Source: Vicinamibacteria bacterium
Lineage (GTDB): Bacteria; Acidobacteriota; Vicinamibacteria; Marinacidobacterales; Marinacidobacteraceae
Reading direction: 5' to 3'
NCBI GenBank assembly: GCA_963555995.3
Contig: OY821641.1
Location: 3,552,001-3,616,000, forward strand
DNA length: 64,000 nucleotides
Positions 1-64,000 of the stretch are shown here, one piece after another. The notes under the pieces are model-generated. The model was given only the letters and a program-made list of their open reading frames with translations. It searched no databases and was not told the origin of the DNA. Position 1 is the stretch's first letter. Each line of letters begins with the position of its first letter. A program made the position numbers and the translations under genes.

Positions 1-696
1 GGCCGCGAACAGCCGGTCCAGCAGGTCGTCGCTTCCATCGCCGCCCCGCCCGCGGCTGCCCATGAGTCCGTAGATGATCCGGTCCAGACGCTTCATGGCC
101 CGCTTCCACTTGCGGTTGTGGGGCGTGGGAATCCAGGGCCAGAGCGTCAGGTACCCCCGGAGGTCGTGGGTGGAAAGGTTCACGACGCCCAGGATCTCGG
201 CCATCTCGCCGGCGTGCTCCCGGATGTCGCGCCCGAAGAGCGTCTCGCCGACGATGTCGAAGGTCAGCGCGCTCATCTCCCGGTCCAGCCAGACGGGTTC
301 GGCGGCGTCGTGCCGTTCCCACCGGTCCGCCAGCGACGACGTGAGCTCGTTGATCGTCGCATCGAAGCGGGCCAGCCGGCGGCTCGCGAACGCCGGCTGG
401 ATCAGCCGTCGCTGCCGGACCCAGTCCGGCCCGTCGTTCGTGACCAGCCCGTTCCCCATCAACTGGCGCAGCATCCGGTACTCGATGGTGCTCTTGGAGA
501 AGTGGCGATGGTCCCGCGTGACGACCGGGCGGATCAGGTCCGGGTGGTTCACGAGGCACATGCTCGTGAGGCCACGCCAGTACACGAGGTCTCCGTACTC
601 CTGAAGCATCTCGTGCATCGCGGTGTGCGGGTTCCGCGACGCCTGCCGCACCCGGTGGAACCGCGGCGTCGCGGGCGGGCGGCGGCGGTCGGTCAC
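1..696 (-). CDS. Cytochrome P450, N-terminal part (runs off window)
   Basis: Not in the ORF track. Minus-strand translation from GTG at 696 gives EYGDLVYW...VNHPDLIRPVV...LMGNGLVTNDGPDWVRQRRLIQPAF...MKRLDRIIYGLM...DDLLDRL, a typical P450 N-terminal half. The heme Cys motif lies outside the window. Confidence 0.85.
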   Translation of the reverse strand, partial: MTDRRRPPATPRFHRVRQASRNPHTAMHEMLQEYGDLVYWRGLTSMCLVNHPDLIRPVVTRDHRHFSKSTIEYRMLRQLMGNGLVTNDGPDWVRQRRLIQPAFASRRLARFDATINELTSSLADRWERHDAAEPVWLDREMSALTFDIVGETLFGRDIREHAGEMAEILGVVNLSTHDLRGYLTLWPWIPTPHNRKWKRAMKRLDRIIYGLMGSRGRGGDGSDDLLDRLFAA

Positions 697-715
697 GAGT
701 GCGGGGAGGGAGGCG

Positions 716-1543
716 TCAGGTCAGCACCACCGCCGCGGGCGGCAGGGTCCCACCGGCCTCCGCCCGGTAGAGCTCCCCGGCGGCTGCCGCGAGGGGAGGA
801 GCCAGCGATCCCGTGGTGACCACCTCGCCGGCGGCGAGCGGGCTGCCCTGGTCGGCGGCCATCTCCACGAGCACCCCGACCGCATCGAGCGGGTTCCCGA
901 GGACCATGCGGCCCGCCCCGTCGGCCACATGGCGCGGGGGTTCTGAGCCCGTGGACAGGGTCATGGACACCGTCAGCGCGGCCATCGCGGCGGCGGTGGC
1001 CTCCGGGTCGGTCACCGGGACCGTCGGCCCCACCGCGAGCCCGTGGTGGATCCCGCCGGCCGCGACGGCATCGGCCGGGCGCATGTTCCATCCCGGATAC
1101 GGCGAGTCCACGATCTCGAAGCCGAGGCCGATCTCCGCCACGTGGCGGGCGACCGCGGCGCCCCGGTCTCCGCGCGCGGGGACGGAGCGGAGCACGACCA
1201 CCACCTCGATCTCGACCTTGGGTTCCACGGACCCCGCCATGGAGATTGCCGGAGTTTCCCCGTCCGGCCCCGTGCGGGTCACCGTCTCCTCGAACATGGT
1301 CCCCCACACCGGATGGGTCAGGCCGGCCTTCTCCCAGAGCGCCGGGTTCGTGAACCCGATCTTCCGCCCGGCCACCGGCGAGCGGGCGGCGCGGCGGCAG
1401 GCGACGATCCCCGCCACCTGATACGCCTCGTCGAAACCGAATCCGGGAACGCGGCCGGTGAACGGAGCGAGGCGTCCGCCCGCGGCGCGCGCGGCGATGA
1501 TTTCCTCGGCGATGGTCATGGGATCGAACGACGGGTCGGTCAT
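716..1543 (-). CDS. 2-keto-4-pentenoate hydratase / fumarylacetoacetate hydrolase family protein
   Basis: GRKIGFTN, EPKVEIEV, GFEIVDS, LGNPL and GEVVTTGS motifs. Start taken as MTDPSF, preceded by GGAGG. Confidence 0.85.
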   Translation of the reverse strand: MTDPSFDPMTIAEEIIAARAAGGRLAPFTGRVPGFGFDEAYQVAGIVACRRAARSPVAGRKIGFTNPALWEKAGLTHPVWGTMFEETVTRTGPDGETPAISMAGSVEPKVEIEVVVVLRSVPARGDRGAAVARHVAEIGLGFEIVDSPYPGWNMRPADAVAAGGIHHGLAVGPTVPVTDPEATAAAMAALTVSMTLSTGSEPPRHVADGAGRMVLGNPLDAVGVLVEMAADQGSPLAAGEVVTTGSLAPPLAAAAGELYRAEAGGTLPPAAVVLT

Positions 1544-1610
1544 GGAATGCCTCCGACCGGGCAGTGTACGGATTCGGGTAGAGTCAGGCGCCGCCGCCGG
1601 CGCGTCTCCA

Positions 1611-1994
1611 GTGTTCAGCATCTCCGTCCGCGACCACGTGATGTGCTCCCATTCGCTCCGCGGCGAGATCTTCGGCCCGGCGCAGAACCGCCACGGCGCC
1701 ACCTACGCGGTCACCGCCGAGTTCCGCGGCCCGGAACTCGACGAACACGGCGTGCTGCTCGACCTCGCCTGGGCCAAGGACGCTCTCGGGGAAGCGCTCG
1801 CGCCGCTCCGCTACGCGGACCTCGACGAGACGTTCCCCGGCGAGAACACGACCACCGAGTTCCTCTGCCGCCACGTCCACGGCGAACTCGTGCGCCGGCT
1901 GCCGCCGGGTTTCGAGGGCGTGATCCGCGTGGAGCTGGTCGAGAATCCCCTGATGGCGGCGGCCTACGAGGCCCGCGCCTCATCCCGCGCCTGA
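1611..1994 (+). CDS. 6-carboxytetrahydropterin synthase (QueD/PTPS) family protein
   Basis: MFSISVRDHVMCSHSL...HGATY...NTTTEFL...VELVE, with T-fold His/Glu pattern. GTG start. Confidence 0.8.
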   Translation: MFSISVRDHVMCSHSLRGEIFGPAQNRHGATYAVTAEFRGPELDEHGVLLDLAWAKDALGEALAPLRYADLDETFPGENTTTEFLCRHVHGELVRRLPPGFEGVIRVELVENPLMAAAYEARASSRA

Positions 1995-2008
1995 AAGGAA
2001 GACCGCCC

Positions 2009-3190
2009 TTGTCCGAAGACGATCGTTCCCGGAGCCTCGACACCCGCGCCGTCCACGAGGGGGCGCTGTCCCCCCGGCCGCTCGGCGCCGTTTCGACCCC
2101 GGTCTTCCAGACCGCGAACTTCGAGTACCACGGCGAGCAGTACCACGACGTGGGCTATCTGCGGCTGTCGAACAGCCCGAACCACGCGGTGCTCCACCGC
2201 CGGATCGCGTCGCTCGAAGGAACCGAGGACGCGCTCGTCACCGGGAGCGGCATGGCGGCGATCTCCTCGGCGCTCCTCACCTTCCTGAGCGCTGGGGACC
2301 ACCTGCTGGTGCAGGACGTGGTGTACGGCGGGACCGCCAACATGCTGGCGCACGACCTGCCGCGCTGGGGCATCACCCACACGAAGGTGGACCCGCAGGA
2401 CCCCGCGTCCTGGGAAGCGGCGATGACCCCGGCCACGAAGCTGATCTACGTCGAGACGCTCACGAACCCGCTGGTCCAGATGGCCGACCTGGAGGCGGTG
2501 GCCGCGTTCGCCCGGGCGAACGGGCTGGTCTCCATGATTGACAACACCTTCGCCAGCCCGGTGCTCTGCCGCCCGGCGGAACTCGGCTTCGACCTGGTGA
2601 TGGAGAGCTGCACCAAGTACATGAACGGGCACAACGACCTGGTGGCGGGGTCGGTCGCGGGGTCCGCCGAGCGGGTGCGCCGGATCAAGCTGACCCTCGA
2701 CCACCTCGGGGGTTCGCTCGATCCCCACGCCTGCGTCCTGCTCGAGCGCGGGCTCAAGACCATCGGCCTCCGGGTCCGCCGGCAGTCGGCGAACGCGCTC
2801 GAACTGGCGCGCTTCCTCGAGGGCCGGCCCGAGATCGAGGAGGTCCACTATCCGGGCCTCGCCTCCCACGCCCAGCACGAGCGGGCGGCCCGCCTGCTGA
2901 GCGGCGGCTTCGGGGGGATGCTGGCGTTCGTCCACGCGGGCGGGGGCGAGGAGGCTGACCGGTTCGCGTCGCGCCTCCGCCTTCCCACGGTGGCGGCGAG
3001 CCTCGGCGGGGTGGAGTCGCTCATCGTGCGGCCCGCCGCCGCCATCGTCAGCGGGCTTCCCCCCGAGGCGCGGGCGGAAATGGGCATCATCGAGGCCCTC
3101 ATGCGGTTCTCCACCGGCGTGGAGTCCGCCGAAGACCTGATCGCCGACTTCGCGCAGGCCCTGGGAGCGCCGGTCTCCAGACCGGCATAG
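2009..3190 (+). CDS. PLP-dependent Cys/Met metabolism enzyme (cystathionine gamma-lyase/synthase family)
   Basis: TRAVHEG, SGMAAI, YVETLTNP, IDNTFASP, SCTKYMNGHND (PLP Lys) and ASLGGVESL. TTG start inferred. Confidence 0.9.
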   Translation: MSEDDRSRSLDTRAVHEGALSPRPLGAVSTPVFQTANFEYHGEQYHDVGYLRLSNSPNHAVLHRRIASLEGTEDALVTGSGMAAISSALLTFLSAGDHLLVQDVVYGGTANMLAHDLPRWGITHTKVDPQDPASWEAAMTPATKLIYVETLTNPLVQMADLEAVAAFARANGLVSMIDNTFASPVLCRPAELGFDLVMESCTKYMNGHNDLVAGSVAGSAERVRRIKLTLDHLGGSLDPHACVLLERGLKTIGLRVRRQSANALELARFLEGRPEIEEVHYPGLASHAQHERAARLLSGGFGGMLAFVHAGGGEEADRFASRLRLPTVAASLGGVESLIVRPAAAIVSGLPPEARAEMGIIEALMRFSTGVESAEDLIADFAQALGAPVSRPA

Positions 3191-3263
3191 CCGCGCCTCT
3201 GGCGCGGCGCCTGGCACTTCACGGGTCCACGCCACGCGCCGCAAGCAGGAGCACACCGGACCG

Positions 3264-3920
3264 ATGGACACGAGGAGGGCGCGGACGGGCGAGCCGAACT
3301 TCCCACCGCTCCCCGCGGAACGCTTCGGGATCATCTACGCCGACCCGCCCTGGGACTACAAGGGCCAGTTGCAGCACGCGGGTCCGGCCAGCGGCGACAC
3401 CGGCGGGGCGGTCCGGCACTATGCGACGGTCACCCTCGACGACCTGAAGAAGCTGCCGGTGGAGGCCATCGCGGCCGACGAGTGCCTCCTCTTCCTCTGG
3501 GCGACGAGCCCGCATCTCGACCAGGCCATCGAGCTGGGCAAGTCCTGGGGATTCGCCTGGGCGACGGTCGCCTTCGTCTGGGACAAGGTGCGGGTGAATC
3601 CCGGCTTTTACACCCTGAGCCAGTGCGAGCTGTGCCTCGTGTTCCGCCGCGGCCGCATCCCCACCCCGCGCGGCGCGCGCAACGTGCGCCAAATGGTCCG
3701 CGCCGAACGCGGACCCCACTCGCAGAAACCCGACGAAGTCCGCCGCCGGATCGAGCGGATGTTCCCCGAGCAGCGGAAGATCGAACTGTTCGCCCGCCGT
3801 AGGGTTCCCGGCTGGTGCGCCTGGGGCCTGGAGTCGGACGGACGCCTCCCGGCCTCGCCCACCGATACCGGTTCCGCGCCGTCTGCGGACGGGGTCGGGC
3901 GGCTCTTCCCCGATTGTTAG
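3264..3920 (+). CDS. MT-A70 family N6-adenine methyltransferase (orphan)
   Basis: IIYADPPW catalytic motif, LFLWAT, HSQKPDE and IELFAR. Confidence 0.9.
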   Translation: MDTRRARTGEPNFPPLPAERFGIIYADPPWDYKGQLQHAGPASGDTGGAVRHYATVTLDDLKKLPVEAIAADECLLFLWATSPHLDQAIELGKSWGFAWATVAFVWDKVRVNPGFYTLSQCELCLVFRRGRIPTPRGARNVRQMVRAERGPHSQKPDEVRRRIERMFPEQRKIELFARRRVPGWCAWGLESDGRLPASPTDTGSAPSADGVGRLFPDC

Positions 3921-3930
3921 AGTCCCTTCC

Positions 3931-4350
3931 GTGGCTTGGTGGATCTGGATTGCCGCGGGGGTCGTCCTCGCGGGGCTGGAGATGCTCGCCGGCGGGGAAC
4001 TGTGGCTCCTCTTCGCCGGGGTCGCGGCGATCGTCGTCGGTCTCCTCGCCGGCGTCGGCGTGACCGGGCTGGGGGCGCAACTCCTCGTCTTCTCGGTGCT
4101 GGCGGTCTCCGCGTTCTTCCTGCGGCGGCGGCTGCTCAAGCCGACGGGCGCGGAGCCGGTCGGGAGCGAGTCGCTGGTCGGCGAGCTCGGGACCGCGACC
4201 TCGCCGATCCTGCCCGGCAAGACCGGAGACGCCGAGTTCCGCGGCTCCCGCTGGCCTGCCCGAACGGCTTCCGGGAGTCCCATCGAATCGGGCGCCGCCG
4301 TGCGGGTGGTCCGCATGGAGGGCATCACGCTCTTCGTGGAGCCCGCATGA
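3931..4350 (+). CDS. NfeD family membrane protein
   Basis: Hydrophobic N-terminus (WIWIAAGVVLAGLEML) and OB-fold C-terminus (GSRWPAR...VRVVRMEGITLFVE). Adjacent to an SPFH gene. Confidence 0.88.
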   Translation: MAWWIWIAAGVVLAGLEMLAGGELWLLFAGVAAIVVGLLAGVGVTGLGAQLLVFSVLAVSAFFLRRRLLKPTGAEPVGSESLVGELGTATSPILPGKTGDAEFRGSRWPARTASGSPIESGAAVRVVRMEGITLFVEPA

Positions 4351-4390
4351 AACCGCGCCGCCATCGAGCGCGCGAAGGGGGGAGAGGTCG

Positions 4391-5326
4391 TTGACGACTT
4401 TCCAGATCGTTGCGGGGCTGCTCGCCCTGTTGGTTGTGTACACGCTCTACCGCACCGCCCGCGTCGTGCCGCAGCAGCAGGTGTACGTCGTGGAACGGCT
4501 CGGCCGCTACCACGCCAGTCTCAAGGCCGGCTTCCACCTGCTGGTGCCCTTCCTCGACCGGATCGCCTACAAGCACTCGCTGAAGGAGCGCGCCATTGAC
4601 GTCCCCCAGCAGGTCTGCATCACCCGCGACAACGTCCAGATCGCCGTGGACGGCGTGCTCTACCTGCAGGTCGTGGACGCTCAGCGCGCCTCCTACGGCA
4701 TCGGCGACTACGTGTTCGCGATCGCCCAGCTCGCCCAGACCACGCTCCGGAGCGAGGTCGGCAAGATTGACCTCGACCGCACCTTCGAGGAGCGGGCGGC
4801 GATCAACGCGTCGGTGGTCCAGGAAGTGGACCGCGCCAGCGATCCCTGGGGGGTGAAGGTCCTCCGCTACGAGATCCGCGACATTGCGCCGCCGCGGGAC
4901 GTGCTGGCCGCCATGGAAAAGCAGATGCGCGCCGAGCGCGAGAAGCGCGCCACCATCCTCGAGTCCGAGGCCGACCGCGAGTCGCAGATCAACCGCGCCG
5001 AGGGCGAGAAGCAACGCGTCATCCGCGAATCCGAGGCCCAGCGCCAGAAGCAGATCAACGAGGCGGAGGGCGAGGCCCACGCCATCCGCGCCGTCGCCGA
5101 GGCGACCGCCGAGGGAATCCGCAAGGTGGGCGAGGCGGTCTCCGGCCCCGGCGGCCTCGAATCCGCCCGCATCCGGGTCGCCGAGCAGTACGTGTCAGAA
5201 TTTGGCAATCTCGCCCGAACGAACAACACCATCATTCTGCCGTCCAACCTGGCCGATGTGTCAGGTTTTGTCGCAACAGCGATGGAAGTCATCAAGGGCG
5301 CGGGTACGCCGCCCCCGAAGTCGTAG
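4391..5326 (+). CDS. SPFH/Band 7 (stomatin/QmcA-like) protein
   Basis: VVERLGRY, QVCITRDNV, LAQTTLRSEVG, WGVKVLRYEI and MEKQMRAEREKRA. Confidence 0.92.
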   Translation: MTTFQIVAGLLALLVVYTLYRTARVVPQQQVYVVERLGRYHASLKAGFHLLVPFLDRIAYKHSLKERAIDVPQQVCITRDNVQIAVDGVLYLQVVDAQRASYGIGDYVFAIAQLAQTTLRSEVGKIDLDRTFEERAAINASVVQEVDRASDPWGVKVLRYEIRDIAPPRDVLAAMEKQMRAEREKRATILESEADRESQINRAEGEKQRVIRESEAQRQKQINEAEGEAHAIRAVAEATAEGIRKVGEAVSGPGGLESARIRVAEQYVSEFGNLARTNNTIILPSNLADVSGFVATAMEVIKGAGTPPPKS

Positions 5327-5331
5327 CCGGG

Positions 5332-5613
5332 GGGAGCGCCGGTCTTCAGACCGGCACGCGGCCCGCAGGGCCGCAGGCGGCGCAGGGACGCTCAGCCGCA
5401 TGGGGCACCGGCTTGGAACGCCGGTCTCCAGACCGGCACCCGCGGCCCTCCGGGCCGCGGAAGGGCGCATCGTTATCCGCCTTGGTGGCAGCGCCGTACA
5501 GCAAGCCCCAGCCCGTTCAGGCTGGCGCGGAGGGAAGAATCATCCCGCGGGTCAGCGTCACGCCGTGCGCGGTGCGGAGCACCGCGCGTGCCGGTCAGAG
5601 ACCGGCGTTCCAA
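5332..5613. repeat. Cluster of three REP-like palindromes
   Basis: Copies at 5332-5357 (+), 5413-5439 (+) and 5588-5613 (-). Core is GCCGGTC-loop-GACCGGCAC. Confidence 0.85.
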
Positions 5614-5673
5614 GCCGGGGACGCCACCCCGCCAATCAGCGGCACGCAGAGGGAAGAGCCATCCCGCAGACCA

Positions 5674-7050
5674 GGCTCTTCACGGTTTCGTGTGGAAACA
5701 GGCCGCAGCCGGGCTGAGATCCAGCCCGCCCAGGGGAAGTAGATCGCCTCCCGGAAGCGGGCGCGGTTTCGGGAGGGTGCTCGGGAGGCGTCGTTTTATG
5801 CTGGCGTGATGACGTACATCACCCAGCATTACCAATCGCTTCTCGGCTTGCGTCCCCCGTGGCAGGTGTCGGAGGTCCTGGTGCGCCACGAGACGGAGGA
5901 GGTTGAGGTGATGGTGGTGTGGACGGGAGGCCGCCTGGCGTGCCCGGAGTGCGGCGAGGCGGGTCAGCGGCACGACGGGCGGCGGCGGCGCTGGCGGCAT
6001 CTGGACACGATGCAGTATCAGACCTGGTTGGTGGCGGAGATCCCGCGGGTGCGCTGCACGGTGCATGGGGTGCGACAGGTGGTTCCCCCGTGGGCGGATG
6101 CGAACTCCCGATTCACGGCCCGTTTCGAGGGGCTGGTGATCGCCTGGCTTCTGGAAGCGAGCGCCTCGGCGGTCGCGCGGCAGTTCGGTCTTTCGTGGGG
6201 TCAGGTGGCGGGTATCCAGCACCGGGCGGTGCGGCGGGGGCTGGCGCGCCGGGAGCTCCGTCCGCCCCGTCGGATCGGGGTGGATGAGACCTCCTTCCAG
6301 AAGCGGCACGAGTATGTGACGGTGGTGAACGATCTGGCAGGCAGCGTCCTGTATGTCGCTGACGGGCGGAGCCAAACGGCTCTTGACGGCTTCTTCGAGG
6401 AACTGGGGTCGGAAGGGTGTGCCGAGCTTGAGCAGGTGGCGATGGACATGGCGCAGCCGTACATCCGGTCGGTCCGGGAGAACACCGAAGCGGAGATCGT
6501 GTTCGACAAGTTCCACGTGTTTCAGCACCTGGGACAGGCGGTGGACCGGGTGCGCCGGGAGGAGCATCGGGAGTTGCTGCGCTCCGGGGACGACCGGCTC
6601 AACAAGAGCAGGTACCTGTGGCAGATGAAGCCGGGGACGCTGAATCGCCGGCAGCAGTTGAAATTCGCCACCCTGCGGAACAGTGAACTCCGGGTGGCGC
6701 GCGCCTGGGCGATCAAGCAGTTGGCCGCAACCCTGTGGGGATACCGGGTCCGGGGCTGGGCCGAACGCCGGTGGAAGCAGTGGTACGGCTGGGCCATCCG
6801 CTCACGCCTGGAACCCATCAAGCGTGTCGCTCGGATGATCAAGCGACACTGGGATGGCGTGATCAACGCCGCCACCTCCACCGTCACCAATGCACGCGCC
6901 GAGGCCATCAACTCGCGCATCCAGTGGCTCAAGAAGATGGCCTGCGGTTACCGAAACCGCGCCCGCTTCCGGGAGGCGATCTACTTCCACCTGGGCGGGC
7001 TGGACCTCAGCCCGGCTGCGGCCTGTTTCCACACGAAACCGTGAAGCGCC
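5674..7050 (+). mobile_element. ISL3-family insertion sequence
   Basis: Left end starts GGCTCTT. Inverted repeats at 5674-5772 and 6951-7050. 8-bp target duplication GCAGACCA at 5666-5673 and 7051-7058. Confidence 0.93.
5806..7044 (+). CDS. ISL3-family DDE transposase
   Basis: Zn finger (CPECG...RVRCTVHG), IGVDETSF, VAMDM, VFDKFHV and TNARAEAINSRIQ. The start may be ATG 5809. Confidence 0.95.
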   Translation: MMTYITQHYQSLLGLRPPWQVSEVLVRHETEEVEVMVVWTGGRLACPECGEAGQRHDGRRRRWRHLDTMQYQTWLVAEIPRVRCTVHGVRQVVPPWADANSRFTARFEGLVIAWLLEASASAVARQFGLSWGQVAGIQHRAVRRGLARRELRPPRRIGVDETSFQKRHEYVTVVNDLAGSVLYVADGRSQTALDGFFEELGSEGCAELEQVAMDMAQPYIRSVRENTEAEIVFDKFHVFQHLGQAVDRVRREEHRELLRSGDDRLNKSRYLWQMKPGTLNRRQQLKFATLRNSELRVARAWAIKQLAATLWGYRVRGWAERRWKQWYGWAIRSRLEPIKRVARMIKRHWDGVINAATSTVTNARAEAINSRIQWLKKMACGYRNRARFREAIYFHLGGLDLSPAAACFHTKP

Positions 7051-7091
7051 GCAGACCAGCGTCGCGCCGTGCGCAGTGCGGAGCACCGCGC

Positions 7092-7118
7092 GTGCCGGTC
7101 TGGAGACCGGCGTTCCAA
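7092..7118 (-). repeat. REP-like palindrome
   Basis: Reverse copy of TTGGAACGCCGGTCTCCAGACCGGCAC. Confidence 0.85.
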
Positions 7119-7130
7119 GCCGTATGCGCT

Positions 7131-9452
7131 TTAGTCGTCTGATCCGCCGGACTGCATGGCCCGCCAGACCTTTTCGGGTGTGAGGGGGGTATCGAGGTGC
7201 TCCACCCCGAACGGGCGGAGCGCATCCATCACCGCGTTGCAGACGGCGGGGGTGGAGCCGATGGTGGCGGCCTCGCCGATGCCCTTCACGCCGAGGGGGT
7301 TGACCGGGGTCGGGGTGACGGTGCGGTGGAGGTCGTACTTCGGCAGCATGTCGGCCTTGGGCACGGCGTATTCGAGGAGCGTCGGGGTCAGGAGGTTCCC
7401 GTCCGCGTCATAGACGGCGTCCTCGTAGAGCGCCTGGGCGATGCCCTGCGCGAGCCCGCCGTGCACCTGCCCCTCGGCGAGCAGCGGATTGATGACCTTG
7501 CCGCAATCGTCCACCGAGATGTAGCGAACGATCTCGACGGCGCCGGTGTCGGGATCGATCTCGACGGCGCAGAGGTGGGTCCCGAAGGGGAAGGTCTCGC
7601 CGGGCGGCTTGAAGTCCACGTCGGCGGTCAACTCGGCCGCGCTTCCCTCGGGAGCTTCGGTGGAATACGCGAACGCCGCGATCTCGGACCACCCCACCGC
7701 CCGCGCCGGTGAGCCGGCGACGAAGAACCGGCCGTCCTCGAAGCGGATGTCCTCGGTTGCCGCCTCGAGGAGCCGGGCGGCGAGCGCCTTCGCCCGCTCG
7801 CGCACCGTTTCGGCGTTGTTGAAGATCGCCGCTCCTCCCACCGGGGCGCTCCGGCTGCCGAAGGTGCCGATTCCGCGGGGGCATTCGTCGGTGTCGCCGT
7901 GGAGCACGGTGACGTCGTCCAGCGAGACCCCGAGCTGGTCGGCGGCGATCTGCGCCCACGCCGTCTCGTGCCCCTGCCCGTGCGGCGAGGTCCCGCTCCG
8001 CACGGTGACCGCTCCATCCGGCTCGACCGTGACGCCGCCGGCCTCCCACGGCCCGAAACCGCAGATCTCCACGTAGCAGGCGAGTCCGATGCCGAGCGGC
8101 TTCCCGCCCTCGGCGCGCCGCCGGGTCTGCTCGGCGCGGAGCCCGGCGTAGTCGCCGGCTTCGAGCGCCTTGTCGAGCGCCTTCTCGTACTCGCCGCTGT
8201 CGTAGGTGAGGCCGGTCGCCGTCCGGTAGGGGAACTTGTGCGGCGGGATCAGGTTCCGGCGGCGAATCTCCGCCGGGTCCATCCCGAGCCGCCCGGCGAG
8301 CACGTCGAGCGCCCGCTCGATCAGGTAGGTGGCCTCCGGGCGGCCGGAGCCGCGGTAGGGCTCGTTCGGCGCCGTGTTCGTGAACGCGCCGACCGCGTGG
8401 GCGTGGGCGGTGGCCACGTCGTACGGCCCCACGATCATCGCCCCGGTGAGCGACGGCGTGGTGGGCCCGGGCCGGCTGAAGTAGGCGCCCGAGTCGTAGA
8501 GGACGTCCACGTCGCAGTGGCGCACCCGCCCGTCCCGTTCGGCCGCGACGTCCAGCGTCACGAACAGGTTGCGGCCGTGTGTCGTGGTCTGGAAGTCCTC
8601 GGTGCGGGTCGCGAACCAGCGGACCGGCCGGCCGAGTTTCAGCGCCAGCCAGGGGACGAGCACTTCCTCGGCGTAGAGGTTCGCCTTGGCGCCGAACCCG
8701 CCGCCGACCTCGGGCGCAATGGTCCGCAGCCGCTCCTCGGGGATCCCCAGGATGCGCGCCACACTCGACTTGACGCGGTGCGCGGACTGGGTGGAGGTCC
8801 ACATCGTGATCCGGTCGCCGTCCACCCGCGCCGCGACCGCGCGCGGTTCCATCGCGCTCGGGATCAGCCGCTGGATCCGGAAATCGAGCGAGACCTCGAC
8901 CTCGCCCGACGCCGCCTCGGGCGCGCCTTCGGGATGGAGTTCCCAGACGAAGGCCCGGTTTCCCTCGGCCTCGTCGTAGAGCGGCTCTGCGCCTTCGGCC
9001 CGCGCCGCGCGGGAATCGCCGGCGCCGGGAAGGTCCCGGTAGTCCACGTCCACCAGCGCGGCGGCATCGGCCGCCTGCGCGGCCGTCTCCGCCACCACCG
9101 CCACGACCGGATCGCCGACGGTGAGCACCTTCTTGTCGGCGAGCGCCCAGCGCGCGGGGATGTGCAGCTCGGTGAACGCGCCGCCGTCCGGGGCCTTCGC
9201 CACCGGGAAGGGCCGCTTCAGCGTCGGGAGGATGTCCGCCGCGGTGAACACCCCGGCGACGCCCGGTGCGGCGGCGGCTTCCTCCGTCTCGATGGAGACG
9301 ATCTCGGCGTGGGGATAGGGGCTCCGCACCACCGCGAGATGGAGGGCGCCGGGCAGCGGGATGTCCGGCGTGTAGAGCGCCTGGCCGGTGACCAGGCGGG
9401 GATCCTCCCGCCTCCGGACCCGCTCGCCGATGGTCTGGGTTCTGATCGCCAA
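7131..9452 (-). CDS. Xanthine dehydrogenase-family molybdopterin-binding subunit (CoxL/CutL-like, not form I)
   Basis: RREDPRLVTG, GGGFGAK, PYRGSGRPE, HGQGHET, GTFGSRS, GQVHGG and KGIGEA. TTG start inferred. Confidence 0.92.
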   Translation of the reverse strand: MAIRTQTIGERVRRREDPRLVTGQALYTPDIPLPGALHLAVVRSPYPHAEIVSIETEEAAAAPGVAGVFTAADILPTLKRPFPVAKAPDGGAFTELHIPARWALADKKVLTVGDPVVAVVAETAAQAADAAALVDVDYRDLPGAGDSRAARAEGAEPLYDEAEGNRAFVWELHPEGAPEAASGEVEVSLDFRIQRLIPSAMEPRAVAARVDGDRITMWTSTQSAHRVKSSVARILGIPEERLRTIAPEVGGGFGAKANLYAEEVLVPWLALKLGRPVRWFATRTEDFQTTTHGRNLFVTLDVAAERDGRVRHCDVDVLYDSGAYFSRPGPTTPSLTGAMIVGPYDVATAHAHAVGAFTNTAPNEPYRGSGRPEATYLIERALDVLAGRLGMDPAEIRRRNLIPPHKFPYRTATGLTYDSGEYEKALDKALEAGDYAGLRAEQTRRRAEGGKPLGIGLACYVEICGFGPWEAGGVTVEPDGAVTVRSGTSPHGQGHETAWAQIAADQLGVSLDDVTVLHGDTDECPRGIGTFGSRSAPVGGAAIFNNAETVRERAKALAARLLEAATEDIRFEDGRFFVAGSPARAVGWSEIAAFAYSTEAPEGSAAELTADVDFKPPGETFPFGTHLCAVEIDPDTGAVEIVRYISVDDCGKVINPLLAEGQVHGGLAQGIAQALYEDAVYDADGNLLTPTLLEYAVPKADMLPKYDLHRTVTPTPVNPLGVKGIGEAATIGSTPAVCNAVMDALRPFGVEHLDTPLTPEKVWRAMQSGGSDD

Positions 9453-9568
9453 TGTCGTTCGTCGTCCGAGGGGGGCCGATTCTAGCGACCGATTTCGGCG
9501 GGGCGACGTAATAGGGTGCGCCGTCCGCGCGTATTCGTCAGCACGGCCCGGTTTCCCGAAGCACCCGT

Positions 9569-10492
9569 ATGCCCTCCGAACCCCCATCCCCGGCGGCGCT
9601 CGCGGGGCTCTCCGGCGTCAGCCACCGCTACGGCGACGTCCTGGCGCTCGACCGGCTCGATCTGGAGGTCCGGCAGGGCGAGGTGCTCGCGGTGCTCGGA
9701 CCGAACGGGGCCGGCAAGACCACCGCGGTCAGCCTGCTGCTCGGGACGCTCACCTTGCAGTCCGGAACTGCCCGGGTCTTCGGGAGCGCTCCGGACGCCG
9801 CGAATGTCCGCCTCCGGCGGGGCGCCATGCTGCAGGTCTCGGGCGTCCCCGAGACGCTCACCGTCGCTGAGCACCTGGCGCTCTTCCGCGCCTACTACCC
9901 GTCGCCACTGCCGACCGCGCGCCTCCTGGAGATGGCCGGGCTTCGGGAGCTCCGCGACCGGCGGTTCGGCAAGCTCTCGGGCGGCCAGAAGCAGCGGGTG
10001 ATGTTCGCGCTGGCGCTCGCCGGCGACCCGGAGCTGGTGTTCCTGGACGAGCCGACCGCGGGGTTGGATCTCGACGGACGCCGCCGCCTCTGGGACGAGA
10101 TCCGCGCCCTCAAGGCGGCGGGACGCACCGCCGTGCTCACCACCCACTACCTCGAGGAGGCGGACGCGCTCGCCGACCGGATCGCGGTGATCCACCGGGG
10201 CCGGCTGATCGCCGAGGGAAGCCCGGAGGACATCAAGTCCCGCACCGCCGGGCGCGTGGTTCGCTGCGTCACGACGATTACCCCCGAAACGGCGCGGTCC
10301 TTCCCGGAAGCCGCCGGGGTGGAGACGAAGGGGCAGCATCTGGAGGTCGTGACCGCGGAACCGGAAGCGGTGCTCCGCAGGATGTTCGCGCTCGACCCGG
10401 AACTCGGCGACCTGACGGTGGTCGGCGTCGGGCTCGAGGAGGCGTTCCTTGCGCTGACCGGCGACGGCGCCGGGTCGGACGGGGAGGCGTAG
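9569..10492 (+). CDS. ABC transporter ATP-binding protein
   Basis: GPNGAGKT, LSGGQ, FLDEPT and TTHY. Confidence 0.95.
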   Translation: MPSEPPSPAALAGLSGVSHRYGDVLALDRLDLEVRQGEVLAVLGPNGAGKTTAVSLLLGTLTLQSGTARVFGSAPDAANVRLRRGAMLQVSGVPETLTVAEHLALFRAYYPSPLPTARLLEMAGLRELRDRRFGKLSGGQKQRVMFALALAGDPELVFLDEPTAGLDLDGRRRLWDEIRALKAAGRTAVLTTHYLEEADALADRIAVIHRGRLIAEGSPEDIKSRTAGRVVRCVTTITPETARSFPEAAGVETKGQHLEVVTAEPEAVLRRMFALDPELGDLTVVGVGLEEAFLALTGDGAGSDGEA

Positions 10493-11272
10493 GTGACAGC
10501 CAACACCGCGCGCCGCGGCCTCCTCTGGCACCTCCGGATCGCCCTGCTGGAGACGCGGTTCCAGTTCCTGAGCTCGCTGCGGCTGCCGGCGTTCGCCGTC
10601 CCGACGCTGCTCTTCCCGGTGTTCTTCTACCTGTTCTTCGCCGTGGTGTTCCAACCCGGGGGGCCGTCGCTCGTGGCGCCGACCTACATGCTCGCCACCT
10701 ACGGCGTGTTCGGCGTCCTGGGTCCGTCCATCTTCGGCTTCGGGGTGGGGCTCGCCGAGGAACGCGACACCGGCGCGCTCCTGCTGAAGCGGACGACCCC
10801 CATGCCGGCCGGCGCCTTCCTGTTCGCGCGCGTCGGCACGGCAGCGATCTTCGGGGCCGTGGTCGTCGCGGTGTTGTTCCTGCTCGCGGGATTCGCCGCC
10901 GGCGTCGAACTCCATCGCTCGCAGTGGTTCTCCCTCGCCGGCATCATCCTCGCCGCCGTCCTGCCGTTCAGCGCCATCGGTCTCGCGATCGGGGCGTGGG
11001 CGAAGCAGCAGGCGGCGGTGGCGGTCGTGAACCTGGTGTTCATCGGCATGTCCCTCATCTCGGGACTCTGGGTGCCGATCTACATGCTCCCGAACGTCAT
11101 GCAGGACATCGCCATCGTCTTTCCGACGTTCCACCTCGGCCAACTGGCGCTCAAGGTGATTGACCTCGATCTGGGTGGGTCCGTGTGGCTCCACCTCGTG
11201 CTCCTCGGCGTGCAGACCGCAGTCTGCCTGGCGGTAGCGGCAGCGGGCTTCCGGCGGTTCTCGGGGCGGTAG
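10493..11272 (+). CDS. ABC-2 type exporter permease
   Basis: About six hydrophobic segments, EERDTG loop and SGLWVP. Coupled to the ATPase gene. Confidence 0.9.
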   Translation: MTANTARRGLLWHLRIALLETRFQFLSSLRLPAFAVPTLLFPVFFYLFFAVVFQPGGPSLVAPTYMLATYGVFGVLGPSIFGFGVGLAEERDTGALLLKRTTPMPAGAFLFARVGTAAIFGAVVVAVLFLLAGFAAGVELHRSQWFSLAGIILAAVLPFSAIGLAIGAWAKQQAAVAVVNLVFIGMSLISGLWVPIYMLPNVMQDIAIVFPTFHLGQLALKVIDLDLGGSVWLHLVLLGVQTAVCLAVAAAGFRRFSGR

Positions 11273-11276
11273 GAAC

Positions 11277-12590
11277 ATGGCCTCTCCCGAGCGCCCGATC
11301 TGGCGGCGCGACCCGCTGATCGCCGCGGTGGCCGCCGCCGCGTTCGTCGGCCTGCTCATGACGCTTCCGGCGCCCGACCCGGCCGACCCGCCCGGGGGGC
11401 CCCTGCCGGAGACGGATTTCGCGGTGGTGGACGTCACCGTGTTCGACGGGGAGGAGTTCCGGCCGCATCGGGACGTCTGGGTCGAGGACGGCCGCATCCG
11501 CGCGGTCGGGCAGCGGCTTGCGCTGCCGGACGGCCTGCCCCGGGTGGACGGCCGCGGCCACACCCTGCTGCCCGGGCTGATGGATGCCCACACCCACACC
11601 TTCGGGTTGGCGCTGACCGACGCGCTGCGGTTCGGAGTGACCACGGTGTTCGATCAGTTCACGTCGCCATCCGTCCTGGCGCAGAAGCGCGCGGCCCGTG
11701 ACGACCTCTCCCGGAGCAACGAGGCCGATCTCTTCTCCGCGGGCAACGTGGCGACGGCTCCCGGGGGCCATGGAACCCAGTTCGGGGTGCCGGTGGAGAC
11801 GCTGACCTCGCCCGGGGAGGCGCCGGCGTTCGTCCGGGAACGGAAAGAAGAAGGCTCCGACTGGATCAAGATCATCTGGGAGGACGGCGGCACCTTCGGC
11901 GCGGACATCCCGACGCTCGACCGCGCGACGATCGCCGCGGTCATCGAGGCCGCTCACGCCGAGGAGCTGCTCGCGGTCATTCACATCAGCACGCTCGAGC
12001 ACGGGCTCGCCGCACTCGACATGGGCATCAACGGGCTCGTTCACGTCTGGGGCGACGAAGTGATCTCCGAAGCGGATGCGGCCCGCTTCGCCGAGGCCGG
12101 GGTGTTCGTGATCCCGACGCTCTCGGTCCGGGTCGCGGCGGCGGGCGAGTCCATGGGGCCGGACCTGCTTGCGGCGACCCGGCCGGAGGACGTGTCGGAC
12201 ATGCAGCGCCAGACGCTCGCCCAGACGTTTCCCCGGCCGGTCGGGACCAGCGAGGCGTCGATCGAGAGCGTCCGCCGCCTGCACGCCGCCGGGGTGCGGA
12301 TCCTCGCCGGGACGGACGCTCCGAACCCCGGGACCGGCTTCGGGATCTCGATGCACGGCGAACTGCGGCTGCTGGAGCGGGCCGGGCTGAGCCCGGCCGA
12401 GGCGCTGGCCGCCGCGACCGCGCATCCTCCCGACGCCTTCGGAATCGAGGACCGGGGGCGGCTCCAGCGGGGCCGGATCGCCGACCTGCTGCTCGTGGCT
12501 GGCGATCTCGAAAGCGACCTGAGCCGGAGCGCGGCCATCGCGGGGGTGTGGAAGGACGGGTTCCCGGTGGAGGCGGCATGGGCTCGATGA
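11277..12590 (+). CDS. Amidohydrolase family protein
   Basis: LLPGLMDAHTH, GGHG, ILAGTDA and GRIADLLLV. Confidence 0.88.
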   Translation: MASPERPIWRRDPLIAAVAAAAFVGLLMTLPAPDPADPPGGPLPETDFAVVDVTVFDGEEFRPHRDVWVEDGRIRAVGQRLALPDGLPRVDGRGHTLLPGLMDAHTHTFGLALTDALRFGVTTVFDQFTSPSVLAQKRAARDDLSRSNEADLFSAGNVATAPGGHGTQFGVPVETLTSPGEAPAFVRERKEEGSDWIKIIWEDGGTFGADIPTLDRATIAAVIEAAHAEELLAVIHISTLEHGLAALDMGINGLVHVWGDEVISEADAARFAEAGVFVIPTLSVRVAAAGESMGPDLLAATRPEDVSDMQRQTLAQTFPRPVGTSEASIESVRRLHAAGVRILAGTDAPNPGTGFGISMHGELRLLERAGLSPAEALAAATAHPPDAFGIEDRGRLQRGRIADLLLVAGDLESDLSRSAAIAGVWKDGFPVEAAWAR

Positions 12591-13327
12591 AGACTCGATT
12601 CGTTCGGATCGCGGTGTTGGCGACGTCGGCCGCGGTTGCCGGGTCCGCCCAGGATGTTCCCCATGCCTCGCTGCTGGCCATCGAGAGGGCCTACTACGCG
12701 GGCGAGATGGCCGCCGCCCGAGAAGCGCTCGAAGCGTTGGGCGAGGCCGACGACGTGACCCGCGCCTGGGCGCTCTGGCGGGTCGCCGCCATGCATCGGG
12801 TCCGCGGGGTCAGCCGTCAGGTGAAGCGGCGGCGCGAGCCGATCCGGAAGGAACTGCTGGAGGAGGCCGAAGCCCTGATGAAGGCGCGGATCGAGGCCGA
12901 CCCGAACGACGCCGCCGCGCACCTCGTCCTGTCGCAGGTCTACCAGGCGCGGATTACCGGGATGATGTCCGGGATGCGCTTCGGCCGGAGGGCCGGAGAG
13001 ACGCTGGACCGCGCGCTCGAGCTGGCGCCCGACGATCCGCGACCGCTCTACCTGAAGGGGGTCAACCAGCTCATGGCGCCGGGCCCGTTCGGCAACAAGG
13101 AACAAGCGCGGCGCAACCTGGAGGCGGCGGTGGCGCGCTTCGCCGAGAGTGCGCCCGAGGGAGTCTTCTGGTGGGGCGAGCCGGAGGCGCACGCCTTCCT
13201 CGGTCTGTCGTACGCGCGGGAAAAAGAGCACGAGCAGGCCCGCGCGGCGTACGAGCGGGCGCTGGAGCTGGAGCCCGGATTCGACTGGGTCCGCGAGCGG
13301 TTGCTCCCCGACCTGGAGAGCCCGTAG
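12587..13327 (+). CDS. Secreted tetratricopeptide-repeat protein
   Basis: Signal peptide MKTRFVRIAVLA and TPR ends (RALELAPDD, YERALELEPG). ATGA overlap with the upstream gene. Confidence 0.75.
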   Translation: MKTRFVRIAVLATSAAVAGSAQDVPHASLLAIERAYYAGEMAAAREALEALGEADDVTRAWALWRVAAMHRVRGVSRQVKRRREPIRKELLEEAEALMKARIEADPNDAAAHLVLSQVYQARITGMMSGMRFGRRAGETLDRALELAPDDPRPLYLKGVNQLMAPGPFGNKEQARRNLEAAVARFAESAPEGVFWWGEPEAHAFLGLSYAREKEHEQARAAYERALELEPGFDWVRERLLPDLESP

Positions 13328-13347
13328 GGACGAAGGCGCGCCGACCG

Positions 13348-13412
13348 GGACGCCAGCCTTCAGACCGGCTCGGTGACGCACCGGCTTGGAACGCCGGTCT
13401 CCAGACCGGCAC
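13348..13412 (+). repeat. REP-like palindromes (one degenerate, one intact)
   Basis: Intact copy at 13386-13412. Confidence 0.8.
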
Positions 13413-13560
13413 GCGCGGTGCTCCGCACCGCGCACGTCGCAGCGCCAATCGCCCTCATGGCGCCGACGCCTTGGAACACCGGACCGTCCAGTGCGACATG
13501 TAGCCGCCGAGAAAACTCCCCCGTGGGTCTGGTAGTTTCGGCCCCCCCGGAGGCCCCCGC

Positions 13561-15252
13561 ATGAAACTCCGCACGTCCCGCAGAACCTTCCTCGGAACCA
13601 CCGCCGCCGGCATCGCCGGAGCGGCGCTCCCCGCCTCCCGCGCCGCCGCCGCGCCCGACACCGCCGAACGCCAGCGCCTCATCGAGCTCGCCCACTTCGG
13701 GCAGAAGGCTCCCGCCGAGGGCGCCGGCGGGATGGCGATCACCTCGCATCCGCTCGCCACCCGCGCCGCCACCGATGTCCTGAAGCGCGGCGGGAACGCC
13801 TGCGACGCGGCGCTCGCCGCCTCGATCACCCAGACCGTGGTCGAGCCGCACATGACCACCATCACCGGCTGCCTGTCCCAACTGTATTTCGACCAGGCGA
13901 CCGGCGAGACCACCTACGTGAACGGCAACGTGAACGCGCCGCTTGCGCCGCTCCCCGGCTACGGCCGCCATGACCTGGCCGGCGGGCGCGGGGTCGCGGT
14001 GCCGGGCTGGTGGGGCGGCTTCGAAGCGGCCCACGACCGCCACGGCTCGCTTTCGCGGAAGGACCTGATGGCGGACGCGATCGCCTACGCCCGGGACGGG
14101 TTCGAGATGCACCCGTTCCTCTGGGGCGAGGTCTTCATCCAGTCCGACAAGATCGGCAAGACCGCCGCCGGGCGCGAGATCTTCTTCGACGGGAACGCCA
14201 TCCCCCGCCCGGGCGCGACGCTCTACCAGAAGGAGGCCGCGGACACGCTGGAGCGGCTCGCCGAGGAGGGGAACGACTACTTCTACCGCGGCGACTTCGC
14301 CAACGAGGTCTGCGAGGTGGTACAGGCCCACGGCGGCGTCCTCACCCCCGAGGACTTCGAGCGCTGGGAGCCGCGCTGGCAGGAACCGGCGTGGGGGTCC
14401 TACCGGGATCTCCGGATCGCCGGCTCACCCCCGCCCGACAACGGCGGCACCCACATCATCGAGATGCTCCACATGCTGGAGTTCCTCGACCTCGAGGGGC
14501 TCGGGCCGCCGACCGAATCGGCCGAGAGCCTGCTGCAGATGGTCCGGATCAGCCACCTCGTCTATACCGAGGGCGGCCGGCAGAACGACCCCGAGAGCCA
14601 CCCGCTGCCGCTCGAGACGATCCTCTCCAAGGACTACGCCAAGATGCGGCTCGACCTGCTCCAGATGGGGCACCCGGTCGCCGACGCTTCCGAGCCGCCC
14701 CCGCCCGCGGGCAGCAACCACGTGACGGTGGTGGACGCCGCCGGGAATGTCTCGACGATCCTCCACTCGTGCATGTCCTACCCGTGGAGCAACGGCCTCT
14801 TCGCCGGCGGGGTGAGCATCTGCGCGGCGGGCGCCCACTTCTTCCGGGTCATGCCGAAGCCCGGCCACCGGATCTCGGCATACGTCGCGCCGAACATCAT
14901 CTTCCGGGGCAACCGGCCGGTCATGGCCTCTGGTTCGCCGAGCGTCAGCCTGCTCCAGAACGTCCTGCAGAACAGCCTCAACGTGCTGCAGTTCGGGGCG
15001 CCCATCGGGGACTCGGTGAACCGGCCGCGGTTCGGCGGCCCCTCGCTGACCGTGCCGGGCGCGGTGCTGATCGAGGCGGACTTCCCCGAGAAGATCCGGG
15101 AGAACGCCGCCACGCGCGGCATCAACTTCGACGTGGTGAACCCCTGGAACTGGCACCACGGCTCCTTCGAGGGCATCCACATCGCCGACGACGGAGTCCG
15201 ACGCGCCTGCGGCGACCCCCGCCGCTGCAGCATGGCGGAGGCGACAGCATGA
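13561..15252 (+). CDS. Gamma-glutamyltransferase family protein, Tat-exported, divergent active site
   Basis: SRRTFL Tat motif, GGNACDAALA, VAVPG, SNHVTVVD and GDPRR. Confidence 0.88.
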   Translation: MKLRTSRRTFLGTTAAGIAGAALPASRAAAAPDTAERQRLIELAHFGQKAPAEGAGGMAITSHPLATRAATDVLKRGGNACDAALAASITQTVVEPHMTTITGCLSQLYFDQATGETTYVNGNVNAPLAPLPGYGRHDLAGGRGVAVPGWWGGFEAAHDRHGSLSRKDLMADAIAYARDGFEMHPFLWGEVFIQSDKIGKTAAGREIFFDGNAIPRPGATLYQKEAADTLERLAEEGNDYFYRGDFANEVCEVVQAHGGVLTPEDFERWEPRWQEPAWGSYRDLRIAGSPPPDNGGTHIIEMLHMLEFLDLEGLGPPTESAESLLQMVRISHLVYTEGGRQNDPESHPLPLETILSKDYAKMRLDLLQMGHPVADASEPPPPAGSNHVTVVDAAGNVSTILHSCMSYPWSNGLFAGGVSICAAGAHFFRVMPKPGHRISAYVAPNIIFRGNRPVMASGSPSVSLLQNVLQNSLNVLQFGAPIGDSVNRPRFGGPSLTVPGAVLIEADFPEKIRENAATRGINFDVVNPWNWHHGSFEGIHIADDGVRRACGDPRRCSMAEATA

Positions 15253-15268
15253 CCCGTTCGGCACGAAA

Positions 15269-15384
15269 GGGAGCGCCGCCAGTCCTCCCGGTGGGGGCCT
15301 TCAGACCGGCACCGTCGCGAACGGGAGCGCCGGTCTTCAGACCGGCACCGCTGCGAATGGGAGCGCCGGTCTTCAGACCGGCAT
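15269..15384 (+). repeat. Tandem REP array with 36-bp period
   Basis: TTCAGACCGGCA recurs three times 36 bp apart. Intact copies start at 15323 and 15359. Confidence 0.85.
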
Positions 15385-15413
15385 CGTCCGCCAAAGGCGG
15401 ACGAAATCACGAC

Positions 15414-16664
15414 ATGACACGTCTTGTTTCGATACTCCTGGCGGGGCTCTTCCTGAGCACGGCCTCCGCCGCCCAGGACACCGTGCTCCGCTGCGGCGCC
15501 ATCTTCGACGGCGACGCCATGACCGCCGGCAGCGACATCGTGGTCCGCGACGGCCGGATCGTCACCGGACCCCCCGACTCCGGCGAGGTGATCAATCTCT
15601 CCGCATACACCTGCCTCCCCGGCCTCATTGACCTCCACGCCCACCTCACGATCAACCCGGAGACCCTGACCGCGCTCGACATGACCCGCTCCAGCGCGGC
15701 GCGGGCGCTCGACGCGCTGGCGAACGCCCAGAAGATGCTGAACGCCGGGTTCACTACGCTGCGGACGCCCGGCGAGTTCGACGGCTTCTACGGAACCGTG
15801 GATCTCAAGAACGCCATCAACCGCGGCCAGCACGCGGGGCCGCGCCTGCTCGTCGCGCCGCACGCCATCTCGGCGACCGGCGGGCACGGCGACTTCAACA
15901 ACCTGATGGCGGATCTCCACATTGAGACGCCCACCCGGATCGCCGACGGCCCGGACCAGCTCCGCCTCGAGATCCGCCGCGAGTTCAAGTACGGCGCCGA
16001 CTGGATCAAGCTGATGATGACCGGCGGGGTCATGTCGGCGGGCGACGACCCGAACGTCAGCACCTACACCGAGGAAGAGGTCCGCGCGGCGGTCGAGGAA
16101 GCGCACCGCCACAAGAAGAAGATCACCGTCCACGCCCACGGCGCGCCCGGGATCGTCACCGCGCTCCGCGCCGGGGTGGACTCGGTCGAGCACGCGACCC
16201 TCGTGGACGCGGAGGGCATCCGGCTCTTCAAGGAGCGCGGCGTCCCGATGGTCCCCACCCTCTACGTCATGAACTACATCCTCGAGGAGGGCGAGGCCAT
16301 CGGCTTCCCGCAGGAGAGCATCGAGAAGGCGCGTGCCCTCATCGGGGAGCGCGACCGCCGCATCGGCGCGGCCTTCGCGGCCGGCGCCCCGGTCGCCTTC
16401 GGCTCGGACACCATCTTCCCCCACGAGACCGCCGCCCGCGAGTTCGCGGTCATGGTGGGCATCGGCCTCAGCCCGACGGACGCCCTCCGGTCAGCCATGA
16501 CCGTCGCGGCGAAGACGCTCGGCCTCGAGGACGAGATCGGCCGAATCGCGGACGGCTACGCCGCCGACGTGATCGCGGTGGAGGGCAACCCCCTCGACAA
16601 CATCCGCGTCATGGAAGACGTCCGCTTCGTCATGCGCGCCGGCCGGGTGGTGAAGGCTCCGTAG
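15414..16664 (+). CDS. Secreted amidohydrolase (Xaa-Pro dipeptidase-like)
   Basis: Signal peptide, PGLIDLHAH, TGGHGD, GADWIK, HAHG, SVEHA and AFGSD. Confidence 0.9.
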   Translation: MTRLVSILLAGLFLSTASAAQDTVLRCGAIFDGDAMTAGSDIVVRDGRIVTGPPDSGEVINLSAYTCLPGLIDLHAHLTINPETLTALDMTRSSAARALDALANAQKMLNAGFTTLRTPGEFDGFYGTVDLKNAINRGQHAGPRLLVAPHAISATGGHGDFNNLMADLHIETPTRIADGPDQLRLEIRREFKYGADWIKLMMTGGVMSAGDDPNVSTYTEEEVRAAVEEAHRHKKKITVHAHGAPGIVTALRAGVDSVEHATLVDAEGIRLFKERGVPMVPTLYVMNYILEEGEAIGFPQESIEKARALIGERDRRIGAAFAAGAPVAFGSDTIFPHETAAREFAVMVGIGLSPTDALRSAMTVAAKTLGLEDEIGRIADGYAADVIAVEGNPLDNIRVMEDVRFVMRAGRVVKAP

Positions 16665-16668
16665 GGGA

Positions 16669-16694
16669 GGGAGCGCCGGTCTTCAGACCGGCAC
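16669..16694 (+). repeat. REP-like palindrome
   Basis: GGGAGCGCCGGTCTTCAGACCGGCAC. Confidence 0.85.
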
Positions 16695-16810
16695 CGCCCG
16701 CCGTAGGCGGGCGAGAGACTGATGCGGCCGGACCTTCGGCAGGTCTCCGCCCCTGCTGTGCTTCGGCGAAATACGTACGAGATGGAATCAATACGTATAG
16801 TGAGCGTCCG

Positions 16811-17053
16811 GTGGCCAGAATGAAGACGAAGACAAAGCTCACGATCACAGTGGACAGTGACCTGCTTACCCGAGCCAAACAGTACGCGCACGCTCGGGGT
16901 GTGTCCGTGTCTTCCCTGGTCGAGGCTGCGCTTCGAGAGGTCGCGGAGGCGGACACTCCCTCGTTCGCGTCCCGGTGGAGAGGCCAGTTCAAGCCGGCCG
17001 AGCGGGACGACACCCGCTATCGCGCACTCGCCGAAAAGTATCGGTCAGGATAA
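16811..17053 (+). CDS. Ribbon-helix-helix antitoxin-like protein (DUF6364-like)
   Basis: TKLTITVDSDLLTRAKQYAHARGVSVSSLVE. Paired ATACGTA boxes upstream at 16771 and 16791. The start may be ATG 16820. Confidence 0.75.
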   Translation: MARMKTKTKLTITVDSDLLTRAKQYAHARGVSVSSLVEAALREVAEADTPSFASRWRGQFKPAERDDTRYRALAEKYRSG

Positions 17054-20000
17054 CTGGGGGCGGAACCTGGTGGCGACGTACTTCCCCGCGTCGCCCTCTC
17101 CCAAGCGCACGGTTCCCGGGCCACTGCGAACGTAGAAGTCCCCCTCCGGGGCCTTCTCCACGCCCTTCCAACGCAGGTGCACCGGCTCCGGGCTCCGCTG
17201 GCAACTCACCAGACACACCGTCTTCCCCGCCACGATCTGCGTAGTCGGATCAATGCACGTCCCGGCGCGGTCGCCGAGGCCGTTGCGGACCGCCTGGGCC
17301 AGGTGCCGCAGGAACTTGTCGTCGGTCTCCAGCCGGTCGTGCTCGATGCCGAGCACCGTGCGGTCGTCGGCCACGCCGATCAGTAGATCCCCGCCCTCCG
17401 TGTTCAGGAACGCCGCGATGGTCTTGAGCGCCGCGTGGGTGATGCGGCGGTCGTCCTTGCGGTCCTCCTTCAGGTTCCAGCGCAGGCTCGACTTGAACTC
17501 CAGCGTCTTCGACTCCTGGAGCTTCAGCAGCTCCTCGGCGCGGCGGTGGCGCTTGATGTAGTCGTCGAAGAGCAGGTTCTTGAGCAACTGCCCGAAGTCG
17601 GGGTCGTCGGTGATGCGCTTGTAGAGGTCGAAGTTCGTCTCGACGATCTCCTGGATCTTGTCTTCGAGCTTGGGATCGAAGGTCAGCCGCACGTTCTCGC
17701 GGGTGTTCACCCGGGCGCTGGCGTCGAGGCCGGCGTCCTCGTCGAGCGCGGAGCGGAGGTGCTCCAGCGTGAGGCGGTGCTCGGGGCCGAGGTCGAGGCC
17801 GAAGCGCTGGTTCAGTTCCTCGATGATCTGGGACAGCGCCTCCAGCTCCGCCGCGTCCGCGCCTGCCGGTGACTTGCTGCCGGCGGGGTCGAGCGCCCCG
17901 ACCTGGCGTTCCAGTGCGATGCGCCCCCGGCTCGTCCGCTGCACGCGGAAGGACTCGATGTCAATGCTCTCCCGGACCTCCAGCGGCAGCGCCTCGCGCT
18001 CGCCCGCGAGCAGCGGTGCGAGGAACCGGGCGAACGCGTAGAGCTTCTCCAGATCGGTGTCCTCGAAGGGGATGACCTGGGAGAGGAAGGCGTAGAGCCG
18101 GAGGTACTCGGCGAGCTGGCTCCGGAACTCGTGGGCGGCGTCGTCGCTGATGCCGACGTAGCGCTGGCGGACGGGTTCGAGCGCGGCGTAGAGCTCTTCC
18201 TGGGCGGGCCGCTCGCGGAAGTACGCCCGGGCGAAGGCGCCTACGTCGTCCGCGTCGAACACCCCGAAGCCGAGCAGCCGGCCCTCGACCTCGTAGAGCA
18301 GATTGGGGTCGGTCTCCTCGGAGAGGAGGGTGGCGTCGTAGTAGGGCTCGAACGCCTTCCGGATCTCGTCGGCCTCGTTCGCGAAGTCGAGGACCATCGC
18401 GCCGTCCTTGCCGGGGTGGGTGCGGTTCAGGCGGGAAAGCGTCTGGACCGCGTTCACGCCGCCGAGCTTCTTGTCCACGTACATCGTGTGGAGCAGGGGT
18501 TGGTCGAAGCCGGTCTGGAACTTGTTGGCCACCACGAGGAAGCGGACCTCGGGCTTCCCGAACTCCGCCGCCGTCTGCCGGTCGCTGATGACGCGCTCCT
18601 CGCCGGCGGAGTTCATGCCGGACTCGGTGTAGGACCGGCCGCCGTCGTTCACCGTGCCGGAGAAGGCGACGAGCGCCTTCCAGGGGTGGCCCCGCTCCCG
18701 GAGCGCGCGGTCGAGCGCGACCCGGGTGCGCACCGCGTGGAGGCGCGAACGGGTCACGATCATCGCCTTGGCGCGGCCGCCGATCTTCGCCGCGACCTGC
18801 GATGCGAAGTGCTCCACGGCGATGGCGGCCTTCTCGCCGACGGCGTGCGGGTGCAGCTCGACGAAGGACTTGAGCAGGGCGGTGGCCTTTTGCCGGTCGT
18901 AGCGCGGGTCGGCCTCGATGGTCTTCAGCAGGCGCCAGCAGGAGCGGTAGGTGGTGTAGCTCTTGAGCACATCGAGGATGAAGCCCTCCTCGATCGCCTG
19001 CCGCATGCTGTAGAGGTGGAACGGCCGGAACGTCCCGTCCGGCTGCTTCTCGCCGAACAGCTCCATCGTCTTCGCCTTCGGGGTGGCGGTGAACGCGAAC
19101 ATCGAGAGGTTCGGCTGCGGACCGCGCCGGCGGATCTCCGCGAGGACGAGGTCCTCGAGTTCCTCTTCCGGCGTCCCGGCGCCCGCTTCCTCGCGCTCGG
19201 CCTCCTCGAGGCTGCCCGCCGCGAGGACGGCCTTGAGGCTCTTGGTGTGCTCGCCGGACTGCGACGAGTGCGCCTCGTCCACGATCACCGCGAAGCGCTT
19301 GCCGGGGAGCTGCCCGATCTGCTCGGAGATGACGGGGAACTTCTGGAGGGTGGTGACGATAATTGTCCGGCCCGCTTCGAGCGCCTCGCGAAGCTGGCGC
19401 GAGGTGTGTTCGATGTTCTCCACCACGCCGAGCGTCTGCTCGAACTGGACGATGGTGGTCTGGAGCTGGCGGTCGAGCACGCGCCGGTCGGTCACCACGA
19501 CCACCGAGTCGAAGACGCGCCGGTCCTCGTCGTCGTGCAGCACGGAGAGCTGGTGGGCGAGCCAAGCGATGGTGAAGCTCTTGCCGCTCCCGGCGGAGTG
19601 CTGGATCAGGGTGCGCCGGCCGGGGCCGCGGCGCCGCGCGTGGCGGACCAGCCGGCGCACGGCGTCGAGTTGCTGGTAGCGCGGGAAGATCAGGAAACGC
19701 CGGCCGGTCTTCCGGCCGCGGTCGTCCTCCTCCTCGATCTCGTGGATGAACTGGCGGATGAGATCGAGCACGCTGTCCCGCGCCCAGATGCGTTCCCACA
19801 GGTAGCGGGTCGCGTAGCCCAGCCGGGTGGGCGGGACCGGCGGGTTTCCGGCGCCGCCGTCGCGGCCCTGGTTGAACGGCAGGAAGCGCGTCTTCGGCCC
19901 GGCGAGCGCGGTGGTGACGAACACCTGGTCGGGGTCCACGGCGAAATGGGCGAGGCAGCGGCCGTAGGCGAGCAGCGGCTCCCGCGGGTCGCGGTCGGTG

Positions 20001-20587
20001 CGGTACTGGTGGATCGCGTCCCGCACGTCCTGGCCGGTGAACGGGTTTTTGAGCTCGGCGGTGAAGATGGGGATGCCGTTCAGGAACAGCGCGAGGTCGA
20101 GGCTCCGGCCGGTCTTCTCGCTGAAGCGCAGTTGGCGGACGACGGCGAAGAGGTTCGCGGCGTGGAGGCGCTGGGTCTCCTCGTTGAGGCCGCTCGCGGG
20201 GCGGAAATACGCGAGCCGGAAGCGGCAGCCCACGTCCCGGACGCCGCGCCGGAGCACGTCGAGCGCCCCGCGCCGGGCGATCTCGCGCGAGAGGCGGCCG
20301 AGGAAGCGGGGCCGGACGTTTTCGCCATAGTGCTGCCGCAGCCGTTGCCATTCCTCCGGCTGGGTGGCGAGGAGGAAGTCGAGGACGTCCGACGGGATCA
20401 GGCAGAGGGCGCGGTCGTAGTCCCGGGAATGGCGTTCGTGGTAGCCGCCGGGGGCGGGGTCGTCGTCGGACGGCGGGAGGGGTTCGGAGATGCCCCGGCG
20501 GCGGTGCGGCCGGGCGTCGGGGCCGTGCTGGAGGAGGGAGTACTCGATGGCGTCCTCGAACGCGCGTTCGGAGATGCCGAGTCTCAT
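17045..20587 (-). CDS. hsdR: Type I restriction endonuclease subunit R with C-terminal Schlafen/AlbA_2 domain
   Basis: DLALFLNGIPIFTAELK nuclease motif, HSAGSGKS, DEAH, FTATPK, FQTGFD and QTLSRLNR. C-terminal ESKTLEFK...AAFLNTEGGDLLIGVADD. Confidence 0.95.
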   Translation of the reverse strand: MRLGISERAFEDAIEYSLLQHGPDARPHRRRGISEPLPPSDDDPAPGGYHERHSRDYDRALCLIPSDVLDFLLATQPEEWQRLRQHYGENVRPRFLGRLSREIARRGALDVLRRGVRDVGCRFRLAYFRPASGLNEETQRLHAANLFAVVRQLRFSEKTGRSLDLALFLNGIPIFTAELKNPFTGQDVRDAIHQYRTDRDPREPLLAYGRCLAHFAVDPDQVFVTTALAGPKTRFLPFNQGRDGGAGNPPVPPTRLGYATRYLWERIWARDSVLDLIRQFIHEIEEEDDRGRKTGRRFLIFPRYQQLDAVRRLVRHARRRGPGRRTLIQHSAGSGKSFTIAWLAHQLSVLHDDEDRRVFDSVVVVTDRRVLDRQLQTTIVQFEQTLGVVENIEHTSRQLREALEAGRTIIVTTLQKFPVISEQIGQLPGKRFAVIVDEAHSSQSGEHTKSLKAVLAAGSLEEAEREEAGAGTPEEELEDLVLAEIRRRGPQPNLSMFAFTATPKAKTMELFGEKQPDGTFRPFHLYSMRQAIEEGFILDVLKSYTTYRSCWRLLKTIEADPRYDRQKATALLKSFVELHPHAVGEKAAIAVEHFASQVAAKIGGRAKAMIVTRSRLHAVRTRVALDRALRERGHPWKALVAFSGTVNDGGRSYTESGMNSAGEERVISDRQTAAEFGKPEVRFLVVANKFQTGFDQPLLHTMYVDKKLGGVNAVQTLSRLNRTHPGKDGAMVLDFANEADEIRKAFEPYYDATLLSEETDPNLLYEVEGRLLGFGVFDADDVGAFARAYFRERPAQEELYAALEPVRQRYVGISDDAAHEFRSQLAEYLRLYAFLSQVIPFEDTDLEKLYAFARFLAPLLAGEREALPLEVRESIDIESFRVQRTSRGRIALERQVGALDPAGSKSPAGADAAELEALSQIIEELNQRFGLDLGPEHRLTLEHLRSALDEDAGLDASARVNTRENVRLTFDPKLEDKIQEIVETNFDLYKRITDDPDFGQLLKNLLFDDYIKRHRRAEELLKLQESKTLEFKSSLRWNLKEDRKDDRRITHAALKTIAAFLNTEGGDLLIGVADDRTVLGIEHDRLETDDKFLRHLAQAVRNGLGDRAGTCIDPTTQIVAGKTVCLVSCQRSPEPVHLRWKGVEKAPEGDFYVRSGPGTVRLGEGDAGKYVATRFRPQLS

Positions 20588-21933
20588 GCGGCTTCGGCGC
20601 GGATGTCGATCTTGCCGGTGACGGCGGCGGAGATGAGGGCGGTGCGGTACTCGTGGAGGAGGGTGATGGCCATCTGAACCTTTGCGATGAGCGCGTCCGT
20701 ATTGGATGTTTGGCGGTCGAGGTAGTTGGCGATCACCCGCTGATCCTTCTTGGGTGGTTCAACCACGACGAGATCCTTGACCGCTTCCTGGGAAATGTTG
20801 CTGGCGAGGCCACCGCCCCCGCTGATCACGGATTCGATCTGCCAGCGGACAAGCCGTGAGTTCAGCGCATATCCAATGAAGTGGCGGTGTGCCCTTCTCG
20901 CGTTCGTGTGGAGTCGAAAAACCTTGTCGCATAACAGCAGGCGTGGACGGCATTCCCGTACTACCGCGACGGAACCCACAAGCTCTCGGGACCCACTCGC
21001 CCGTGACATGAGCACATCGCCAGCCTTGATTTCAAGAGATGGAAGGGGCTTGAGCCTCAAAGGTAGAGCCTTGTTCTCTGACTCCACGAACGCGCCCTGG
21101 TTGACACAGCCTGCCTTGAGAACTCCCCATTCATCGGCGTCGGCCTCACGGTTCTCGCATTCGGGACTCCATCCCTGTTCGATGTGACGCACGAGATGGC
21201 GGAGTCTCTTCACCGTCCAATGCGCCGGGATCGCGCCCAGCCACTTGATGCCGGAGTCCTTCATGGGCGCGTTCGGATCGATGCCCCGGGTGACCGCGCG
21301 CGTGATGAGCGCGGTGCGCTTTTCCTGAAGCAACTCGATCAGCCGCTCCTTCTTCGCCACCAGCGCATCAATCTTCACCGTCTCCCGATCGAGAAAGTTC
21401 GCGATGTCGCGCTGTTCCTCCAGAGGCGGCACCACCAGCGCGACGGACTCGAGATCTGCACTCGCCAGTTCCATGAAGGTGCTTCCCCGACCGGCGGCCT
21501 CAAGAACCGGCTTTGCGGCACGAACCTGAAAGTAGAAGTAGGTCTTACTGCTGGAGTCTCGAAACACAAGGGAGCGACAACCCTGATTCGTGCAGACGGG
21601 TGTGCCGGCAATTGCTAGATGGCCGATCGGCGCGCGGGTAGAAAGGACCAGAGTCCCGGCAGGGACCAACTGGGTGCCACAGCTCTCGTAGCCCTTGCGC
21701 GTGATGCACCGTCCCGGCTCAAAGAGCACCCTCTCCTCTATCTTGCCCAGGTCTTCGGGAGTCACCCACGGGATGTCCCCGTCCCAGTAGTCGGGTTCGC
21801 CACTCTTGGGCGTGGAACCGTTCACGACCCGAAACTGCCGTTTCAGGACCTTGGTTTCCCAATGCGACGGTATGCCGCTCATCCACTCGACGCCGGAGTC
21901 CTGGTATTCCGGGTATGGCCGGAAGCGCCGCAC
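20584..21933 (-). CDS. hsdS: Type I restriction-modification specificity subunit
   Basis: YPEYQDSGVEW, PPLEEQRDIANFLDRET, MKDSGIKWLGAIPAHW and ALISAAVTGKID. Two more AT-rich TRDs. Start is GTG 21933 or an upstream ATG (frame open to 21981). Confidence 0.95.
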   Translation of the reverse strand: MRRFRPYPEYQDSGVEWMSGIPSHWETKVLKRQFRVVNGSTPKSGEPDYWDGDIPWVTPEDLGKIEERVLFEPGRCITRKGYESCGTQLVPAGTLVLSTRAPIGHLAIAGTPVCTNQGCRSLVFRDSSSKTYFYFQVRAAKPVLEAAGRGSTFMELASADLESVALVVPPLEEQRDIANFLDRETVKIDALVAKKERLIELLQEKRTALITRAVTRGIDPNAPMKDSGIKWLGAIPAHWTVKRLRHLVRHIEQGWSPECENREADADEWGVLKAGCVNQGAFVESENKALPLRLKPLPSLEIKAGDVLMSRASGSRELVGSVAVVRECRPRLLLCDKVFRLHTNARRAHRHFIGYALNSRLVRWQIESVISGGGGLASNISQEAVKDLVVVEPPKKDQRVIANYLDRQTSNTDALIAKVQMAITLLHEYRTALISAAVTGKIDIRAEAA

Positions 21934-21942
21934 CCCGCGTCG

Positions 21943-22300
21943 ATCATGCCTCGATCCGCGCATCATGCCCCGATCCATCATGCCTCGATCCGCGCATCAT
22001 GCCCCGATCCATCATGCCTCGATATGGGGATCATGCCCCGATATCGGCCTCCGGCTTCGCGATCCGATTCTGTTTCCTGTTGTTCCCGATCGGGACCACC
22101 GGACCGATTGCCTACCGGTTCCAGGGCTCTTTTGGCCGGTTTCGGAGGCTTCCGACCCCGATTTCGCCGAACTGCCGGCCGTTTCGAGACAGCCGCTCTC
22201 CCCGTCTCCCCGAGTGCCCAACCGGCCCATCATGCCCCGATATCGCGTGATCATGCCTCGATATCGCCGATCATGCCCCGATTCGCGATCATGCCCCGAT
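21943..22300. repeat. Array of ten 13-bp ATCATGCCYCGAT direct repeats in two clusters
   Basis: Copies start at 21943, 21962, 21977, 21996, 22011, 22030 and at 22229, 22250, 22270, 22288. Confidence 0.9.
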
Positions 22301-22361
22301 CCGTGTGGACATCCGGCTCAGCCACCGCCGGATCGCGTCCTCGTCACCCAGCGCGACGGGG

Positions 22362-23003
22362 TCATGCTTGCAGGGCCTCCAGTGCCGGACGGATGAGTGA
22401 CTTGGCGCGGCAGATTTCGGCCGCCCGCCAAATCTGGCCGGAGGTCGCCTTGCGGTCGTAGAGCGTGTCGCGCAGGGCCTCAAGCGCTACGTCCAGGCCG
22501 ACGATGCGACGGAAGCGGAAGCAGTCCACCACGGTGCGCGCCGGCGTCGTGATACGTCCGGGAACACCGTCGAAGGTGGCGCTCACGACCCCGTAGCGCA
22601 GCGAGGCTCCGGAGAAACGGACCACCCGAATCGGCAGCTCCGGAACGTGGGGCGCGCGGGCCTTGTGGGGGATGCCGATCCAGACCTTGCGAGGAAGCTG
22701 GGTACCGATTTCGTAGATGTCCAGGGCGGTCACCAGGCAGACGATGGCGCCCGGAACCCGCGCGCACACGGCCCCCTCGGTGTAGTGTTCGGTCAGTTCG
22801 GCGTCGGTGTTGCGATAGAGGCCGCGCGCCACGCGGTCAACCGATCCGTCGTCCATCAGCCGCCGCAGTGTGCGGGAGTCGAGGCCCAGATCGGCAGCCT
22901 CGCGGCGGCGGAAGAAGGTTCGTCCGGCAAGCCGCTTCGGGTGAGCCGGGTGCTCTGAAATGTCGGCAATTACGTGTGATTGCCGACGTTTTGAAACAGA
23001 CAT
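22362..23003 (-). CDS. abiEi: Type IV toxin-antitoxin antitoxin / transcriptional regulator, AbiEi family
   Basis: N-terminal wHTH (RVARGLYR), CLVTAL, ITTPARTVVDCFRFR and VALEALR. Confidence 0.88.
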   Translation of the reverse strand: MSVSKRRQSHVIADISEHPAHPKRLAGRTFFRRREAADLGLDSRTLRRLMDDGSVDRVARGLYRNTDAELTEHYTEGAVCARVPGAIVCLVTALDIYEIGTQLPRKVWIGIPHKARAPHVPELPIRVVRFSGASLRYGVVSATFDGVPGRITTPARTVVDCFRFRRIVGLDVALEALRDTLYDRKATSGQIWRAAEICRAKSLIRPALEALQA

Positions 23004-23073
23004 GCGGGAAGGATAGCCGGTTGGGAGTCATGTGTCAAAACGTCGGCATATATTGTTATTTGCCGACATATTG
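22958..23073. promoter_or_regulatory. Two GTCGGCA-N12-TGCCGAC inverted repeats (putative AbiEi operators)
   Basis: 22962-22987 and 23042-23067, with identical arms and spacer length, at the 5' end of abiEi. Confidence 0.7.
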
Positions 23074-23143
23074 ATGCAATGTTGCCGAGTCGTGTCTGAT
23101 TCCTGAGAGGCTTCCGCGATCGCGAAGAGTCCCGGCCGGTCAA

Positions 23144-23449
23144 TCAGGCCGGCACGTACCGTTCGACCCTGATCTCGTCCGCCCGGGCTCGCATGCACGA
23201 TGCGTCGTGCCATGCCTGCAAACGGAGCAGCAGATCCATGCTCACGCCGAACGCCTTCTCCACCCGAAGCGCCATCTCCGGCGAGAGTGCGGTGCCGCCG
23301 TTCAGGAGTTCGGAAAGCGTCGTCTTCCGGACCCCGAGAATCTCGGCCGCCCGGGTGACGCTGAGCCCCAACTCCTCAATGACTTCCGCGCGGATGAAGT
23401 CGCCCGGGTGAGAAGGCGTCATGTTGATTCGGATTCCTTTGCCAGCCAT
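23144..23449 (-). CDS. higA: HigA-family addiction module antitoxin
   Basis: HPGDFIRAEVIEELGLSVTRAAEILGV...LSPEMALRVEKAFG...LLRLQAWHD. Confidence 0.92.
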   Translation of the reverse strand: MAGKGIRINMTPSHPGDFIRAEVIEELGLSVTRAAEILGVRKTTLSELLNGGTALSPEMALRVEKAFGVSMDLLLRLQAWHDASCMRARADEIRVERYVPA

Positions 23450-23540
23450 CAGTGACGGTCCGAGAAGTCTAGGGACACCGGACGGGTGGGTCGGTGCGAC
23501 ATTCGGCGAGGGCTGACGCCAACCGGAGGGGTGTTGTGCG

Positions 23541-23564
23541 GTGCCGGCTGAAGCCGGCGTTCCC
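23541..23564 (-). repeat. REP-like palindrome (short-stem variant)
   Basis: Reverse copy of GGGAACGCCGGCTTCAGCCGGCAC. Confidence 0.8.
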
Positions 23565-23594
23565 GGCCGGCGGCGTCATCCAGCCGGGACGGCG

Positions 23595-23801
23595 TCAGGC
23601 GGACTTGTAGCGTTTCCGGAGCCGCCCAATGACCTCCTCGGCGGGCTCGGTCTGACCGGCTTCGATCTGTCGGTCTCCCAGTTCGAGTATCTGGAGGAGG
23701 GCCTCGGCCTCCTGCTGTCGTTCCCGGCTCGCGGCGTCGTTCGCCGGGGCTTGGGCGTCCATGGTGGAAAACGATTCCGGTGGCGTGGGTTTTTTCTTCA
23801 T
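23595..23801 (-). CDS. Small protein resembling the C-terminal half of Phd/YefM antitoxins (possibly truncated)
   Basis: ERQQEAEALLQILELGDRQIEAGQTEPAEEVIGRLR. The N-terminal Phd DNA-binding strand is not recognisable. Confidence 0.5.
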   Translation of the reverse strand: MKKKPTPPESFSTMDAQAPANDAASRERQQEAEALLQILELGDRQIEAGQTEPAEEVIGRLRKRYKSA

Positions 23802-23881
23802 GTGCAGGTGCTCGCCGTCGTCCGGTCCCGTCAGTTGTAGCGTAAATCGAAACTGCGGCAGATCGGTAGTAAACTGCGTAT

Positions 23882-25069
23882 ATGCCGCAGTCGTGGATTC
23901 CCCGGACGCTCGAACCGGTGCTCGACGGCCCGGCCGAAGCGCTCCGGCTCTTTCCCGTGTGGCTGCTGCTCGGGCCGCGGCAGGTCGGCAAGAGTTCCCT
24001 GCTGCATCGGTGCTCCAAGGGTCACGCCTTCGTCAACCTCGACGATCTCGAGGTGCGCGCACGGGCCACCGGCGATCCGGTCCTGTTCATGCGGGACCTC
24101 CGGCCGCCCTTCGTCATTGACGAGATCCAGTACGCGCCGGAACTGCTCAGTCCGATCAAGCGGATCGTGGACGAGGGCGCCCTGGAGCCCGGGGCGATCC
24201 GGCTGACGGGCTCCCAGAACTTCCGGGTGATGCAGGGCGTCACGGAAACGCTCGCCGGGCGGGTCGCGATTCTCAATCTCCTGGGGCTCACGGGGGAAGA
24301 AAAGAGGATCGTGGACCCGCTGACGCCGGGCGAGTACTTCGCCCGACTGCTGGAAACCGGTTTCCCCCGCCTGGCCGGCGTCCCCGAGGGCGCGGCCCGC
24401 GATCTCTACCTTTCGTCCTACGTCCAGACCTACATCGAGCGGGACGTGCGCGAGTTGCTCCGCATCGGCAAGCGCCGCGAGTTCGAGACGTTCGTCCGGC
24501 TGGCGGCGCTTCGTACCGGGCAGGTGGTGAACGTCCAGGACCTGGCCCGCGACGCGGGCGTCTCGCCGGCCACCGTCCGGGAGTGGCTCAGCCTGCTGGA
24601 GGACAGTTTCCTGATCCGGCTCGTCTCCCCGTATTTCACGAACCGGACGCGCCGGATGACGAAGAGCCCGAAGCTCTACTTCCTGGATGCCGGACTCGCC
24701 GCCTGGCTGGGCGGCTGGAGGACCGGCGACCAGGCCCGCCTGGGACCGATGGGCGGCGCCCTCTTCGAGACGCAGGTCTTCTCCGAGATCCTCCGCCGCT
24801 TTCGCCACCGGGCCGCCGAGGTCGAGATCCATTTCTGGCGCACCCGCGACGGACAGGAGATTGACTTCCTGGTCGAACACGCGGGCAAGGTCTGGCCGGT
24901 CGAGGTGAAGCTCGGCTCTCCGCGGGCCGGGCGCCTTCCGCGGCTCGATCGGATCGGCGGCCCGAACTGGCAGGCCGGCCAGCTCGTCTCCCTCGCCGCG
25001 CCGGAAGAACCGGTCCGCATTCGCGCGGACTGGACTCTCTCAACCCCGTCGGCGCTCGAACTTGGCTGA
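23882..25069 (+). CDS. AAA+ ATPase with DUF4143 and C-terminal PD-(D/E)XK-like motif
   Basis: GPRQVGKS, IDEIQ, LTGS, ETLAGR, KSPKLYFLDAGL and EIDFLVE...PVEVK. Confidence 0.92.
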   Translation: MPQSWIPRTLEPVLDGPAEALRLFPVWLLLGPRQVGKSSLLHRCSKGHAFVNLDDLEVRARATGDPVLFMRDLRPPFVIDEIQYAPELLSPIKRIVDEGALEPGAIRLTGSQNFRVMQGVTETLAGRVAILNLLGLTGEEKRIVDPLTPGEYFARLLETGFPRLAGVPEGAARDLYLSSYVQTYIERDVRELLRIGKRREFETFVRLAALRTGQVVNVQDLARDAGVSPATVREWLSLLEDSFLIRLVSPYFTNRTRRMTKSPKLYFLDAGLAAWLGGWRTGDQARLGPMGGALFETQVFSEILRRFRHRAAEVEIHFWRTRDGQEIDFLVEHAGKVWPVEVKLGSPRAGRLPRLDRIGGPNWQAGQLVSLAAPEEPVRIRADWTLSTPSALELG

Positions 25070-25125
25070 GCGCCGGCGGTTGCGCGTTGACGCTTCGTCA
25101 ACACCCGGAAAACGACGCAAACGGC

Positions 25126-25267
25126 TTGGAGCGCCGGCTTCAGCCGGCACTGCACGACGCTCGACAGCCGTATTGCGCCGGGGCCGGTTGGTCGCGCCAT
25201 CCTGGCCGGGGCGCGCCGCGCCGCTGCGGCCCTGCGGGCCGCGTGCCGGCTGAAGCCGGCGTTCCAA
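25126..25267. repeat. Inverted REP doublet (REPIN-like)
   Basis: 25126-25150 (+) and 25243-25267 (-), both with stem GCCGGC-TTCA-GCCGGC. Confidence 0.85.
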
Positions 25268-25316
25268 GCCGGAGGCAATGTGCGCTGGTTGACGTCTCGC
25301 GTGGCAGGGACAGGAA

Positions 25317-27428
25317 TCAGGTCGCCATGCCCTGGAGCATGGTGACGATGTCCTGTTCCACCTGCTGGATGTCGGCTTCGATGTCCTCCAGCGGGCGGGG
25401 CGGGCGGTACTCGTAGAAGGTGCGGTTGAAGTTGATCTCGTAGCCGACGAGGCCGACCTGGCCGTCGTGGGGGTCGCGGCGGGTCTCGTCAATCCAGGCG
25501 TCGGGGACGTGGGGCCGCACCTCGCGCTCGAAGAACGCCTCGATGTCCTCGCGGAGCGGGACGTTCTCCGTGTCGCGGAGGTCCGGGTCGGGCTCGGGGC
25601 GGCCCTCCGGGTCCCGGCAGACCGCCGCCTGCTCGTTGCGCGCGGAGAGCGCGGCGAGGACCGCCTTGCGGAGGGGCGCGGGGAGCTTCAGCTTCGCTTC
25701 CTCCGCCGCCTGCGACAGCGCCGCGTCGAACTCGGCGCGGTCGAGGAAGAGCCGGTCGGGCAGGGTGCGGAGCATCGCCCGGATGGCGTCCTGCCGGGCG
25801 CGGCCCGCCTCCTCGTCCTTCGCCCGGGCCTCGCCCCGCTTGCGGGAGACGGCGAGGTTGGCGAACGGCTTCCGCTCGTCGAGCCGGGCGATCCGCTCGG
25901 GGCTGGCCCGGAAGTCGAGCCGGAGCGGGCGCTCGACGGTGATCTTGCGGTAGCCGAAGTGGGTGGTCGGGTAGATGCGGCTGACGACGGCCTCGCGTTC
26001 CCCGCCGCCCTCGGGGACCGAACGCTGCGCGCCGTCCTCGAAGTCGGCGAGCAGGCGCAGCACGTCTTCCTTGCGCTCGAAGGGGACCTCGCGGCGCTTG
26101 GCGCCGAGGCTCTTGCGGAGCGGCGTCCAGAACGAGGTCGCGTCCACGAGCTGGACCCGGCCCTGGCGTTCGGGCCGCTTCCGGTTGGTGAGCACCCAGA
26201 CGTAGGTCGCGATGCCGGTGTTGTAGAAGAGCTGCTCGGGCAGCGCGATGAGCGCTTCGAGGAGGTCGTTCTCGAGGATCCAGCGGCGGATCTCGCTCTC
26301 GCCGCTGCCGGCGTCGCCGGTGAAGAGCGGCGAGCCGTTCATGATGATGGCGACCCGCGAGCCGCCCTCGGACGGCGCCTTCAGGTGGGCGAGCATGTGC
26401 AGGAGGAAGAGCAACTGGCCGTCGCTGATCCGCGGCAGGCCCGGCGCGAAGCGGCCGGCGGCGCCCCGGTCGTGCTCGGCCCTGACGGCGTCCTGATCGC
26501 GCTTCCAGTCCTTGCCGTAGGGGGGGTTGGCGATCAGGTAGTCGAAGGCCGCGGCGCCGTGCCGGTCGTTCGCGAGCGTGCTGCCGTAGAGGATGCGCTC
26601 CGCGTCGCGGCCGTCCTCCGACTTCATGAAGAGGTCGGACTTGCAGATGGCGAAGGTCTCCGGGTTCACCTCCTGGCCGAACAGGTGCACGTCGGCGTCC
26701 GGGTTCACGGCGTCGCTGCTGCGCTCGCCGTCGCGCGTCTCCCCGGCGGTGATGTGCTCCTTGGCGATGGTGAGCATCCCGCCCGAGCCGCAGCAGGGGT
26801 CGCAGACGCTCAGCACCACGCCTTTCGTGCGCAGCCGCTCCTCGTCGCCGGCTAGCAGCAGGTCCACCATGAGATGGACGACGTCGCGCGGGGTGAAGTG
26901 CTCGCCGGGGTTCTCGTTCAGCGCCTCGTTGAACTTGCGGATGAGCTCCTCGAAGATGGTGCCCATCGTGGGGTTGTCCACGGCGTCCGGGTGGAGGTCC
27001 ACCTTCGGGTCGCCGAACCGCTGCACGACCTGGAACAGGAGACCCGCTTCGTCCAGCTTGGAGATCGTGTTGTCGAAGTCGAAGCGGTCCAGCACCTCGC
27101 GCATGTTGGGGCTGAACCCGGCGATGTAGCGGCGCAGGTTGTCCGCGAGCTGGGGGGCGTCGGCGAGCAGCTTCGGGAAGTCGTATTTCGAGGTGTTGTA
27201 GAAGGCGAAGCCCGAGGCGTTCCGGAGCAGGTGGTCGAGGTTCCCGATCCGGTTCTGGTAGCGGGCCTGGACCTCCAGAACCCTCGGCTTCGTGGGGGCG
27301 AGCACGCAGTCGAGGCGGCGCAGCACGGTGAGCGGCAGGATCACGTCCTGGTACTTGCCGCGCTTGAAGGTGTCGCGGATCAGGTCCGCCACGCCCCACA
27401 GGAAGCTGACGATCTGGCTGTGGTTCAT
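25317..27428 (-). CDS. hsdM: Type I restriction-modification DNA methyltransferase subunit M
   Basis: FLWGVADLIRD, GEHFTPRDVV, DPCCGSGGML, ANPPY, FYNTGIATY and GYEINFNR. Confidence 0.96.
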   Translation of the reverse strand: MNHSQIVSFLWGVADLIRDTFKRGKYQDVILPLTVLRRLDCVLAPTKPRVLEVQARYQNRIGNLDHLLRNASGFAFYNTSKYDFPKLLADAPQLADNLRRYIAGFSPNMREVLDRFDFDNTISKLDEAGLLFQVVQRFGDPKVDLHPDAVDNPTMGTIFEELIRKFNEALNENPGEHFTPRDVVHLMVDLLLAGDEERLRTKGVVLSVCDPCCGSGGMLTIAKEHITAGETRDGERSSDAVNPDADVHLFGQEVNPETFAICKSDLFMKSEDGRDAERILYGSTLANDRHGAAAFDYLIANPPYGKDWKRDQDAVRAEHDRGAAGRFAPGLPRISDGQLLFLLHMLAHLKAPSEGGSRVAIIMNGSPLFTGDAGSGESEIRRWILENDLLEALIALPEQLFYNTGIATYVWVLTNRKRPERQGRVQLVDATSFWTPLRKSLGAKRREVPFERKEDVLRLLADFEDGAQRSVPEGGGEREAVVSRIYPTTHFGYRKITVERPLRLDFRASPERIARLDERKPFANLAVSRKRGEARAKDEEAGRARQDAIRAMLRTLPDRLFLDRAEFDAALSQAAEEAKLKLPAPLRKAVLAALSARNEQAAVCRDPEGRPEPDPDLRDTENVPLREDIEAFFEREVRPHVPDAWIDETRRDPHDGQVGLVGYEINFNRTFYEYRPPRPLEDIEADIQQVEQDIVTMLQGMAT

Positions 27429-28582
27429 GGGGCGATTCCCTCTTCGAGCGCCTCGAGATACCCGTCGTAGGCGAACAGGCGGTTCCGGCGCTTCCCAGTG
27501 AGTTCCCGGGCGATTCCGTATTCCACCAGCGTGTCCATGGCGGAGGCCGCCGTTCCGTAGGCCAGGTGGGTCCGTGCGCAGGCGGCCCGCAGCGAGAGGA
27601 TGGGACGCTCCTTCAGGGCGTCGTGAACGCGGATCGCCGAACTCGCGCGCCGGCCCGCCTTCCGCGCCAGCCGGTCCCGGTCGTCCTGGAACATCCGCGA
27701 AAGTCGCCCGGCCGTGGTGATGGCGTGTTCCGAGACCTGTTGCACTCCTTCCAGGAAGAACCCGATCCACGCTTCCCAGTCGCCGGTCCGCCGGACGTCG
27801 TTGAGCAGCTCGTAGTAGGTCGCCCGGTGCTGCTTGAGATACAGGCTCAGGTAGAGAAGGGGTTGCCGGAGCACCCCGGCCTGACACAGCAGCAGCGTGA
27901 CGAGCAGCCGGCCGATCCTGCCGTTTCCGTCGAGAAACGGGTGGATCGTCTCGAACTGCACATGGGCGAGCCCCGCCCGCACCAGCGCCGGGAGATTGTC
28001 GGTTTCGTCGTGGAGGAACCGCTCCCATGCGCTCATGCAGTCCGGCACGGCGTCCGCCGGAGGGGGGACGAAGTGGGCGTTGCCGGGCCGGGCGCCGCCG
28101 ATCCAGACCTGCGAGCGGCGGAACTCGCCGGGGTCCTTGTCGCTGCCCCGGCCGTGGGCCAGCAGGACGCCGTGGATTTCCCGGATCAGGCGGTTCGAGA
28201 GGGGGAAGTCCTGGAGGCGTCCAAGGCCGTGGTCGAAGGCCGCCACGTGGTTCGAGACTTCGCGGACATCGTCGAGCGGCGCTCCCGGAGCTTCCTCCAG
28301 TTCGAACAGCAGGAGGTTGGACAGCGTGGACTGGGTCCCCTCGATCTGTGACGACAGCACGGCCTCCTTGCGCACGTAGGAGTAGAGGAACAGGGCCGGG
28401 TTCGGGAAGAGTCCCGAGATGCCGTCGAGGCGTCCGAGGGCGAGACCCGCGCCTTCGAGCGCCCGCGGCAGTGGTCCGTCGAGCCGGAGGGGCGGATCCG
28501 GCGGCAGGGGCGCCGGCACGAAGGCGCGAACCGCTTCACCGGTGGTGGCGATGGTCCGGTACGAGCCGGTTGTCCGCTGCAT
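27425..28582 (-). CDS. Fic family protein with C-terminal wHTH
   Basis: EAVLSSQIEGT inhibitory motif and HPFLDGNGRIGR. ATGA overlap with hsdM. Confidence 0.93.
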   Translation of the reverse strand: MQRTTGSYRTIATTGEAVRAFVPAPLPPDPPLRLDGPLPRALEGAGLALGRLDGISGLFPNPALFLYSYVRKEAVLSSQIEGTQSTLSNLLLFELEEAPGAPLDDVREVSNHVAAFDHGLGRLQDFPLSNRLIREIHGVLLAHGRGSDKDPGEFRRSQVWIGGARPGNAHFVPPPADAVPDCMSAWERFLHDETDNLPALVRAGLAHVQFETIHPFLDGNGRIGRLLVTLLLCQAGVLRQPLLYLSLYLKQHRATYYELLNDVRRTGDWEAWIGFFLEGVQQVSEHAITTAGRLSRMFQDDRDRLARKAGRRASSAIRVHDALKERPILSLRAACARTHLAYGTAASAMDTLVEYGIARELTGKRRNRLFAYDGYLEALEEGIAP

Positions 28583-28608
28583 CGTGGGTTCTTTTCCTGC
28601 GTCGAGTT

Positions 28609-28783
28609 CTGGAATAACGGATCTCGTTATTTCAATCAGACCGGGAAAAAGGGAATAACTATTCCGAGTCGAAAGTCACAGGGATTGAAATAAGAGAATT
28701 CCTTATTTCAACCAAGGATTGTATCTTGGAATAGGAAAAAGATTCAGAGCAGTCGTTGAAATAAGGGAAAGCCTTATTTCAAC
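28609..28783. promoter_or_regulatory. Three AT-rich TTGAAATAAG-N7-CTTATTTCAA palindromes upstream of fic-hsdM
   Basis: Imperfect copy at 28609-28635 and perfect copies at 28685-28711 and 28755-28783. Confidence 0.75.
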
Positions 28784-28866
28784 AAACGCTTCGATTCTGG
28801 AACAAGGGTGTTCGGAATCCCTTCGAACCGAACCGGGACCGAAACTCCCGGTGTTACGTCGCCCTA

Positions 28867-28919
28867 TGACGTTGCGCCAATGTGTGTGGCGTTGCGCCAT
28901 ACGGCGTGGCGTTACGCCA
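28867..28919. repeat. Three TGRCGTTRCGCCA repeats at exact 20-bp period
   Basis: Starts at 28867, 28887 and 28907. A degenerate fourth copy lies near 28849. Confidence 0.75.
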
Positions 28920-28962
28920 CGGGGCGAATCAGCGATGGGAGTTTCGTCCCCTCCGGGGGACG

Positions 28963-28987
28963 ATGCCGGTCTGAAGACCGGCGCTCC
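28963..28987 (-). repeat. REP-like palindrome
   Basis: Reverse copy of GGAGCGCCGGTCTTCAGACCGGCA. Confidence 0.8.
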
Positions 28988-29087
28988 GGGCTGACGCTCA
29001 CTCTTGCGCGGTTTTCCGGGCGGTCCCTATACTCGTTCCCTCTCACCATTGAAGGACGGAGATCCTCGTGCACCCGGGAGGTGGCTG

Positions 29088-31976
29088 ATGCGCAGACGAT
29101 TTACCAGGCTCGCGGTCTTCGGGATCGCGGCGGCGCTGGCGGTTCCAGCCGGCGCGCAGGAACTCAGGGGCCGGCTGGTCGGGACGGCGAGCGACGCGAC
29201 CGGAGCGGTGCTTCCGGGCGTGACGGTCACCGCCTCCAGTCCGGCGATGATCCAGGACCAGGTGGCGGTCACCGGCGGCCAGGGGACCTACGTGTTCCCG
29301 GCGCTGCCCACCGGGGTGTACACGGTCACCTTCTCCCTCGGCGGCTTCAGCACGGTGGTCCGGGAGAACATCCAGATGACCCTGAACACCACCCTGACCG
29401 TGAACGCCACGCTCGAGGTGGGGACGCTCGAGGAGACGATCACGATCACCGGCGAGGCGCCGGTGGTGGACGTGAAGACCACCGCCACCGGCGTGAACTT
29501 CACCGAGGAACTCCTCGAGGACATCCCGAACGCCCGGGACATCTGGGCGGCGATGGCGCAGGCCCCCGGCTTCCAGATGGAGGGCTACGACGTGGGCGGC
29601 TCGCACACCGGCACCCAGACCGGGTTCCAGGCGTTCGGGTTCGGCGACCAGCACCGCACCCTGCTCGAAGGCATCAACGTCACCGAGACCACCTCGGGGA
29701 ACGCCGGCTACTTCGACTACGGCAGCTTCGAGGACTTCCAGCTCGGCGGCTCCGGGAACATGGGCGAGACCCACGGGCTCGGCGCCTTCTTCAACCTCAC
29801 CGTGAAGTCCGGCGGGGACCGTTTCAACGGCGACATCTACGTGGACTTCGAGAACGACTCCACCGTCGGCGACAACGTCCCGGACGCGCTCCGGACCGGC
29901 GGCGGCACGCAGGGCCCCTACAAGGCGGGGTCCAAGGGACTCGAGGCCGGCAACCCGATCACGCTGCAGAGCGACATCAACATCGGGATCGGCGGACCGC
30001 TCTATCCGGGCAAGGCGTGGTTCTACGCCGGCTACCGGCTGAACCACCAGGAGAAGCTGACCATCGGGAACCCCGATCCGGCGACCACGCAGCTCGGCAA
30101 CTGGACCGCCAAGGCGACCTACCAGCTCACCGACTCCAGCCAGTTGATCGGTTTCTTCAACCGGCGCACCAAGCTGCAGGCGGAGCGGAACCTGGGTCCC
30201 TCGGTGCCGCTCGACGCGGCCTGGTACCAGAGTTCGGTGAACAAGCCGATGAAGTTCGAGTACACGAACGTGGTCACCGAAAAGGTCTTCCTGAACCTGC
30301 AGCTCAGCCACTGGATCAACCAGTTCCCGCTCTTCCCGACCGCCACGAAGTCGGAGAGCGTCGAGGGGCTGCCCGCCGGCCGGCTCGAGGTGAATACCGG
30401 GGACCTCACGAACGCGAACAGCTACTACCACCTCCGCAACGTCACGAAGCCGCAGATCTCCGGCAACCTGACCTACTTCGCCGACGACTTCGCCGGGCAG
30501 CACACCTTCAAGATCGGAACCGAGATCTACCGGGAGCGCCGCAAGTTCCTGCGGATGCAGCCGGAGGACATCTTCTACCGCGACGTTGACGGCGTCCCGA
30601 GCGAGGTGGACATCTACAACACCCCGAACACCGGCATCAACGACATCTTCCTCACCTCGGTGTACGCGCAGGATTCCTGGACGCTCAACAACCGGCTGAC
30701 CCTGAACCTCGGCTTCCGGTTCGACCGCTACAAGATGGGATGGCCGGACAACTCCCTTTCGCCCACCCATTCGGACATCTTCCCGCCGCTCGAGGTGTCG
30801 CAGCGGGATGTCCTGACCCTCTCCAACATCGGCCCGCGCCTCGGCGCCGCGTTCGATCTGACCGGACAGGGCGAGACGGTGCTGAAGCTCTTCTTCGGGC
30901 GCTTCTACTGGAACCCGAGCACCACCATCGTGGACGACGAGAACCCGGTGGGGCAGGCGGCGTTCCGCTACGCGTTCAACGACCTGAACGGGAACCGGGT
31001 GCTCGATCCCGGCCCGAGCGGTGGGCTGGCCGATTCACCGGAACTGGGCGACAAGCTGAGAACGCTGGGCGGCGCCGGGTTCGTGACCGTGGACCCGGGC
31101 CTGACGAACGCCTACGGCCACGAGATGTCGGCGCATTTCGAGCAGCAGATCGCGGACAACTTCTCCTTCCGGGGCTCCTACGTCCACAAGAACTCGCGGA
31201 ACGGCTACGGGATCGTGGACCTGAACCGCGCCTTCGCCTACGGCATCCCGTACACCTGGGAGGATCGCGGGCCGGACAACGTCGCGGGCACCGGCGACGA
31301 CCAGACGATCCAACTCACCGACCGGCAGCCCGGGATTCCGGAGGACCGCCGGTACGTGAACCCGGGCGCCTACGGGCTTCCTGACCCGGACGGCAACTAC
31401 CACACGGTGGAAGTGGCGCTGAACCGCCGGTTCGCGGACCGCTGGATGTTCCTGACCTCGTTCCTCCACACCTGGGCGAACGCCTACATGAGGACCACGT
31501 CCTCCGGGAGCGTGCGGGCGGCCGCCCGCTTCGACTTCGTCGAGGGCACGACCTACGAGTGGCGGGCGAACCAGTCGCTCCGGCTGGGGCCGATTGACAC
31601 CACCTACTGGAACTACAAGCTGGTGGCGCGCTACATCTTCCCCTACGACATCGGGGTGAGCGCCTCCTACAAGCTCCAGAGCGGGTATCAGACCGGCCGC
31701 CGGGTCAGCGTGCGGCTGCCGAACGCCGGGACCGAGCGGGTGATGCCGGACGGCTACAACGACCGCGCGCCGAACGTCGGCATCTTCGACATGCGCGCCG
31801 AGAAGTCGTTCAACATCATGGGAGGGGCGACCATGGCCCTGCTGTTCGACGGCTTCAACCTGACCAATAGCGCCACCGTCCTGAACTACCGGACCATCGG
31901 GGGCTCCCGCTACAACGAGATCATCGCGATCCTCGACCCGCGGGTCTTCCGCCTCGGCGTCCGGATCGAGTTCTGA
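29088..31976 (+). CDS. TonB-dependent receptor with N-terminal carboxypeptidase-regulatory-like domain
   Basis: Signal peptide, GAVLPGVTVT...LPTGVYTVTF, ETITITGEAPVVD, LTLNLGFRFD and C-terminal RLGVRIEF. GGAGG RBS. Confidence 0.92.
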   Translation: MRRRFTRLAVFGIAAALAVPAGAQELRGRLVGTASDATGAVLPGVTVTASSPAMIQDQVAVTGGQGTYVFPALPTGVYTVTFSLGGFSTVVRENIQMTLNTTLTVNATLEVGTLEETITITGEAPVVDVKTTATGVNFTEELLEDIPNARDIWAAMAQAPGFQMEGYDVGGSHTGTQTGFQAFGFGDQHRTLLEGINVTETTSGNAGYFDYGSFEDFQLGGSGNMGETHGLGAFFNLTVKSGGDRFNGDIYVDFENDSTVGDNVPDALRTGGGTQGPYKAGSKGLEAGNPITLQSDINIGIGGPLYPGKAWFYAGYRLNHQEKLTIGNPDPATTQLGNWTAKATYQLTDSSQLIGFFNRRTKLQAERNLGPSVPLDAAWYQSSVNKPMKFEYTNVVTEKVFLNLQLSHWINQFPLFPTATKSESVEGLPAGRLEVNTGDLTNANSYYHLRNVTKPQISGNLTYFADDFAGQHTFKIGTEIYRERRKFLRMQPEDIFYRDVDGVPSEVDIYNTPNTGINDIFLTSVYAQDSWTLNNRLTLNLGFRFDRYKMGWPDNSLSPTHSDIFPPLEVSQRDVLTLSNIGPRLGAAFDLTGQGETVLKLFFGRFYWNPSTTIVDDENPVGQAAFRYAFNDLNGNRVLDPGPSGGLADSPELGDKLRTLGGAGFVTVDPGLTNAYGHEMSAHFEQQIADNFSFRGSYVHKNSRNGYGIVDLNRAFAYGIPYTWEDRGPDNVAGTGDDQTIQLTDRQPGIPEDRRYVNPGAYGLPDPDGNYHTVEVALNRRFADRWMFLTSFLHTWANAYMRTTSSGSVRAAARFDFVEGTTYEWRANQSLRLGPIDTTYWNYKLVARYIFPYDIGVSASYKLQSGYQTGRRVSVRLPNAGTERVMPDGYNDRAPNVGIFDMRAEKSFNIMGGATMALLFDGFNLTNSATVLNYRTIGGSRYNEIIAILDPRVFRLGVRIEF

Positions 31977-31994
31977 TCGGGTCCTGACCCACGC

Positions 31995-32027
31995 GGGGCG
32001 CCGGCCTGCGGGCCGGCGCCCCTTTTT
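31995..32027 (+). terminator. Rho-independent terminator
   Basis: GGGGCGCCGGCC-TGCG-GGCCGGCGCCCC followed by TTTTT, just after the receptor gene. Confidence 0.85.
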
Positions 32028-32035
32028 GGTTGGGC

Positions 32036-32062
32036 TTGGACCGCCGGTCTCCAGACCGGCAC
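32036..32062 (+). repeat. REP-like palindrome
   Basis: TTGGACCGCCGGTCTCCAGACCGGCAC. Confidence 0.8.
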
Positions 32063-32185
32063 GCGCGGTGCTCCGCACGGCGCACGTCACCACGTCACGC
32101 GAGCAGGGTGGCCCCACCTCGGCGTGAAGCTCAAGCGCGGGGGCGGGCACGTACACTCGAACCCGTTCCCATCGAGGAGAGACCC

Positions 32186-33460
32186 ATGAAGCAGCACGAA
32201 GACCGCAGCGCATTGAATCGGCGACGCTTCCTTCAGACCGCGACTGCCGGGGCGGCCGCCGGATTGGCCGCGCTTCCCGGGGCCGGCGCGCCCGCGAGTC
32301 CGCTCCGTCAGCCGGGTTCGCCCGGAGTGGGCTTCAACCCGGCTGATCCGCTCGGCGTCCGGTCCAGCTTTCCGGTCACCGAGGAACTCGCCTACCTGAA
32401 CAACGCCGCCGTGGGGCCGCTGCCGATACCCGTCCGCGACGCCCTCCACGCCTACGCGGACAACAAGACGCTCCGCCGCGACGGCGCGTCGGGCGGCAAG
32501 GCGGTGGCGGGCGCGCGCTCCCGCTTCGCCGGCCTGTTCGGCGTCGATGAGGACGAGGTCGCCCTCCTCTACTCCACCAGCGGGGCCGAGAACATCATCG
32601 TGAACGCGATGGAGTGGCGGCCGGGCGACAACGTGGTGGTGGACGAGTTGCACTTCGTCACCACCTTCGTGCTCTACCGGGAGCTCGAGCGCCGGGCGGG
32701 GGTCGAACTGCGGATCATCCCGTCACGGGACGGGGTCGTGACGGTCGACGACTTCGCCGCCCGGACCGACGACCGGACGCGGCTCCTCAGCGTGGCCTGG
32801 GTGTCCAACCGCAACGGCTTCCGCTACGACCTGCCCCCGCTGGCCGACCTCGCGCACGCCCACGGGGCCTACCTCTACGCCGACGCCATCCAGGCGTGGG
32901 GCACGTTCCCCACCAACCTTCACGAGGAGAAGGTCGACTTCGCCTGCGGCAATGGCTACAAGTGGCTGCACGCGGACTTCGGCTGCGCACCCTTCTACGT
33001 GCGCCGCGAGCACCTGGACTGGATGACCGCCGACCGGCACGGACATTTTCAGGTCGCCGAGTCGCTGCCCGGGAATCGCTTCCGCCTCAAGACCAGCGCT
33101 GGAAAACTCGAATACGGGGGCCCGGCCTACGGTCCGGTCGCCGCGATGGACGCCGCGCTCGCGTTCCTCGGCGAGGTGGGGGTCGACCGCATCGCCGCGC
33201 ACACGCAGGCGCTCGCGGGCGAACTGCGCGAGGGAGCGGCGGCGCTCGGGATGCGGATGTTCACTCCTCCGAAGAACCCCTCCGCGATCGTCAGCTTCTA
33301 CCACGGGCTCGATCACGAGCGGCTGAGCCGGGCGCTCGCCGACGAGGGCGTGGCGATCACCTTCCAGGAGGACGGAGCCCTGCTCCGCGCCGGCGTCGGG
33401 ATGTTCAACAGCCGCGACGACGTCGACCGGCTGCTGGGGGTGATCCGCCGGCTGGTCTAG
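32186..33460 (+). CDS. Class V PLP-dependent enzyme (cysteine desulfurase-like fold) with Tat signal
   Basis: NRRRFL Tat motif, YLNNAAVGP, ADAIQAWG and GYKWL (PLP Lys). Confidence 0.87.
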   Translation: MKQHEDRSALNRRRFLQTATAGAAAGLAALPGAGAPASPLRQPGSPGVGFNPADPLGVRSSFPVTEELAYLNNAAVGPLPIPVRDALHAYADNKTLRRDGASGGKAVAGARSRFAGLFGVDEDEVALLYSTSGAENIIVNAMEWRPGDNVVVDELHFVTTFVLYRELERRAGVELRIIPSRDGVVTVDDFAARTDDRTRLLSVAWVSNRNGFRYDLPPLADLAHAHGAYLYADAIQAWGTFPTNLHEEKVDFACGNGYKWLHADFGCAPFYVRREHLDWMTADRHGHFQVAESLPGNRFRLKTSAGKLEYGGPAYGPVAAMDAALAFLGEVGVDRIAAHTQALAGELREGAAALGMRMFTPPKNPSAIVSFYHGLDHERLSRALADEGVAITFQEDGALLRAGVGMFNSRDDVDRLLGVIRRLV

Positions 33461-33472
33461 CCCGGCCGCCGG

Positions 33473-34735
33473 TCAGCCCGCGAACCGCGCCAGCCCGAAG
33501 AAGGCTTCCTTCTCGCGTTCCCCGAGCGCCTGCCCCGCCAGCATCTCCCCGAGCGACGCGCCCAGCTTGTAGCCGTGGCCGGATCCGCCGCCGGCGATCC
33601 AGACGTTGTCCGCCTCCGGATGGGTGTCCACGATCAGTTCCCCGTCGGCGCTCTGCTCGTACTGGCAGACGCGCGCCTCGATCAGCGGCGCTCCCCGGAG
33701 CCCCGGGAAGCGGTGCTCCATGTACTCGCGCGCCTCGCGGATGCCCTTCGCCGAGGGGGTGCGGTCACCGTCGGTGGGGTCGAAATCGGCGCCGCGCCGG
33801 TCATCCGCGATCTTGAAGCCCCGGAAACGGGTCGCCGGGATGCCGTAGAACGGGCCCTCGATCCAGGTCGGGAACTCCTCCTCGGTCAGGTCGGCGCGGC
33901 CCGCCGGGGGGCCGAAATAGAAGACCTCCTGCCGGGTGGGGCGGACGAGCGGCGGATCGAACTCCGGGAAGAGCTTCGCGAGCCACGGCCCGCAGGCGAA
34001 CACGAAGAGGTCGGCCTCGACCGTGCTGCCGTCCGAGAGGCGGATCTCCCGCATCCGGCCGCCGTCCATCCCGCCCGGCGCCGCCTCCGCCCGCCGGAAA
34101 CTGCCGCCCTCCTCCTGGAACTCCCGGAGCACCCGTTCGCATCCGCGCCGGGCCAGCAGGTAGCCGGCGTTTCGTTCGAACACGCCGTAGGAGAGGCCCT
34201 CGGGGTTGATCTGGGGGAAGCGGCGGGCCAGCTCGTCGCCGTCGAGTTCCTCGACCGGGATGCCGAGTTCCCGGAGGATCGGCACCGCGGCCTTGGTGTA
34301 CTCGTTCTCCCCGGCCCGCATCCGCAGCATGCCGATGGGAAAGAGCAGCCGGTCGTTCCAGCGCGCCTCGTACTCGTTCCAGATCTCGTGCGCCCGGGCC
34401 ACCATCGCGCTGTAGATCCGCCGCGACCCGTAGGAGGCCCGGATCAACCGGCTCTCGCCCCCCGAGCTCGCGCGGGCGTTGCCCGCCCCCCACGCATCCA
34501 CGAGCGTCACCTCGGCGCCCGCGCGGCGGAGCCAGAGCGCCGTCCAGCCGCCGAAGGCGCCGGCCCCGATCACGGCGGCGCGGACGCCGCTTCCGGCTTG
34601 TGGCGGGCTCGTGGCGGGTGTGGCCTCTGGTGTCCCGGTTTCGCCGGCTCCGTTCCCGCAGGCGCCGAACACGGCGGCGCCGGCGAGCCCGGCGGTGATC
34701 GCCTCGCGGCGGGAAATGCGGCGTTCGCTCGTCAT
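33473..34735 (-). CDS. FAD-dependent oxidoreductase, sarcosine oxidase/DAO family, Tat lipoprotein (paralog 1)
   Basis: SRRE...FGAC, VIGAGAFG, SSGGESRLIR, RVCQY and GGSGHGYK. Confidence 0.9.
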   Translation of the reverse strand: MTSERRISRREAITAGLAGAAVFGACGNGAGETGTPEATPATSPPQAGSGVRAAVIGAGAFGGWTALWLRRAGAEVTLVDAWGAGNARASSGGESRLIRASYGSRRIYSAMVARAHEIWNEYEARWNDRLLFPIGMLRMRAGENEYTKAAVPILRELGIPVEELDGDELARRFPQINPEGLSYGVFERNAGYLLARRGCERVLREFQEEGGSFRRAEAAPGGMDGGRMREIRLSDGSTVEADLFVFACGPWLAKLFPEFDPPLVRPTRQEVFYFGPPAGRADLTEEEFPTWIEGPFYGIPATRFRGFKIADDRRGADFDPTDGDRTPSAKGIREAREYMEHRFPGLRGAPLIEARVCQYEQSADGELIVDTHPEADNVWIAGGGSGHGYKLGASLGEMLAGQALGEREKEAFFGLARFAG

Positions 34736-34808
34736 GTTCGGATCATACGTTCGGGCCAGTTGGGCGCACCGGGCGAGCGGGTGCAGATGGAGATCGAAAC
34801 GGGATGTC

Positions 34809-35843
34809 CTATGCGCGCGAGCGGAATTCGCGGATAAGCGTGTGCCTGACGAGTTCGTGCAGGTTCTGGAGCGTGAACACCTTCCCCCGGGTGGCGAGAA
34901 GCAGTTTCTTCATGTCCTCCCGCCGCACGCCGAAGCCTCGCCCGGCGATGCACGCCACGACCTCGAATCTCGGTTGGGCGCTCGGCTGACCCTCCACGCT
35001 GAGGGTGGCCAGGTGCTGCACACGGGTGATCTTGTCGCGGGCCGTTCCGTCGTCTTCGGTGAGTTTGGCCTCGATGACGACCTGCGGGTTGAACTCGCTC
35101 GGAACGATGAAGTCCGGGGTCTGGTCGAAACCGGGGACACGCTCGGCTCTTCCGGTCCGGCGAAAGCTGATCCCGGCTCGCGTCAGGATTTCGTCAATGG
35201 CGTTCTCGACGATGTCGCCGATGAGTTCACTCACGGAGTCCCGATGCCCGGCGAACGGCCGGCCCAGCAGCCGTTCGTAGAGCAACATGGAGTACGGCGC
35301 TCCCAGATCCGCGAGCGATTGAACGCTGGGCAGTCCCGCCTTCGTATCGGCCTTGTCGAGACGATGAAGCGTGTCAGGCGGCGTGTCCGGCGCTCCCGAC
35401 TGAAGGAAATGGCACGCGGTGCTGACCAGCGCGTGAACCCGCGCCTCGGTCACGCCGCCGTTCCGGCTCAGCGCGACCTCCGGTTGCATCCGGATGTCCC
35501 GGTCAATGGCTCGCGCGGCTCCCTGCGTGACGGCAACTCCGGTGTGGCGGGTCGCGCAGTAGGCCCATTCGGGCGGGGTGAGACCCAACATGCAGCGCAG
35601 GACGATCAGGGAGATCGGATGGTCGAAGACGACTGGTGCGATTCGATCCGGAGTGACGCAGCGGAATCCGTCGGTGGCTCGTTTCAGCGCCTCGTAGCCG
35701 CCCTCGAATACGGCGAACTCCACGAAACCCCTTCCTTTCGGCATGACCAGAAAGTCCGACTCCAGAGAGCCGAACACCGCATCTACATGAGCATCCAGAT
35801 CTCCTCGGAGTTCATCGAAGGCGACCTCAAAAGGAAACGGCAA
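34809..35843 (-). CDS. Putative restriction endonuclease, PD-(D/E)XK fold
   Basis: TPDFIVP...VIEAKLTEDDGTARDK. Overlaps the 3' end of the methylase gene. GGAGG precedes a TTG start. Confidence 0.75.
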   Translation of the reverse strand: MPFPFEVAFDELRGDLDAHVDAVFGSLESDFLVMPKGRGFVEFAVFEGGYEALKRATDGFRCVTPDRIAPVVFDHPISLIVLRCMLGLTPPEWAYCATRHTGVAVTQGAARAIDRDIRMQPEVALSRNGGVTEARVHALVSTACHFLQSGAPDTPPDTLHRLDKADTKAGLPSVQSLADLGAPYSMLLYERLLGRPFAGHRDSVSELIGDIVENAIDEILTRAGISFRRTGRAERVPGFDQTPDFIVPSEFNPQVVIEAKLTEDDGTARDKITRVQHLATLSVEGQPSAQPRFEVVACIAGRGFGVRREDMKKLLLATRGKVFTLQNLHELVRHTLIREFRSRA

Positions 35844-38016
35844 GCTCAGCCTCCTTGCCGGCGTTCGCCGGTGGGTGCAACAGCCCGGGCCGACGCATGG
35901 CTGCCTGACTTCCGAGCGTCCGTTTCGCCAACATGTCCGGATCCCCACAGAAACGGACGGCCTCGCCGAACCGCGAGAGTTTGTCGCCCGTCGCCAGTTC
36001 GCGCTCCCAGGTCTCCCGAAGCCGCCACACCGCCATGCGGGTCAGGTGGCCGAAGACGACGCAGCGCGTGTCGCCGTAGGTCGGCTTCCTGCCGCCGGAG
36101 GCGAGGAGAGCGAGGTCCGCGCCCGCGATCTCGATGAGTTGTTCGGCGTCGTCGAACAGCCACCGCGCCGGAACGGATCCCGACGCGCGGCAGACGAAGA
36201 CGGTGTCCACGATGGAAGAGGTGGTCCCGTGGATGTGGATGGAGCCGCCCATCTCGGCGGGACAGGGCAGCGATGCGGAACACACGAGCCCGGCATCGAG
36301 AATCGCCGCGCCCACCGCGCCGTAGGTCTCCAGGCGGTTGTGGTGGTAGGTGAACGCGAGCGGTCCGCCCGGCTTCAGCGCGCGGGCCACTCGCGAATAG
36401 ACGCCGGACAGGCCCTCGGCGAAATGCTCCAGACCGCGGCCCTCGGTCACGTTCCCCGCGACTTCGGTCGGTGACCTCGTGGACTCCCGATGGAAGCCGC
36501 TCGCGCCGTTCCCCGCGAGTCGGCGGAGCCAGACGTAGCAGAAGTCCATCAGTTCGGCGTACTGGACGTTCCCGAAGTAGGGAGGGTCGGTGAAGACCGC
36601 GTCCAGTGGCTCGGGGCCGAACTCGTGCTCCGTTGCGCTCGCGCATTGGATCCTGACGTCCCGGCGACGGCCGCGCCGTTCCTCGCCGATCCATTCGTTG
36701 ACCGGGACGCGATGGTTCTGCGCCCCGTTGCGCTCGACCTCGAAGGGAGCATCGCAGTAGTCCTTCGCGCTCCGGTACTTCTGGACGATATTGGCCCAGC
36801 CGCCGGACCCGACTGGGGCGCCGGCGCGGCCGGGGATCCCCAGGATGTTGGACTCGCACTGCACCAGGCCGACCGGAAAGCCGTGCACGGAGAAGATGTC
36901 CAGCGCCTTCAGCGCGCTGGTGTCATAGCGGCACAGCATGTTCTGGTAGCGCAGGAGGTCCGAGAGGTTGGTCGCCAGCGCCCGCCGGATGCGGTCGTCC
37001 GGCACCTCCCGGATCAGGCGGCAACTCAGTTCGAGGCCGAGAAGCTGGCGCGGATTGAAGAGGTCCCGGTAGCGCGCGTATCCCCAGCGGTGCAGGCGGT
37101 CGGTTTCGTCGCCGGGCGGGATCTTCTGGTCGGGGACGAAGCGGGGCGTCAGGCGGTTCCAACGCTCGGTCGCCCGCTCCATCCGGTCGAGATCGCGCTC
37201 GTCGGGCTTCTTGAAGAAGCGGCCCCGGTGCCCCGATTTTCGATGCGGGTTGTGGTACTCGATGGCGAAGAGTCGGTGCGCGGGAGGCCGGCCGCCGCCT
37301 TCGGGATAGCGATTCGAGTGGCCGCAGTGCGGGCAGCCGCAGCGGCCCCGGCGCGCGTCCCCGTGCTCCTTGAGTGACGATCCGCAGCCGGTGCAGGGGG
37401 CCGGGTTGCGGCGGTCCGACACTTCGGCGAGGTCACCGCACACAGCGCACACCAGAACGTGCGCGGGATGCCGGCGGTTGGCCGCGACGAGATAGCCGGG
37501 GAACAGGTCGAAGGTTCGACCGCAACTCTCGCAGTTCCGCTGTTTCACCCAGAGGAAGGACTTCACGGGGACGTCCGGGTCGCCGTAGCGGGGGCAGGAT
37601 GTCCGGTAGTAGGGATCCAGTTCGGTGCGCAAGGCGTCCATCAACTCGGTCGCGGTGCGCCGGTAGGCCCGAACGTCGAGCCGCTCGATCTCCTCGCGGA
37701 CGATCCAGGCGGACATCGGGTTGATGTCGAGACCCTCCACGTCGCAGCCCAGCCGGTTCGCCTCGATCAGTGGCGTGCCGCCGCCCATGAAGGGGTCGGC
37801 GATGCGGACGCCCGGGAGGTCGTTCGCCCGGTAGAAGGTCTCCGGGAGGCGCCCGTCCCCGAACTCGGCGAGGATCAGCCCGCGAAACAGCGTGCCCGGA
37901 CGGCGGGCGAACCACTTGTGGACGCCGATGACGGGGCGGTAGTTCTGCTGGATCTGCTTTTCGCGGAGCGCCAGTCGGGCGATGAGCGGAACGTCGAATC
38001 GCTGCTCGATGCTCAC
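35827..38016 (-). CDS. Adenine-specific DNA methylase with Zn-ribbon insert (DUF1156-like)
   Basis: VHKWFARRP, DPFMGGGT (SAM binding), several CxxC pairs and TDPPY. GTG start overlaps the upstream stop (GTGA). Confidence 0.88.
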   Translation of the reverse strand: MSIEQRFDVPLIARLALREKQIQQNYRPVIGVHKWFARRPGTLFRGLILAEFGDGRLPETFYRANDLPGVRIADPFMGGGTPLIEANRLGCDVEGLDINPMSAWIVREEIERLDVRAYRRTATELMDALRTELDPYYRTSCPRYGDPDVPVKSFLWVKQRNCESCGRTFDLFPGYLVAANRRHPAHVLVCAVCGDLAEVSDRRNPAPCTGCGSSLKEHGDARRGRCGCPHCGHSNRYPEGGGRPPAHRLFAIEYHNPHRKSGHRGRFFKKPDERDLDRMERATERWNRLTPRFVPDQKIPPGDETDRLHRWGYARYRDLFNPRQLLGLELSCRLIREVPDDRIRRALATNLSDLLRYQNMLCRYDTSALKALDIFSVHGFPVGLVQCESNILGIPGRAGAPVGSGGWANIVQKYRSAKDYCDAPFEVERNGAQNHRVPVNEWIGEERRGRRRDVRIQCASATEHEFGPEPLDAVFTDPPYFGNVQYAELMDFCYVWLRRLAGNGASGFHRESTRSPTEVAGNVTEGRGLEHFAEGLSGVYSRVARALKPGGPLAFTYHHNRLETYGAVGAAILDAGLVCSASLPCPAEMGGSIHIHGTTSSIVDTVFVCRASGSVPARWLFDDAEQLIEIAGADLALLASGGRKPTYGDTRCVVFGHLTRMAVWRLRETWERELATGDKLSRFGEAVRFCGDPDMLAKRTLGSQAAMRRPGLLHPPANAGKEAELAVSF

Positions 38017-39329
38017 GTCCGGAAGCCTTCCGGATCGACGATAGCGCCGGCGTTCGTGGCGAACCGGGCCAGGCCGAAGAAGGGTTCCTTGGCGCGCTGG
38101 CCGAGTGCCTGTTCGGCCAGCATCTCGCCGAGGGCGGGTCCGAGCTTGTAGCCGTGGCCGGAGCCGCCGCCGGCGATCCAGGCATTCGGCGCCTCGGGAT
38201 GGGTGTCCACGATGAGGTGGCCGTCGGCGCTCTGTTCGTACTGGCAGACGCGCGCCTCGATCAGGGGGGCGCCGCGCATTGCCGGGAAGCGGCGTTCCAT
38301 GTAGGTGTGGGCCGTGTGGATGGCTTCCGGCGAGGGGGTCCGATCTCCGTTCGTCGGATCGAACGGGGCGCCGCGGGAGTCGTCCGCGACCTTGAAGCCG
38401 CGGAAGTTGCTGCCGGGCACGCCGTAGAAGAGGCTCGCGCCGGTCTCGACCCAGACCGGCAGCTCGGCGTCGGTCAGGTCGGGGCGGCCGGGCGGGGTGC
38501 CGAAGTAGAGGATCTCCTGGCGGGTGGGGCTCACGAGCGGCGGATCGAAGCCGGGGAAGAGCTCGGCGAGCCAGGGGCCTCCGGCGAAGACGAAGAGGTC
38601 CGCCTCGATGGACTCGCCGTCCCCGAGGCGGATGTCGCGCAGCGCGCCGTTCGCGATGGTTCCAGCCTCCGCCTTCGCCTGGCGGTACTCCCCGCCCTCG
38701 GCGAGGAAGCCCTCCAGCACCCGCTGGCACCCGCGGCGGGCGAGGAGGTAGCCCGCGCTCTGCTCGTAGAGGGTGTACGCGATGCCCTCCGGGTTGATCT
38801 GGGGGAAGCGGCGGCCCAGTTCCTCGCCGGTGAGTTCCTCGAAGGGGACGCCGAGGTCGCCGAGGATCGGGACGGCGTCCGTAGCGTAGGGATCCTCGCC
38901 GTCGCTCATCCAGAGCGCGCCGGTCTCGAAGAAGAGCCGGTCGTTCCAGCGCTCGCCCGCGTCCTTCCAGAGTTCGAGCGCCCGCACCACCATCTCGGAG
39001 TAGATGCGGTCGGGCCCGTAGGTGGCGCGGATGACGCGGGTCTCGCCGCCGGAGCTCGCGCGGGAGTTCCCCGGTCCCCAGGCGTCCACCAGGGTGACCC
39101 GCGCTCCCCGCCGGAGGAGTTCGAGCGCCGTCCAGCCGCCGAAGGCGCCGGCCCCGATCACGACGGCGCGGACTCCCGATCCGGACTGCGAGGCGGTGCC
39201 GCTGCCGGCCGCCGGCGACTCCGCCGTTCCGCCGCTGCCGGTCCCGCAGGCGCCGAGCGCCGCGGCGGCGCCCGCGCCGGCGAGCCCGGTGGCGATGACC
39301 TGACGCCGCGTGATCCGTCGCTCGGTCAT
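38013..39329 (-). CDS. FAD-dependent oxidoreductase, sarcosine oxidase/DAO family, Tat lipoprotein (paralog 2)
   Basis: TRRQ...LGAC and the same motifs as 33473-34735. Confidence 0.9.
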   Translation of the reverse strand: MTERRITRRQVIATGLAGAGAAAALGACGTGSGGTAESPAAGSGTASQSGSGVRAVVIGAGAFGGWTALELLRRGARVTLVDAWGPGNSRASSGGETRVIRATYGPDRIYSEMVVRALELWKDAGERWNDRLFFETGALWMSDGEDPYATDAVPILGDLGVPFEELTGEELGRRFPQINPEGIAYTLYEQSAGYLLARRGCQRVLEGFLAEGGEYRQAKAEAGTIANGALRDIRLGDGESIEADLFVFAGGPWLAELFPGFDPPLVSPTRQEILYFGTPPGRPDLTDAELPVWVETGASLFYGVPGSNFRGFKVADDSRGAPFDPTNGDRTPSPEAIHTAHTYMERRFPAMRGAPLIEARVCQYEQSADGHLIVDTHPEAPNAWIAGGGSGHGYKLGPALGEMLAEQALGQRAKEPFFGLARFATNAGAIVDPEGFRT

Positions 39330-39524
39330 GACCGACCGATCCTAACCGGTATTCCCCATTCTTGGAGGTACTGCCGAGTTCCGGCAGTTCGCTTTGAAGG
39401 CGACAATCGTGGTGCGTTTTGCCCGCTTCCGGCGGTCGGCGCCGGTGTGAAGTCCCCAGTGGGAGAAATCTCCATGATCGGGTCCTCCGGCACACCCCGC
39501 CGGTCATGAAATGGCGGAACGGCT

Positions 39525-39682
39525 GGGAGCGCCGGTGTTCACACCGGCACAGCGAGCCGAAGGCTCGCGGATGTCGTGCCGCTGTTCGTGGTGTTGCACC
39601 GAGAGGAAAGCACGATCGCGCAGATCAGCGACGTGCCGTGCGCTGCTGCGCAGCGCGTGCCGGTGTGAACACCGGCGCTCCC
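39525..39682. repeat. 158-bp REPIN-like inverted REP doublet
   Basis: REP ends GCCGGTG-TTCA-CACCGGC. The spacer is homologous to those at 43757-43914 and 51175-51337. Confidence 0.88.
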
Positions 39683-39760
39683 AGCCCGCGGCGCCATTGC
39701 GGTAGCCGGCGGACCTGCACTCTTGCAGCAACTGGCCGCCATTCCCGGGGCAGCGCTCCG

Positions 39761-40852
39761 TCAGAACGAGAAAAACCGGCTGGACGCTGGCCCGGTGGGC
39801 GTTCCGCACGCGATGTGGACGGCGTCGCGGAGGACCGCGGCGGCGGTGGGGATCGCGTCGCCCTCGGTGGCGACGAGCCGCTGGGTGGAGAAGAGGTCGG
39901 TCTCCCATTCCACCGCCATGTCGAGCGTGCCGATGCCGCCGAAGAAGCTCGCGCGGGGGACCGCCACCGGCGCGACCGTCATCCGCACCGCGTCCCCCTC
40001 GGGGACGGCTTCCGCGAGCAGGCGGACCACCTCGTCCGGGGCGGGCTCCGGCGCGGCCTCGATCCCGGTGCGGACGACCTCGGCGAGGGACGCCTGCTGG
40101 CGCATGACCGTGCGCACCAGGATCAGCAGCTTGAGCGCGGTGTCGGTGCCGTTCAGGTCGTTCGTGGGGTCCGTCTCGGCGATCCCGCGGCGCTGGGCCT
40201 CGGCGACGGCCGCTTCGAGGGTGAGCCCCTCGGCCATCCGGCCGAGGACGAGGTTGCTGGTGCTGTTGAAGACGCCCCGAACCCGCCGGAACTCGGCCGC
40301 CACCAGGTCGCGGCGGCCGGCGTTCACCACCGGGAGGCCGCCGCAGACGGTGGCGCTCCAGCCGAAACCCGCGTCGTTCTCCGCCGCCAGCGCCTCGATC
40401 TCGTCGAACGCGAGCGCGATCGCCGACTTGTTGGCGAAGACGACCGAGGCGCCCCGGCGCAGGGCCGCGCGGGCGGCGCGGAGCCCGATGCCGCCCGTCT
40501 CGATGTCCATCGAGGCGGCGTCGAGCAGGATGCCCCGCGGTCCGGCCGCCGCCAGCGCTTCCTCCAGCGGGACGGGCGCGGCGCCGGGGATCTCCCGGAG
40601 CTTCCGGCCTCCGGCCTTCGCCTCCAGCATGGCGCCGGTGGGAAGGCGGCCTCCCGCGGCGTCCGGTCCGAGGATGAAGCCGCTCCGGTCGGCGCAGGCC
40701 GCGACAGGGAACGTCACCCCGTAGCGGTCGGCGAGGGTTCCGGCCTTCCTGGCGAGGATGCCGAGCAGCTCGCGGTGGACGTTCCCCATCCCCAGCAGGA
40801 CGAGGGGATGGGAGGTGAGGTCGTTGGGGTCGTTCTCGGGGGGCGTTCGCAT
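39761..40852 (-). CDS. Homoserine dehydrogenase family protein
   Basis: LLGMGNV, VVFANK, SATVCGGLPV, FNSTSN, GIAETDP...DLNGTDTALKL. Confidence 0.85.
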   Translation of the reverse strand: MRTPPENDPNDLTSHPLVLLGMGNVHRELLGILARKAGTLADRYGVTFPVAACADRSGFILGPDAAGGRLPTGAMLEAKAGGRKLREIPGAAPVPLEEALAAAGPRGILLDAASMDIETGGIGLRAARAALRRGASVVFANKSAIALAFDEIEALAAENDAGFGWSATVCGGLPVVNAGRRDLVAAEFRRVRGVFNSTSNLVLGRMAEGLTLEAAVAEAQRRGIAETDPTNDLNGTDTALKLLILVRTVMRQQASLAEVVRTGIEAAPEPAPDEVVRLLAEAVPEGDAVRMTVAPVAVPRASFFGGIGTLDMAVEWETDLFSTQRLVATEGDAIPTAAAVLRDAVHIACGTPTGPASSRFFSF

Positions 40853-40873
40853 GGGGGACTCTCCCCGGGGACC

Positions 40874-42430
40874 CTACTCCGCGGCGGCGGGGGCGCGGGC
40901 GGCGCGCAGGCCCTTCCAGACGCTGCCGCAGAGGACGAGCAGCAGCAGCGCGATGGGGAAGCCGGTGGTGAGGGCGGCCGTCTGGATCGCCACCAGCCCG
41001 CCGCCGACCAGCAGGGTGATGGCGACCAGTCCTTCGAAGGTGCACCAGAAGACGCGCTGCGCGACCGGCGCGTCGAGCTTGCCCCCGGCGGTGATGGCAT
41101 CAATCACCAGCGATCCGGAGTCGGAGGAGGTGACGAAGAAGAGGACCACGAGGACGATCCCGGCGAACGAGGTGAGTTCGCCGAGCGGCAGCAACTCCAG
41201 CATCCGGAAGAGGGCCAGTTCCGGCTGCCCGGCCTGCACCGCGTCGGCGATGCCGGTCTGCCCGCCGCGGTGGAGCGCCAGCGCGGTGGCGCCGAAGGTG
41301 TTGAACCAGAGCGCGGAGAGGATCAGCGGGACGACCAGCATGCAGCCGACGAGGCTCCGCACGGTGCGGCCGCGCGAGACGCGGGCGATGAACATGCCGA
41401 CGAAGGGCGCCCACGAGAGCCACCAGGCCCAGTAGAAGGTGGTCCAGCCGTGCAGGAAGTCGAGATCGTCGCGGCCCACCCAGTTGCTGAGGGGGCCGAT
41501 CACCGCGAGGTAGCGGCCGAGGCTGCCCGCGAACCCGGCGAGGAGGTCGAGCGTCGGCCCCGCCGCCAGCACGAACGCGAGCAGCACCAGCGCGAGCGCC
41601 ATGTTGGCCTGGCTCAGCCGCTTGACGCCCTTGTCCATGCCCAGGATCACGGACCCGAGCGCGACCGTGGTGATGGCGGCGATGAGCACCACCTCGGTGG
41701 TCACGGTGGCGGGGATTCCGAACAGGTGCTCCAGCCCGGCCGCCGTCTGCCCGGCGCCCAGGCCGAGCGAGGTGGCGAGTCCGAACAGGGTGGCGAACAC
41801 CGCGAGGGTGTCGGTGAGGTGGCCGAACCGGCCCCACACGCGCTCCCCCAGCAGCGGGTAGAACGCCGACCGCAGGCTCATCGGCAGTCCCAGGTTGTAG
41901 GCGGCGAAGGCGAGGGCGAGGGCGACCACCGCGTAGATGGCCCAGGGGTGCAGGCCCCAGTGGAAGACGGCGGCGGCGACCGCCAGTCCCTCGGCGGCGG
42001 CGGTGTCCGCCGGGTCCACCCCGAGCGGCGGGTTGCGGAGGTGGTGGATCGGCTCGGCGACGCCGAAGAACATCAGGCCGATGCCCATCCCGGCCGCGAA
42101 CAGCATCGCGAACCACGACGCACTGGAGTAGTCCGGCCGGGCGTCGGGGCCGCCGAGGCGGATGCCGCCGAGCGGCGTGAGCAACAGCAGCAGGCAGAAG
42201 AGGATGAAGACGTTGGCGGCGGCCAGGAACACCCAGTCGAAGGTCGCGGTCAGCCAGCCGTAGAGCGCGGCGAAGACTCCGGCGGCGGCCTCCCGGAACA
42301 GGAGCACGCCGGCGACGAAGGCGATGACGGTGAGGCTCGAGACGATGAAGACCGGGTTGTGGATGTCGAGTCCGAAGGGACGGATGTTGTCGCGGCCGAG
42401 TCGGTAGCCGCTCGCTCGATCGCTGGACAT
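40874..42430 (-). CDS. BCCT family (betaine/carnitine/choline) transporter
   Basis: SWFAMLFAAGMGIGLMFFG, FHWGLHPWAIY, WTTFYWAWWLSWAPFVGMFIARVSRGRT and FFVTSSDS. Confidence 0.95.
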   Translation of the reverse strand: MSSDRASGYRLGRDNIRPFGLDIHNPVFIVSSLTVIAFVAGVLLFREAAAGVFAALYGWLTATFDWVFLAAANVFILFCLLLLLTPLGGIRLGGPDARPDYSSASWFAMLFAAGMGIGLMFFGVAEPIHHLRNPPLGVDPADTAAAEGLAVAAAVFHWGLHPWAIYAVVALALAFAAYNLGLPMSLRSAFYPLLGERVWGRFGHLTDTLAVFATLFGLATSLGLGAGQTAAGLEHLFGIPATVTTEVVLIAAITTVALGSVILGMDKGVKRLSQANMALALVLLAFVLAAGPTLDLLAGFAGSLGRYLAVIGPLSNWVGRDDLDFLHGWTTFYWAWWLSWAPFVGMFIARVSRGRTVRSLVGCMLVVPLILSALWFNTFGATALALHRGGQTGIADAVQAGQPELALFRMLELLPLGELTSFAGIVLVVLFFVTSSDSGSLVIDAITAGGKLDAPVAQRVFWCTFEGLVAITLLVGGGLVAIQTAALTTGFPIALLLLVLCGSVWKGLRAARAPAAAE

Positions 42431-42618
42431 GGAGAATTCGGGCTACGGGCGCCGGTGGATCTCCTCGGAGGGAGCCGGTTGCGTCAAAACGTGTCGGGTA
42501 CGGTCATTCCGGCCGCGGGGGCGCGACTTGCATCGTTCCGGGTTGATCGCCAAAATATGTCATAGCGGCCCGGCGGCGGAGCGACCCGCGTGCGACCGGC
42601 GGCCGCAGGGAGAGTCTA

Positions 42619-43692
42619 GTGGCCAGTTCCATCGCCCGCACCGCAACCCTGTTCCGGAAACTCCTGAGTGGCCGGCGCATCACCTACCGGGACCTGGAGG
42701 AGCAGGAGAACATCAACCGGCGCACGGCGCTCCGCTGGATCAAGGAGGCCAAGCGGATCTTCGGCGCGGCGCTCCAGGAGGAACGGCAGGCAACCGGCGA
42801 AAAGCAGTTCTGGCTGGACTCCGAGGCGGCCCGCTGGATCGGGGGGTTCCGGCACCGGCTGCCCACCCCCGAGGAGATGGCGGCGCTCGACAAGGCGGTG
42901 CAGGTCCTCCGCCGGGAGGGGCTGGCGCACGAGGTGGAAGAGCTCACCGCGCTGCGGAGCAAGGTGCACGGCGTGGTCGAGAAGGCGGAGCAGGCGATGA
43001 AAACGGACACCGACACCGAGGCGATCCTCGACTCCTGGGGGATCGTCTCGCGGCCCGGCCCCCACCGGCGGCCGAGCGAGAACGTGGCGGCGCCGCTGCG
43101 GGACGCCATCCTCAAGCAGCGGCGGATCACCTTCACCTACCGGACGCGAAGCGGCGGGGAGACCGCCAAGACGGCCGCCCCCGCGGGGCTGCTCCACGGC
43201 GGCAACCCCCGGCTGATCGCGCTGGAAGAAGGGAAGGAGCAGCTCGCGCAGTACCGCCTCGACCGGATGAGCGAGGTCACGGTCCTGGAGGAGCCGCACG
43301 CGCTGCCCGAAGACGCCCTCAAGGACTACCTGAACACGCTCTTCGGTTCCTTCGGCGAGGAGCCGGTGAACGTCCAGTGGCGGTTCCACCCGGACGCGCC
43401 CGAGCCGGAGACCTGGACCTTCCACCCGACGCAGAAGGTGGAGAAGGACGCCGACGGGGTGGTGACGGTGACGTTCCGGGCCGGCGGACTCGACGACATG
43501 GCGCGGCACGTCATCGGCTGGTGGGACTGGATCCAGGTGGACAAGCCCAAGGCGCTGCGGAAGGCCATCCTCAGGATGCGGCTGGCCGGGCTGGCGCAAC
43601 TGCTCTACGAGTTCGCCGACCAGCGCACCGCGACCCGCATCTGGAACCTGACCGAACAACTCGGCGCCAACAAGGTGGACTACTGGGAGTAG
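42619..43692 (+). CDS. WYL-domain transcriptional regulator (HTH-WYL-WCX)
   Basis: N-terminal HTH (RRTALRWI), LRDAILKQRRITFTY...P.GL...YRLDRMSEV, and FHPTQ...P.ALR in the WCX region. Confidence 0.85.
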   Translation: MASSIARTATLFRKLLSGRRITYRDLEEQENINRRTALRWIKEAKRIFGAALQEERQATGEKQFWLDSEAARWIGGFRHRLPTPEEMAALDKAVQVLRREGLAHEVEELTALRSKVHGVVEKAEQAMKTDTDTEAILDSWGIVSRPGPHRRPSENVAAPLRDAILKQRRITFTYRTRSGGETAKTAAPAGLLHGGNPRLIALEEGKEQLAQYRLDRMSEVTVLEEPHALPEDALKDYLNTLFGSFGEEPVNVQWRFHPDAPEPETWTFHPTQKVEKDADGVVTVTFRAGGLDDMARHVIGWWDWIQVDKPKALRKAILRMRLAGLAQLLYEFADQRTATRIWNLTEQLGANKVDYWE

Positions 43693-43756
43693 CGGCCCGG
43701 CAACTCCGGAGCGGAGGTGACGCGCCGGCTGGGAACGCCGGGTAGGCGCGCCGCCT

Positions 43757-43914
43757 GGGAGCGCCGCTCTTCAGAGCGGCACAGCGGGCCGAAGGCCCGC
43801 GGATGGCGTGTCGCTGATAGCGGTGTTGTCCAGAGCGGGGAGCGTCATCGCGCAGCTCAGCGTCGTGCGGTGCGCTGCTGCGCAGCGCGTGCCGGTGTGA
43901 ACACCGGCGCTCCC
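43757..43914. repeat. 158-bp REPIN-like inverted REP doublet
   Basis: Left REP GCCGCTC-TTCA-GAGCGGC, right REP GCCGGTG-TTCA-CACCGGC on the reverse strand. Confidence 0.88.
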
Positions 43915-43956
43915 GGCCTGGCTCAGGCCACGGTATCCACGGGGTGCTGAGACCCT

Positions 43957-44691
43957 TCAGCGTTTGCCGGGCACCATGGGGACGAAGGCCACGCCCCCGT
44001 GGTCCTGCATCTCGATCTCCCCGTCCTCGCCCCGCGCCGCGACCACGAGGCGCTGACTCCACGGGTCCGGGCCGACGGGCGCCACCAGCCGCCCCCCGGG
44101 AGCGAGCTGGTCGAGGAGCGCCTGGGGGATCTCGGGCGGAGCGGCGGTCACCACGATCCGGTCGAAGGGGGCCGCCTCGGGCCAGCCGAGGTAGCCGTCG
44201 CCCACCCGCAGGTGGATCCGGTCGTAGCCGAGGTCGCGGAGGGTGGCCTCCGCCCGCGCCCCGAGTCCCGGGAGCAGCTCGATGGACCAGACCTCGGCCT
44301 CGAGTTCGGCGAGCACCGCGGCCTGGTAGCCGGAGCCGGTGCCGATCTCGAGCACCCGCTGGCCGGGCGTGATCCGCGCCAGCGAACTCATCAGGGCGAC
44401 GATGTAGGGCTGGGAGATGGTCTGCCCCTCGTCGATCGGTAGCGGCCGGTCGGAGTGGGCGCGGCTCCGTTCCGACGCCGGCACGAACTGCTCCCGCGGA
44501 ACGTTCCGCATGGCGCGCAGCACCGCCTCGTCGCGGATGCCGCGGCGTTCGATCTGGTTCCGCACCATCAGGATCCGTTCCGCCCGGAAGGCGTCCTCCT
44601 GTTCCCGGTTGCCGGTGGCTTCGCCGCTGCCGCAGGTTGCCGAGAAGAGAACAAGGGCCGCGAGGGCAGCCGTTCGCGAACCGCTCCTCAT
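43957..44691 (-). CDS. pcm: Protein-L-isoaspartate O-methyltransferase
   Basis: [45 protein letters not shown] and FVPM. Confidence 0.95.
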
Positions 44692-44801
44692 GGAGATTCC
44701 TCCCGATGCGCCAAGTGTAAACAGACGGTGGAACGGGGTTCCAAGCCGTTTACGACTTGAGGCGGATCAGCGATTGTGTGCTCTGCGGGCCTGCGGCCCG
44801 C

Positions 44802-44827
44802 GTGCCGGTCTGAAGACCGGCGCTCCC
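44802..44827 (-). repeat. REP-like palindrome
   Basis: Reverse copy of GGGAGCGCCGGTCTTCAGACCGGCAC. Confidence 0.85.
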
Positions 44828-44874
44828 GGCCGCCTCCGCCTCCCCCCGGCTGGAGTGTGATGGAATGAGCGGCC

Positions 44875-45666
44875 GTGGAGCGGGTGCGAAGGGTCTGTTG
44901 GTGGGCCGTCCTTCTCGGATTGGCGGTCCCGGCGTCTGCCGGGGCGCAGGGGTTCAGCCGGACCGAGTTCCAGTACCAGGGCGGGTCGGCGTGGGTCGCG
45001 GGCGACCTCAGTCCGCCGAGGTTCCAGCACGTCTTCACCCTCCAGCACGCGAGCGCGTGGAGCCGCGGGTCGAACTTCTTCTTCGTGGACATGGTGTGCT
45101 GCGACGAGCCGGTGTCGAACCGGAACATCTACCTGGAGTGGTTCCCGACCCTCAGCCTCGGGGCGCTCCGCGGCGGGGACCTCGCCTTCGGCCCGGTCCG
45201 GGACATCCAACTGATCGGCGGGTTGAACTGGGGCGCGCAGGCCCGGATGGTGAAGCTCACCCCGGGAATCCGGTTCGCGCTCGACCTGCCGGGATTCGCG
45301 TTCGCCAACCTGGACTGGACCTGGCTCGTGGACCGCGGCGCGGGTCTCGCGGGGGGCGGGGCGCCCAAGGCCGATCCCATGCTCGGCGTGGATTTCAACT
45401 GGAGGTATCCGTTCCGGATCGGGGAGGGCGTCTTCTCCGTCGAGGGGCACGGCGAGTGGCAGAGCGCCGCCGACAACGAGACCGGGGCGCGCCAGCCGTA
45501 CCAGGTGCTCCTCCAGCCGCAGATCCGCTACGACCTCGGCAGGGCGATGTCCGGGGCCGAGAACCGCCTGCTGGTCGGGACGGAGCTGCAGGTGTGGCGC
45601 AACAAGTTCGGGGTCGAAGGGGCGCACGAATTCCTCCCCCAGCTCCTGGTCGTCTTCGGCTTCTGA
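44875..45666 (+). CDS. Outer-membrane channel, Tsx/OmpK-like nucleoside-binding family
   Basis: Signal peptide, TLQHAS.W..GSNFFFVD, LLQPQIRYDLG, VGTELQVWRNKFG and terminal F. Confidence 0.75.
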   Translation: MERVRRVCWWAVLLGLAVPASAGAQGFSRTEFQYQGGSAWVAGDLSPPRFQHVFTLQHASAWSRGSNFFFVDMVCCDEPVSNRNIYLEWFPTLSLGALRGGDLAFGPVRDIQLIGGLNWGAQARMVKLTPGIRFALDLPGFAFANLDWTWLVDRGAGLAGGGAPKADPMLGVDFNWRYPFRIGEGVFSVEGHGEWQSAADNETGARQPYQVLLQPQIRYDLGRAMSGAENRLLVGTELQVWRNKFGVEGAHEFLPQLLVVFGF

Positions 45667-45674
45667 GGGGGGCC

Positions 45675-46451
45675 TTGCGGCCGTTCGCGGTCCCGCTGCT
45701 GCTGGCGTTCGCGGCCTGCGGCGAGCCCGCCGGGCCGCCCGGGACCGTACGGATTCCGCCCGGTGACGAACTCGCCGGCTTCTTTCTCGAAGCCGGGGAG
45801 GTCACCACCGCCCGGTTCGCCGCCTTCGTGGCGGAGAGCGGGTACGAGACCGACGCGGAACGCTACGGCTGGTCGCTCGTCTTCCACGCGCCCGGGACCG
45901 AGCCCGAGAATGCGCGGGTGGTGGCCGCCACCCCCTGGTGGGTCCGGGTGGAGGGGGCCGACTGGCGGCGGCCCCGCGGGCCGGACCACCCGGCCGCCGA
46001 GGACGACCACCCGGCGACCCAGGTGAGCTGGAACGACGCGGCGGCGTTCTGCGCCGCCGCGGGCGGCCGCCTGCCCACCGGGGCCGAGTGGGCGCACGCG
46101 GCGCGGGGCGGACGAGATGAGAGTCCCTTCCCCTGGGGCGACCGGTCGCCGTTCGCCGGCGAGCCGCCCGCCAACCTCTTCGACGGCCTCTTTCCCAACC
46201 ATCCCGGTCCCGGGGACCGCTTTCCCGGCCTCGCCCCGGTGGGCGTCTTCCCGCCGAATCCCTACGGGCTCTTCGACATGGCGGGGAACGTCTGGGAGTG
46301 GGTGGACGGCGGCGCCCCGGACGACCGGCGCCTCCGGGGCGGGTCCTTCCTCTGCGCCGAGAACTCCTGCCAGGGCTACCGGATCGCCTGGGAGAACCGG
46401 GCCACCGCCGACTCCGCCTGGGACCACACCGGCTTCCGCTGCGCGTTTTAG
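45675..46451 (+). CDS. Formylglycine-generating enzyme (SUMF1) family protein
   Basis: VSWNDAAAFC, RLPTGAEW, PNPYGLFDMAGNVWEW, RGGSFLCAENSC (both Cys present) and HTGFRC. Confidence 0.88.
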   Translation: MRPFAVPLLLAFAACGEPAGPPGTVRIPPGDELAGFFLEAGEVTTARFAAFVAESGYETDAERYGWSLVFHAPGTEPENARVVAATPWWVRVEGADWRRPRGPDHPAAEDDHPATQVSWNDAAAFCAAAGGRLPTGAEWAHAARGGRDESPFPWGDRSPFAGEPPANLFDGLFPNHPGPGDRFPGLAPVGVFPPNPYGLFDMAGNVWEWVDGGAPDDRRLRGGSFLCAENSCQGYRIAWENRATADSAWDHTGFRCAF

Positions 46452-46491
46452 CCGCAGCGTCGCGCCGTCTCCGGCGGTACACTGCGGCGTC

Positions 46492-47298
46492 GTGCCGACC
46501 GTCGCTGGAGCCCTTCCCGAGCAGCAGGGGTTCGGCGCCACCCGTCGGCGGGACAACTGGTGGGTCGTCCCGGCGGCCACCTTCGCGGTGCTCTCCGGGT
46601 TCATCGTCTATTCGACCTGGGCGGCCTTCCAGAACGCGCACTACGAGTTCGGGAACTACCTCTCGCCGATGTACTCGCCGGTGCTCTTCGGCGATTCCCA
46701 GCACGCCTGGTTCGGCGGCAAGCCGAGCATCTGGCCCGACTTCCTGCCCTGGTCGCCGGCCCTCCTGATCCTCTGGGCGCCCGCCGGCTTCCGGCTCACC
46801 TGCTACTACTACCGCGGGTCCTACTACAAGGCGTTCTGGGCCAGCCCCATGAACTGCACGGTGGGGAAGCCCTGGAAGACCTACCGCGGCGAGAACAGCC
46901 TGCCGCTGATCCTGCAGAACGTGCACCGCTACTTCCTTTACCTCGCGGTGGCGTTCATCGGCATCCTCTCCTGGGACGCCTGGATGGCGATGTGGTTCGT
47001 GGACCCGGTCACCGGCGCGGAACAGTTCGGTATCGGGGTCGGCACCCTGGTCCTCACGACCAACGTGGTCCTGCTGGGCGGCTACACCTTCGGCTGCCAC
47101 TCCTTCCGCCACCTCGCCGGGGGGATCCTCGACAAGATCTCGGGCAAACCGGCGCGCCAGTGCGCCTACCAGTGTTCGAGCTGGCTGAACGTGCGCCACA
47201 TGAAGTTCGCCTGGAGCAGCCTCTTCTGGGTGGCGTTCTCGGACGTCTACGTCCGGCTCTGCTCGATGGGCGTCTGGACCGACTACCGGATTCTGTAG
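46492..47298 (+). CDS. Succinate dehydrogenase single membrane anchor subunit (mycobacterial Sdh1C/Rv0249c-like)
   Basis: YLSPMYSP, FRLTCYYYRGSYY, QNVHRY, GCHSFRH and RHMKFAW. Directly upstream of sdhA. Confidence 0.85.
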   Translation: MPTVAGALPEQQGFGATRRRDNWWVVPAATFAVLSGFIVYSTWAAFQNAHYEFGNYLSPMYSPVLFGDSQHAWFGGKPSIWPDFLPWSPALLILWAPAGFRLTCYYYRGSYYKAFWASPMNCTVGKPWKTYRGENSLPLILQNVHRYFLYLAVAFIGILSWDAWMAMWFVDPVTGAEQFGIGVGTLVLTTNVVLLGGYTFGCHSFRHLAGGILDKISGKPARQCAYQCSSWLNVRHMKFAWSSLFWVAFSDVYVRLCSMGVWTDYRIL

Positions 47299-49122
47299 AT
47301 GCAGGTCGCGGAGCACGACGTTCTGGTCATCGGCGCCGGGGGCGCCGGGCTCCGGGCCGCCATCGAGGCGTCGGCCGCCGGAGCGACGGTCGGCCTCGTC
47401 ACCAAGTCGCTGCTCGGCAAGGCGCACACGGTGATGGCGGAGGGCGGGATCGCCGCCGCCCTCGCCAACGTGGACGGCCGGGACGACTGGAAGACCCACT
47501 TCGCCGACACCATGCGCGGCGGGCAGTACGGGAACAACCCCACGATGGCCGAACTCCACGCGAAGGAGGCCCCCGCCCGGGTCCGGGAGCTGGAGGCGTG
47601 GGGCGCGGTCTTCGACCGCACGAACGACCAGAAGATCCTCCAGCGCAACTTCGGCGGCCACAAGTACCCCCGGCTCGCCCACGTCGGGGACCGGACCGGG
47701 CTCGAGATGATCCGCACCCTCCAGGACCACGGCATCCACCTCGGGATGGCTGTCCACATGGAGTGGACGGTCACCCGCCTGCTCACCGACGGCGGCCGGG
47801 TGGTCGGGGCCTTCGGCTACGACCGGGAGAAGGGGCGCTTCCAGGTGTTCCGGGCGTCGGCGGTGGTGCTCGCCACCGGCGGGATCGGCCGGGCCTACCG
47901 GATCACCTCGAACAGTTGGGAGTACACCGGCGACGGCCACGCGCTCGCCTACGAGGCGGGGGCCGAGCTCATCGATATGGAGTACGTCCAGTTCCATCCC
48001 ACCGGGATGGTCTGGCCGCCGAGCGTCCGCGGCATCCTGGTGACCGAGGGCGTGCGGGGCGAGGGCGGCGTCCTCCGCAACAGCGAGGGCCAGCGGTTCA
48101 TGTTCGACGACATCCCCGACCTCTACCGGGGATCCACGGCGAGCGACCCGGAGGAGGGCTGGCGCTACACCCAGGGCGACAAGGAGGCCCGCCGGCCGCC
48201 CGAACTCCTGACCCGCGACCACGTCGCCCGCTGCATCGTGCGGGAGATCAAGGAGGGCCGGGGCAGCCCGCACGGCGGGGTGTTCCTCGACATCGCCTGG
48301 ATCAAAGAGAAGCTGAAGGACAGCGAGGCGCACATCCGGCGCAAGCTCCCCAGCATGTACCACCAGTTCAAGGAGCTGGCGGGGATTGACATCACCGGCG
48401 AGGCGATGGAGGTCGGCCCCACCACCCACTACGTGATGGGCGGGGTCAAGGTGGACGGGGAGACCCAGATGTCCCGGGTGCCGGGCCTCTTCGCCGCCGG
48501 CGAGTGCGCCGGGGGCCTCCACGGAGCGAACCGCCTCGGCGGGAACTCGCTCTCGGACCTGCTGGTCTTCGGGAAGCGCGCCGGGGAGCACGCCGCGGAG
48601 TTCGCGGGCGCGAACCCGCGCGGCGGGGCGTCGGGCGCCGAGGCCGAGCAGGTCGAGGCCGCGACCCGGGACGCGCTCGCGCCGCTCGAGCGGCAGGACG
48701 GCGGCGGCGACGGCGTCGGTTCCTACGCCATCCAGAGCGAGCTGCAGGACCTCATGCAGGCGAAGGTCGGCATCGTCCGCAGCCAGGCCGAACTGGAGTC
48801 CGGGCTGGAGGGCGTGCTCGCCCTCAAGGAGCGCGCCGAGAACGTCAGCGTCGGCGGCAACCGCGCCTACAACCCCGGCTGGCACACCGCGCTCGACCTG
48901 CCGAACCTGCTGCTGGTCTCCGAGGCGGTGGCGCGGACCGCCGCGCTCCGCAAGGAGAGCCGGGGCGCGCACTTCCGCGAGGACCACACCGCCAAGGACG
49001 AGCACTGGGGCCGGACCACGCTGGTGGTGCGCAAGGGCGCGGACGGCGGGATGGAGATCGAGGAAGAGGCCGTCACGCCGCCGCGCGACGAGTTGCAGCA
49101 GATCATCGAGGAGAACCGCTGA
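47299..49122 (+). CDS. sdhA: Succinate dehydrogenase/fumarate reductase flavoprotein subunit
   Basis: GAGGAG, AHTVMAEGG, QFHPTG, TEGVRGEGG, HYVMGG, HGANRLGGNSL and ESRGAH. Confidence 0.96.
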   Translation: MQVAEHDVLVIGAGGAGLRAAIEASAAGATVGLVTKSLLGKAHTVMAEGGIAAALANVDGRDDWKTHFADTMRGGQYGNNPTMAELHAKEAPARVRELEAWGAVFDRTNDQKILQRNFGGHKYPRLAHVGDRTGLEMIRTLQDHGIHLGMAVHMEWTVTRLLTDGGRVVGAFGYDREKGRFQVFRASAVVLATGGIGRAYRITSNSWEYTGDGHALAYEAGAELIDMEYVQFHPTGMVWPPSVRGILVTEGVRGEGGVLRNSEGQRFMFDDIPDLYRGSTASDPEEGWRYTQGDKEARRPPELLTRDHVARCIVREIKEGRGSPHGGVFLDIAWIKEKLKDSEAHIRRKLPSMYHQFKELAGIDITGEAMEVGPTTHYVMGGVKVDGETQMSRVPGLFAAGECAGGLHGANRLGGNSLSDLLVFGKRAGEHAAEFAGANPRGGASGAEAEQVEAATRDALAPLERQDGGGDGVGSYAIQSELQDLMQAKVGIVRSQAELESGLEGVLALKERAENVSVGGNRAYNPGWHTALDLPNLLLVSEAVARTAALRKESRGAHFREDHTAKDEHWGRTTLVVRKGADGGMEIEEEAVTPPRDELQQIIEENR

Positions 49123-49868
49123 TGGCCAGCAGGACCTTCCGCATCTGGCGGGGCGACCAGGGCGGCGACGGCGCGTTCGCCGAGTACGTCACCGACATCA
49201 CCGAGGGCATGGTGGTGCTCGACGCCGTCCACCAGATCCAGGCGGAGTCGGCGGGCGACCTCGCCGTCCGCTGGAACTGCAAGGCGGGGAAGTGCGGCTC
49301 GTGCAGCGCCGAGGTGAACGGCAACCCGCGGCTCATGTGCATGACCCGGATGAGCGACCTGCCGGAGGACCGGCCGGTCACCATCGAGCCGATGCGGGCG
49401 TTCCCGCTGCTCAAGGACCTCGTGACCGACGTGAGTTGGAACTTCGAGGTCAAGAAACGGATCAAGAAGTTCAAGCCCCGCGCGCCGGACGCCGCCGACG
49501 GCACCTGGCGGATGGACCAGCGCGACGTGGACCGGGTGCAGGAGTTCCGGAAGTGCATCGAGTGCTTCCTCTGCCAGGACGTCTGCCACGTCCTCCGGGA
49601 CTCCCACAAGCACGACGAGTTCATCGGCCCCCGGTTCTTCGTCCACGCCGCCGCTCTTGAGATGCACCCGCTGGACACCGAGGACCGGCTCGAGGAGCTG
49701 AAGGAGACCCAGGGCGTCGGCTACTGCAACATCACGAAGTGCTGCACCCGCGTCTGTCCCGAGCACATCACGATCACCGACAACGCGATCATCCCGCTCA
49801 AGGAGCGGGTGGTGGACCGCTTCTACGACCCGGTCCGCAACCTCTTCCGCATCGTCACCGGCCGCTGA
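49122..49868 (+). CDS. sdhB: Succinate dehydrogenase iron-sulfur subunit
   Basis: CKAGKCGSC, CIECFLCQDVC and CNITKCCTRVCP. TGATG coupling to sdhA. Confidence 0.96.
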   Translation: MASRTFRIWRGDQGGDGAFAEYVTDITEGMVVLDAVHQIQAESAGDLAVRWNCKAGKCGSCSAEVNGNPRLMCMTRMSDLPEDRPVTIEPMRAFPLLKDLVTDVSWNFEVKKRIKKFKPRAPDAADGTWRMDQRDVDRVQEFRKCIECFLCQDVCHVLRDSHKHDEFIGPRFFVHAAALEMHPLDTEDRLEELKETQGVGYCNITKCCTRVCPEHITITDNAIIPLKERVVDRFYDPVRNLFRIVTGR

Positions 49869-49952
49869 TCCGGACCCCGCCTCGTTGGCCGCGGGGTCCA
49901 TGTCGCCGGGCCGGTTTCGGCATTCGCAGGTACCGGCGACGCCGATTTCGGG

Positions 49953-50218
49953 TTAGGGGAGAACCGGTAGATGTCCCGCCGGTGGAGGAATCGGACGAAA
50001 CGAACCGTGGCCCCTTCCGTCTCCAGGCCAACGCGGTAGTCGCCGATCCGAATCCGATAGCGATTCCCGGAGCCTTGCAGACGACGGAGCGCAGCGACCT
50101 CCTCAAGGTCGGTTGCCGCCTCTACTTCACGGATTTTCTTCGCAAGCCTCGTCAGCAGTCGCCGGTTCCGGATTCGGCTGAGATCGCGCTGGAAGGCGGC
50201 GCGAAACGCCGTCTGGAC
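49953..50218 (-). pseudogene. relE: Decayed RelE/StbE-family toxin
   Basis: Manual translation: VQTAFRAAFQRDLSRIRN...LQGSGNRYRIRIGDYRVGLE...FVRFLHRRDIYRF. First codon is GTC with no in-frame start upstream, and the natural TAA is out of frame. Confidence 0.75.
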
Positions 50219-50388
50219 AGCCTGTGGTGAAACCCCCGTGAGCGCCGAGAGCGGCGAGGCGCTCGGCTGACAAGGCGCGTGAGGGAGGAATACCGAGCGT
50301 ATTCCGACCGAAACGCAACGCCGAGCGCCGCAACGCGGCGCGGTTCAGCCGGGATGCATCGCCGCTCGAACGCCGCGAGGGTTTTGCC

Positions 50389-50607
50389 TCAGGCTGTCGG
50401 CTTCGGATCCTCGAGGATCTCCATGATCGTGTCGCGGGGGACATCGCCGGACTGCTGGCCCTGTCGAATGGCTTCGCCGAGCGCCATGTCCTCGATGACC
50501 TGAACCACCACTTCCGCGAGCAGTTCCCGCTGCTCCGAGAGGGTCTCGGCGAGCGCCTCCTTGCACACCTGTTTCAGTGCGGCGTCGGTGAGTGCTACGG
50601 GCGGCAT
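50389..50607 (-). CDS. Small acidic protein, probable antitoxin partner of the RelE remnant
   Basis: LKQVCKEALAETL...IEDMALGEAIRQG...VPRDTIMEIL. Lies upstream of the relE remnant. Confidence 0.65.
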   Translation of the reverse strand: MPPVALTDAALKQVCKEALAETLSEQRELLAEVVVQVIEDMALGEAIRQGQQSGDVPRDTIMEILEDPKPTA

Positions 50608-50796
50608 CGTGGTGTTCTCCGTCCCCGCGGAGGGTTGTCGCCAGTGTACTGCGCGCGGCGTCGCGCGAGCCGGCGGCCTGGAGACCGGGCCATCCGCGGT
50701 GGCCTCGGCGGCCGTGGGTTGAGATTGTGCGGCCCCGTCCGGCAAGATGCAGAATCCGCTTCGGGTCCGGCGGATTGGGAGGAGAGGAGAAACCCC

Positions 50797-51168
50797 ATGA
50801 ACACTGCGGGAATCATCAAGGGCGGCCTGGTGGCCGGTCTGCTCATCAACGTCAGCGAGTTCGTGCTGAACGTCTTCGTCGTCCCCGTGCCCGAAGACGC
50901 GGGCGGCTCGATGGCCTTCTGGGTGGTGTACGCCTTCGTGCTCGGCATCGCGGTCGCGTACATGTACGCGGCGATGCGGCCCCGCTGCGGCGCGGGCCCA
51001 AAGAGCGCCGCCTGCGCCGGGATCACGGTCTGGGCGCTCCACACCCTGCTCCCGACGGCCGGCGCGGTCAACATGGGGATGATGGAACTCCCGATGGTCG
51101 GCCTCGTCTGGTCCCTCGCCGAGATGGCCCTCGCCGGCATCCTCGCCGGAATGCTCTACAGCGAATAG
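50797..51168 (+). CDS. Small integral membrane protein
   Basis: Four hydrophobic segments and a strong GGAG-rich RBS. Confidence 0.7.
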   Translation: MNTAGIIKGGLVAGLLINVSEFVLNVFVVPVPEDAGGSMAFWVVYAFVLGIAVAYMYAAMRPRCGAGPKSAACAGITVWALHTLLPTAGAVNMGMMELPMVGLVWSLAEMALAGILAGMLYSE

Positions 51169-51174
51169 GGAGCC

Positions 51175-51337
51175 GGGAGCGCCGGTCTTCAGACCGGCAC
51201 GCGCTGCGCAAGCGCGCAGCGCACGGCACGACGCTGGCCGGCGCGGTGGCGCTCTGCTCCCGGTTCATCGCCAAAGGCAGCGACACGGCATCCGCGGGCC
51301 TTCGGCCCGCTGTGCCGCTCTGAAGAGCGGCGCTCCC
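51175..51337. repeat. 163-bp REPIN-like inverted REP doublet (opposite orientation to 39525 and 43757)
   Basis: Its reverse complement matches 43757-43914, including the CGGGCCGAAGGCCCG internal hairpin. Confidence 0.88.
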
Positions 51338-51491
51338 GGCCATCTTCGCTGTTTTCGTGCCCGGCGGGGTGTGCAGGAGGACCGATCATGAGGGTTTCGC
51401 GCTGCCGCGCGATGCCGGCCAGAGGCCGGCGCTCCGAGGCGGCGCCATCACGGCTGTTGGCCGATCCGCGGAACTGGCGGCAAAATGCCCG

Positions 51492-54400
51492 CTAACCCCC
51501 TCCCAGGACCTCGCGCGCCCGCCGGACCTGCTCCGCATCCCCCGCGCGGGTCGCGGCCTCGAGGAGCCCCCGGTAGGCGGTGAGGTTCGAGGGGTCGCGG
51601 TCCACCGCTTCCCGGTAGAGGCGCACCGCTTCGGGCGCATTCTCGGCCGCCGCTTCGAAGGCCGCGAAGTTGGCCCAGTGGAACGCGAGCCCCGGGCTCT
51701 CCCGGACGAGGGCGCCGAACGCTTCCCGGGCTGCCGCGGTGCGGCCGAGTTCCGCGAGCGCCACGGCGCGGACGCGGAGCGCCCGCACCGTGCCGGGCCG
51801 CTCGGACAGGATCGCCGCCGACCGCTCGGCGGCCTCTTCGAGCCTGCCGCGGCGGACGCTCAGCTCGGCGAGCCAGGCGGCGGCCTGCGCGTCCTGCGGG
51901 TCGGCCTGAAGGACCGCCAGCGCCAGCGCCTCGGCGGAGTCCGGGTCGCCGCGCTCGATCTGCACCTCGGCGGCGAGGAGCAGCGCGTCCCGGTCCGCGA
52001 CGAGCGCGGCGGGGCCGCGCTCCAGCACCGCCGCCGCCTCGTCGGGTTGCCGCGCGCCCAGCAGCAGCCGGGCGAGCGCGACGGTGAGCCCCGCCGCCGC
52101 TTCGCCGTCCGCGGGCACCGCGCCGAGCGCCATCCGGAGCGCCGCCGCACCGTCCTCGGCACGGCCGCTCGCCAGCGAGGCCCGGACGACGGCGTCCGCG
52201 GCGCCCGGTTCGTCGGGATCGAGCTCCAGTGCCTGCCGCGCCAGCTCCAGCGCCCAGTCCGGGTTCTGCGCCGCGAGCAGCGCGCCGGCGCGGCCCACGA
52301 GCGCGCCGGCGGCGGGCGGCGCCGCCGGTCCGAACGACCCGAAGCCCGGCTCGGCGGCAAGGCTCTCCAGCGCGCGGCGGTTCCGGAACGCGGTCGCCGC
52401 GTGGACCGAGAGAGGCGCCCGGAACTCGAGGATCGGATGGTCGTCCCGGTGGCGGGGCGCGGCGGCCGCCCAGTCGGCGAGCGACGGGGTCGTGGCGGTG
52501 AGCCAGCCGCGCAGCGCCGGGAAATCGGTGATCCCGTAGGGACCCAGCTCGTCGGCCAGCCGGACGATCCGCTCCTCGATCCGCGAATGCGGTACCGCGG
52601 GGAACGCGCCCTTCGACCCGATCAGCAGCGCGTCGCCGTCGTGCAGCACGAAGAGCGCGGTTTCGGGGAAGACGTCGGTGAACCCGCCCACCACCGTCCG
52701 CAGGTTCTCCTCGGCGAGGTTGTAGAGGTGGACCCACTGGCAGAAGAGGCCGCCGTCCGCGAGCCGGGAGCGCACCAGCTCGAAGAACTCGACGGTGAAC
52801 AGCGGCGAGACCCCGCTCATCCACGGGTTCGAGGGCTCGGAGATCACCACGTTCAGCGGGTCGTCCGAGAAGAGCAGGTGGTTCCGGGCGTCCACCTCCC
52901 GCAGGGTGAAGCGTCCGTCCGTCCACGGCGCGCCGTTACTCGCCTCGAAGAGTCGGGAGGCCCGCGCGACGGCGGGCGAGATCTCGGCGGCGGTCACCCG
53001 CTCCACGTCGTGCCGGAGCGCGGACCCGGCGGTCACCCCGCTACCGTGGCCCACGACGAACACCGACTCCGGCGCGGGATGGAGCAGCAGCGGCAGGTGC
53101 GCGAGCATCCGCTGGGTCAGCATGTCCGCCCCGTCGGTGGCGTCCACCTTGCCGTCAATCGCGAGCGACAGCTCGCCGGCCACCTCCTTCACGGAGACGG
53201 TCGCACCGGCGTCCTGCTCCAGGAAGCGCAGCCGCCCCCGCCGCAGGAAGTCCCGGTGGCGGGACGCCTCCAGTTGCGGCGCGGCCTTGTAGAGCCCCCC
53301 GGAGAGCGCCTCCCAGTCCCACGACCCGGTGGCGAAGACCCCGGCGGCGGCGAGCGCGCCCGCCGGCAGGAGCGCCGGCGCCCGCGGCGCGGCGACGAGC
53401 GCCGCCCCGAGCTGGGCGAGCACCGCGGCGAGGAGCGCCGCCTCGATCCCGAACCAGGGGATGACGAGGAAGCCCGCCGCCAGCGCGCCCGCGACGTTGC
53501 CGGCGGCGTTCGTCGCGTAGATCGTCCCGGTGGCGCGCCCGGCGTCCGCCGCCCCCTTCCGGGCCTCCGCCGCGCCCGCCACCGCCAGCGGGAAGGTCGC
53601 GCCGAAGGCGACCGCGGGCAGGAGCAGGACGGCCGCGGCGCCGAGGAACTGGAGGTCGAGCAGGCGCGGCGCGTCCGCCGCGTGGCGTGCCACGAGTTCG
53701 CCGACCGGGAGCGCGAGGCGGCTCCCCAGCCACGCCACCCCGGCGGAGGCGGCGGCGCCGCCGAGCTGGACGGCCGCGAGCCAGGCGCGCGCGCCCGCCC
53801 CTCGCGCCGCGAGCCGTCCGGCGGCGGCGCTGCCGAGGGCCACCCCCAGGATCACCGAGGCCACCACGCACGCGAAGGTGTAGATGGTGGGGCCGAAGAG
53901 CAACGCCGCGAGCCGCGCCCAGGCGACCTCGGCGCTCATCGCCGCGAACCCGGAGAGCGCCGCGATCCCGCCGAAAGGAAGCATCGCCCGGCCGCCGAAC
54001 CATGGCGTGCGTGCGGTCCTTGCGGGAGGCGCGGCCGGCGCGCGGCGGAAGGGGAGGAAGACCAGGGCGGCGGCTGCCAGGTTCGCCGCGATGCCGCAGA
54101 GCGACGACCCGGTCAGCCCCAGTTCGGGAAGCAGCAGCCGGGCCGCCGCGACGCTGCCGAGGAGCGCCCCGGCGGTGTTTGCGGCGTAGAGCCAGCCCGC
54201 CGCGCCCGCCTCCCCGCGGTCCCGGACGCGCCGGGCCAGCGCGGTCAGCGTCGGCAGGGTCGCGCCCATCAGGGTCGCCGCCGGGAGGAGGAAGAGCGCG
54301 GCGGCGGCTCCGGCGGGGAGCAGTGCGCCCTCGGGACCGGCGACGGCCCGGACGAACGGCAGGGCGCCGTCCAGGTAGAGGGGCAGGCCCGCCGCGAAAC

Positions 54401-54728
54401 CGGCGGCGCCCAGCTCCAGCAGGAGGAAGCGGCGGGCGAGGCGCGCGGTCCCGAGCCCGCCGCCCGAGCGTCCGGCGAGGAGCGCCCCGAGGCCGAGCCC
54501 GCCGAGGAACATGGCGAGCACCAGCGTCACCGCGGCGTTCGTGGTGCCGAGCACCACGGCGAAGCGCCGCACCCAAACGATCTGGTAGGTCAGCGACGCG
54601 AACCCGGACAGCAGGAGCGCGACCGGGAGCGGCGCGACCACGGCAACGCCGCCGGATGTCCCGCTGGTTCTCCGCCCCACGGAGGCCGAGCGACGAGTGC
54701 CCGTGGGCTCAGTCCTCCCGGTCCGCAA
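51492..54728 (-). CDS. Fused MFS-like membrane/spermidine synthase protein with C-terminal TPRs
   Basis: SGFASLTYQIVW, LMGATLP, YAANTAG, IDGKVDA, GHGSGVT, ISEPSNPW and a TPR tail. The true start is probably downstream of 54728. Confidence 0.88.
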   Translation of the reverse strand: MRTGRTEPTGTRRSASVGRRTSGTSGGVAVVAPLPVALLLSGFASLTYQIVWVRRFAVVLGTTNAAVTLVLAMFLGGLGLGALLAGRSGGGLGTARLARRFLLLELGAAGFAAGLPLYLDGALPFVRAVAGPEGALLPAGAAAALFLLPAATLMGATLPTLTALARRVRDRGEAGAAGWLYAANTAGALLGSVAAARLLLPELGLTGSSLCGIAANLAAAALVFLPFRRAPAAPPARTARTPWFGGRAMLPFGGIAALSGFAAMSAEVAWARLAALLFGPTIYTFACVVASVILGVALGSAAAGRLAARGAGARAWLAAVQLGGAAASAGVAWLGSRLALPVGELVARHAADAPRLLDLQFLGAAAVLLLPAVAFGATFPLAVAGAAEARKGAADAGRATGTIYATNAAGNVAGALAAGFLVIPWFGIEAALLAAVLAQLGAALVAAPRAPALLPAGALAAAGVFATGSWDWEALSGGLYKAAPQLEASRHRDFLRRGRLRFLEQDAGATVSVKEVAGELSLAIDGKVDATDGADMLTQRMLAHLPLLLHPAPESVFVVGHGSGVTAGSALRHDVERVTAAEISPAVARASRLFEASNGAPWTDGRFTLREVDARNHLLFSDDPLNVVISEPSNPWMSGVSPLFTVEFFELVRSRLADGGLFCQWVHLYNLAEENLRTVVGGFTDVFPETALFVLHDGDALLIGSKGAFPAVPHSRIEERIVRLADELGPYGITDFPALRGWLTATTPSLADWAAAAPRHRDDHPILEFRAPLSVHAATAFRNRRALESLAAEPGFGSFGPAAPPAAGALVGRAGALLAAQNPDWALELARQALELDPDEPGAADAVVRASLASGRAEDGAAALRMALGAVPADGEAAAGLTVALARLLLGARQPDEAAAVLERGPAALVADRDALLLAAEVQIERGDPDSAEALALAVLQADPQDAQAAAWLAELSVRRGRLEEAAERSAAILSERPGTVRALRVRAVALAELGRTAAAREAFGALVRESPGLAFHWANFAAFEAAAENAPEAVRLYREAVDRDPSNLTAYRGLLEAATRAGDAEQVRRAREVLGGG

Positions 54729-55200
54729 GGAGGACCCGGAGGGCGAAGTCGCGGAGGTCCGCCTCCGGAGCGTCTTGCAGGGCTCGGATGAGTTCCTCCG
54801 CCTGATCCACGCTCTCGCGTGCGTCGGACGCGTTGAAGGTCGCGGAAGGATCGTAGTCGGCGCGGTGTCGTTTTCTCTGCAACTCCGCGAAACCGCTCGC
54901 GAAGATCTGGATTGCCTCCGGGTATGGGGCGATGACCCGCGGGTTGATGCACCGGCGCTTGGCGCGCCCGTGTTGAAGCGACCGGTAAACGGATTGCCGC
55001 GTTGGGGGCCGCAGGGGAACGCCCCGGTTCACGGCGAGCCGGTCGGCGCACATCCGGGCGAGGCAGTGGAACATCGCGTAGTACGCCGTGCTTACCGCCC
55101 GGCGGGCCGAGGCGCTGTCCTGTTCGTCCCGAGCGGCTTCGAGCAGCAGGCGGGCCGCAGCGAGGAGCTCCTCGGCGCGGAGTCCGTCAGTCCCGGGCAT
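54709..55200 (-). CDS. HEPN-domain protein
   Basis: RRAVSTAYYAMFH and RHRADY (RX4Y-type HEPN signature). Confidence 0.78.
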   Translation of the reverse strand: MPGTDGLRAEELLAAARLLLEAARDEQDSASARRAVSTAYYAMFHCLARMCADRLAVNRGVPLRPPTRQSVYRSLQHGRAKRRCINPRVIAPYPEAIQIFASGFAELQRKRHRADYDPSATFNASDARESVDQAEELIRALQDAPEADLRDFALRVLLADRED

Positions 55201-55474
55201 CGCTGGCGCGAAGAAACTCCGGATGCGGGAAACGGGTTTCGCCAATGGCCCAGAGGCGGTCCTGCATGTCCCTGATGAGTGGTACCGCCAAGCCCATCTT
55301 GCGACGGAGATCCTCGTCTTCCGGCCGGAAGAAGATCTCCACCACCAGGACCGGGTCACCGTCGTGATCGAGCTCGGGCCGGAGCCGGACGGCGGGAAAC
55401 TCGGTCCCCGGGAACCGGGAGCGCACTACCCGCGCCACCACATCCTCCAACTCGCGCCGCCGTTCCTCGGTCAT
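55187..55474 (-). CDS. Small partner of the HEPN gene (degenerate minimal-nucleotidyltransferase-like)
   Basis: 95 aa, DHDGDPVLVVEI motif, overlaps the HEPN gene start. Confidence 0.6.
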   Translation of the reverse strand: MTEERRRELEDVVARVVRSRFPGTEFPAVRLRPELDHDGDPVLVVEIFFRPEDEDLRRKMGLAVPLIRDMQDRLWAIGETRFPHPEFLRASDARD

Positions 55475-55535
55475 CCGGAACCATCCTCCAATTCGGGATC
55501 GGCAGCTTAGCAGTCCGAAACGGCGCGCGGGCGCC

Positions 55536-56615
55536 TCAGCGCGCGCCGCCCGGGTCCGCGCCGCCGCCCGGCCGGTGGAGGTAGCCGCTCCGGGCGCGGA
55601 CGTTCGCTCCCTCCCGGTTCACCGTCACCCGCAGGCTCCGCCAGCCCGGAGGCTCGTTCGGGTCGGGCGCGAAGGCGAGCACGTAGCGGGACCGCATCTC
55701 CTCGAGGATCTCCCCGTAGGCGGCGAGCAGCCGCCCCTCGTCGCGGCTCTGGACCAGCCGGCCGCCGCTCAGTTCGGTGACGTGCCGGAGCAACTGGAGT
55801 TCCGAGGGGGCCCGCATCCCGGCGCGCGGCCGGCTGGCGCGGCGGGGGCCGTCGAGCAGCATCTCGAGTTCGTCGGTGGCGATCCCGCCGTTCATCCGCC
55901 GGATGCCGATGCGCCGGCGGCGGGCCACCGATGGCGGGACGTAGTCGTTGTTCCGGTAGCGGTACTGTCGGCGGGTGGTGCCGCGGGCGTCGGGGGGAAT
56001 TACCGTGTAGAGCAGCGCCTCGCTGCCCAGGAGCGCGGGCTCGACAAAGCCCTCCGGGGTCCAGCTCATGGTGTCGTCGCCGTCGGTGAAGACGATGACG
56101 ACGGTCCGGCCCGGTTCTCCCTCGACGAGCGCCGTGGAGAGCAGCAGCGCGTCCCAGAGCGCCGTCCCGCCGATGACGGCCTCTTCGGGGAACGGGTTCG
56201 GAGGGAGCTCGGAGCAGCCGGTGAAGTCATGGGTGAGTTCGGGCTGCGAGCTGAACGTCATCACCGCGCAGCGGTCGGTCCCCGCCAGTTGGCCGGAGAA
56301 CTGCCGGGCCGCCGACGCCAGCAGTTGCCGCCGTTCCCGCGTCACGCTCTCGCTCATGTCCATGACGAAGAGCACCGAGACCGGCAGGTCCTCCAGCGGC
56401 ACCAGCCGGACCTCCCGCGGCGCGCCTCCGTCCAGCAGGACGAAATCCGCCGCGCTCAGCCCCGCCAGCGGGCGGTTCCCCTCAGTGACCACCACGTCCA
56501 CGAGGACCTCTTCCACGGTCACCCGGAAACGGACCTGCGCGGGCGCGGCGATGGCCGGCAGGAGGAAGAAGCCGGCGGCGATCAGCAGTCGCCGCGTGAC
56601 GGAGTGCATCCTCAT
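55536..56615 (-). CDS. VWA-domain protein, Acidobacterial type
   Basis: EVLVDVVVT...GLSAADF, DMSES MIDAS motif, GTALWDA, FTDGDD and VRARSGY. Confidence 0.88.
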   Translation of the reverse strand: MRMHSVTRRLLIAAGFFLLPAIAAPAQVRFRVTVEEVLVDVVVTEGNRPLAGLSAADFVLLDGGAPREVRLVPLEDLPVSVLFVMDMSESVTRERRQLLASAARQFSGQLAGTDRCAVMTFSSQPELTHDFTGCSELPPNPFPEEAVIGGTALWDALLLSTALVEGEPGRTVVIVFTDGDDTMSWTPEGFVEPALLGSEALLYTVIPPDARGTTRRQYRYRNNDYVPPSVARRRRIGIRRMNGGIATDELEMLLDGPRRASRPRAGMRAPSELQLLRHVTELSGGRLVQSRDEGRLLAAYGEILEEMRSRYVLAFAPDPNEPPGWRSLRVTVNREGANVRARSGYLHRPGGGADPGGAR

Positions 56616-57607
56616 TCCCGCGGCAACAGGACCAGCCCCCGGAGCAGGTCGAGGCGCCCGGTCTCGTCCGCGAGCGACTGCACGAGGAAGTGCCACCAGG
56701 TGTCCTGGCCGTTGGTCCCGGAAAGGAAGCTGCGGACGGCTTCGGCGGCGCGGCGACCGTCCCCGCGTGTCTGGCGGGCCGCGGCGAGTCCGGCGGCGGC
56801 GGATACGGAGCCGACGTGGATCGCCTGGGCCTGCTCGAAGGCGCCTTCCGCCTCCGCCGTCCGGTCGAGCCAGAGCAGGGTCTCGCCGCGCAGGAGCAGG
56901 GACACGTAGCGATGCCGGGCGCTCAGGTCGTTCCCGGCCTCGTCGAGCCGCTGGAGGGCTGCTTCCGGGTTGCCCTCGCGCAGCGTGAGATGGGCGATCC
57001 GCAGCCGGAGTTCCGCCGCGTCGCCGATGCCCTCGTCCACGAGGTCTCCGTATCGCTCCTGGGCCTGGTCGAGGAAGCGCTCGTCGTGGATCCCCCAGCC
57101 GATGAACTCGGCGAGGCGCGCGAGGCTGATGCGCACCACGGGGTGGTCCGCGTACTCCACCCGGAGGAACCGGGCGACCCGCACCGCGTCGTCGAGCCGC
57201 CCCTGGTCCACGTAGATCCCGAGCAGCCCCAGGTGGGCGTCGCGGGTCCAGGGGTCGCGCCGGGCGTCGCCGACCCGGTCCAGCAGACGCCGTCCGTGGC
57301 TCTCGTTCTTCTCGGGCTCGAGTTCGGCCGCCCACGCGAGATCGAAGTGGATCATGGCGCCGGCGAGCAGAGCGACGTCGGATCCGCCGCCGCTCCCGGG
57401 CAACGCATCGAAGTGCGCCGTGGCCTGATCGCGCAGCCGGTCGGCCGGGAAGGCCATGCTGGCGCGGAGCGCCGCCGCGAAGTCGCCGCTGCGGTACACG
57501 GCGAGCCGCGACGCGTAGGCGTCGAGGTTCCGCTGCTGCGCGTCCGCCCCGGCGGGGATCAGGCAGGCGAGGGCCGCCGAGGCCGCGAGGCTCGCGATGT
57601 TCCGCAT
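56612..57607 (-). CDS. Secreted TPR-like protein
   Basis: Signal peptide MRNIASLAA and helical repeats. Coupled to the VWA gene by an ATGA overlap. Confidence 0.7.
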   Translation of the reverse strand: MRNIASLAASAALACLIPAGADAQQRNLDAYASRLAVYRSGDFAAALRASMAFPADRLRDQATAHFDALPGSGGGSDVALLAGAMIHFDLAWAAELEPEKNESHGRRLLDRVGDARRDPWTRDAHLGLLGIYVDQGRLDDAVRVARFLRVEYADHPVVRISLARLAEFIGWGIHDERFLDQAQERYGDLVDEGIGDAAELRLRIAHLTLREGNPEAALQRLDEAGNDLSARHRYVSLLLRGETLLWLDRTAEAEGAFEQAQAIHVGSVSAAAGLAAARQTRGDGRRAAEAVRSFLSGTNGQDTWWHFLVQSLADETGRLDLLRGLVLLPRE

Positions 57608-57734
57608 CCGATCTCCGATCGTTTCGCAAGCAAGGACGGAGCCATTCTCCCACCCGCACCGCTGGGTCGCGGTACCATCGCCTGTTGTCCCGGTTGCCGT
57701 TTCAACGGCCCTGGCCCGGGACCCAGGAGGCCCC

Positions 57735-59027
57735 ATGTCCCTCGAACATCGTTCCTTTCGCCTGGCCGGCGGAGTGCTGGCCGTGCTGGTCGCCGCCCTT
57801 GCCGCCGGTTGCGGCGGCGGCGCCGAAGAGCCCGCCCCGATGACCGAAGAAGAGCGCGTCGAGGCCGAGGCCCGCCGCATCCACGACGCGGTGATGACCC
57901 TCTGCACCCACATTGACATCCCCTTCACCTACGCGACCGAGGAGGTGGACCCCGGGAACGTCAACGAGGACTACCAGGTGGACTACCCCCGGATGCAGGA
58001 GGGCGGCCTCGACGCGGGGTTCTTCGTCGTCTATTTCGGCCAGCGGGAGCGGACCCCGGAGAACTACGAGGCGGCCCGGGAAGGGGCGATGACCAAGTTC
58101 GACGCCATCCACCGCGCCACCTCGATGCACGCGGACGTGATCGAACTCGCCTACAGCGCGGACGACGCAGAGCGCATCCACGCCGAGGGGAAGCTGGTCG
58201 CCATGATCGGCACCGAGAACGGCTTCGTGATCGGCAAGGACCTGTCGCTCATGGAGAGGTACCACGAGCTCGGCGCCCGCTACTTCGGCCTGGTCCACAA
58301 CGGACATAACGACATCTCCGATTCCTGCAATCCGCGGGAGGACCTCGGGGACGCCGAGGCGGAGCACGGCGGGCTCAGCGAGTTCGGCCGGGACGTGATC
58401 GCCGAGGCGAACCGGCTGGGCATCCTGGTGGACGTCTCGCACGCCTCCAAGGACGCCATCCTGCAGGCGGCGGAGGTCTCGGCCGCGCCGATCATCGCCT
58501 CGCACTCGAGCACCACGGCGGTCGCCGACGTCTCCCGGAACATGGACGACGAGCAGCTCCGCGCGCTCGCCGCAAACGGCGGGGTGATGCAGACGGTGGC
58601 GCTCCGCAGTTTCGTCAAGACCGACCCGCCCGAGAAGACCGCGGCCATCGCCGACGCCATGGCGGAGTTCGGCGTCTCCTCCTTCGGCGAGATCGGCACG
58701 CTGAGCGAGGAGGACCAGGAGGCCCTGCGGACCCGGCTGACGGACATCAGCGCCGAGTTCCCGGTCACCGTGGGTGACTTCGTGGACCACATTGACCACG
58801 CGGTCGAGGTGATGGGGATTGATCACGTCGGCATCTCGTCGGACTTCGACGGCGGCGGCGGGGTGGACGGCTGGGACGACGCGTCCGAGACCTTCAACGT
58901 GACCCTCGAACTCGTCAAGCGCGGTTACACCGAGGACCAGATCGCCCAGCTCTGGAGCGGGAACACCATGCGGATCCTGCGCGAGGCGGAGCGGATCGCG
59001 GCGGAGATGCAGGCCGAGGGTTCGTGA
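57735..59027 (+). CDS. Membrane dipeptidase (peptidase M19), lipoprotein
   Basis: LAAGC lipobox, THID, IGTENG, LVDVSH, IIASHS, DHIDH and GISSDFDG. Confidence 0.92.
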   Translation: MSLEHRSFRLAGGVLAVLVAALAAGCGGGAEEPAPMTEEERVEAEARRIHDAVMTLCTHIDIPFTYATEEVDPGNVNEDYQVDYPRMQEGGLDAGFFVVYFGQRERTPENYEAAREGAMTKFDAIHRATSMHADVIELAYSADDAERIHAEGKLVAMIGTENGFVIGKDLSLMERYHELGARYFGLVHNGHNDISDSCNPREDLGDAEAEHGGLSEFGRDVIAEANRLGILVDVSHASKDAILQAAEVSAAPIIASHSSTTAVADVSRNMDDEQLRALAANGGVMQTVALRSFVKTDPPEKTAAIADAMAEFGVSSFGEIGTLSEEDQEALRTRLTDISAEFPVTVGDFVDHIDHAVEVMGIDHVGISSDFDGGGGVDGWDDASETFNVTLELVKRGYTEDQIAQLWSGNTMRILREAERIAAEMQAEGS

Positions 59028-60199
59028 GCAGGGAGCGCCGGTCTTCAGACCGGCACCGTCGCCCGCAGGGCGACGAACGCACTCCGCTATCCGCCCATAC
59101 AGCGCCGCGTTCCACCCAGTCCCCCGCGGAGTTCAACCAGGAGCTCCGCGCCTACGAACAGGTCGCGAAGCTCCAGCGCTACCGGCTCGCGGAGGACGCC
59201 GCGGAGGAGTTCGACGAGGACTTCGTCCTGCGGCCCTGCGATCTCTCGCTGCTGGACGCGCCGGGCGCCGCCGGCCGCGAACGGTTCATCCGCGACCTCG
59301 GCGAATCGCTTGAGGACACCGGCTTCGCCATCCTCACCGGCCACGGCGTGCCTCCGGCGCTCTACGCGGAGGCCCACCGCCGCACGCGGGAGTTCTTCGA
59401 GGCTCACCCGCTGGAAGTGAAGCAGCGCTACCGGGCGCGGCGGCAGGGGTCCGTGAACCAGGGCTACTTCCCGATGCGGGAGACCACGGTGATCCACCCG
59501 GACCTCGTGGAGGGCTGGGTCTTCTGCCGCCGCGCCTTCGATCTGGGCGAGAACCCGGAATGGGACGAGGCGCCGTTCTGGCCCTCACCGGGCTGGGAGG
59601 CCTTCTTCCGGCAGGTGGTGGTCGCCCACGAGCGGCTGATCCACCCGATCATGCGGTCCATCCTTGGCTACCTGGGCGAGGCCCCCACGCTCTTCGACGA
59701 CCGGCTCACCGCCACCAACTTCGGCTTCCGGCTGAACTACTACCCGCCGCTGACCGACGTTCCGGAAGGAACCACCGGCAGGATGCTCGGCCACGAGGAC
59801 GTGGACCTCTTCACCATCCTCCCCGCCGCCGAGACCGAGGGCCTGCAGCTTCTCCACCGCAAGACCATGAAGTGGGTGCGGGTCGCCGCGCCGCCGGGCG
59901 CCATCGTCCTGAACACCGGCGACTACATGCAGCGGATCACCAACAACCGGCTCCCCTCCACCACCCACCGGGTGAGCGCGCCCCGCGACCCGGAGCAGCG
60001 GCTCCGCCCCCGCACCTCCTTCCCCATGGCGATCTACGTCTGGGAGGACGAGATCCTCGAAGTCCTCCCCAACCAGGGCGCCCCGCTCTACCCCCCGGTC
60101 CGCGCCGAGGACTTCCACACCCGCATCACCAGCAAGTACTACGGCGACAGCTACCACACCACCGGCGAGGAAGGCCCCGTCTCCCACCGCACCCGGTAG
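59024..60199 (+). CDS. 2-oxoglutarate/Fe(II) oxygenase, isopenicillin N synthase family
   Basis: GFAILTGHGV, RLNYYPP, HED, NTGDYMQRITN, STTHRV and RTS. Confidence 0.9.
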   Translation: MSRERRSSDRHRRPQGDERTPLSAHTAPRSTQSPAEFNQELRAYEQVAKLQRYRLAEDAAEEFDEDFVLRPCDLSLLDAPGAAGRERFIRDLGESLEDTGFAILTGHGVPPALYAEAHRRTREFFEAHPLEVKQRYRARRQGSVNQGYFPMRETTVIHPDLVEGWVFCRRAFDLGENPEWDEAPFWPSPGWEAFFRQVVVAHERLIHPIMRSILGYLGEAPTLFDDRLTATNFGFRLNYYPPLTDVPEGTTGRMLGHEDVDLFTILPAAETEGLQLLHRKTMKWVRVAAPPGAIVLNTGDYMQRITNNRLPSTTHRVSAPRDPEQRLRPRTSFPMAIYVWEDEILEVLPNQGAPLYPPVRAEDFHTRITSKYYGDSYHTTGEEGPVSHRTR

Positions 60200-60275
60200 C
60201 GCCCCGGGACCGCCGGCCAGTTGCCGTGAAAGTCGGTTCCGCGCGTTCTCCAACAGCCGTGATGGCACCACCGGC

Positions 60276-60479
60276 TTGGAACGCCGGCTTCAGCCGGCAC
60301 CCGCTGCGCGAAGCGCAGCGGAACGACGTACGGCTGCTGCCCGCGTGGTGCGTGGTCAGGCGAGGCGCCACCGAAAGAACGGGTCTCCGGCGTTTCCTGC
60401 ACTTCGTGCCATCCGGGCGGATGAGATCCTTCCCGCCGCCCGCCTTCGGCGGGCTGTGCCGGCTGAAGCCGGCGCTCCC
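60276..60479. repeat. Inverted REP doublet
   Basis: 60276-60300 (+) and 60456-60479 (-), both short-stem variant. Confidence 0.82.
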
Positions 60480-60519
60480 AGCCGTTTCGCCGCTCTCCAT
60501 GACCGGCGGGTTGCGCAGG

Positions 60520-60564
60520 AGCAATGGTCAAACCCGCCGGAGCAATGGTCAAAGCAATGGTCAA
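60520..60564. repeat. Three AGCAATGGTCAA direct repeats
   Basis: Starts at 60520, 60541 and 60553. Confidence 0.8.
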
Positions 60565-60697
60565 TTCGCCCCGAGCTCCGGATCTCGCGAGGGTCGAGCT
60601 TCTCGGTAGCGTGACTCTTCGAGTGGGCGGGTCCCGCGAAAGGCGGGCGCTTGTGGATCCGGAGCAAACCGGCCCGATTCGCGGTGGGCTCGCCAGG

Positions 60698-61612
60698 CTA
60701 CTGCCTGCGCCGATCCCGGGTGACAGCTGGTGCCTCGTGCGGCTCCGGCCGGGGGAGGGTTGTGATTGCGACTTGCGTGTCAGGATTCGGGTCCCGATTG
60801 GGGTCGACAAGATGGCCGGCCGGGAATGTGACGGAGACGGCCGGGTCGGCCGTGTCGAGGCACAAAAGGTGGTTGTTGTCATTGTCGCCGAGCTCCGCGA
60901 GCGCCGCCGGGGCGGTCTCGTCGCGCGTGCCGTCTGGACGCTCCACGGTCACGCGATAGAGCACCCGCTCGGCGTCGCCGGGGTCGTCGCCGTTCGGCAG
61001 CCGGACGCCGCCGGCCCAGGTCACCCGGACCACCTGTCGGGCGCCTGCCGGACAGGCGGACCCGCGGCCCGACACGGACCATTCGTCCTCGGGGACGACC
61101 TCCGCCAGCACGAGGGTGGGCCCGGCCTCAAGCGGAATGACTTGCGTCCCCGTACCGCGAAAATTCACCGGACGGCCCGTCATGCCGTCCGAGAGCAGGT
61201 CAGCGACAACGAGCACCTTCACCGGAGGGTCGTTGGCAGCGTCGCCGAACTCGCCGATGAGGAGCACGGTTCTGAGCTCGCCGGGATCGCGGGCCGGCGC
61301 GAGCGTCACGCACAAGGGCGTGCGTTCGGCCCCGGACCGCGTGAAAACGCGGAAGTCCTCGGGCTGGAGGGATTCCGGGGCGATCGTATGAGACAGCACG
61401 ACCGGCATGCCGTCCTGTCCGGTCGCGCCCGGGCAGATGAGATTGATCCCGACGCCTAGGCCGTTGTCCAGTCCGTAGAAAGCCGACAGCAGGCGCGCAG
61501 GCCTCGTTACGGCTGGCCGGGGCTCCTGCGAACGGCACGGCGCCGCAGCCAGGCTCGCGGTTGCCAAGACCACGGCGGCCCGCCATGGAGCACGGCCGGA
61601 GGGCTTCATCAT
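60698..61612 (-). CDS. Secreted hypothetical protein
   Basis: Signal-peptide-like N-terminus, then LLSAFYGLDN...DGMPVV...ELRTVLLIG...DNNHLLCL. No function recognised. Confidence 0.7.
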   Translation of the reverse strand: MMKPSGRAPWRAAVVLATASLAAAPCRSQEPRPAVTRPARLLSAFYGLDNGLGVGINLICPGATGQDGMPVVLSHTIAPESLQPEDFRVFTRSGAERTPLCVTLAPARDPGELRTVLLIGEFGDAANDPPVKVLVVADLLSDGMTGRPVNFRGTGTQVIPLEAGPTLVLAEVVPEDEWSVSGRGSACPAGARQVVRVTWAGGVRLPNGDDPGDAERVLYRVTVERPDGTRDETAPAALAELGDNDNNHLLCLDTADPAVSVTFPAGHLVDPNRDPNPDTQVAITTLPRPEPHEAPAVTRDRRRQ

Positions 61613-62062
61613 GATCGAGACTCAGATTTCCGCTTTGGTCCGCCGGTCGGGCTCAAGATACCGGAACCACATCTGTGATTCACAGGATCTTAGCAGCGTG
61701 TTCACTTGCCGTCCTCTTTCTGCCAGCTGTCGCGACCGTCGAAACGGGGCCGCCGTTGACTTCGCTCCGAGCAGAATTGCGCCGCGAGCCTGCTGGCCGC
61801 TCGAACAGGCTAGGTTTCGGGAATGCACGAAATACGAACCTCGCCCAGACGCAATCAGGCCTGTTGTTGAAGCGGCGCGACAAATTGCACACATCTGGAG
61901 GGAGATCCGCCGCGGGTTGCGCGGACTCCCCCTTGCGTTGCGATGGGGATTGATTGTCGGAAGCCGCGTTACAAGACGCTCGCTCCAGCGGCGGCGCCCG
62001 GCACGGCGCATGAGGACGCGCCCCCAGCGGCTACCAAGAATCCGCAAGTCAAACCGCGCGGG

Positions 62063-62094
62063 AGCAATGGTCAAACGCTCCCGAGCAATGGTCA
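62063..62094. repeat. Two AGCAATGGTCA direct repeats
   Basis: Starts at 62063 and 62083, same orientation as the 60520 cluster. Confidence 0.75.
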
Positions 62095-62197
62095 TTCCCG
62101 TCGGTCAGGCGACAGATAAAACTGGGCCACCCCAGCCGGTGATGCGGGACGACGGCTACCCGGCCGGCGCGGGATCCCGGGCGGGCGGCGGCCCGAA

Positions 62198-62599
62198 TCA
62201 GCGGACGGTACGGACCTCGATGCCGGGCAGAGCGAGTTCGAGCCAGATGCGGTCGGCGGTGAGCGCCGGGACGCCGAGCGCGGCAGCGGTGACGAGGCAG
62301 GCCCGGTCTCCGAGGCCAAGCCCGAACGCCGCCGTCGCCGGCCGCAGAGCGCCGCTTTGCAGCCCGGCTTCGGCATCGAAGGGGAGGAAGGCCACGCCGA
62401 AGTCGCTCCGCAGAGTTCGCACCATGACTTGCACATCCTCCGAGGGCCATTCCTGTTGATGGAGCCGCGCGGCGACCTCCGCGAGGTTCACCGTCGAGAT
62501 CGCCGCGCCGTCCCGCAGGGCGTCCGCGACGACGTCCGCTCCGGGTTCGTCGTGAATCAGGGCCAGGAGCGCCGAAGCGTCGAGGACCCAGCGCGCCAT
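62198..62599 (-). CDS. vapC: PIN-domain (VapC) toxin
   Basis: VLDASALLA, STVNLAEV, LGLGDRACL and LTADR. Confidence 0.9.
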   Translation of the reverse strand: MARWVLDASALLALIHDEPGADVVADALRDGAAISTVNLAEVAARLHQQEWPSEDVQVMVRTLRSDFGVAFLPFDAEAGLQSGALRPATAAFGLGLGDRACLVTAAALGVPALTADRIWLELALPGIEVRTVR

Positions 62600-62600
62600 G

Positions 62601-62906
62601 TCATTCCTTCGCCGCTTCCGCGCGCCGCTCAGCGAGAAAGGCATCCACCTCCCGACGCCTGCCTCCGCCGTGTTTCCGGGCGAGCGCCTGGAGCGTCGTT
62701 ACCGCCGTGTCCATCGCCGCCTCGGCCGTCGTCAGCCGCAGGCTCGATCCTTCGAGAGTGAGGCGCACCTTCTGGCGTTTGGCGAAGCCGAGAGCGGCGC
62801 GGAGATGCGTGGGGACGACCAGCCGCCCCGCCGAATCCACGACCGCCCAGTCGGTATTCGTCCTGGCTCTCGATCTTGTCGTGCCAGATCGTCTCTTATC
62901 TACCAT
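62601..62906 (-). CDS. AbrB/MazE/SpoVT-family antitoxin
   Basis: VDSAGRLVVPTHLRAALGF...VDAFLAERRAEA. Directly upstream of vapC. Confidence 0.85.
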   Translation of the reverse strand: MVDKRRSGTTRSRARTNTDWAVVDSAGRLVVPTHLRAALGFAKRQKVRLTLEGSSLRLTTAEAAMDTAVTTLQALARKHGGGRRREVDAFLAERRAEAAKE

Positions 62907-63030
62907 GACACTTGGACCCTACCATGAAATACCTTGTGCCCCAGCTCGGGCTTCCTGTTCCAGATGACGTTTGGCCGGGAGCTCCCCCGGGGATGGCGCT
63001 CGGCAGCTTGCAACGCCGCCCCGGCGCCGC

Positions 63031-64000
63031 TCAGAAACGGCGGCGACGGAACCGGTTGTTCACCACGTTGTTGAAGATGGACCCGAACCGGAACTCGAAG
63101 CCGACCTCGACGCCGTAGTCGAACTCGGTCGCCCGCGCCTGCAGCCGCAGCAGGGCCTCCTCGTCGGTCGCTTCCTCGGCGGCGAGGTAGATCTGGTCGT
63201 TCACCGACGAGATGTTCCCGGACACTTCCAGCGAGAGACCCCGGAAGATCCGGAACTCGAGGTCCCCGCCGAGGCGGATCAGGCGCTGGCTGAAGTCGTG
63301 CAGGAAGTGCGATCCGCTGACGTTGACGGAGGCGTTGCCCCAGGGCTGGCGCTGGCTGAAGCGCACGTCGAGGGCCTGTTCCCAGCGGGTCTCCTCGGTC
63401 TCCCCGTAGATCGTGGTTTCGGCGTAGTCGCGGTACGCGGGGCCGATCGCGTAGTGGAAGATGAAGCTGCGCCGGGTCGCCTCCTCGTAGGGGAAGATGC
63501 TGTATTCCAGCGCGGGCGCGACTTCGATCCGGAACCGCTGGTTGTAGGTCAGGTTCCGGCTGGTGTTCGTGTCGAGGCCGACCGACCAGTGATCGAGGAG
63601 GGCGTACACGACGCGGGTATCCAGGCTCCAGCCGGTCCGCGTGTCGGTGAACGTCCCATCCGAGAGTTCAATCGAGAAATGGTCGTTCTGGATGTCTCCC
63701 CACAACCGGACCCGCCAGTCGGGGGTGACCCGGGAAGCGGAGAACCCACCTTCCAGGCTGGTGCGCCGCTGGGTGGTCTCGCCGTCAATCCCCACTTCCC
63801 CGTCAATGCGGAACACCCAGAGGTTCCACGGGTCCTCCACCTCGTCGCGGGCCACCACCCCGCGGGCCACCGCCGCCTCCTCGCGGTCCGTCGGGCTGAG
63901 GACGACGAGACCCCGGAATCCGGCCTCGTCCGCGAACGTCGCCAACCCGAGCCCCATGCTGTGGACGATCCCGTCCAGCGTCTCCCGGTCGGTGTCGGTC
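63031..64000 (-). CDS. Putative outer-membrane beta-barrel protein (start outside window)
   Basis: Frame is open to the window end. Alternating beta-strand pattern, DPWNLWVF, and C-terminal FGSIFNNVVN.RF. Confidence 0.7.
   Translation of the reverse strand, partial: TDTDRETLDGIVHSMGLGLATFADEAGFRGLVVLSPTDREEAAVARGVVARDEVEDPWNLWVFRIDGEVGIDGETTQRRTSLEGGFSASRVTPDWRVRLWGDIQNDHFSIELSDGTFTDTRTGWSLDTRVVYALLDHWSVGLDTNTSRNLTYNQRFRIEVAPALEYSIFPYEEATRRSFIFHYAIGPAYRDYAETTIYGETEETRWEQALDVRFSQRQPWGNASVNVSGSHFLHDFSQRLIRLGGDLEFRIFRGLSLEVSGNISSVNDQIYLAAEEATDEEALLRLQARATEFDYGVEVGFEFRFGSIFNNVVNNRFRRRRF

Follow-up and report, generated by a model that had tools for sequence, protein, structure and literature searches.

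A type I restriction HsdR subunit carrying a conserved in-frame C-terminal Schlafen domain in a Vicinamibacteria bacterium

Introduction

Prokaryotic Schlafens (pSlfn) have been surveyed by Perez Taboada (2026, PMC13056530), including RorSlfn5 and the DUF262-Slfn protein EcoSlfn7; the survey also has TRD.TRD.pSlfn and Rossmann(.TRD).pSlfn classes, and its Supplementary Table 2 contains a single protein with T1R_D3-like+SLFN, about 517 aa long and classed as P-loop_NTPase.pSlfn. Work on bacterial Schlafens has tested E-x4-(E/D)-x-K as the catalytic set (PMC13056530, PMC13462974), with motif residues E15/D20 in the tRNase RorSlfn5 (PMC13056530), E17/D22/K24 in the tRNase CbCash (PMC13462974) and D32 in the tRNase RzAgo (bioRxiv 10.64898/2026.05.29.728809); single-lobed Schlafens become active by pairing (bioRxiv 10.64898/2026.05.29.728809). 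Direct Schlafen fusions to restriction-modification (RM) methyltransferases are reported in the Cash survey (Weickert 2026, PMC13462974), whose Supplementary Data 3 includes GIW53030.1, a protein of 1192 aa with RM_Type_I as its nearest system, and four further RM_Type_I entries with lengths of 1140-1177 aa. A type I HsdS carrying a fused Schlafen-GHKL module has also been reported (bioRxiv 10.64898/2026.05.29.728809), and HEPN RNases fused to EcoEI-like R-M helicase subunits were described earlier, with a backup logic proposed for them (Anantharaman 2013, PMC3710099 section 10).

Here we describe an HsdR-Schlafen fusion encoded in a 64,000-nucleotide stretch of DNA (the window) from a Vicinamibacteria bacterium (contig OY821641.1, positions 3,552,001 to 3,616,000). 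An earlier note made from the sequence had read the gene as a complete HsdR with nuclease, Walker A, DEAH and helicase motifs, continuing in frame into a Schlafen/AlbA_2 tail with two Glu and one Asp, and had named a passive appendage as the alternative.

Results

The hsdR-Schlafen gene (17045..20587, minus strand) is a single open frame encoding 1180 aa, recognized by Pfam and by PADLOC, which assigns the protein to REase_I. Pfam places HSDR_N at aa 143-231, ResIII/SWI2_SNF2 at 302-541 and T1R_D3-like at 675-735. The PD-(D/E)xK nuclease residues, read from the sequence as D164...E178-x-K180 (20048..20098, minus strand), are intact, as is the SF2 motor (18422..19600, minus strand; sequence and Pfam), with Walker A K336, DEAH at 437-440 and motif VI at Q715-x3-R719-x2-R722. 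The complete HsdR of the earlier note is thus borne out by sequence, Pfam and PADLOC. The full-length predicted model has a mean pLDDT of 86.4 and EcoR124I HsdR as its top fold match, and the TIGR00348 hsdR score of 211.5, under the cut-off of 284.55, suggests a divergent HsdR subfamily.

The restriction operon has the order hsdM-hsdS-hsdR. The methyltransferase gene hsdM (25317..27428, minus strand) encodes 703 aa from an internal ATG (PF12161 and PF02384; PADLOC MTase_I, E 6e-266), and the stop of the specificity gene hsdS (20584..21981, minus strand; PF01420; PADLOC Specificity_I, E 2.6e-120) overlaps the hsdR start. The nuclease, the SF2 motor and the operonic hsdM and hsdS together confirm that the protein is a type I HsdR. 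An abiEi-like antitoxin gene (22362..23003, minus strand; Pfam, PADLOC) lies between hsdM and hsdS, the operon also holds as cargo a higA-like antitoxin gene (23144..23449, minus strand; Pfam, NCBIfam) and an AAA_14-DUF4143 gene (23882..25069, plus strand; Pfam, PADLOC), and a SoFic-like Fic gene (27425..28582, minus strand; Pfam, PADLOC) is immediately upstream of hsdM. With hsdMSR, SoFic and AbiEi all within 10 kb, the fusion resides in a defence island. A search with one query found no abiEii partner of the abiEi-like gene in the window or the genome, and a PrrC-type ABC-ATPase plus HEPN anticodon nuclease is absent from the eight genes scanned at the locus. Clustering of neighbouring ORFs gave no dedicated conserved partner or antitoxin gene for the tail, just hsdS, AbiE, Fic and scattered TA cargo.

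The tail is a single-lobed Schlafen/AlbA_2 domain at aa ~1016-1180 (17048..17542, minus strand), delimited by PF04326, fold and secondary structure. Pfam matches SLFN_AlbA_2 at aa 1025-1161 (E 8.9e-19; score 68.6 bits, cut-off 25.3), leaving about 20 residues at most C-terminal of the domain, and on its other side the tail abuts the last HsdR helix (aa 996-1014) with hardly any linker. The predicted tail model (mean pLDDT 87.7) has only Schlafen folds among its top structure matches, including DIP2311 (Z 13.8, rmsd 3.1, 138 aligned), the SAMD9 tRNase domain (Z 11.5, rmsd 3.9, 155 aligned) and SLFN13 (Z 9.7, rmsd 2.8, 114 aligned); the top non-Schlafen structure has a Z of 4.7. The in-frame Schlafen tail is therefore upheld by both Pfam and the predicted structure. 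No PADLOC or NCBIfam model matches the tail, and the Pfam scan found no GHKL ATPase, Argonaute or Csx15 sensor fused to it. A homodimer prediction for the tail scored 0.00, but its controls also failed to fold and it carries no evidence in either direction.

Following an AAFLNT box, D1074 (17366..17368, minus strand) lies in a G-V-A-D1074-D motif and in alignments pairs with the GVDD Asp of mammalian SLFNs, which has a metal-binding role in SLFN11. The catalytic motif E1025-x4-E1030-x-K1032 (17492..17515, minus strand) conforms to the definition in PMC13056530 and PMC13462974. Both Glu and the Asp singled out previously are present and conserved (E1025, E1030 and D1074), the set tested in bacteria being E-x4-(E/D)-x-K. 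Judging from the tested relatives, E1025, E1030 and K1032 probably support metal-dependent tRNA cleavage.

A survey shows that the HsdR+AlbA_2 architecture is widespread. Homologs of aa 900-1180 contain PF04326 in 120/120 cases among the matches listed (one being the window's own protein), a relative is encoded at 69 GTDB loci in more than 12 phylum-level groups, and in a 301-genome sample of the window's phylum the tail family occurs in 19 genomes. Metagenome loci selected on HsdR aa 61-800 alone (body-selected) have an in-frame tail in 63 of 80 cases. The fusion is thus not unique to this assembly, and misassembly is ruled out by its in-frame recurrence across homologs, GTDB loci and body-selected metagenome loci. 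In a different study, the contig of a relative (run X5, 17253-17584) also bridges the junction, and the whole stretch is spanned by no contig listed for the two best-matching runs. Viral contigs gave just two distant Schlafen matches (41% identity), and among plasmids the tail was covered by none of the best 15 of 1715 matches.

Because sets selected on the tail could be biased, conservation was redone on the body-selected loci. E-x4-E-x-K is present in all 63 of their in-frame tails, and the 41 full-length relatives all keep the Schlafen motif with D1074 and the HsdR nuclease residues; tail-selected sequences keep the nuclease residues in 155/155 and D1074 in 154/155, and the motif is retained in 11 of 12 distant tailed HsdR representatives. 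In the 41 body-selected relatives the tail has a dN/dS of 0.12, compared with 0.14-0.15 in the nuclease and motor and 0.19 in the neighbouring helical region; the codon pairs are non-independent and tail dS is near saturation (17/396 pairs dropped). In 49 tail-selected sequences dN/dS is 0.145 for the tail versus 0.146-0.266 elsewhere. These data indicate strong purifying selection on the Schlafen tail. Nuclease and motor residues are invariant across tailed HsdR proteins, and with the DNase intact the tail adds to DNA cleavage and does not replace it.

The tail was gained once in the window's HsdR lineage and cleanly lost twice, in two close relatives nested among tailed HsdRs. It is absent from 138 of 150 HsdR representatives, and a tailless HsdR paralog is present in the window's own genome. 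Schlafen domains have been recruited to HsdR several times independently: the HsdR tree (146 rows, excluding 16 fragmentary representatives of the 150) has seven changes of tail state, and in the domain tree the HsdR-borne Schlafens are not one group but need six changes, a single change being found in 0% of 200 bootstrap trees; support for the HsdR and tail-loss trees is from FastTree only. At the same HsdR position, 9/150 representatives have other tails with RxxxxH (HEPN-like) or HDR (PLD-like) motifs, identified by eye. These have no nuclease match in Pfam or PADLOC, and an Atlas search with them gave HEPN and RNase LS leads, all below 0.9.

In the phylum sample, plasmids and fetched loci, the same Schlafen subgroup is also borne by GmrSD, type IIG enzymes, an ion channel and a sigma70-HTH protein, a range of unrelated partners that points to a general add-on and shows no RM-specific coupling. 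DUF262-Schlafen genes are often within or next to these operons (loci L001, L013, L032 and L105). Most long tailed loci have hsdM/hsdS upstream; several loci combine a truncated HsdR with an intact tail, and at these hsdM is also broken or deletions are present, a picture of apparent decay.

Discussion

We tentatively favour, at a little short of even confidence, the reading that the tail is a backup tRNA-cutting effector, switched on when a phage blocks or overwhelms the restriction complex. In its favour are the Schlafen fold, the agreement of the motif with those of tested tRNases, the conservation of tail and DNase, and the repeated gains of Schlafen domains by HsdR. As with RzAgo and Cash, two single-lobed Schlafen domains would have to pair for activity, and by its position the tail would sit on the HsdR C-terminal region that tunes R1M2S-to-R2M2S assembly in EcoR124, in which a C-terminal mutation changes R1/R2 cycling (PMC12707154). 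A change in assembly, for example when the complex stalls or meets an anti-restriction protein, might free or pair the two tails, which would then exhaust the tRNA pool and stop translation, as the separately encoded PrrC does. PrrC-EcoPrrI and the proposed HEPN-HsdR backups provide precedent (PMC3710099 section 10; PMC12707154). Against this, only two of seven Schlafen systems tested in E. coli were protective, and 30.4% of prokaryotic Schlafen genes are not found near known defence genes (PMC13056530). The unrelated partners of the subgroup, the absence of the tail from most HsdR representatives and from the paralog in the window's genome, and its two clean losses also count against it. As to the trigger, the evidence here favours neither inhibition nor activation of restriction. 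A more doubtful proposal is that the HsdR C-terminus is a swappable effector slot, filled by Schlafen several times and by HEPN-like and PLD-like tails, with the R2M2S pair supplying two lobes and its assembly state switching the tRNase on when phage blocks restriction.

The tail could instead be a tRNase activated by restriction itself, an unmethylated site bringing two HsdR tails together so that RNA and DNA are cut in parallel, maybe only once foreign DNA exceeds some threshold. R2M2S has two HsdR subunits and translocates up to a barrier (PMC12707154), single-lobed Schlafens must pair and RzAgo is switched on by ATP together with recognition of its target DNA (bioRxiv 10.64898/2026.05.29.728809), and the near absence of a linker also fits; we nonetheless consider this unlikely, since cutting host tRNA at each successful restriction would presumably be costly and in the case of PrrC the nuclease is kept repressed by its RM system (PMC3710099).

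It is improbable that the tail, though catalytic or metal-binding, acts on DNA or binds nucleic acid for restriction (loading or end processing) without shutting off translation. Schlafen-fold domains do bind DNA too (by PDB titles, the SAMD9 DBD 7ksp and SLFN5), a relative is annotated in one database as 'putative DNA binding domain-containing protein', and the fusion partner is a DNA translocase, but all three tested bacterial Schlafens with the motif cleave tRNA, and the intact HsdR frames of tailless close relatives make it unlikely that restriction needs the tail. There is also a rather slim chance that HsdR or its complex is a mere scaffold, or a sensor for a specific phage protein, from which the tail fires regardless of restriction, comparable to the Ig-like sensor of RorSlfn5. 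A sensor is the typical fusion partner of prokaryotic Schlafens (PMC13056530), and the many unrelated N-terminal partners and the intact tails on truncated HsdRs agree with such a role; the invariant nuclease and motor residues, the hsdM/hsdS upstream of most long loci and the decay-like state of the truncated ones do not. A passive passenger, neutrally fused from an adjacent defence-island gene, is very improbable, for although DUF262-Schlafen genes are possible donors and the tail can be lost, its Schlafen identity, intact residues (invariant in 41/41 body-selected relatives), low dN/dS and recurrence at 63/80 body-selected loci, with two nested losses, speak against it.

If the tail is active, a type I restriction enzyme would combine in a single polypeptide the cutting of DNA with that of tRNA as a fallback, so that anti-restriction proteins of the Ocr/ArdA type would be countered from within the enzyme that they target. 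It would also offer a compact model for motor-assembly switching of single-lobed bacterial Schlafens, in a family that is common in environmental and host-associated bacteria.

Comparison with known systems

An HsdR-Schlafen fusion is not categorically new, as an RNase-HsdR (HEPN) was proposed in 2013 and Schlafen-HsdS and Schlafen-methyltransferase fusions are in print. A close relative, GIW53030.1, whose Schlafen domain by eye belongs to the same family as the window's tail, stands unremarked in a 2026 supplement; 'HsdR' has no match in six supplementary files of PMC13462974, and the available part of its text names no HsdR fusion. We found no paper describing or experimentally testing one, in a search mostly outside subscription journals. 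Like the pSlfn proteins, the window's protein joins a PF04326 domain bearing E-x4-(E/D)-x-K to another domain and is encoded in a defence locus, but a full HsdR fusion is in none of the 55 named architectures of PMC13056530 and none was tested there; its Supplementary Table 2 lacks any row for PF04313, PF04851 or PF18766 (supplement files 1-10, 12 and 21 of 26 searched).

EcoR124I HsdR (type IC) is the top match among solved structures in both sequence and fold, with about 16% identity in the structural alignment, although at 1038 aa it is without a Schlafen tail. CbCash differs in being activated by cA4 through Csx15. SLFN-pAgo and Schlatpase likewise place a single-lobed Schlafen on a nucleic-acid-sensing machine, where pairing rebuilds the active site, but their Schlafen is N-terminal and accompanied by a GHKL ATPase, whereas here it is C-terminal, without GHKL, and on HsdR. 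As in PrrC-EcoPrrI and HEPN-RM, an RNase, here a predicted one, is tied to type I RM as a second layer of protection; PrrC forms an ABC-ATPase/HEPN protein of its own, whereas the window's predicted RNase has a Schlafen fold and is covalently joined to the restriction subunit.

The HsdR-Schlafen fusion

The hsdR gene (17045-20587, reverse strand) is a single open frame, and its 1180-aa product matches the Pfam families HSDR_N (aa 143-231), SF2 motor (aa 302-541), T1R_D3-like (aa 675-735) and SLFN_AlbA_2 (aa 1025-1161, E 8.9e-19). The frame and the domain matches bear out the earlier note, which had read an HsdR with nuclease, Walker A, DEAH and helicase motifs running in frame into a Schlafen/AlbA_2 domain; the HMM scan that it proposed finds HSDR_N, motor and SLFN_AlbA_2 in one protein. 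The nuclease residues D164, E178 and K180 are intact alongside the tail, as are Walker A K336, the DEAH box and motif VI. The tail carries E1025-x4-E1030-x-K1032, followed by an AAFLNT box and D1074, and its GC3 (0.92) is similar to that of the body (0.94-0.98).

Modelled with AlphaFold (pLDDT 87.7), the tail matches DIP2311, the SAMD9 tRNase domain and mammalian SLFNs at Z 6.3-13.8, compared with 4.7 for the best unrelated structure, and the expected Schlafen fold is thus supported by structure prediction. A profile search with the tail also matches the bacterial tRNase CbCash (E 1.2e-4). The full-length model (pLDDT 86.4) has EcoR124I HsdR as its nearest structure, and in it the tail is predicted to begin directly after the last HsdR helix. 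In SLFN11 two Glu and one Asp support tRNA/rRNA cleavage; E209A is named in the title of a PDB entry.

Recurrence and conservation

PF04326 is present in 120/120 homologs of aa 900-1180 among the matches listed, one being the window's own protein. Relatives are encoded in 69 GTDB loci, every one from a metagenome-assembled genome, from phyla including Acidobacteriota, Gemmatimonadota, Pseudomonadota, Chloroflexota, Spirochaetota, Bacillota and Thermotogota. Within a 301-genome sample of the window's phylum, the tail family (E < 1e-70) occurs in 19 genomes, and frames of at least 1180 aa hold 15 of its 21 places. Because these sets had been picked by the tail, the survey was rerun on 80 metagenome loci chosen on aa 61-800 only: the tail is in frame in 63, out of frame in one and missing in eight, with an earlier break in four and the contig end reached in four. 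The fusion is therefore not unique to this assembly, and the recurrence that the earlier note wished to see surveyed is substantial.

E-x4-E-x-K is kept in all 63 in-frame tails. Among 41 full-length, de-duplicated body-selected proteins (one more was excluded as truncated), E1025, E1030, K1032 and D1074 are invariant; these include the equivalents of the Schlafen E/E/D that the earlier note pointed out. For the same 41, dN/dS is 0.12 for the tail, 0.14-0.15 for nuclease plus motor and 0.19 for the adjoining helical region; as the pairs are non-independent and tail dS is high, these values show purifying selection on the tail and no exact rate. The fusion is real, intact, conserved and widespread.

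Operon and genome surroundings

All on the reverse strand and upstream of hsdR lie hsdS (20584-21981), whose stop overlaps the hsdR start, abiEi (22362-23003), an apparently orphan antitoxin-like higA (23144-23449) with no evident higB, hsdM (25317-27428) of the same operon and a SoFic-like gene (27425-28582); an AAA_14-DUF4143 gene among the upstream genes is on the opposite (+) strand. The genome encodes one more HsdR, a member of the same broad subfamily with 41% identity, and this one ends without a tail.

Two further genes appear to be orphan antitoxin-like: a DUF6364/RHH gene convergent with the hsdR end (16811-17053) and a 68-aa ORF (23595-23801). Near or between hsdM and hsdS, abiEi is found in 42 of the 69 related loci (L001-L069) and abiEii is present in 31 (two partial), one locus (L032) having an in-frame abiEii-hsdS fusion; in the window abiEi is present but one query finds no abiEii there or elsewhere in the genome, and short direct repeats occupy the gap at 21940-22304.

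Gain, loss and mobility of the tail

In a tree of close relatives (42 rows), one branch with support 100 unites 26 tailed proteins with two tailless ones (L158 and L169, ending just past the HsdR-tail junction). Since the two nest within the tailed branch and tailless sisters fall outside it, the tail was gained once and cleanly lost twice in the window's lineage. More broadly, a Schlafen tail occurs in 12 of the best 150 HsdR representatives at 50% identity, 11 with the motif, and the label changes seven times on a 146-row HsdR tree (16 fragments excluded). On a 38-row domain tree, HsdR-borne Schlafens interleave with GmrSD, type IIG enzyme, ion-channel and other fusions, with six changes and a single group in 0/200 bootstrap trees. 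The seven changes and the interleaving indicate, as judged from these sequences, that the domain moves as a C-terminal module and was acquired by HsdR on more than one occasion.

An insert of 1.4 kb carrying 18-nt inverted repeats (L066:8582-10006) parts hsdR from its Schlafen tail almost at the junction, leaving the tail its own ATG, a natural separation of body and tail. At L024, L042, L059, L062-L064, L110, L112 and L113 the tail frame is open though hsdR is truncated or deleted, which is probably decay.

Other tails and other Schlafen partners

Five other HsdR representatives (P0212, P0258, P0264, P0220, P0183) have RxxxxH C-terminal tails and four (P0207, P0245, P0246, P0250) have H-D/N-R tails, candidate HEPN-like and PLD-like domains respectively on motifs read by eye; no Pfam or PADLOC family model confirms them, and an Atlas search returned weak HEPN/RNase LS leads only. 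One HEPN-like tail is followed by an ASCH domain, and two of these relatives match a treble-clef zinc finger. At 0.85 the Atlas gives as a lead a cluster of 52 members in which SLFN_AlbA_2 is combined with T1RH-like_C, the C-terminus of a different HsdR subfamily.

P0126 has the architecture HsdR-Schlafen-S24 peptidase, and the tails of L137, L141 and L143 look S24-like by eye. P0190 has an N-terminal EAD7 domain, PADLOC PDC-M32A matches the P0179 tail, and L109:2891-4117 fuses an Ion_trans ion-channel domain to a Schlafen with the catalytic motif. GmrSD/DUF262-Schlafen genes lie in or beside HsdR-Schlafen operons (L001:2077-4413, L013, L032, L105), giving two Schlafen effectors per locus.

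Proposed role of the tail

The tail is a predicted RNase, because RorSlfn5, CbCash and RzAgo, the three tested bacterial Schlafens with the same motif, cut tRNA and lose this activity on motif mutation (PMC13056530, PMC13462974 and bioRxiv 2026.05.29.728809). It may be controlled by pairing of two Schlafen domains, given that two single-lobed protomers rebuild the mammalian two-lobed site (bioRxiv 2026.05.29.728809) and that R2M2S complexes hold two HsdR subunits and the EcoR124 HsdR C-terminal region tunes assembly of complexes with one or two of them.

We tentatively favour, at somewhat under even chances, a tail that would be released when restriction is inhibited or failing, by analogy with PrrC (PMC12707154 and PMC3710099) and because firing at every successful restriction would be costly. 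Against this, only 2/7 Schlafen systems tested protected E. coli (PMC13056530), and the domain's many partners reveal no RM-specific coupling. Co-activation, in which the tail would fire together with restriction, is unlikely, and the cost of such firing weighs against it. A DNA-directed or binding role has a slim chance, followed by independent sensing, and a neutral passenger is very improbable.

Comparison with known systems

Literature searches found no paper describing an HsdR-Schlafen fusion, and the accessible parts of PMC12707154, PMC12839542, PMC6765204, PMC11090510 and 10.1101/776245 make no mention of one. The 55 Schlafen architectures in the available text of PMC13056530 do not include the full fusion; its Supplementary Table 2 has one T1R_D3-Schlafen fragment plus TRD and Rossmann/methyltransferase-type classes. 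The corresponding portions of PMC13462974 name Schlafen fusions to methyltransferase, and its Supplementary Data 3 lists GIW53030.1 (1192 aa, RM_Type_I), which by eye belongs to the same HsdR-Schlafen family and passes without comment in that text. In bioRxiv 2026.05.29.728809 a Schlafen-GHKL module is fused to type I HsdS, whereas the window's Schlafen is on HsdR. HsdR-Schlafen is a pairing of two known defence modules, undescribed as such in the literature searched, and its backup logic is already predicted in print: PMC3710099 has HEPN fused to EcoEI-like helicases and proposes the backup model.
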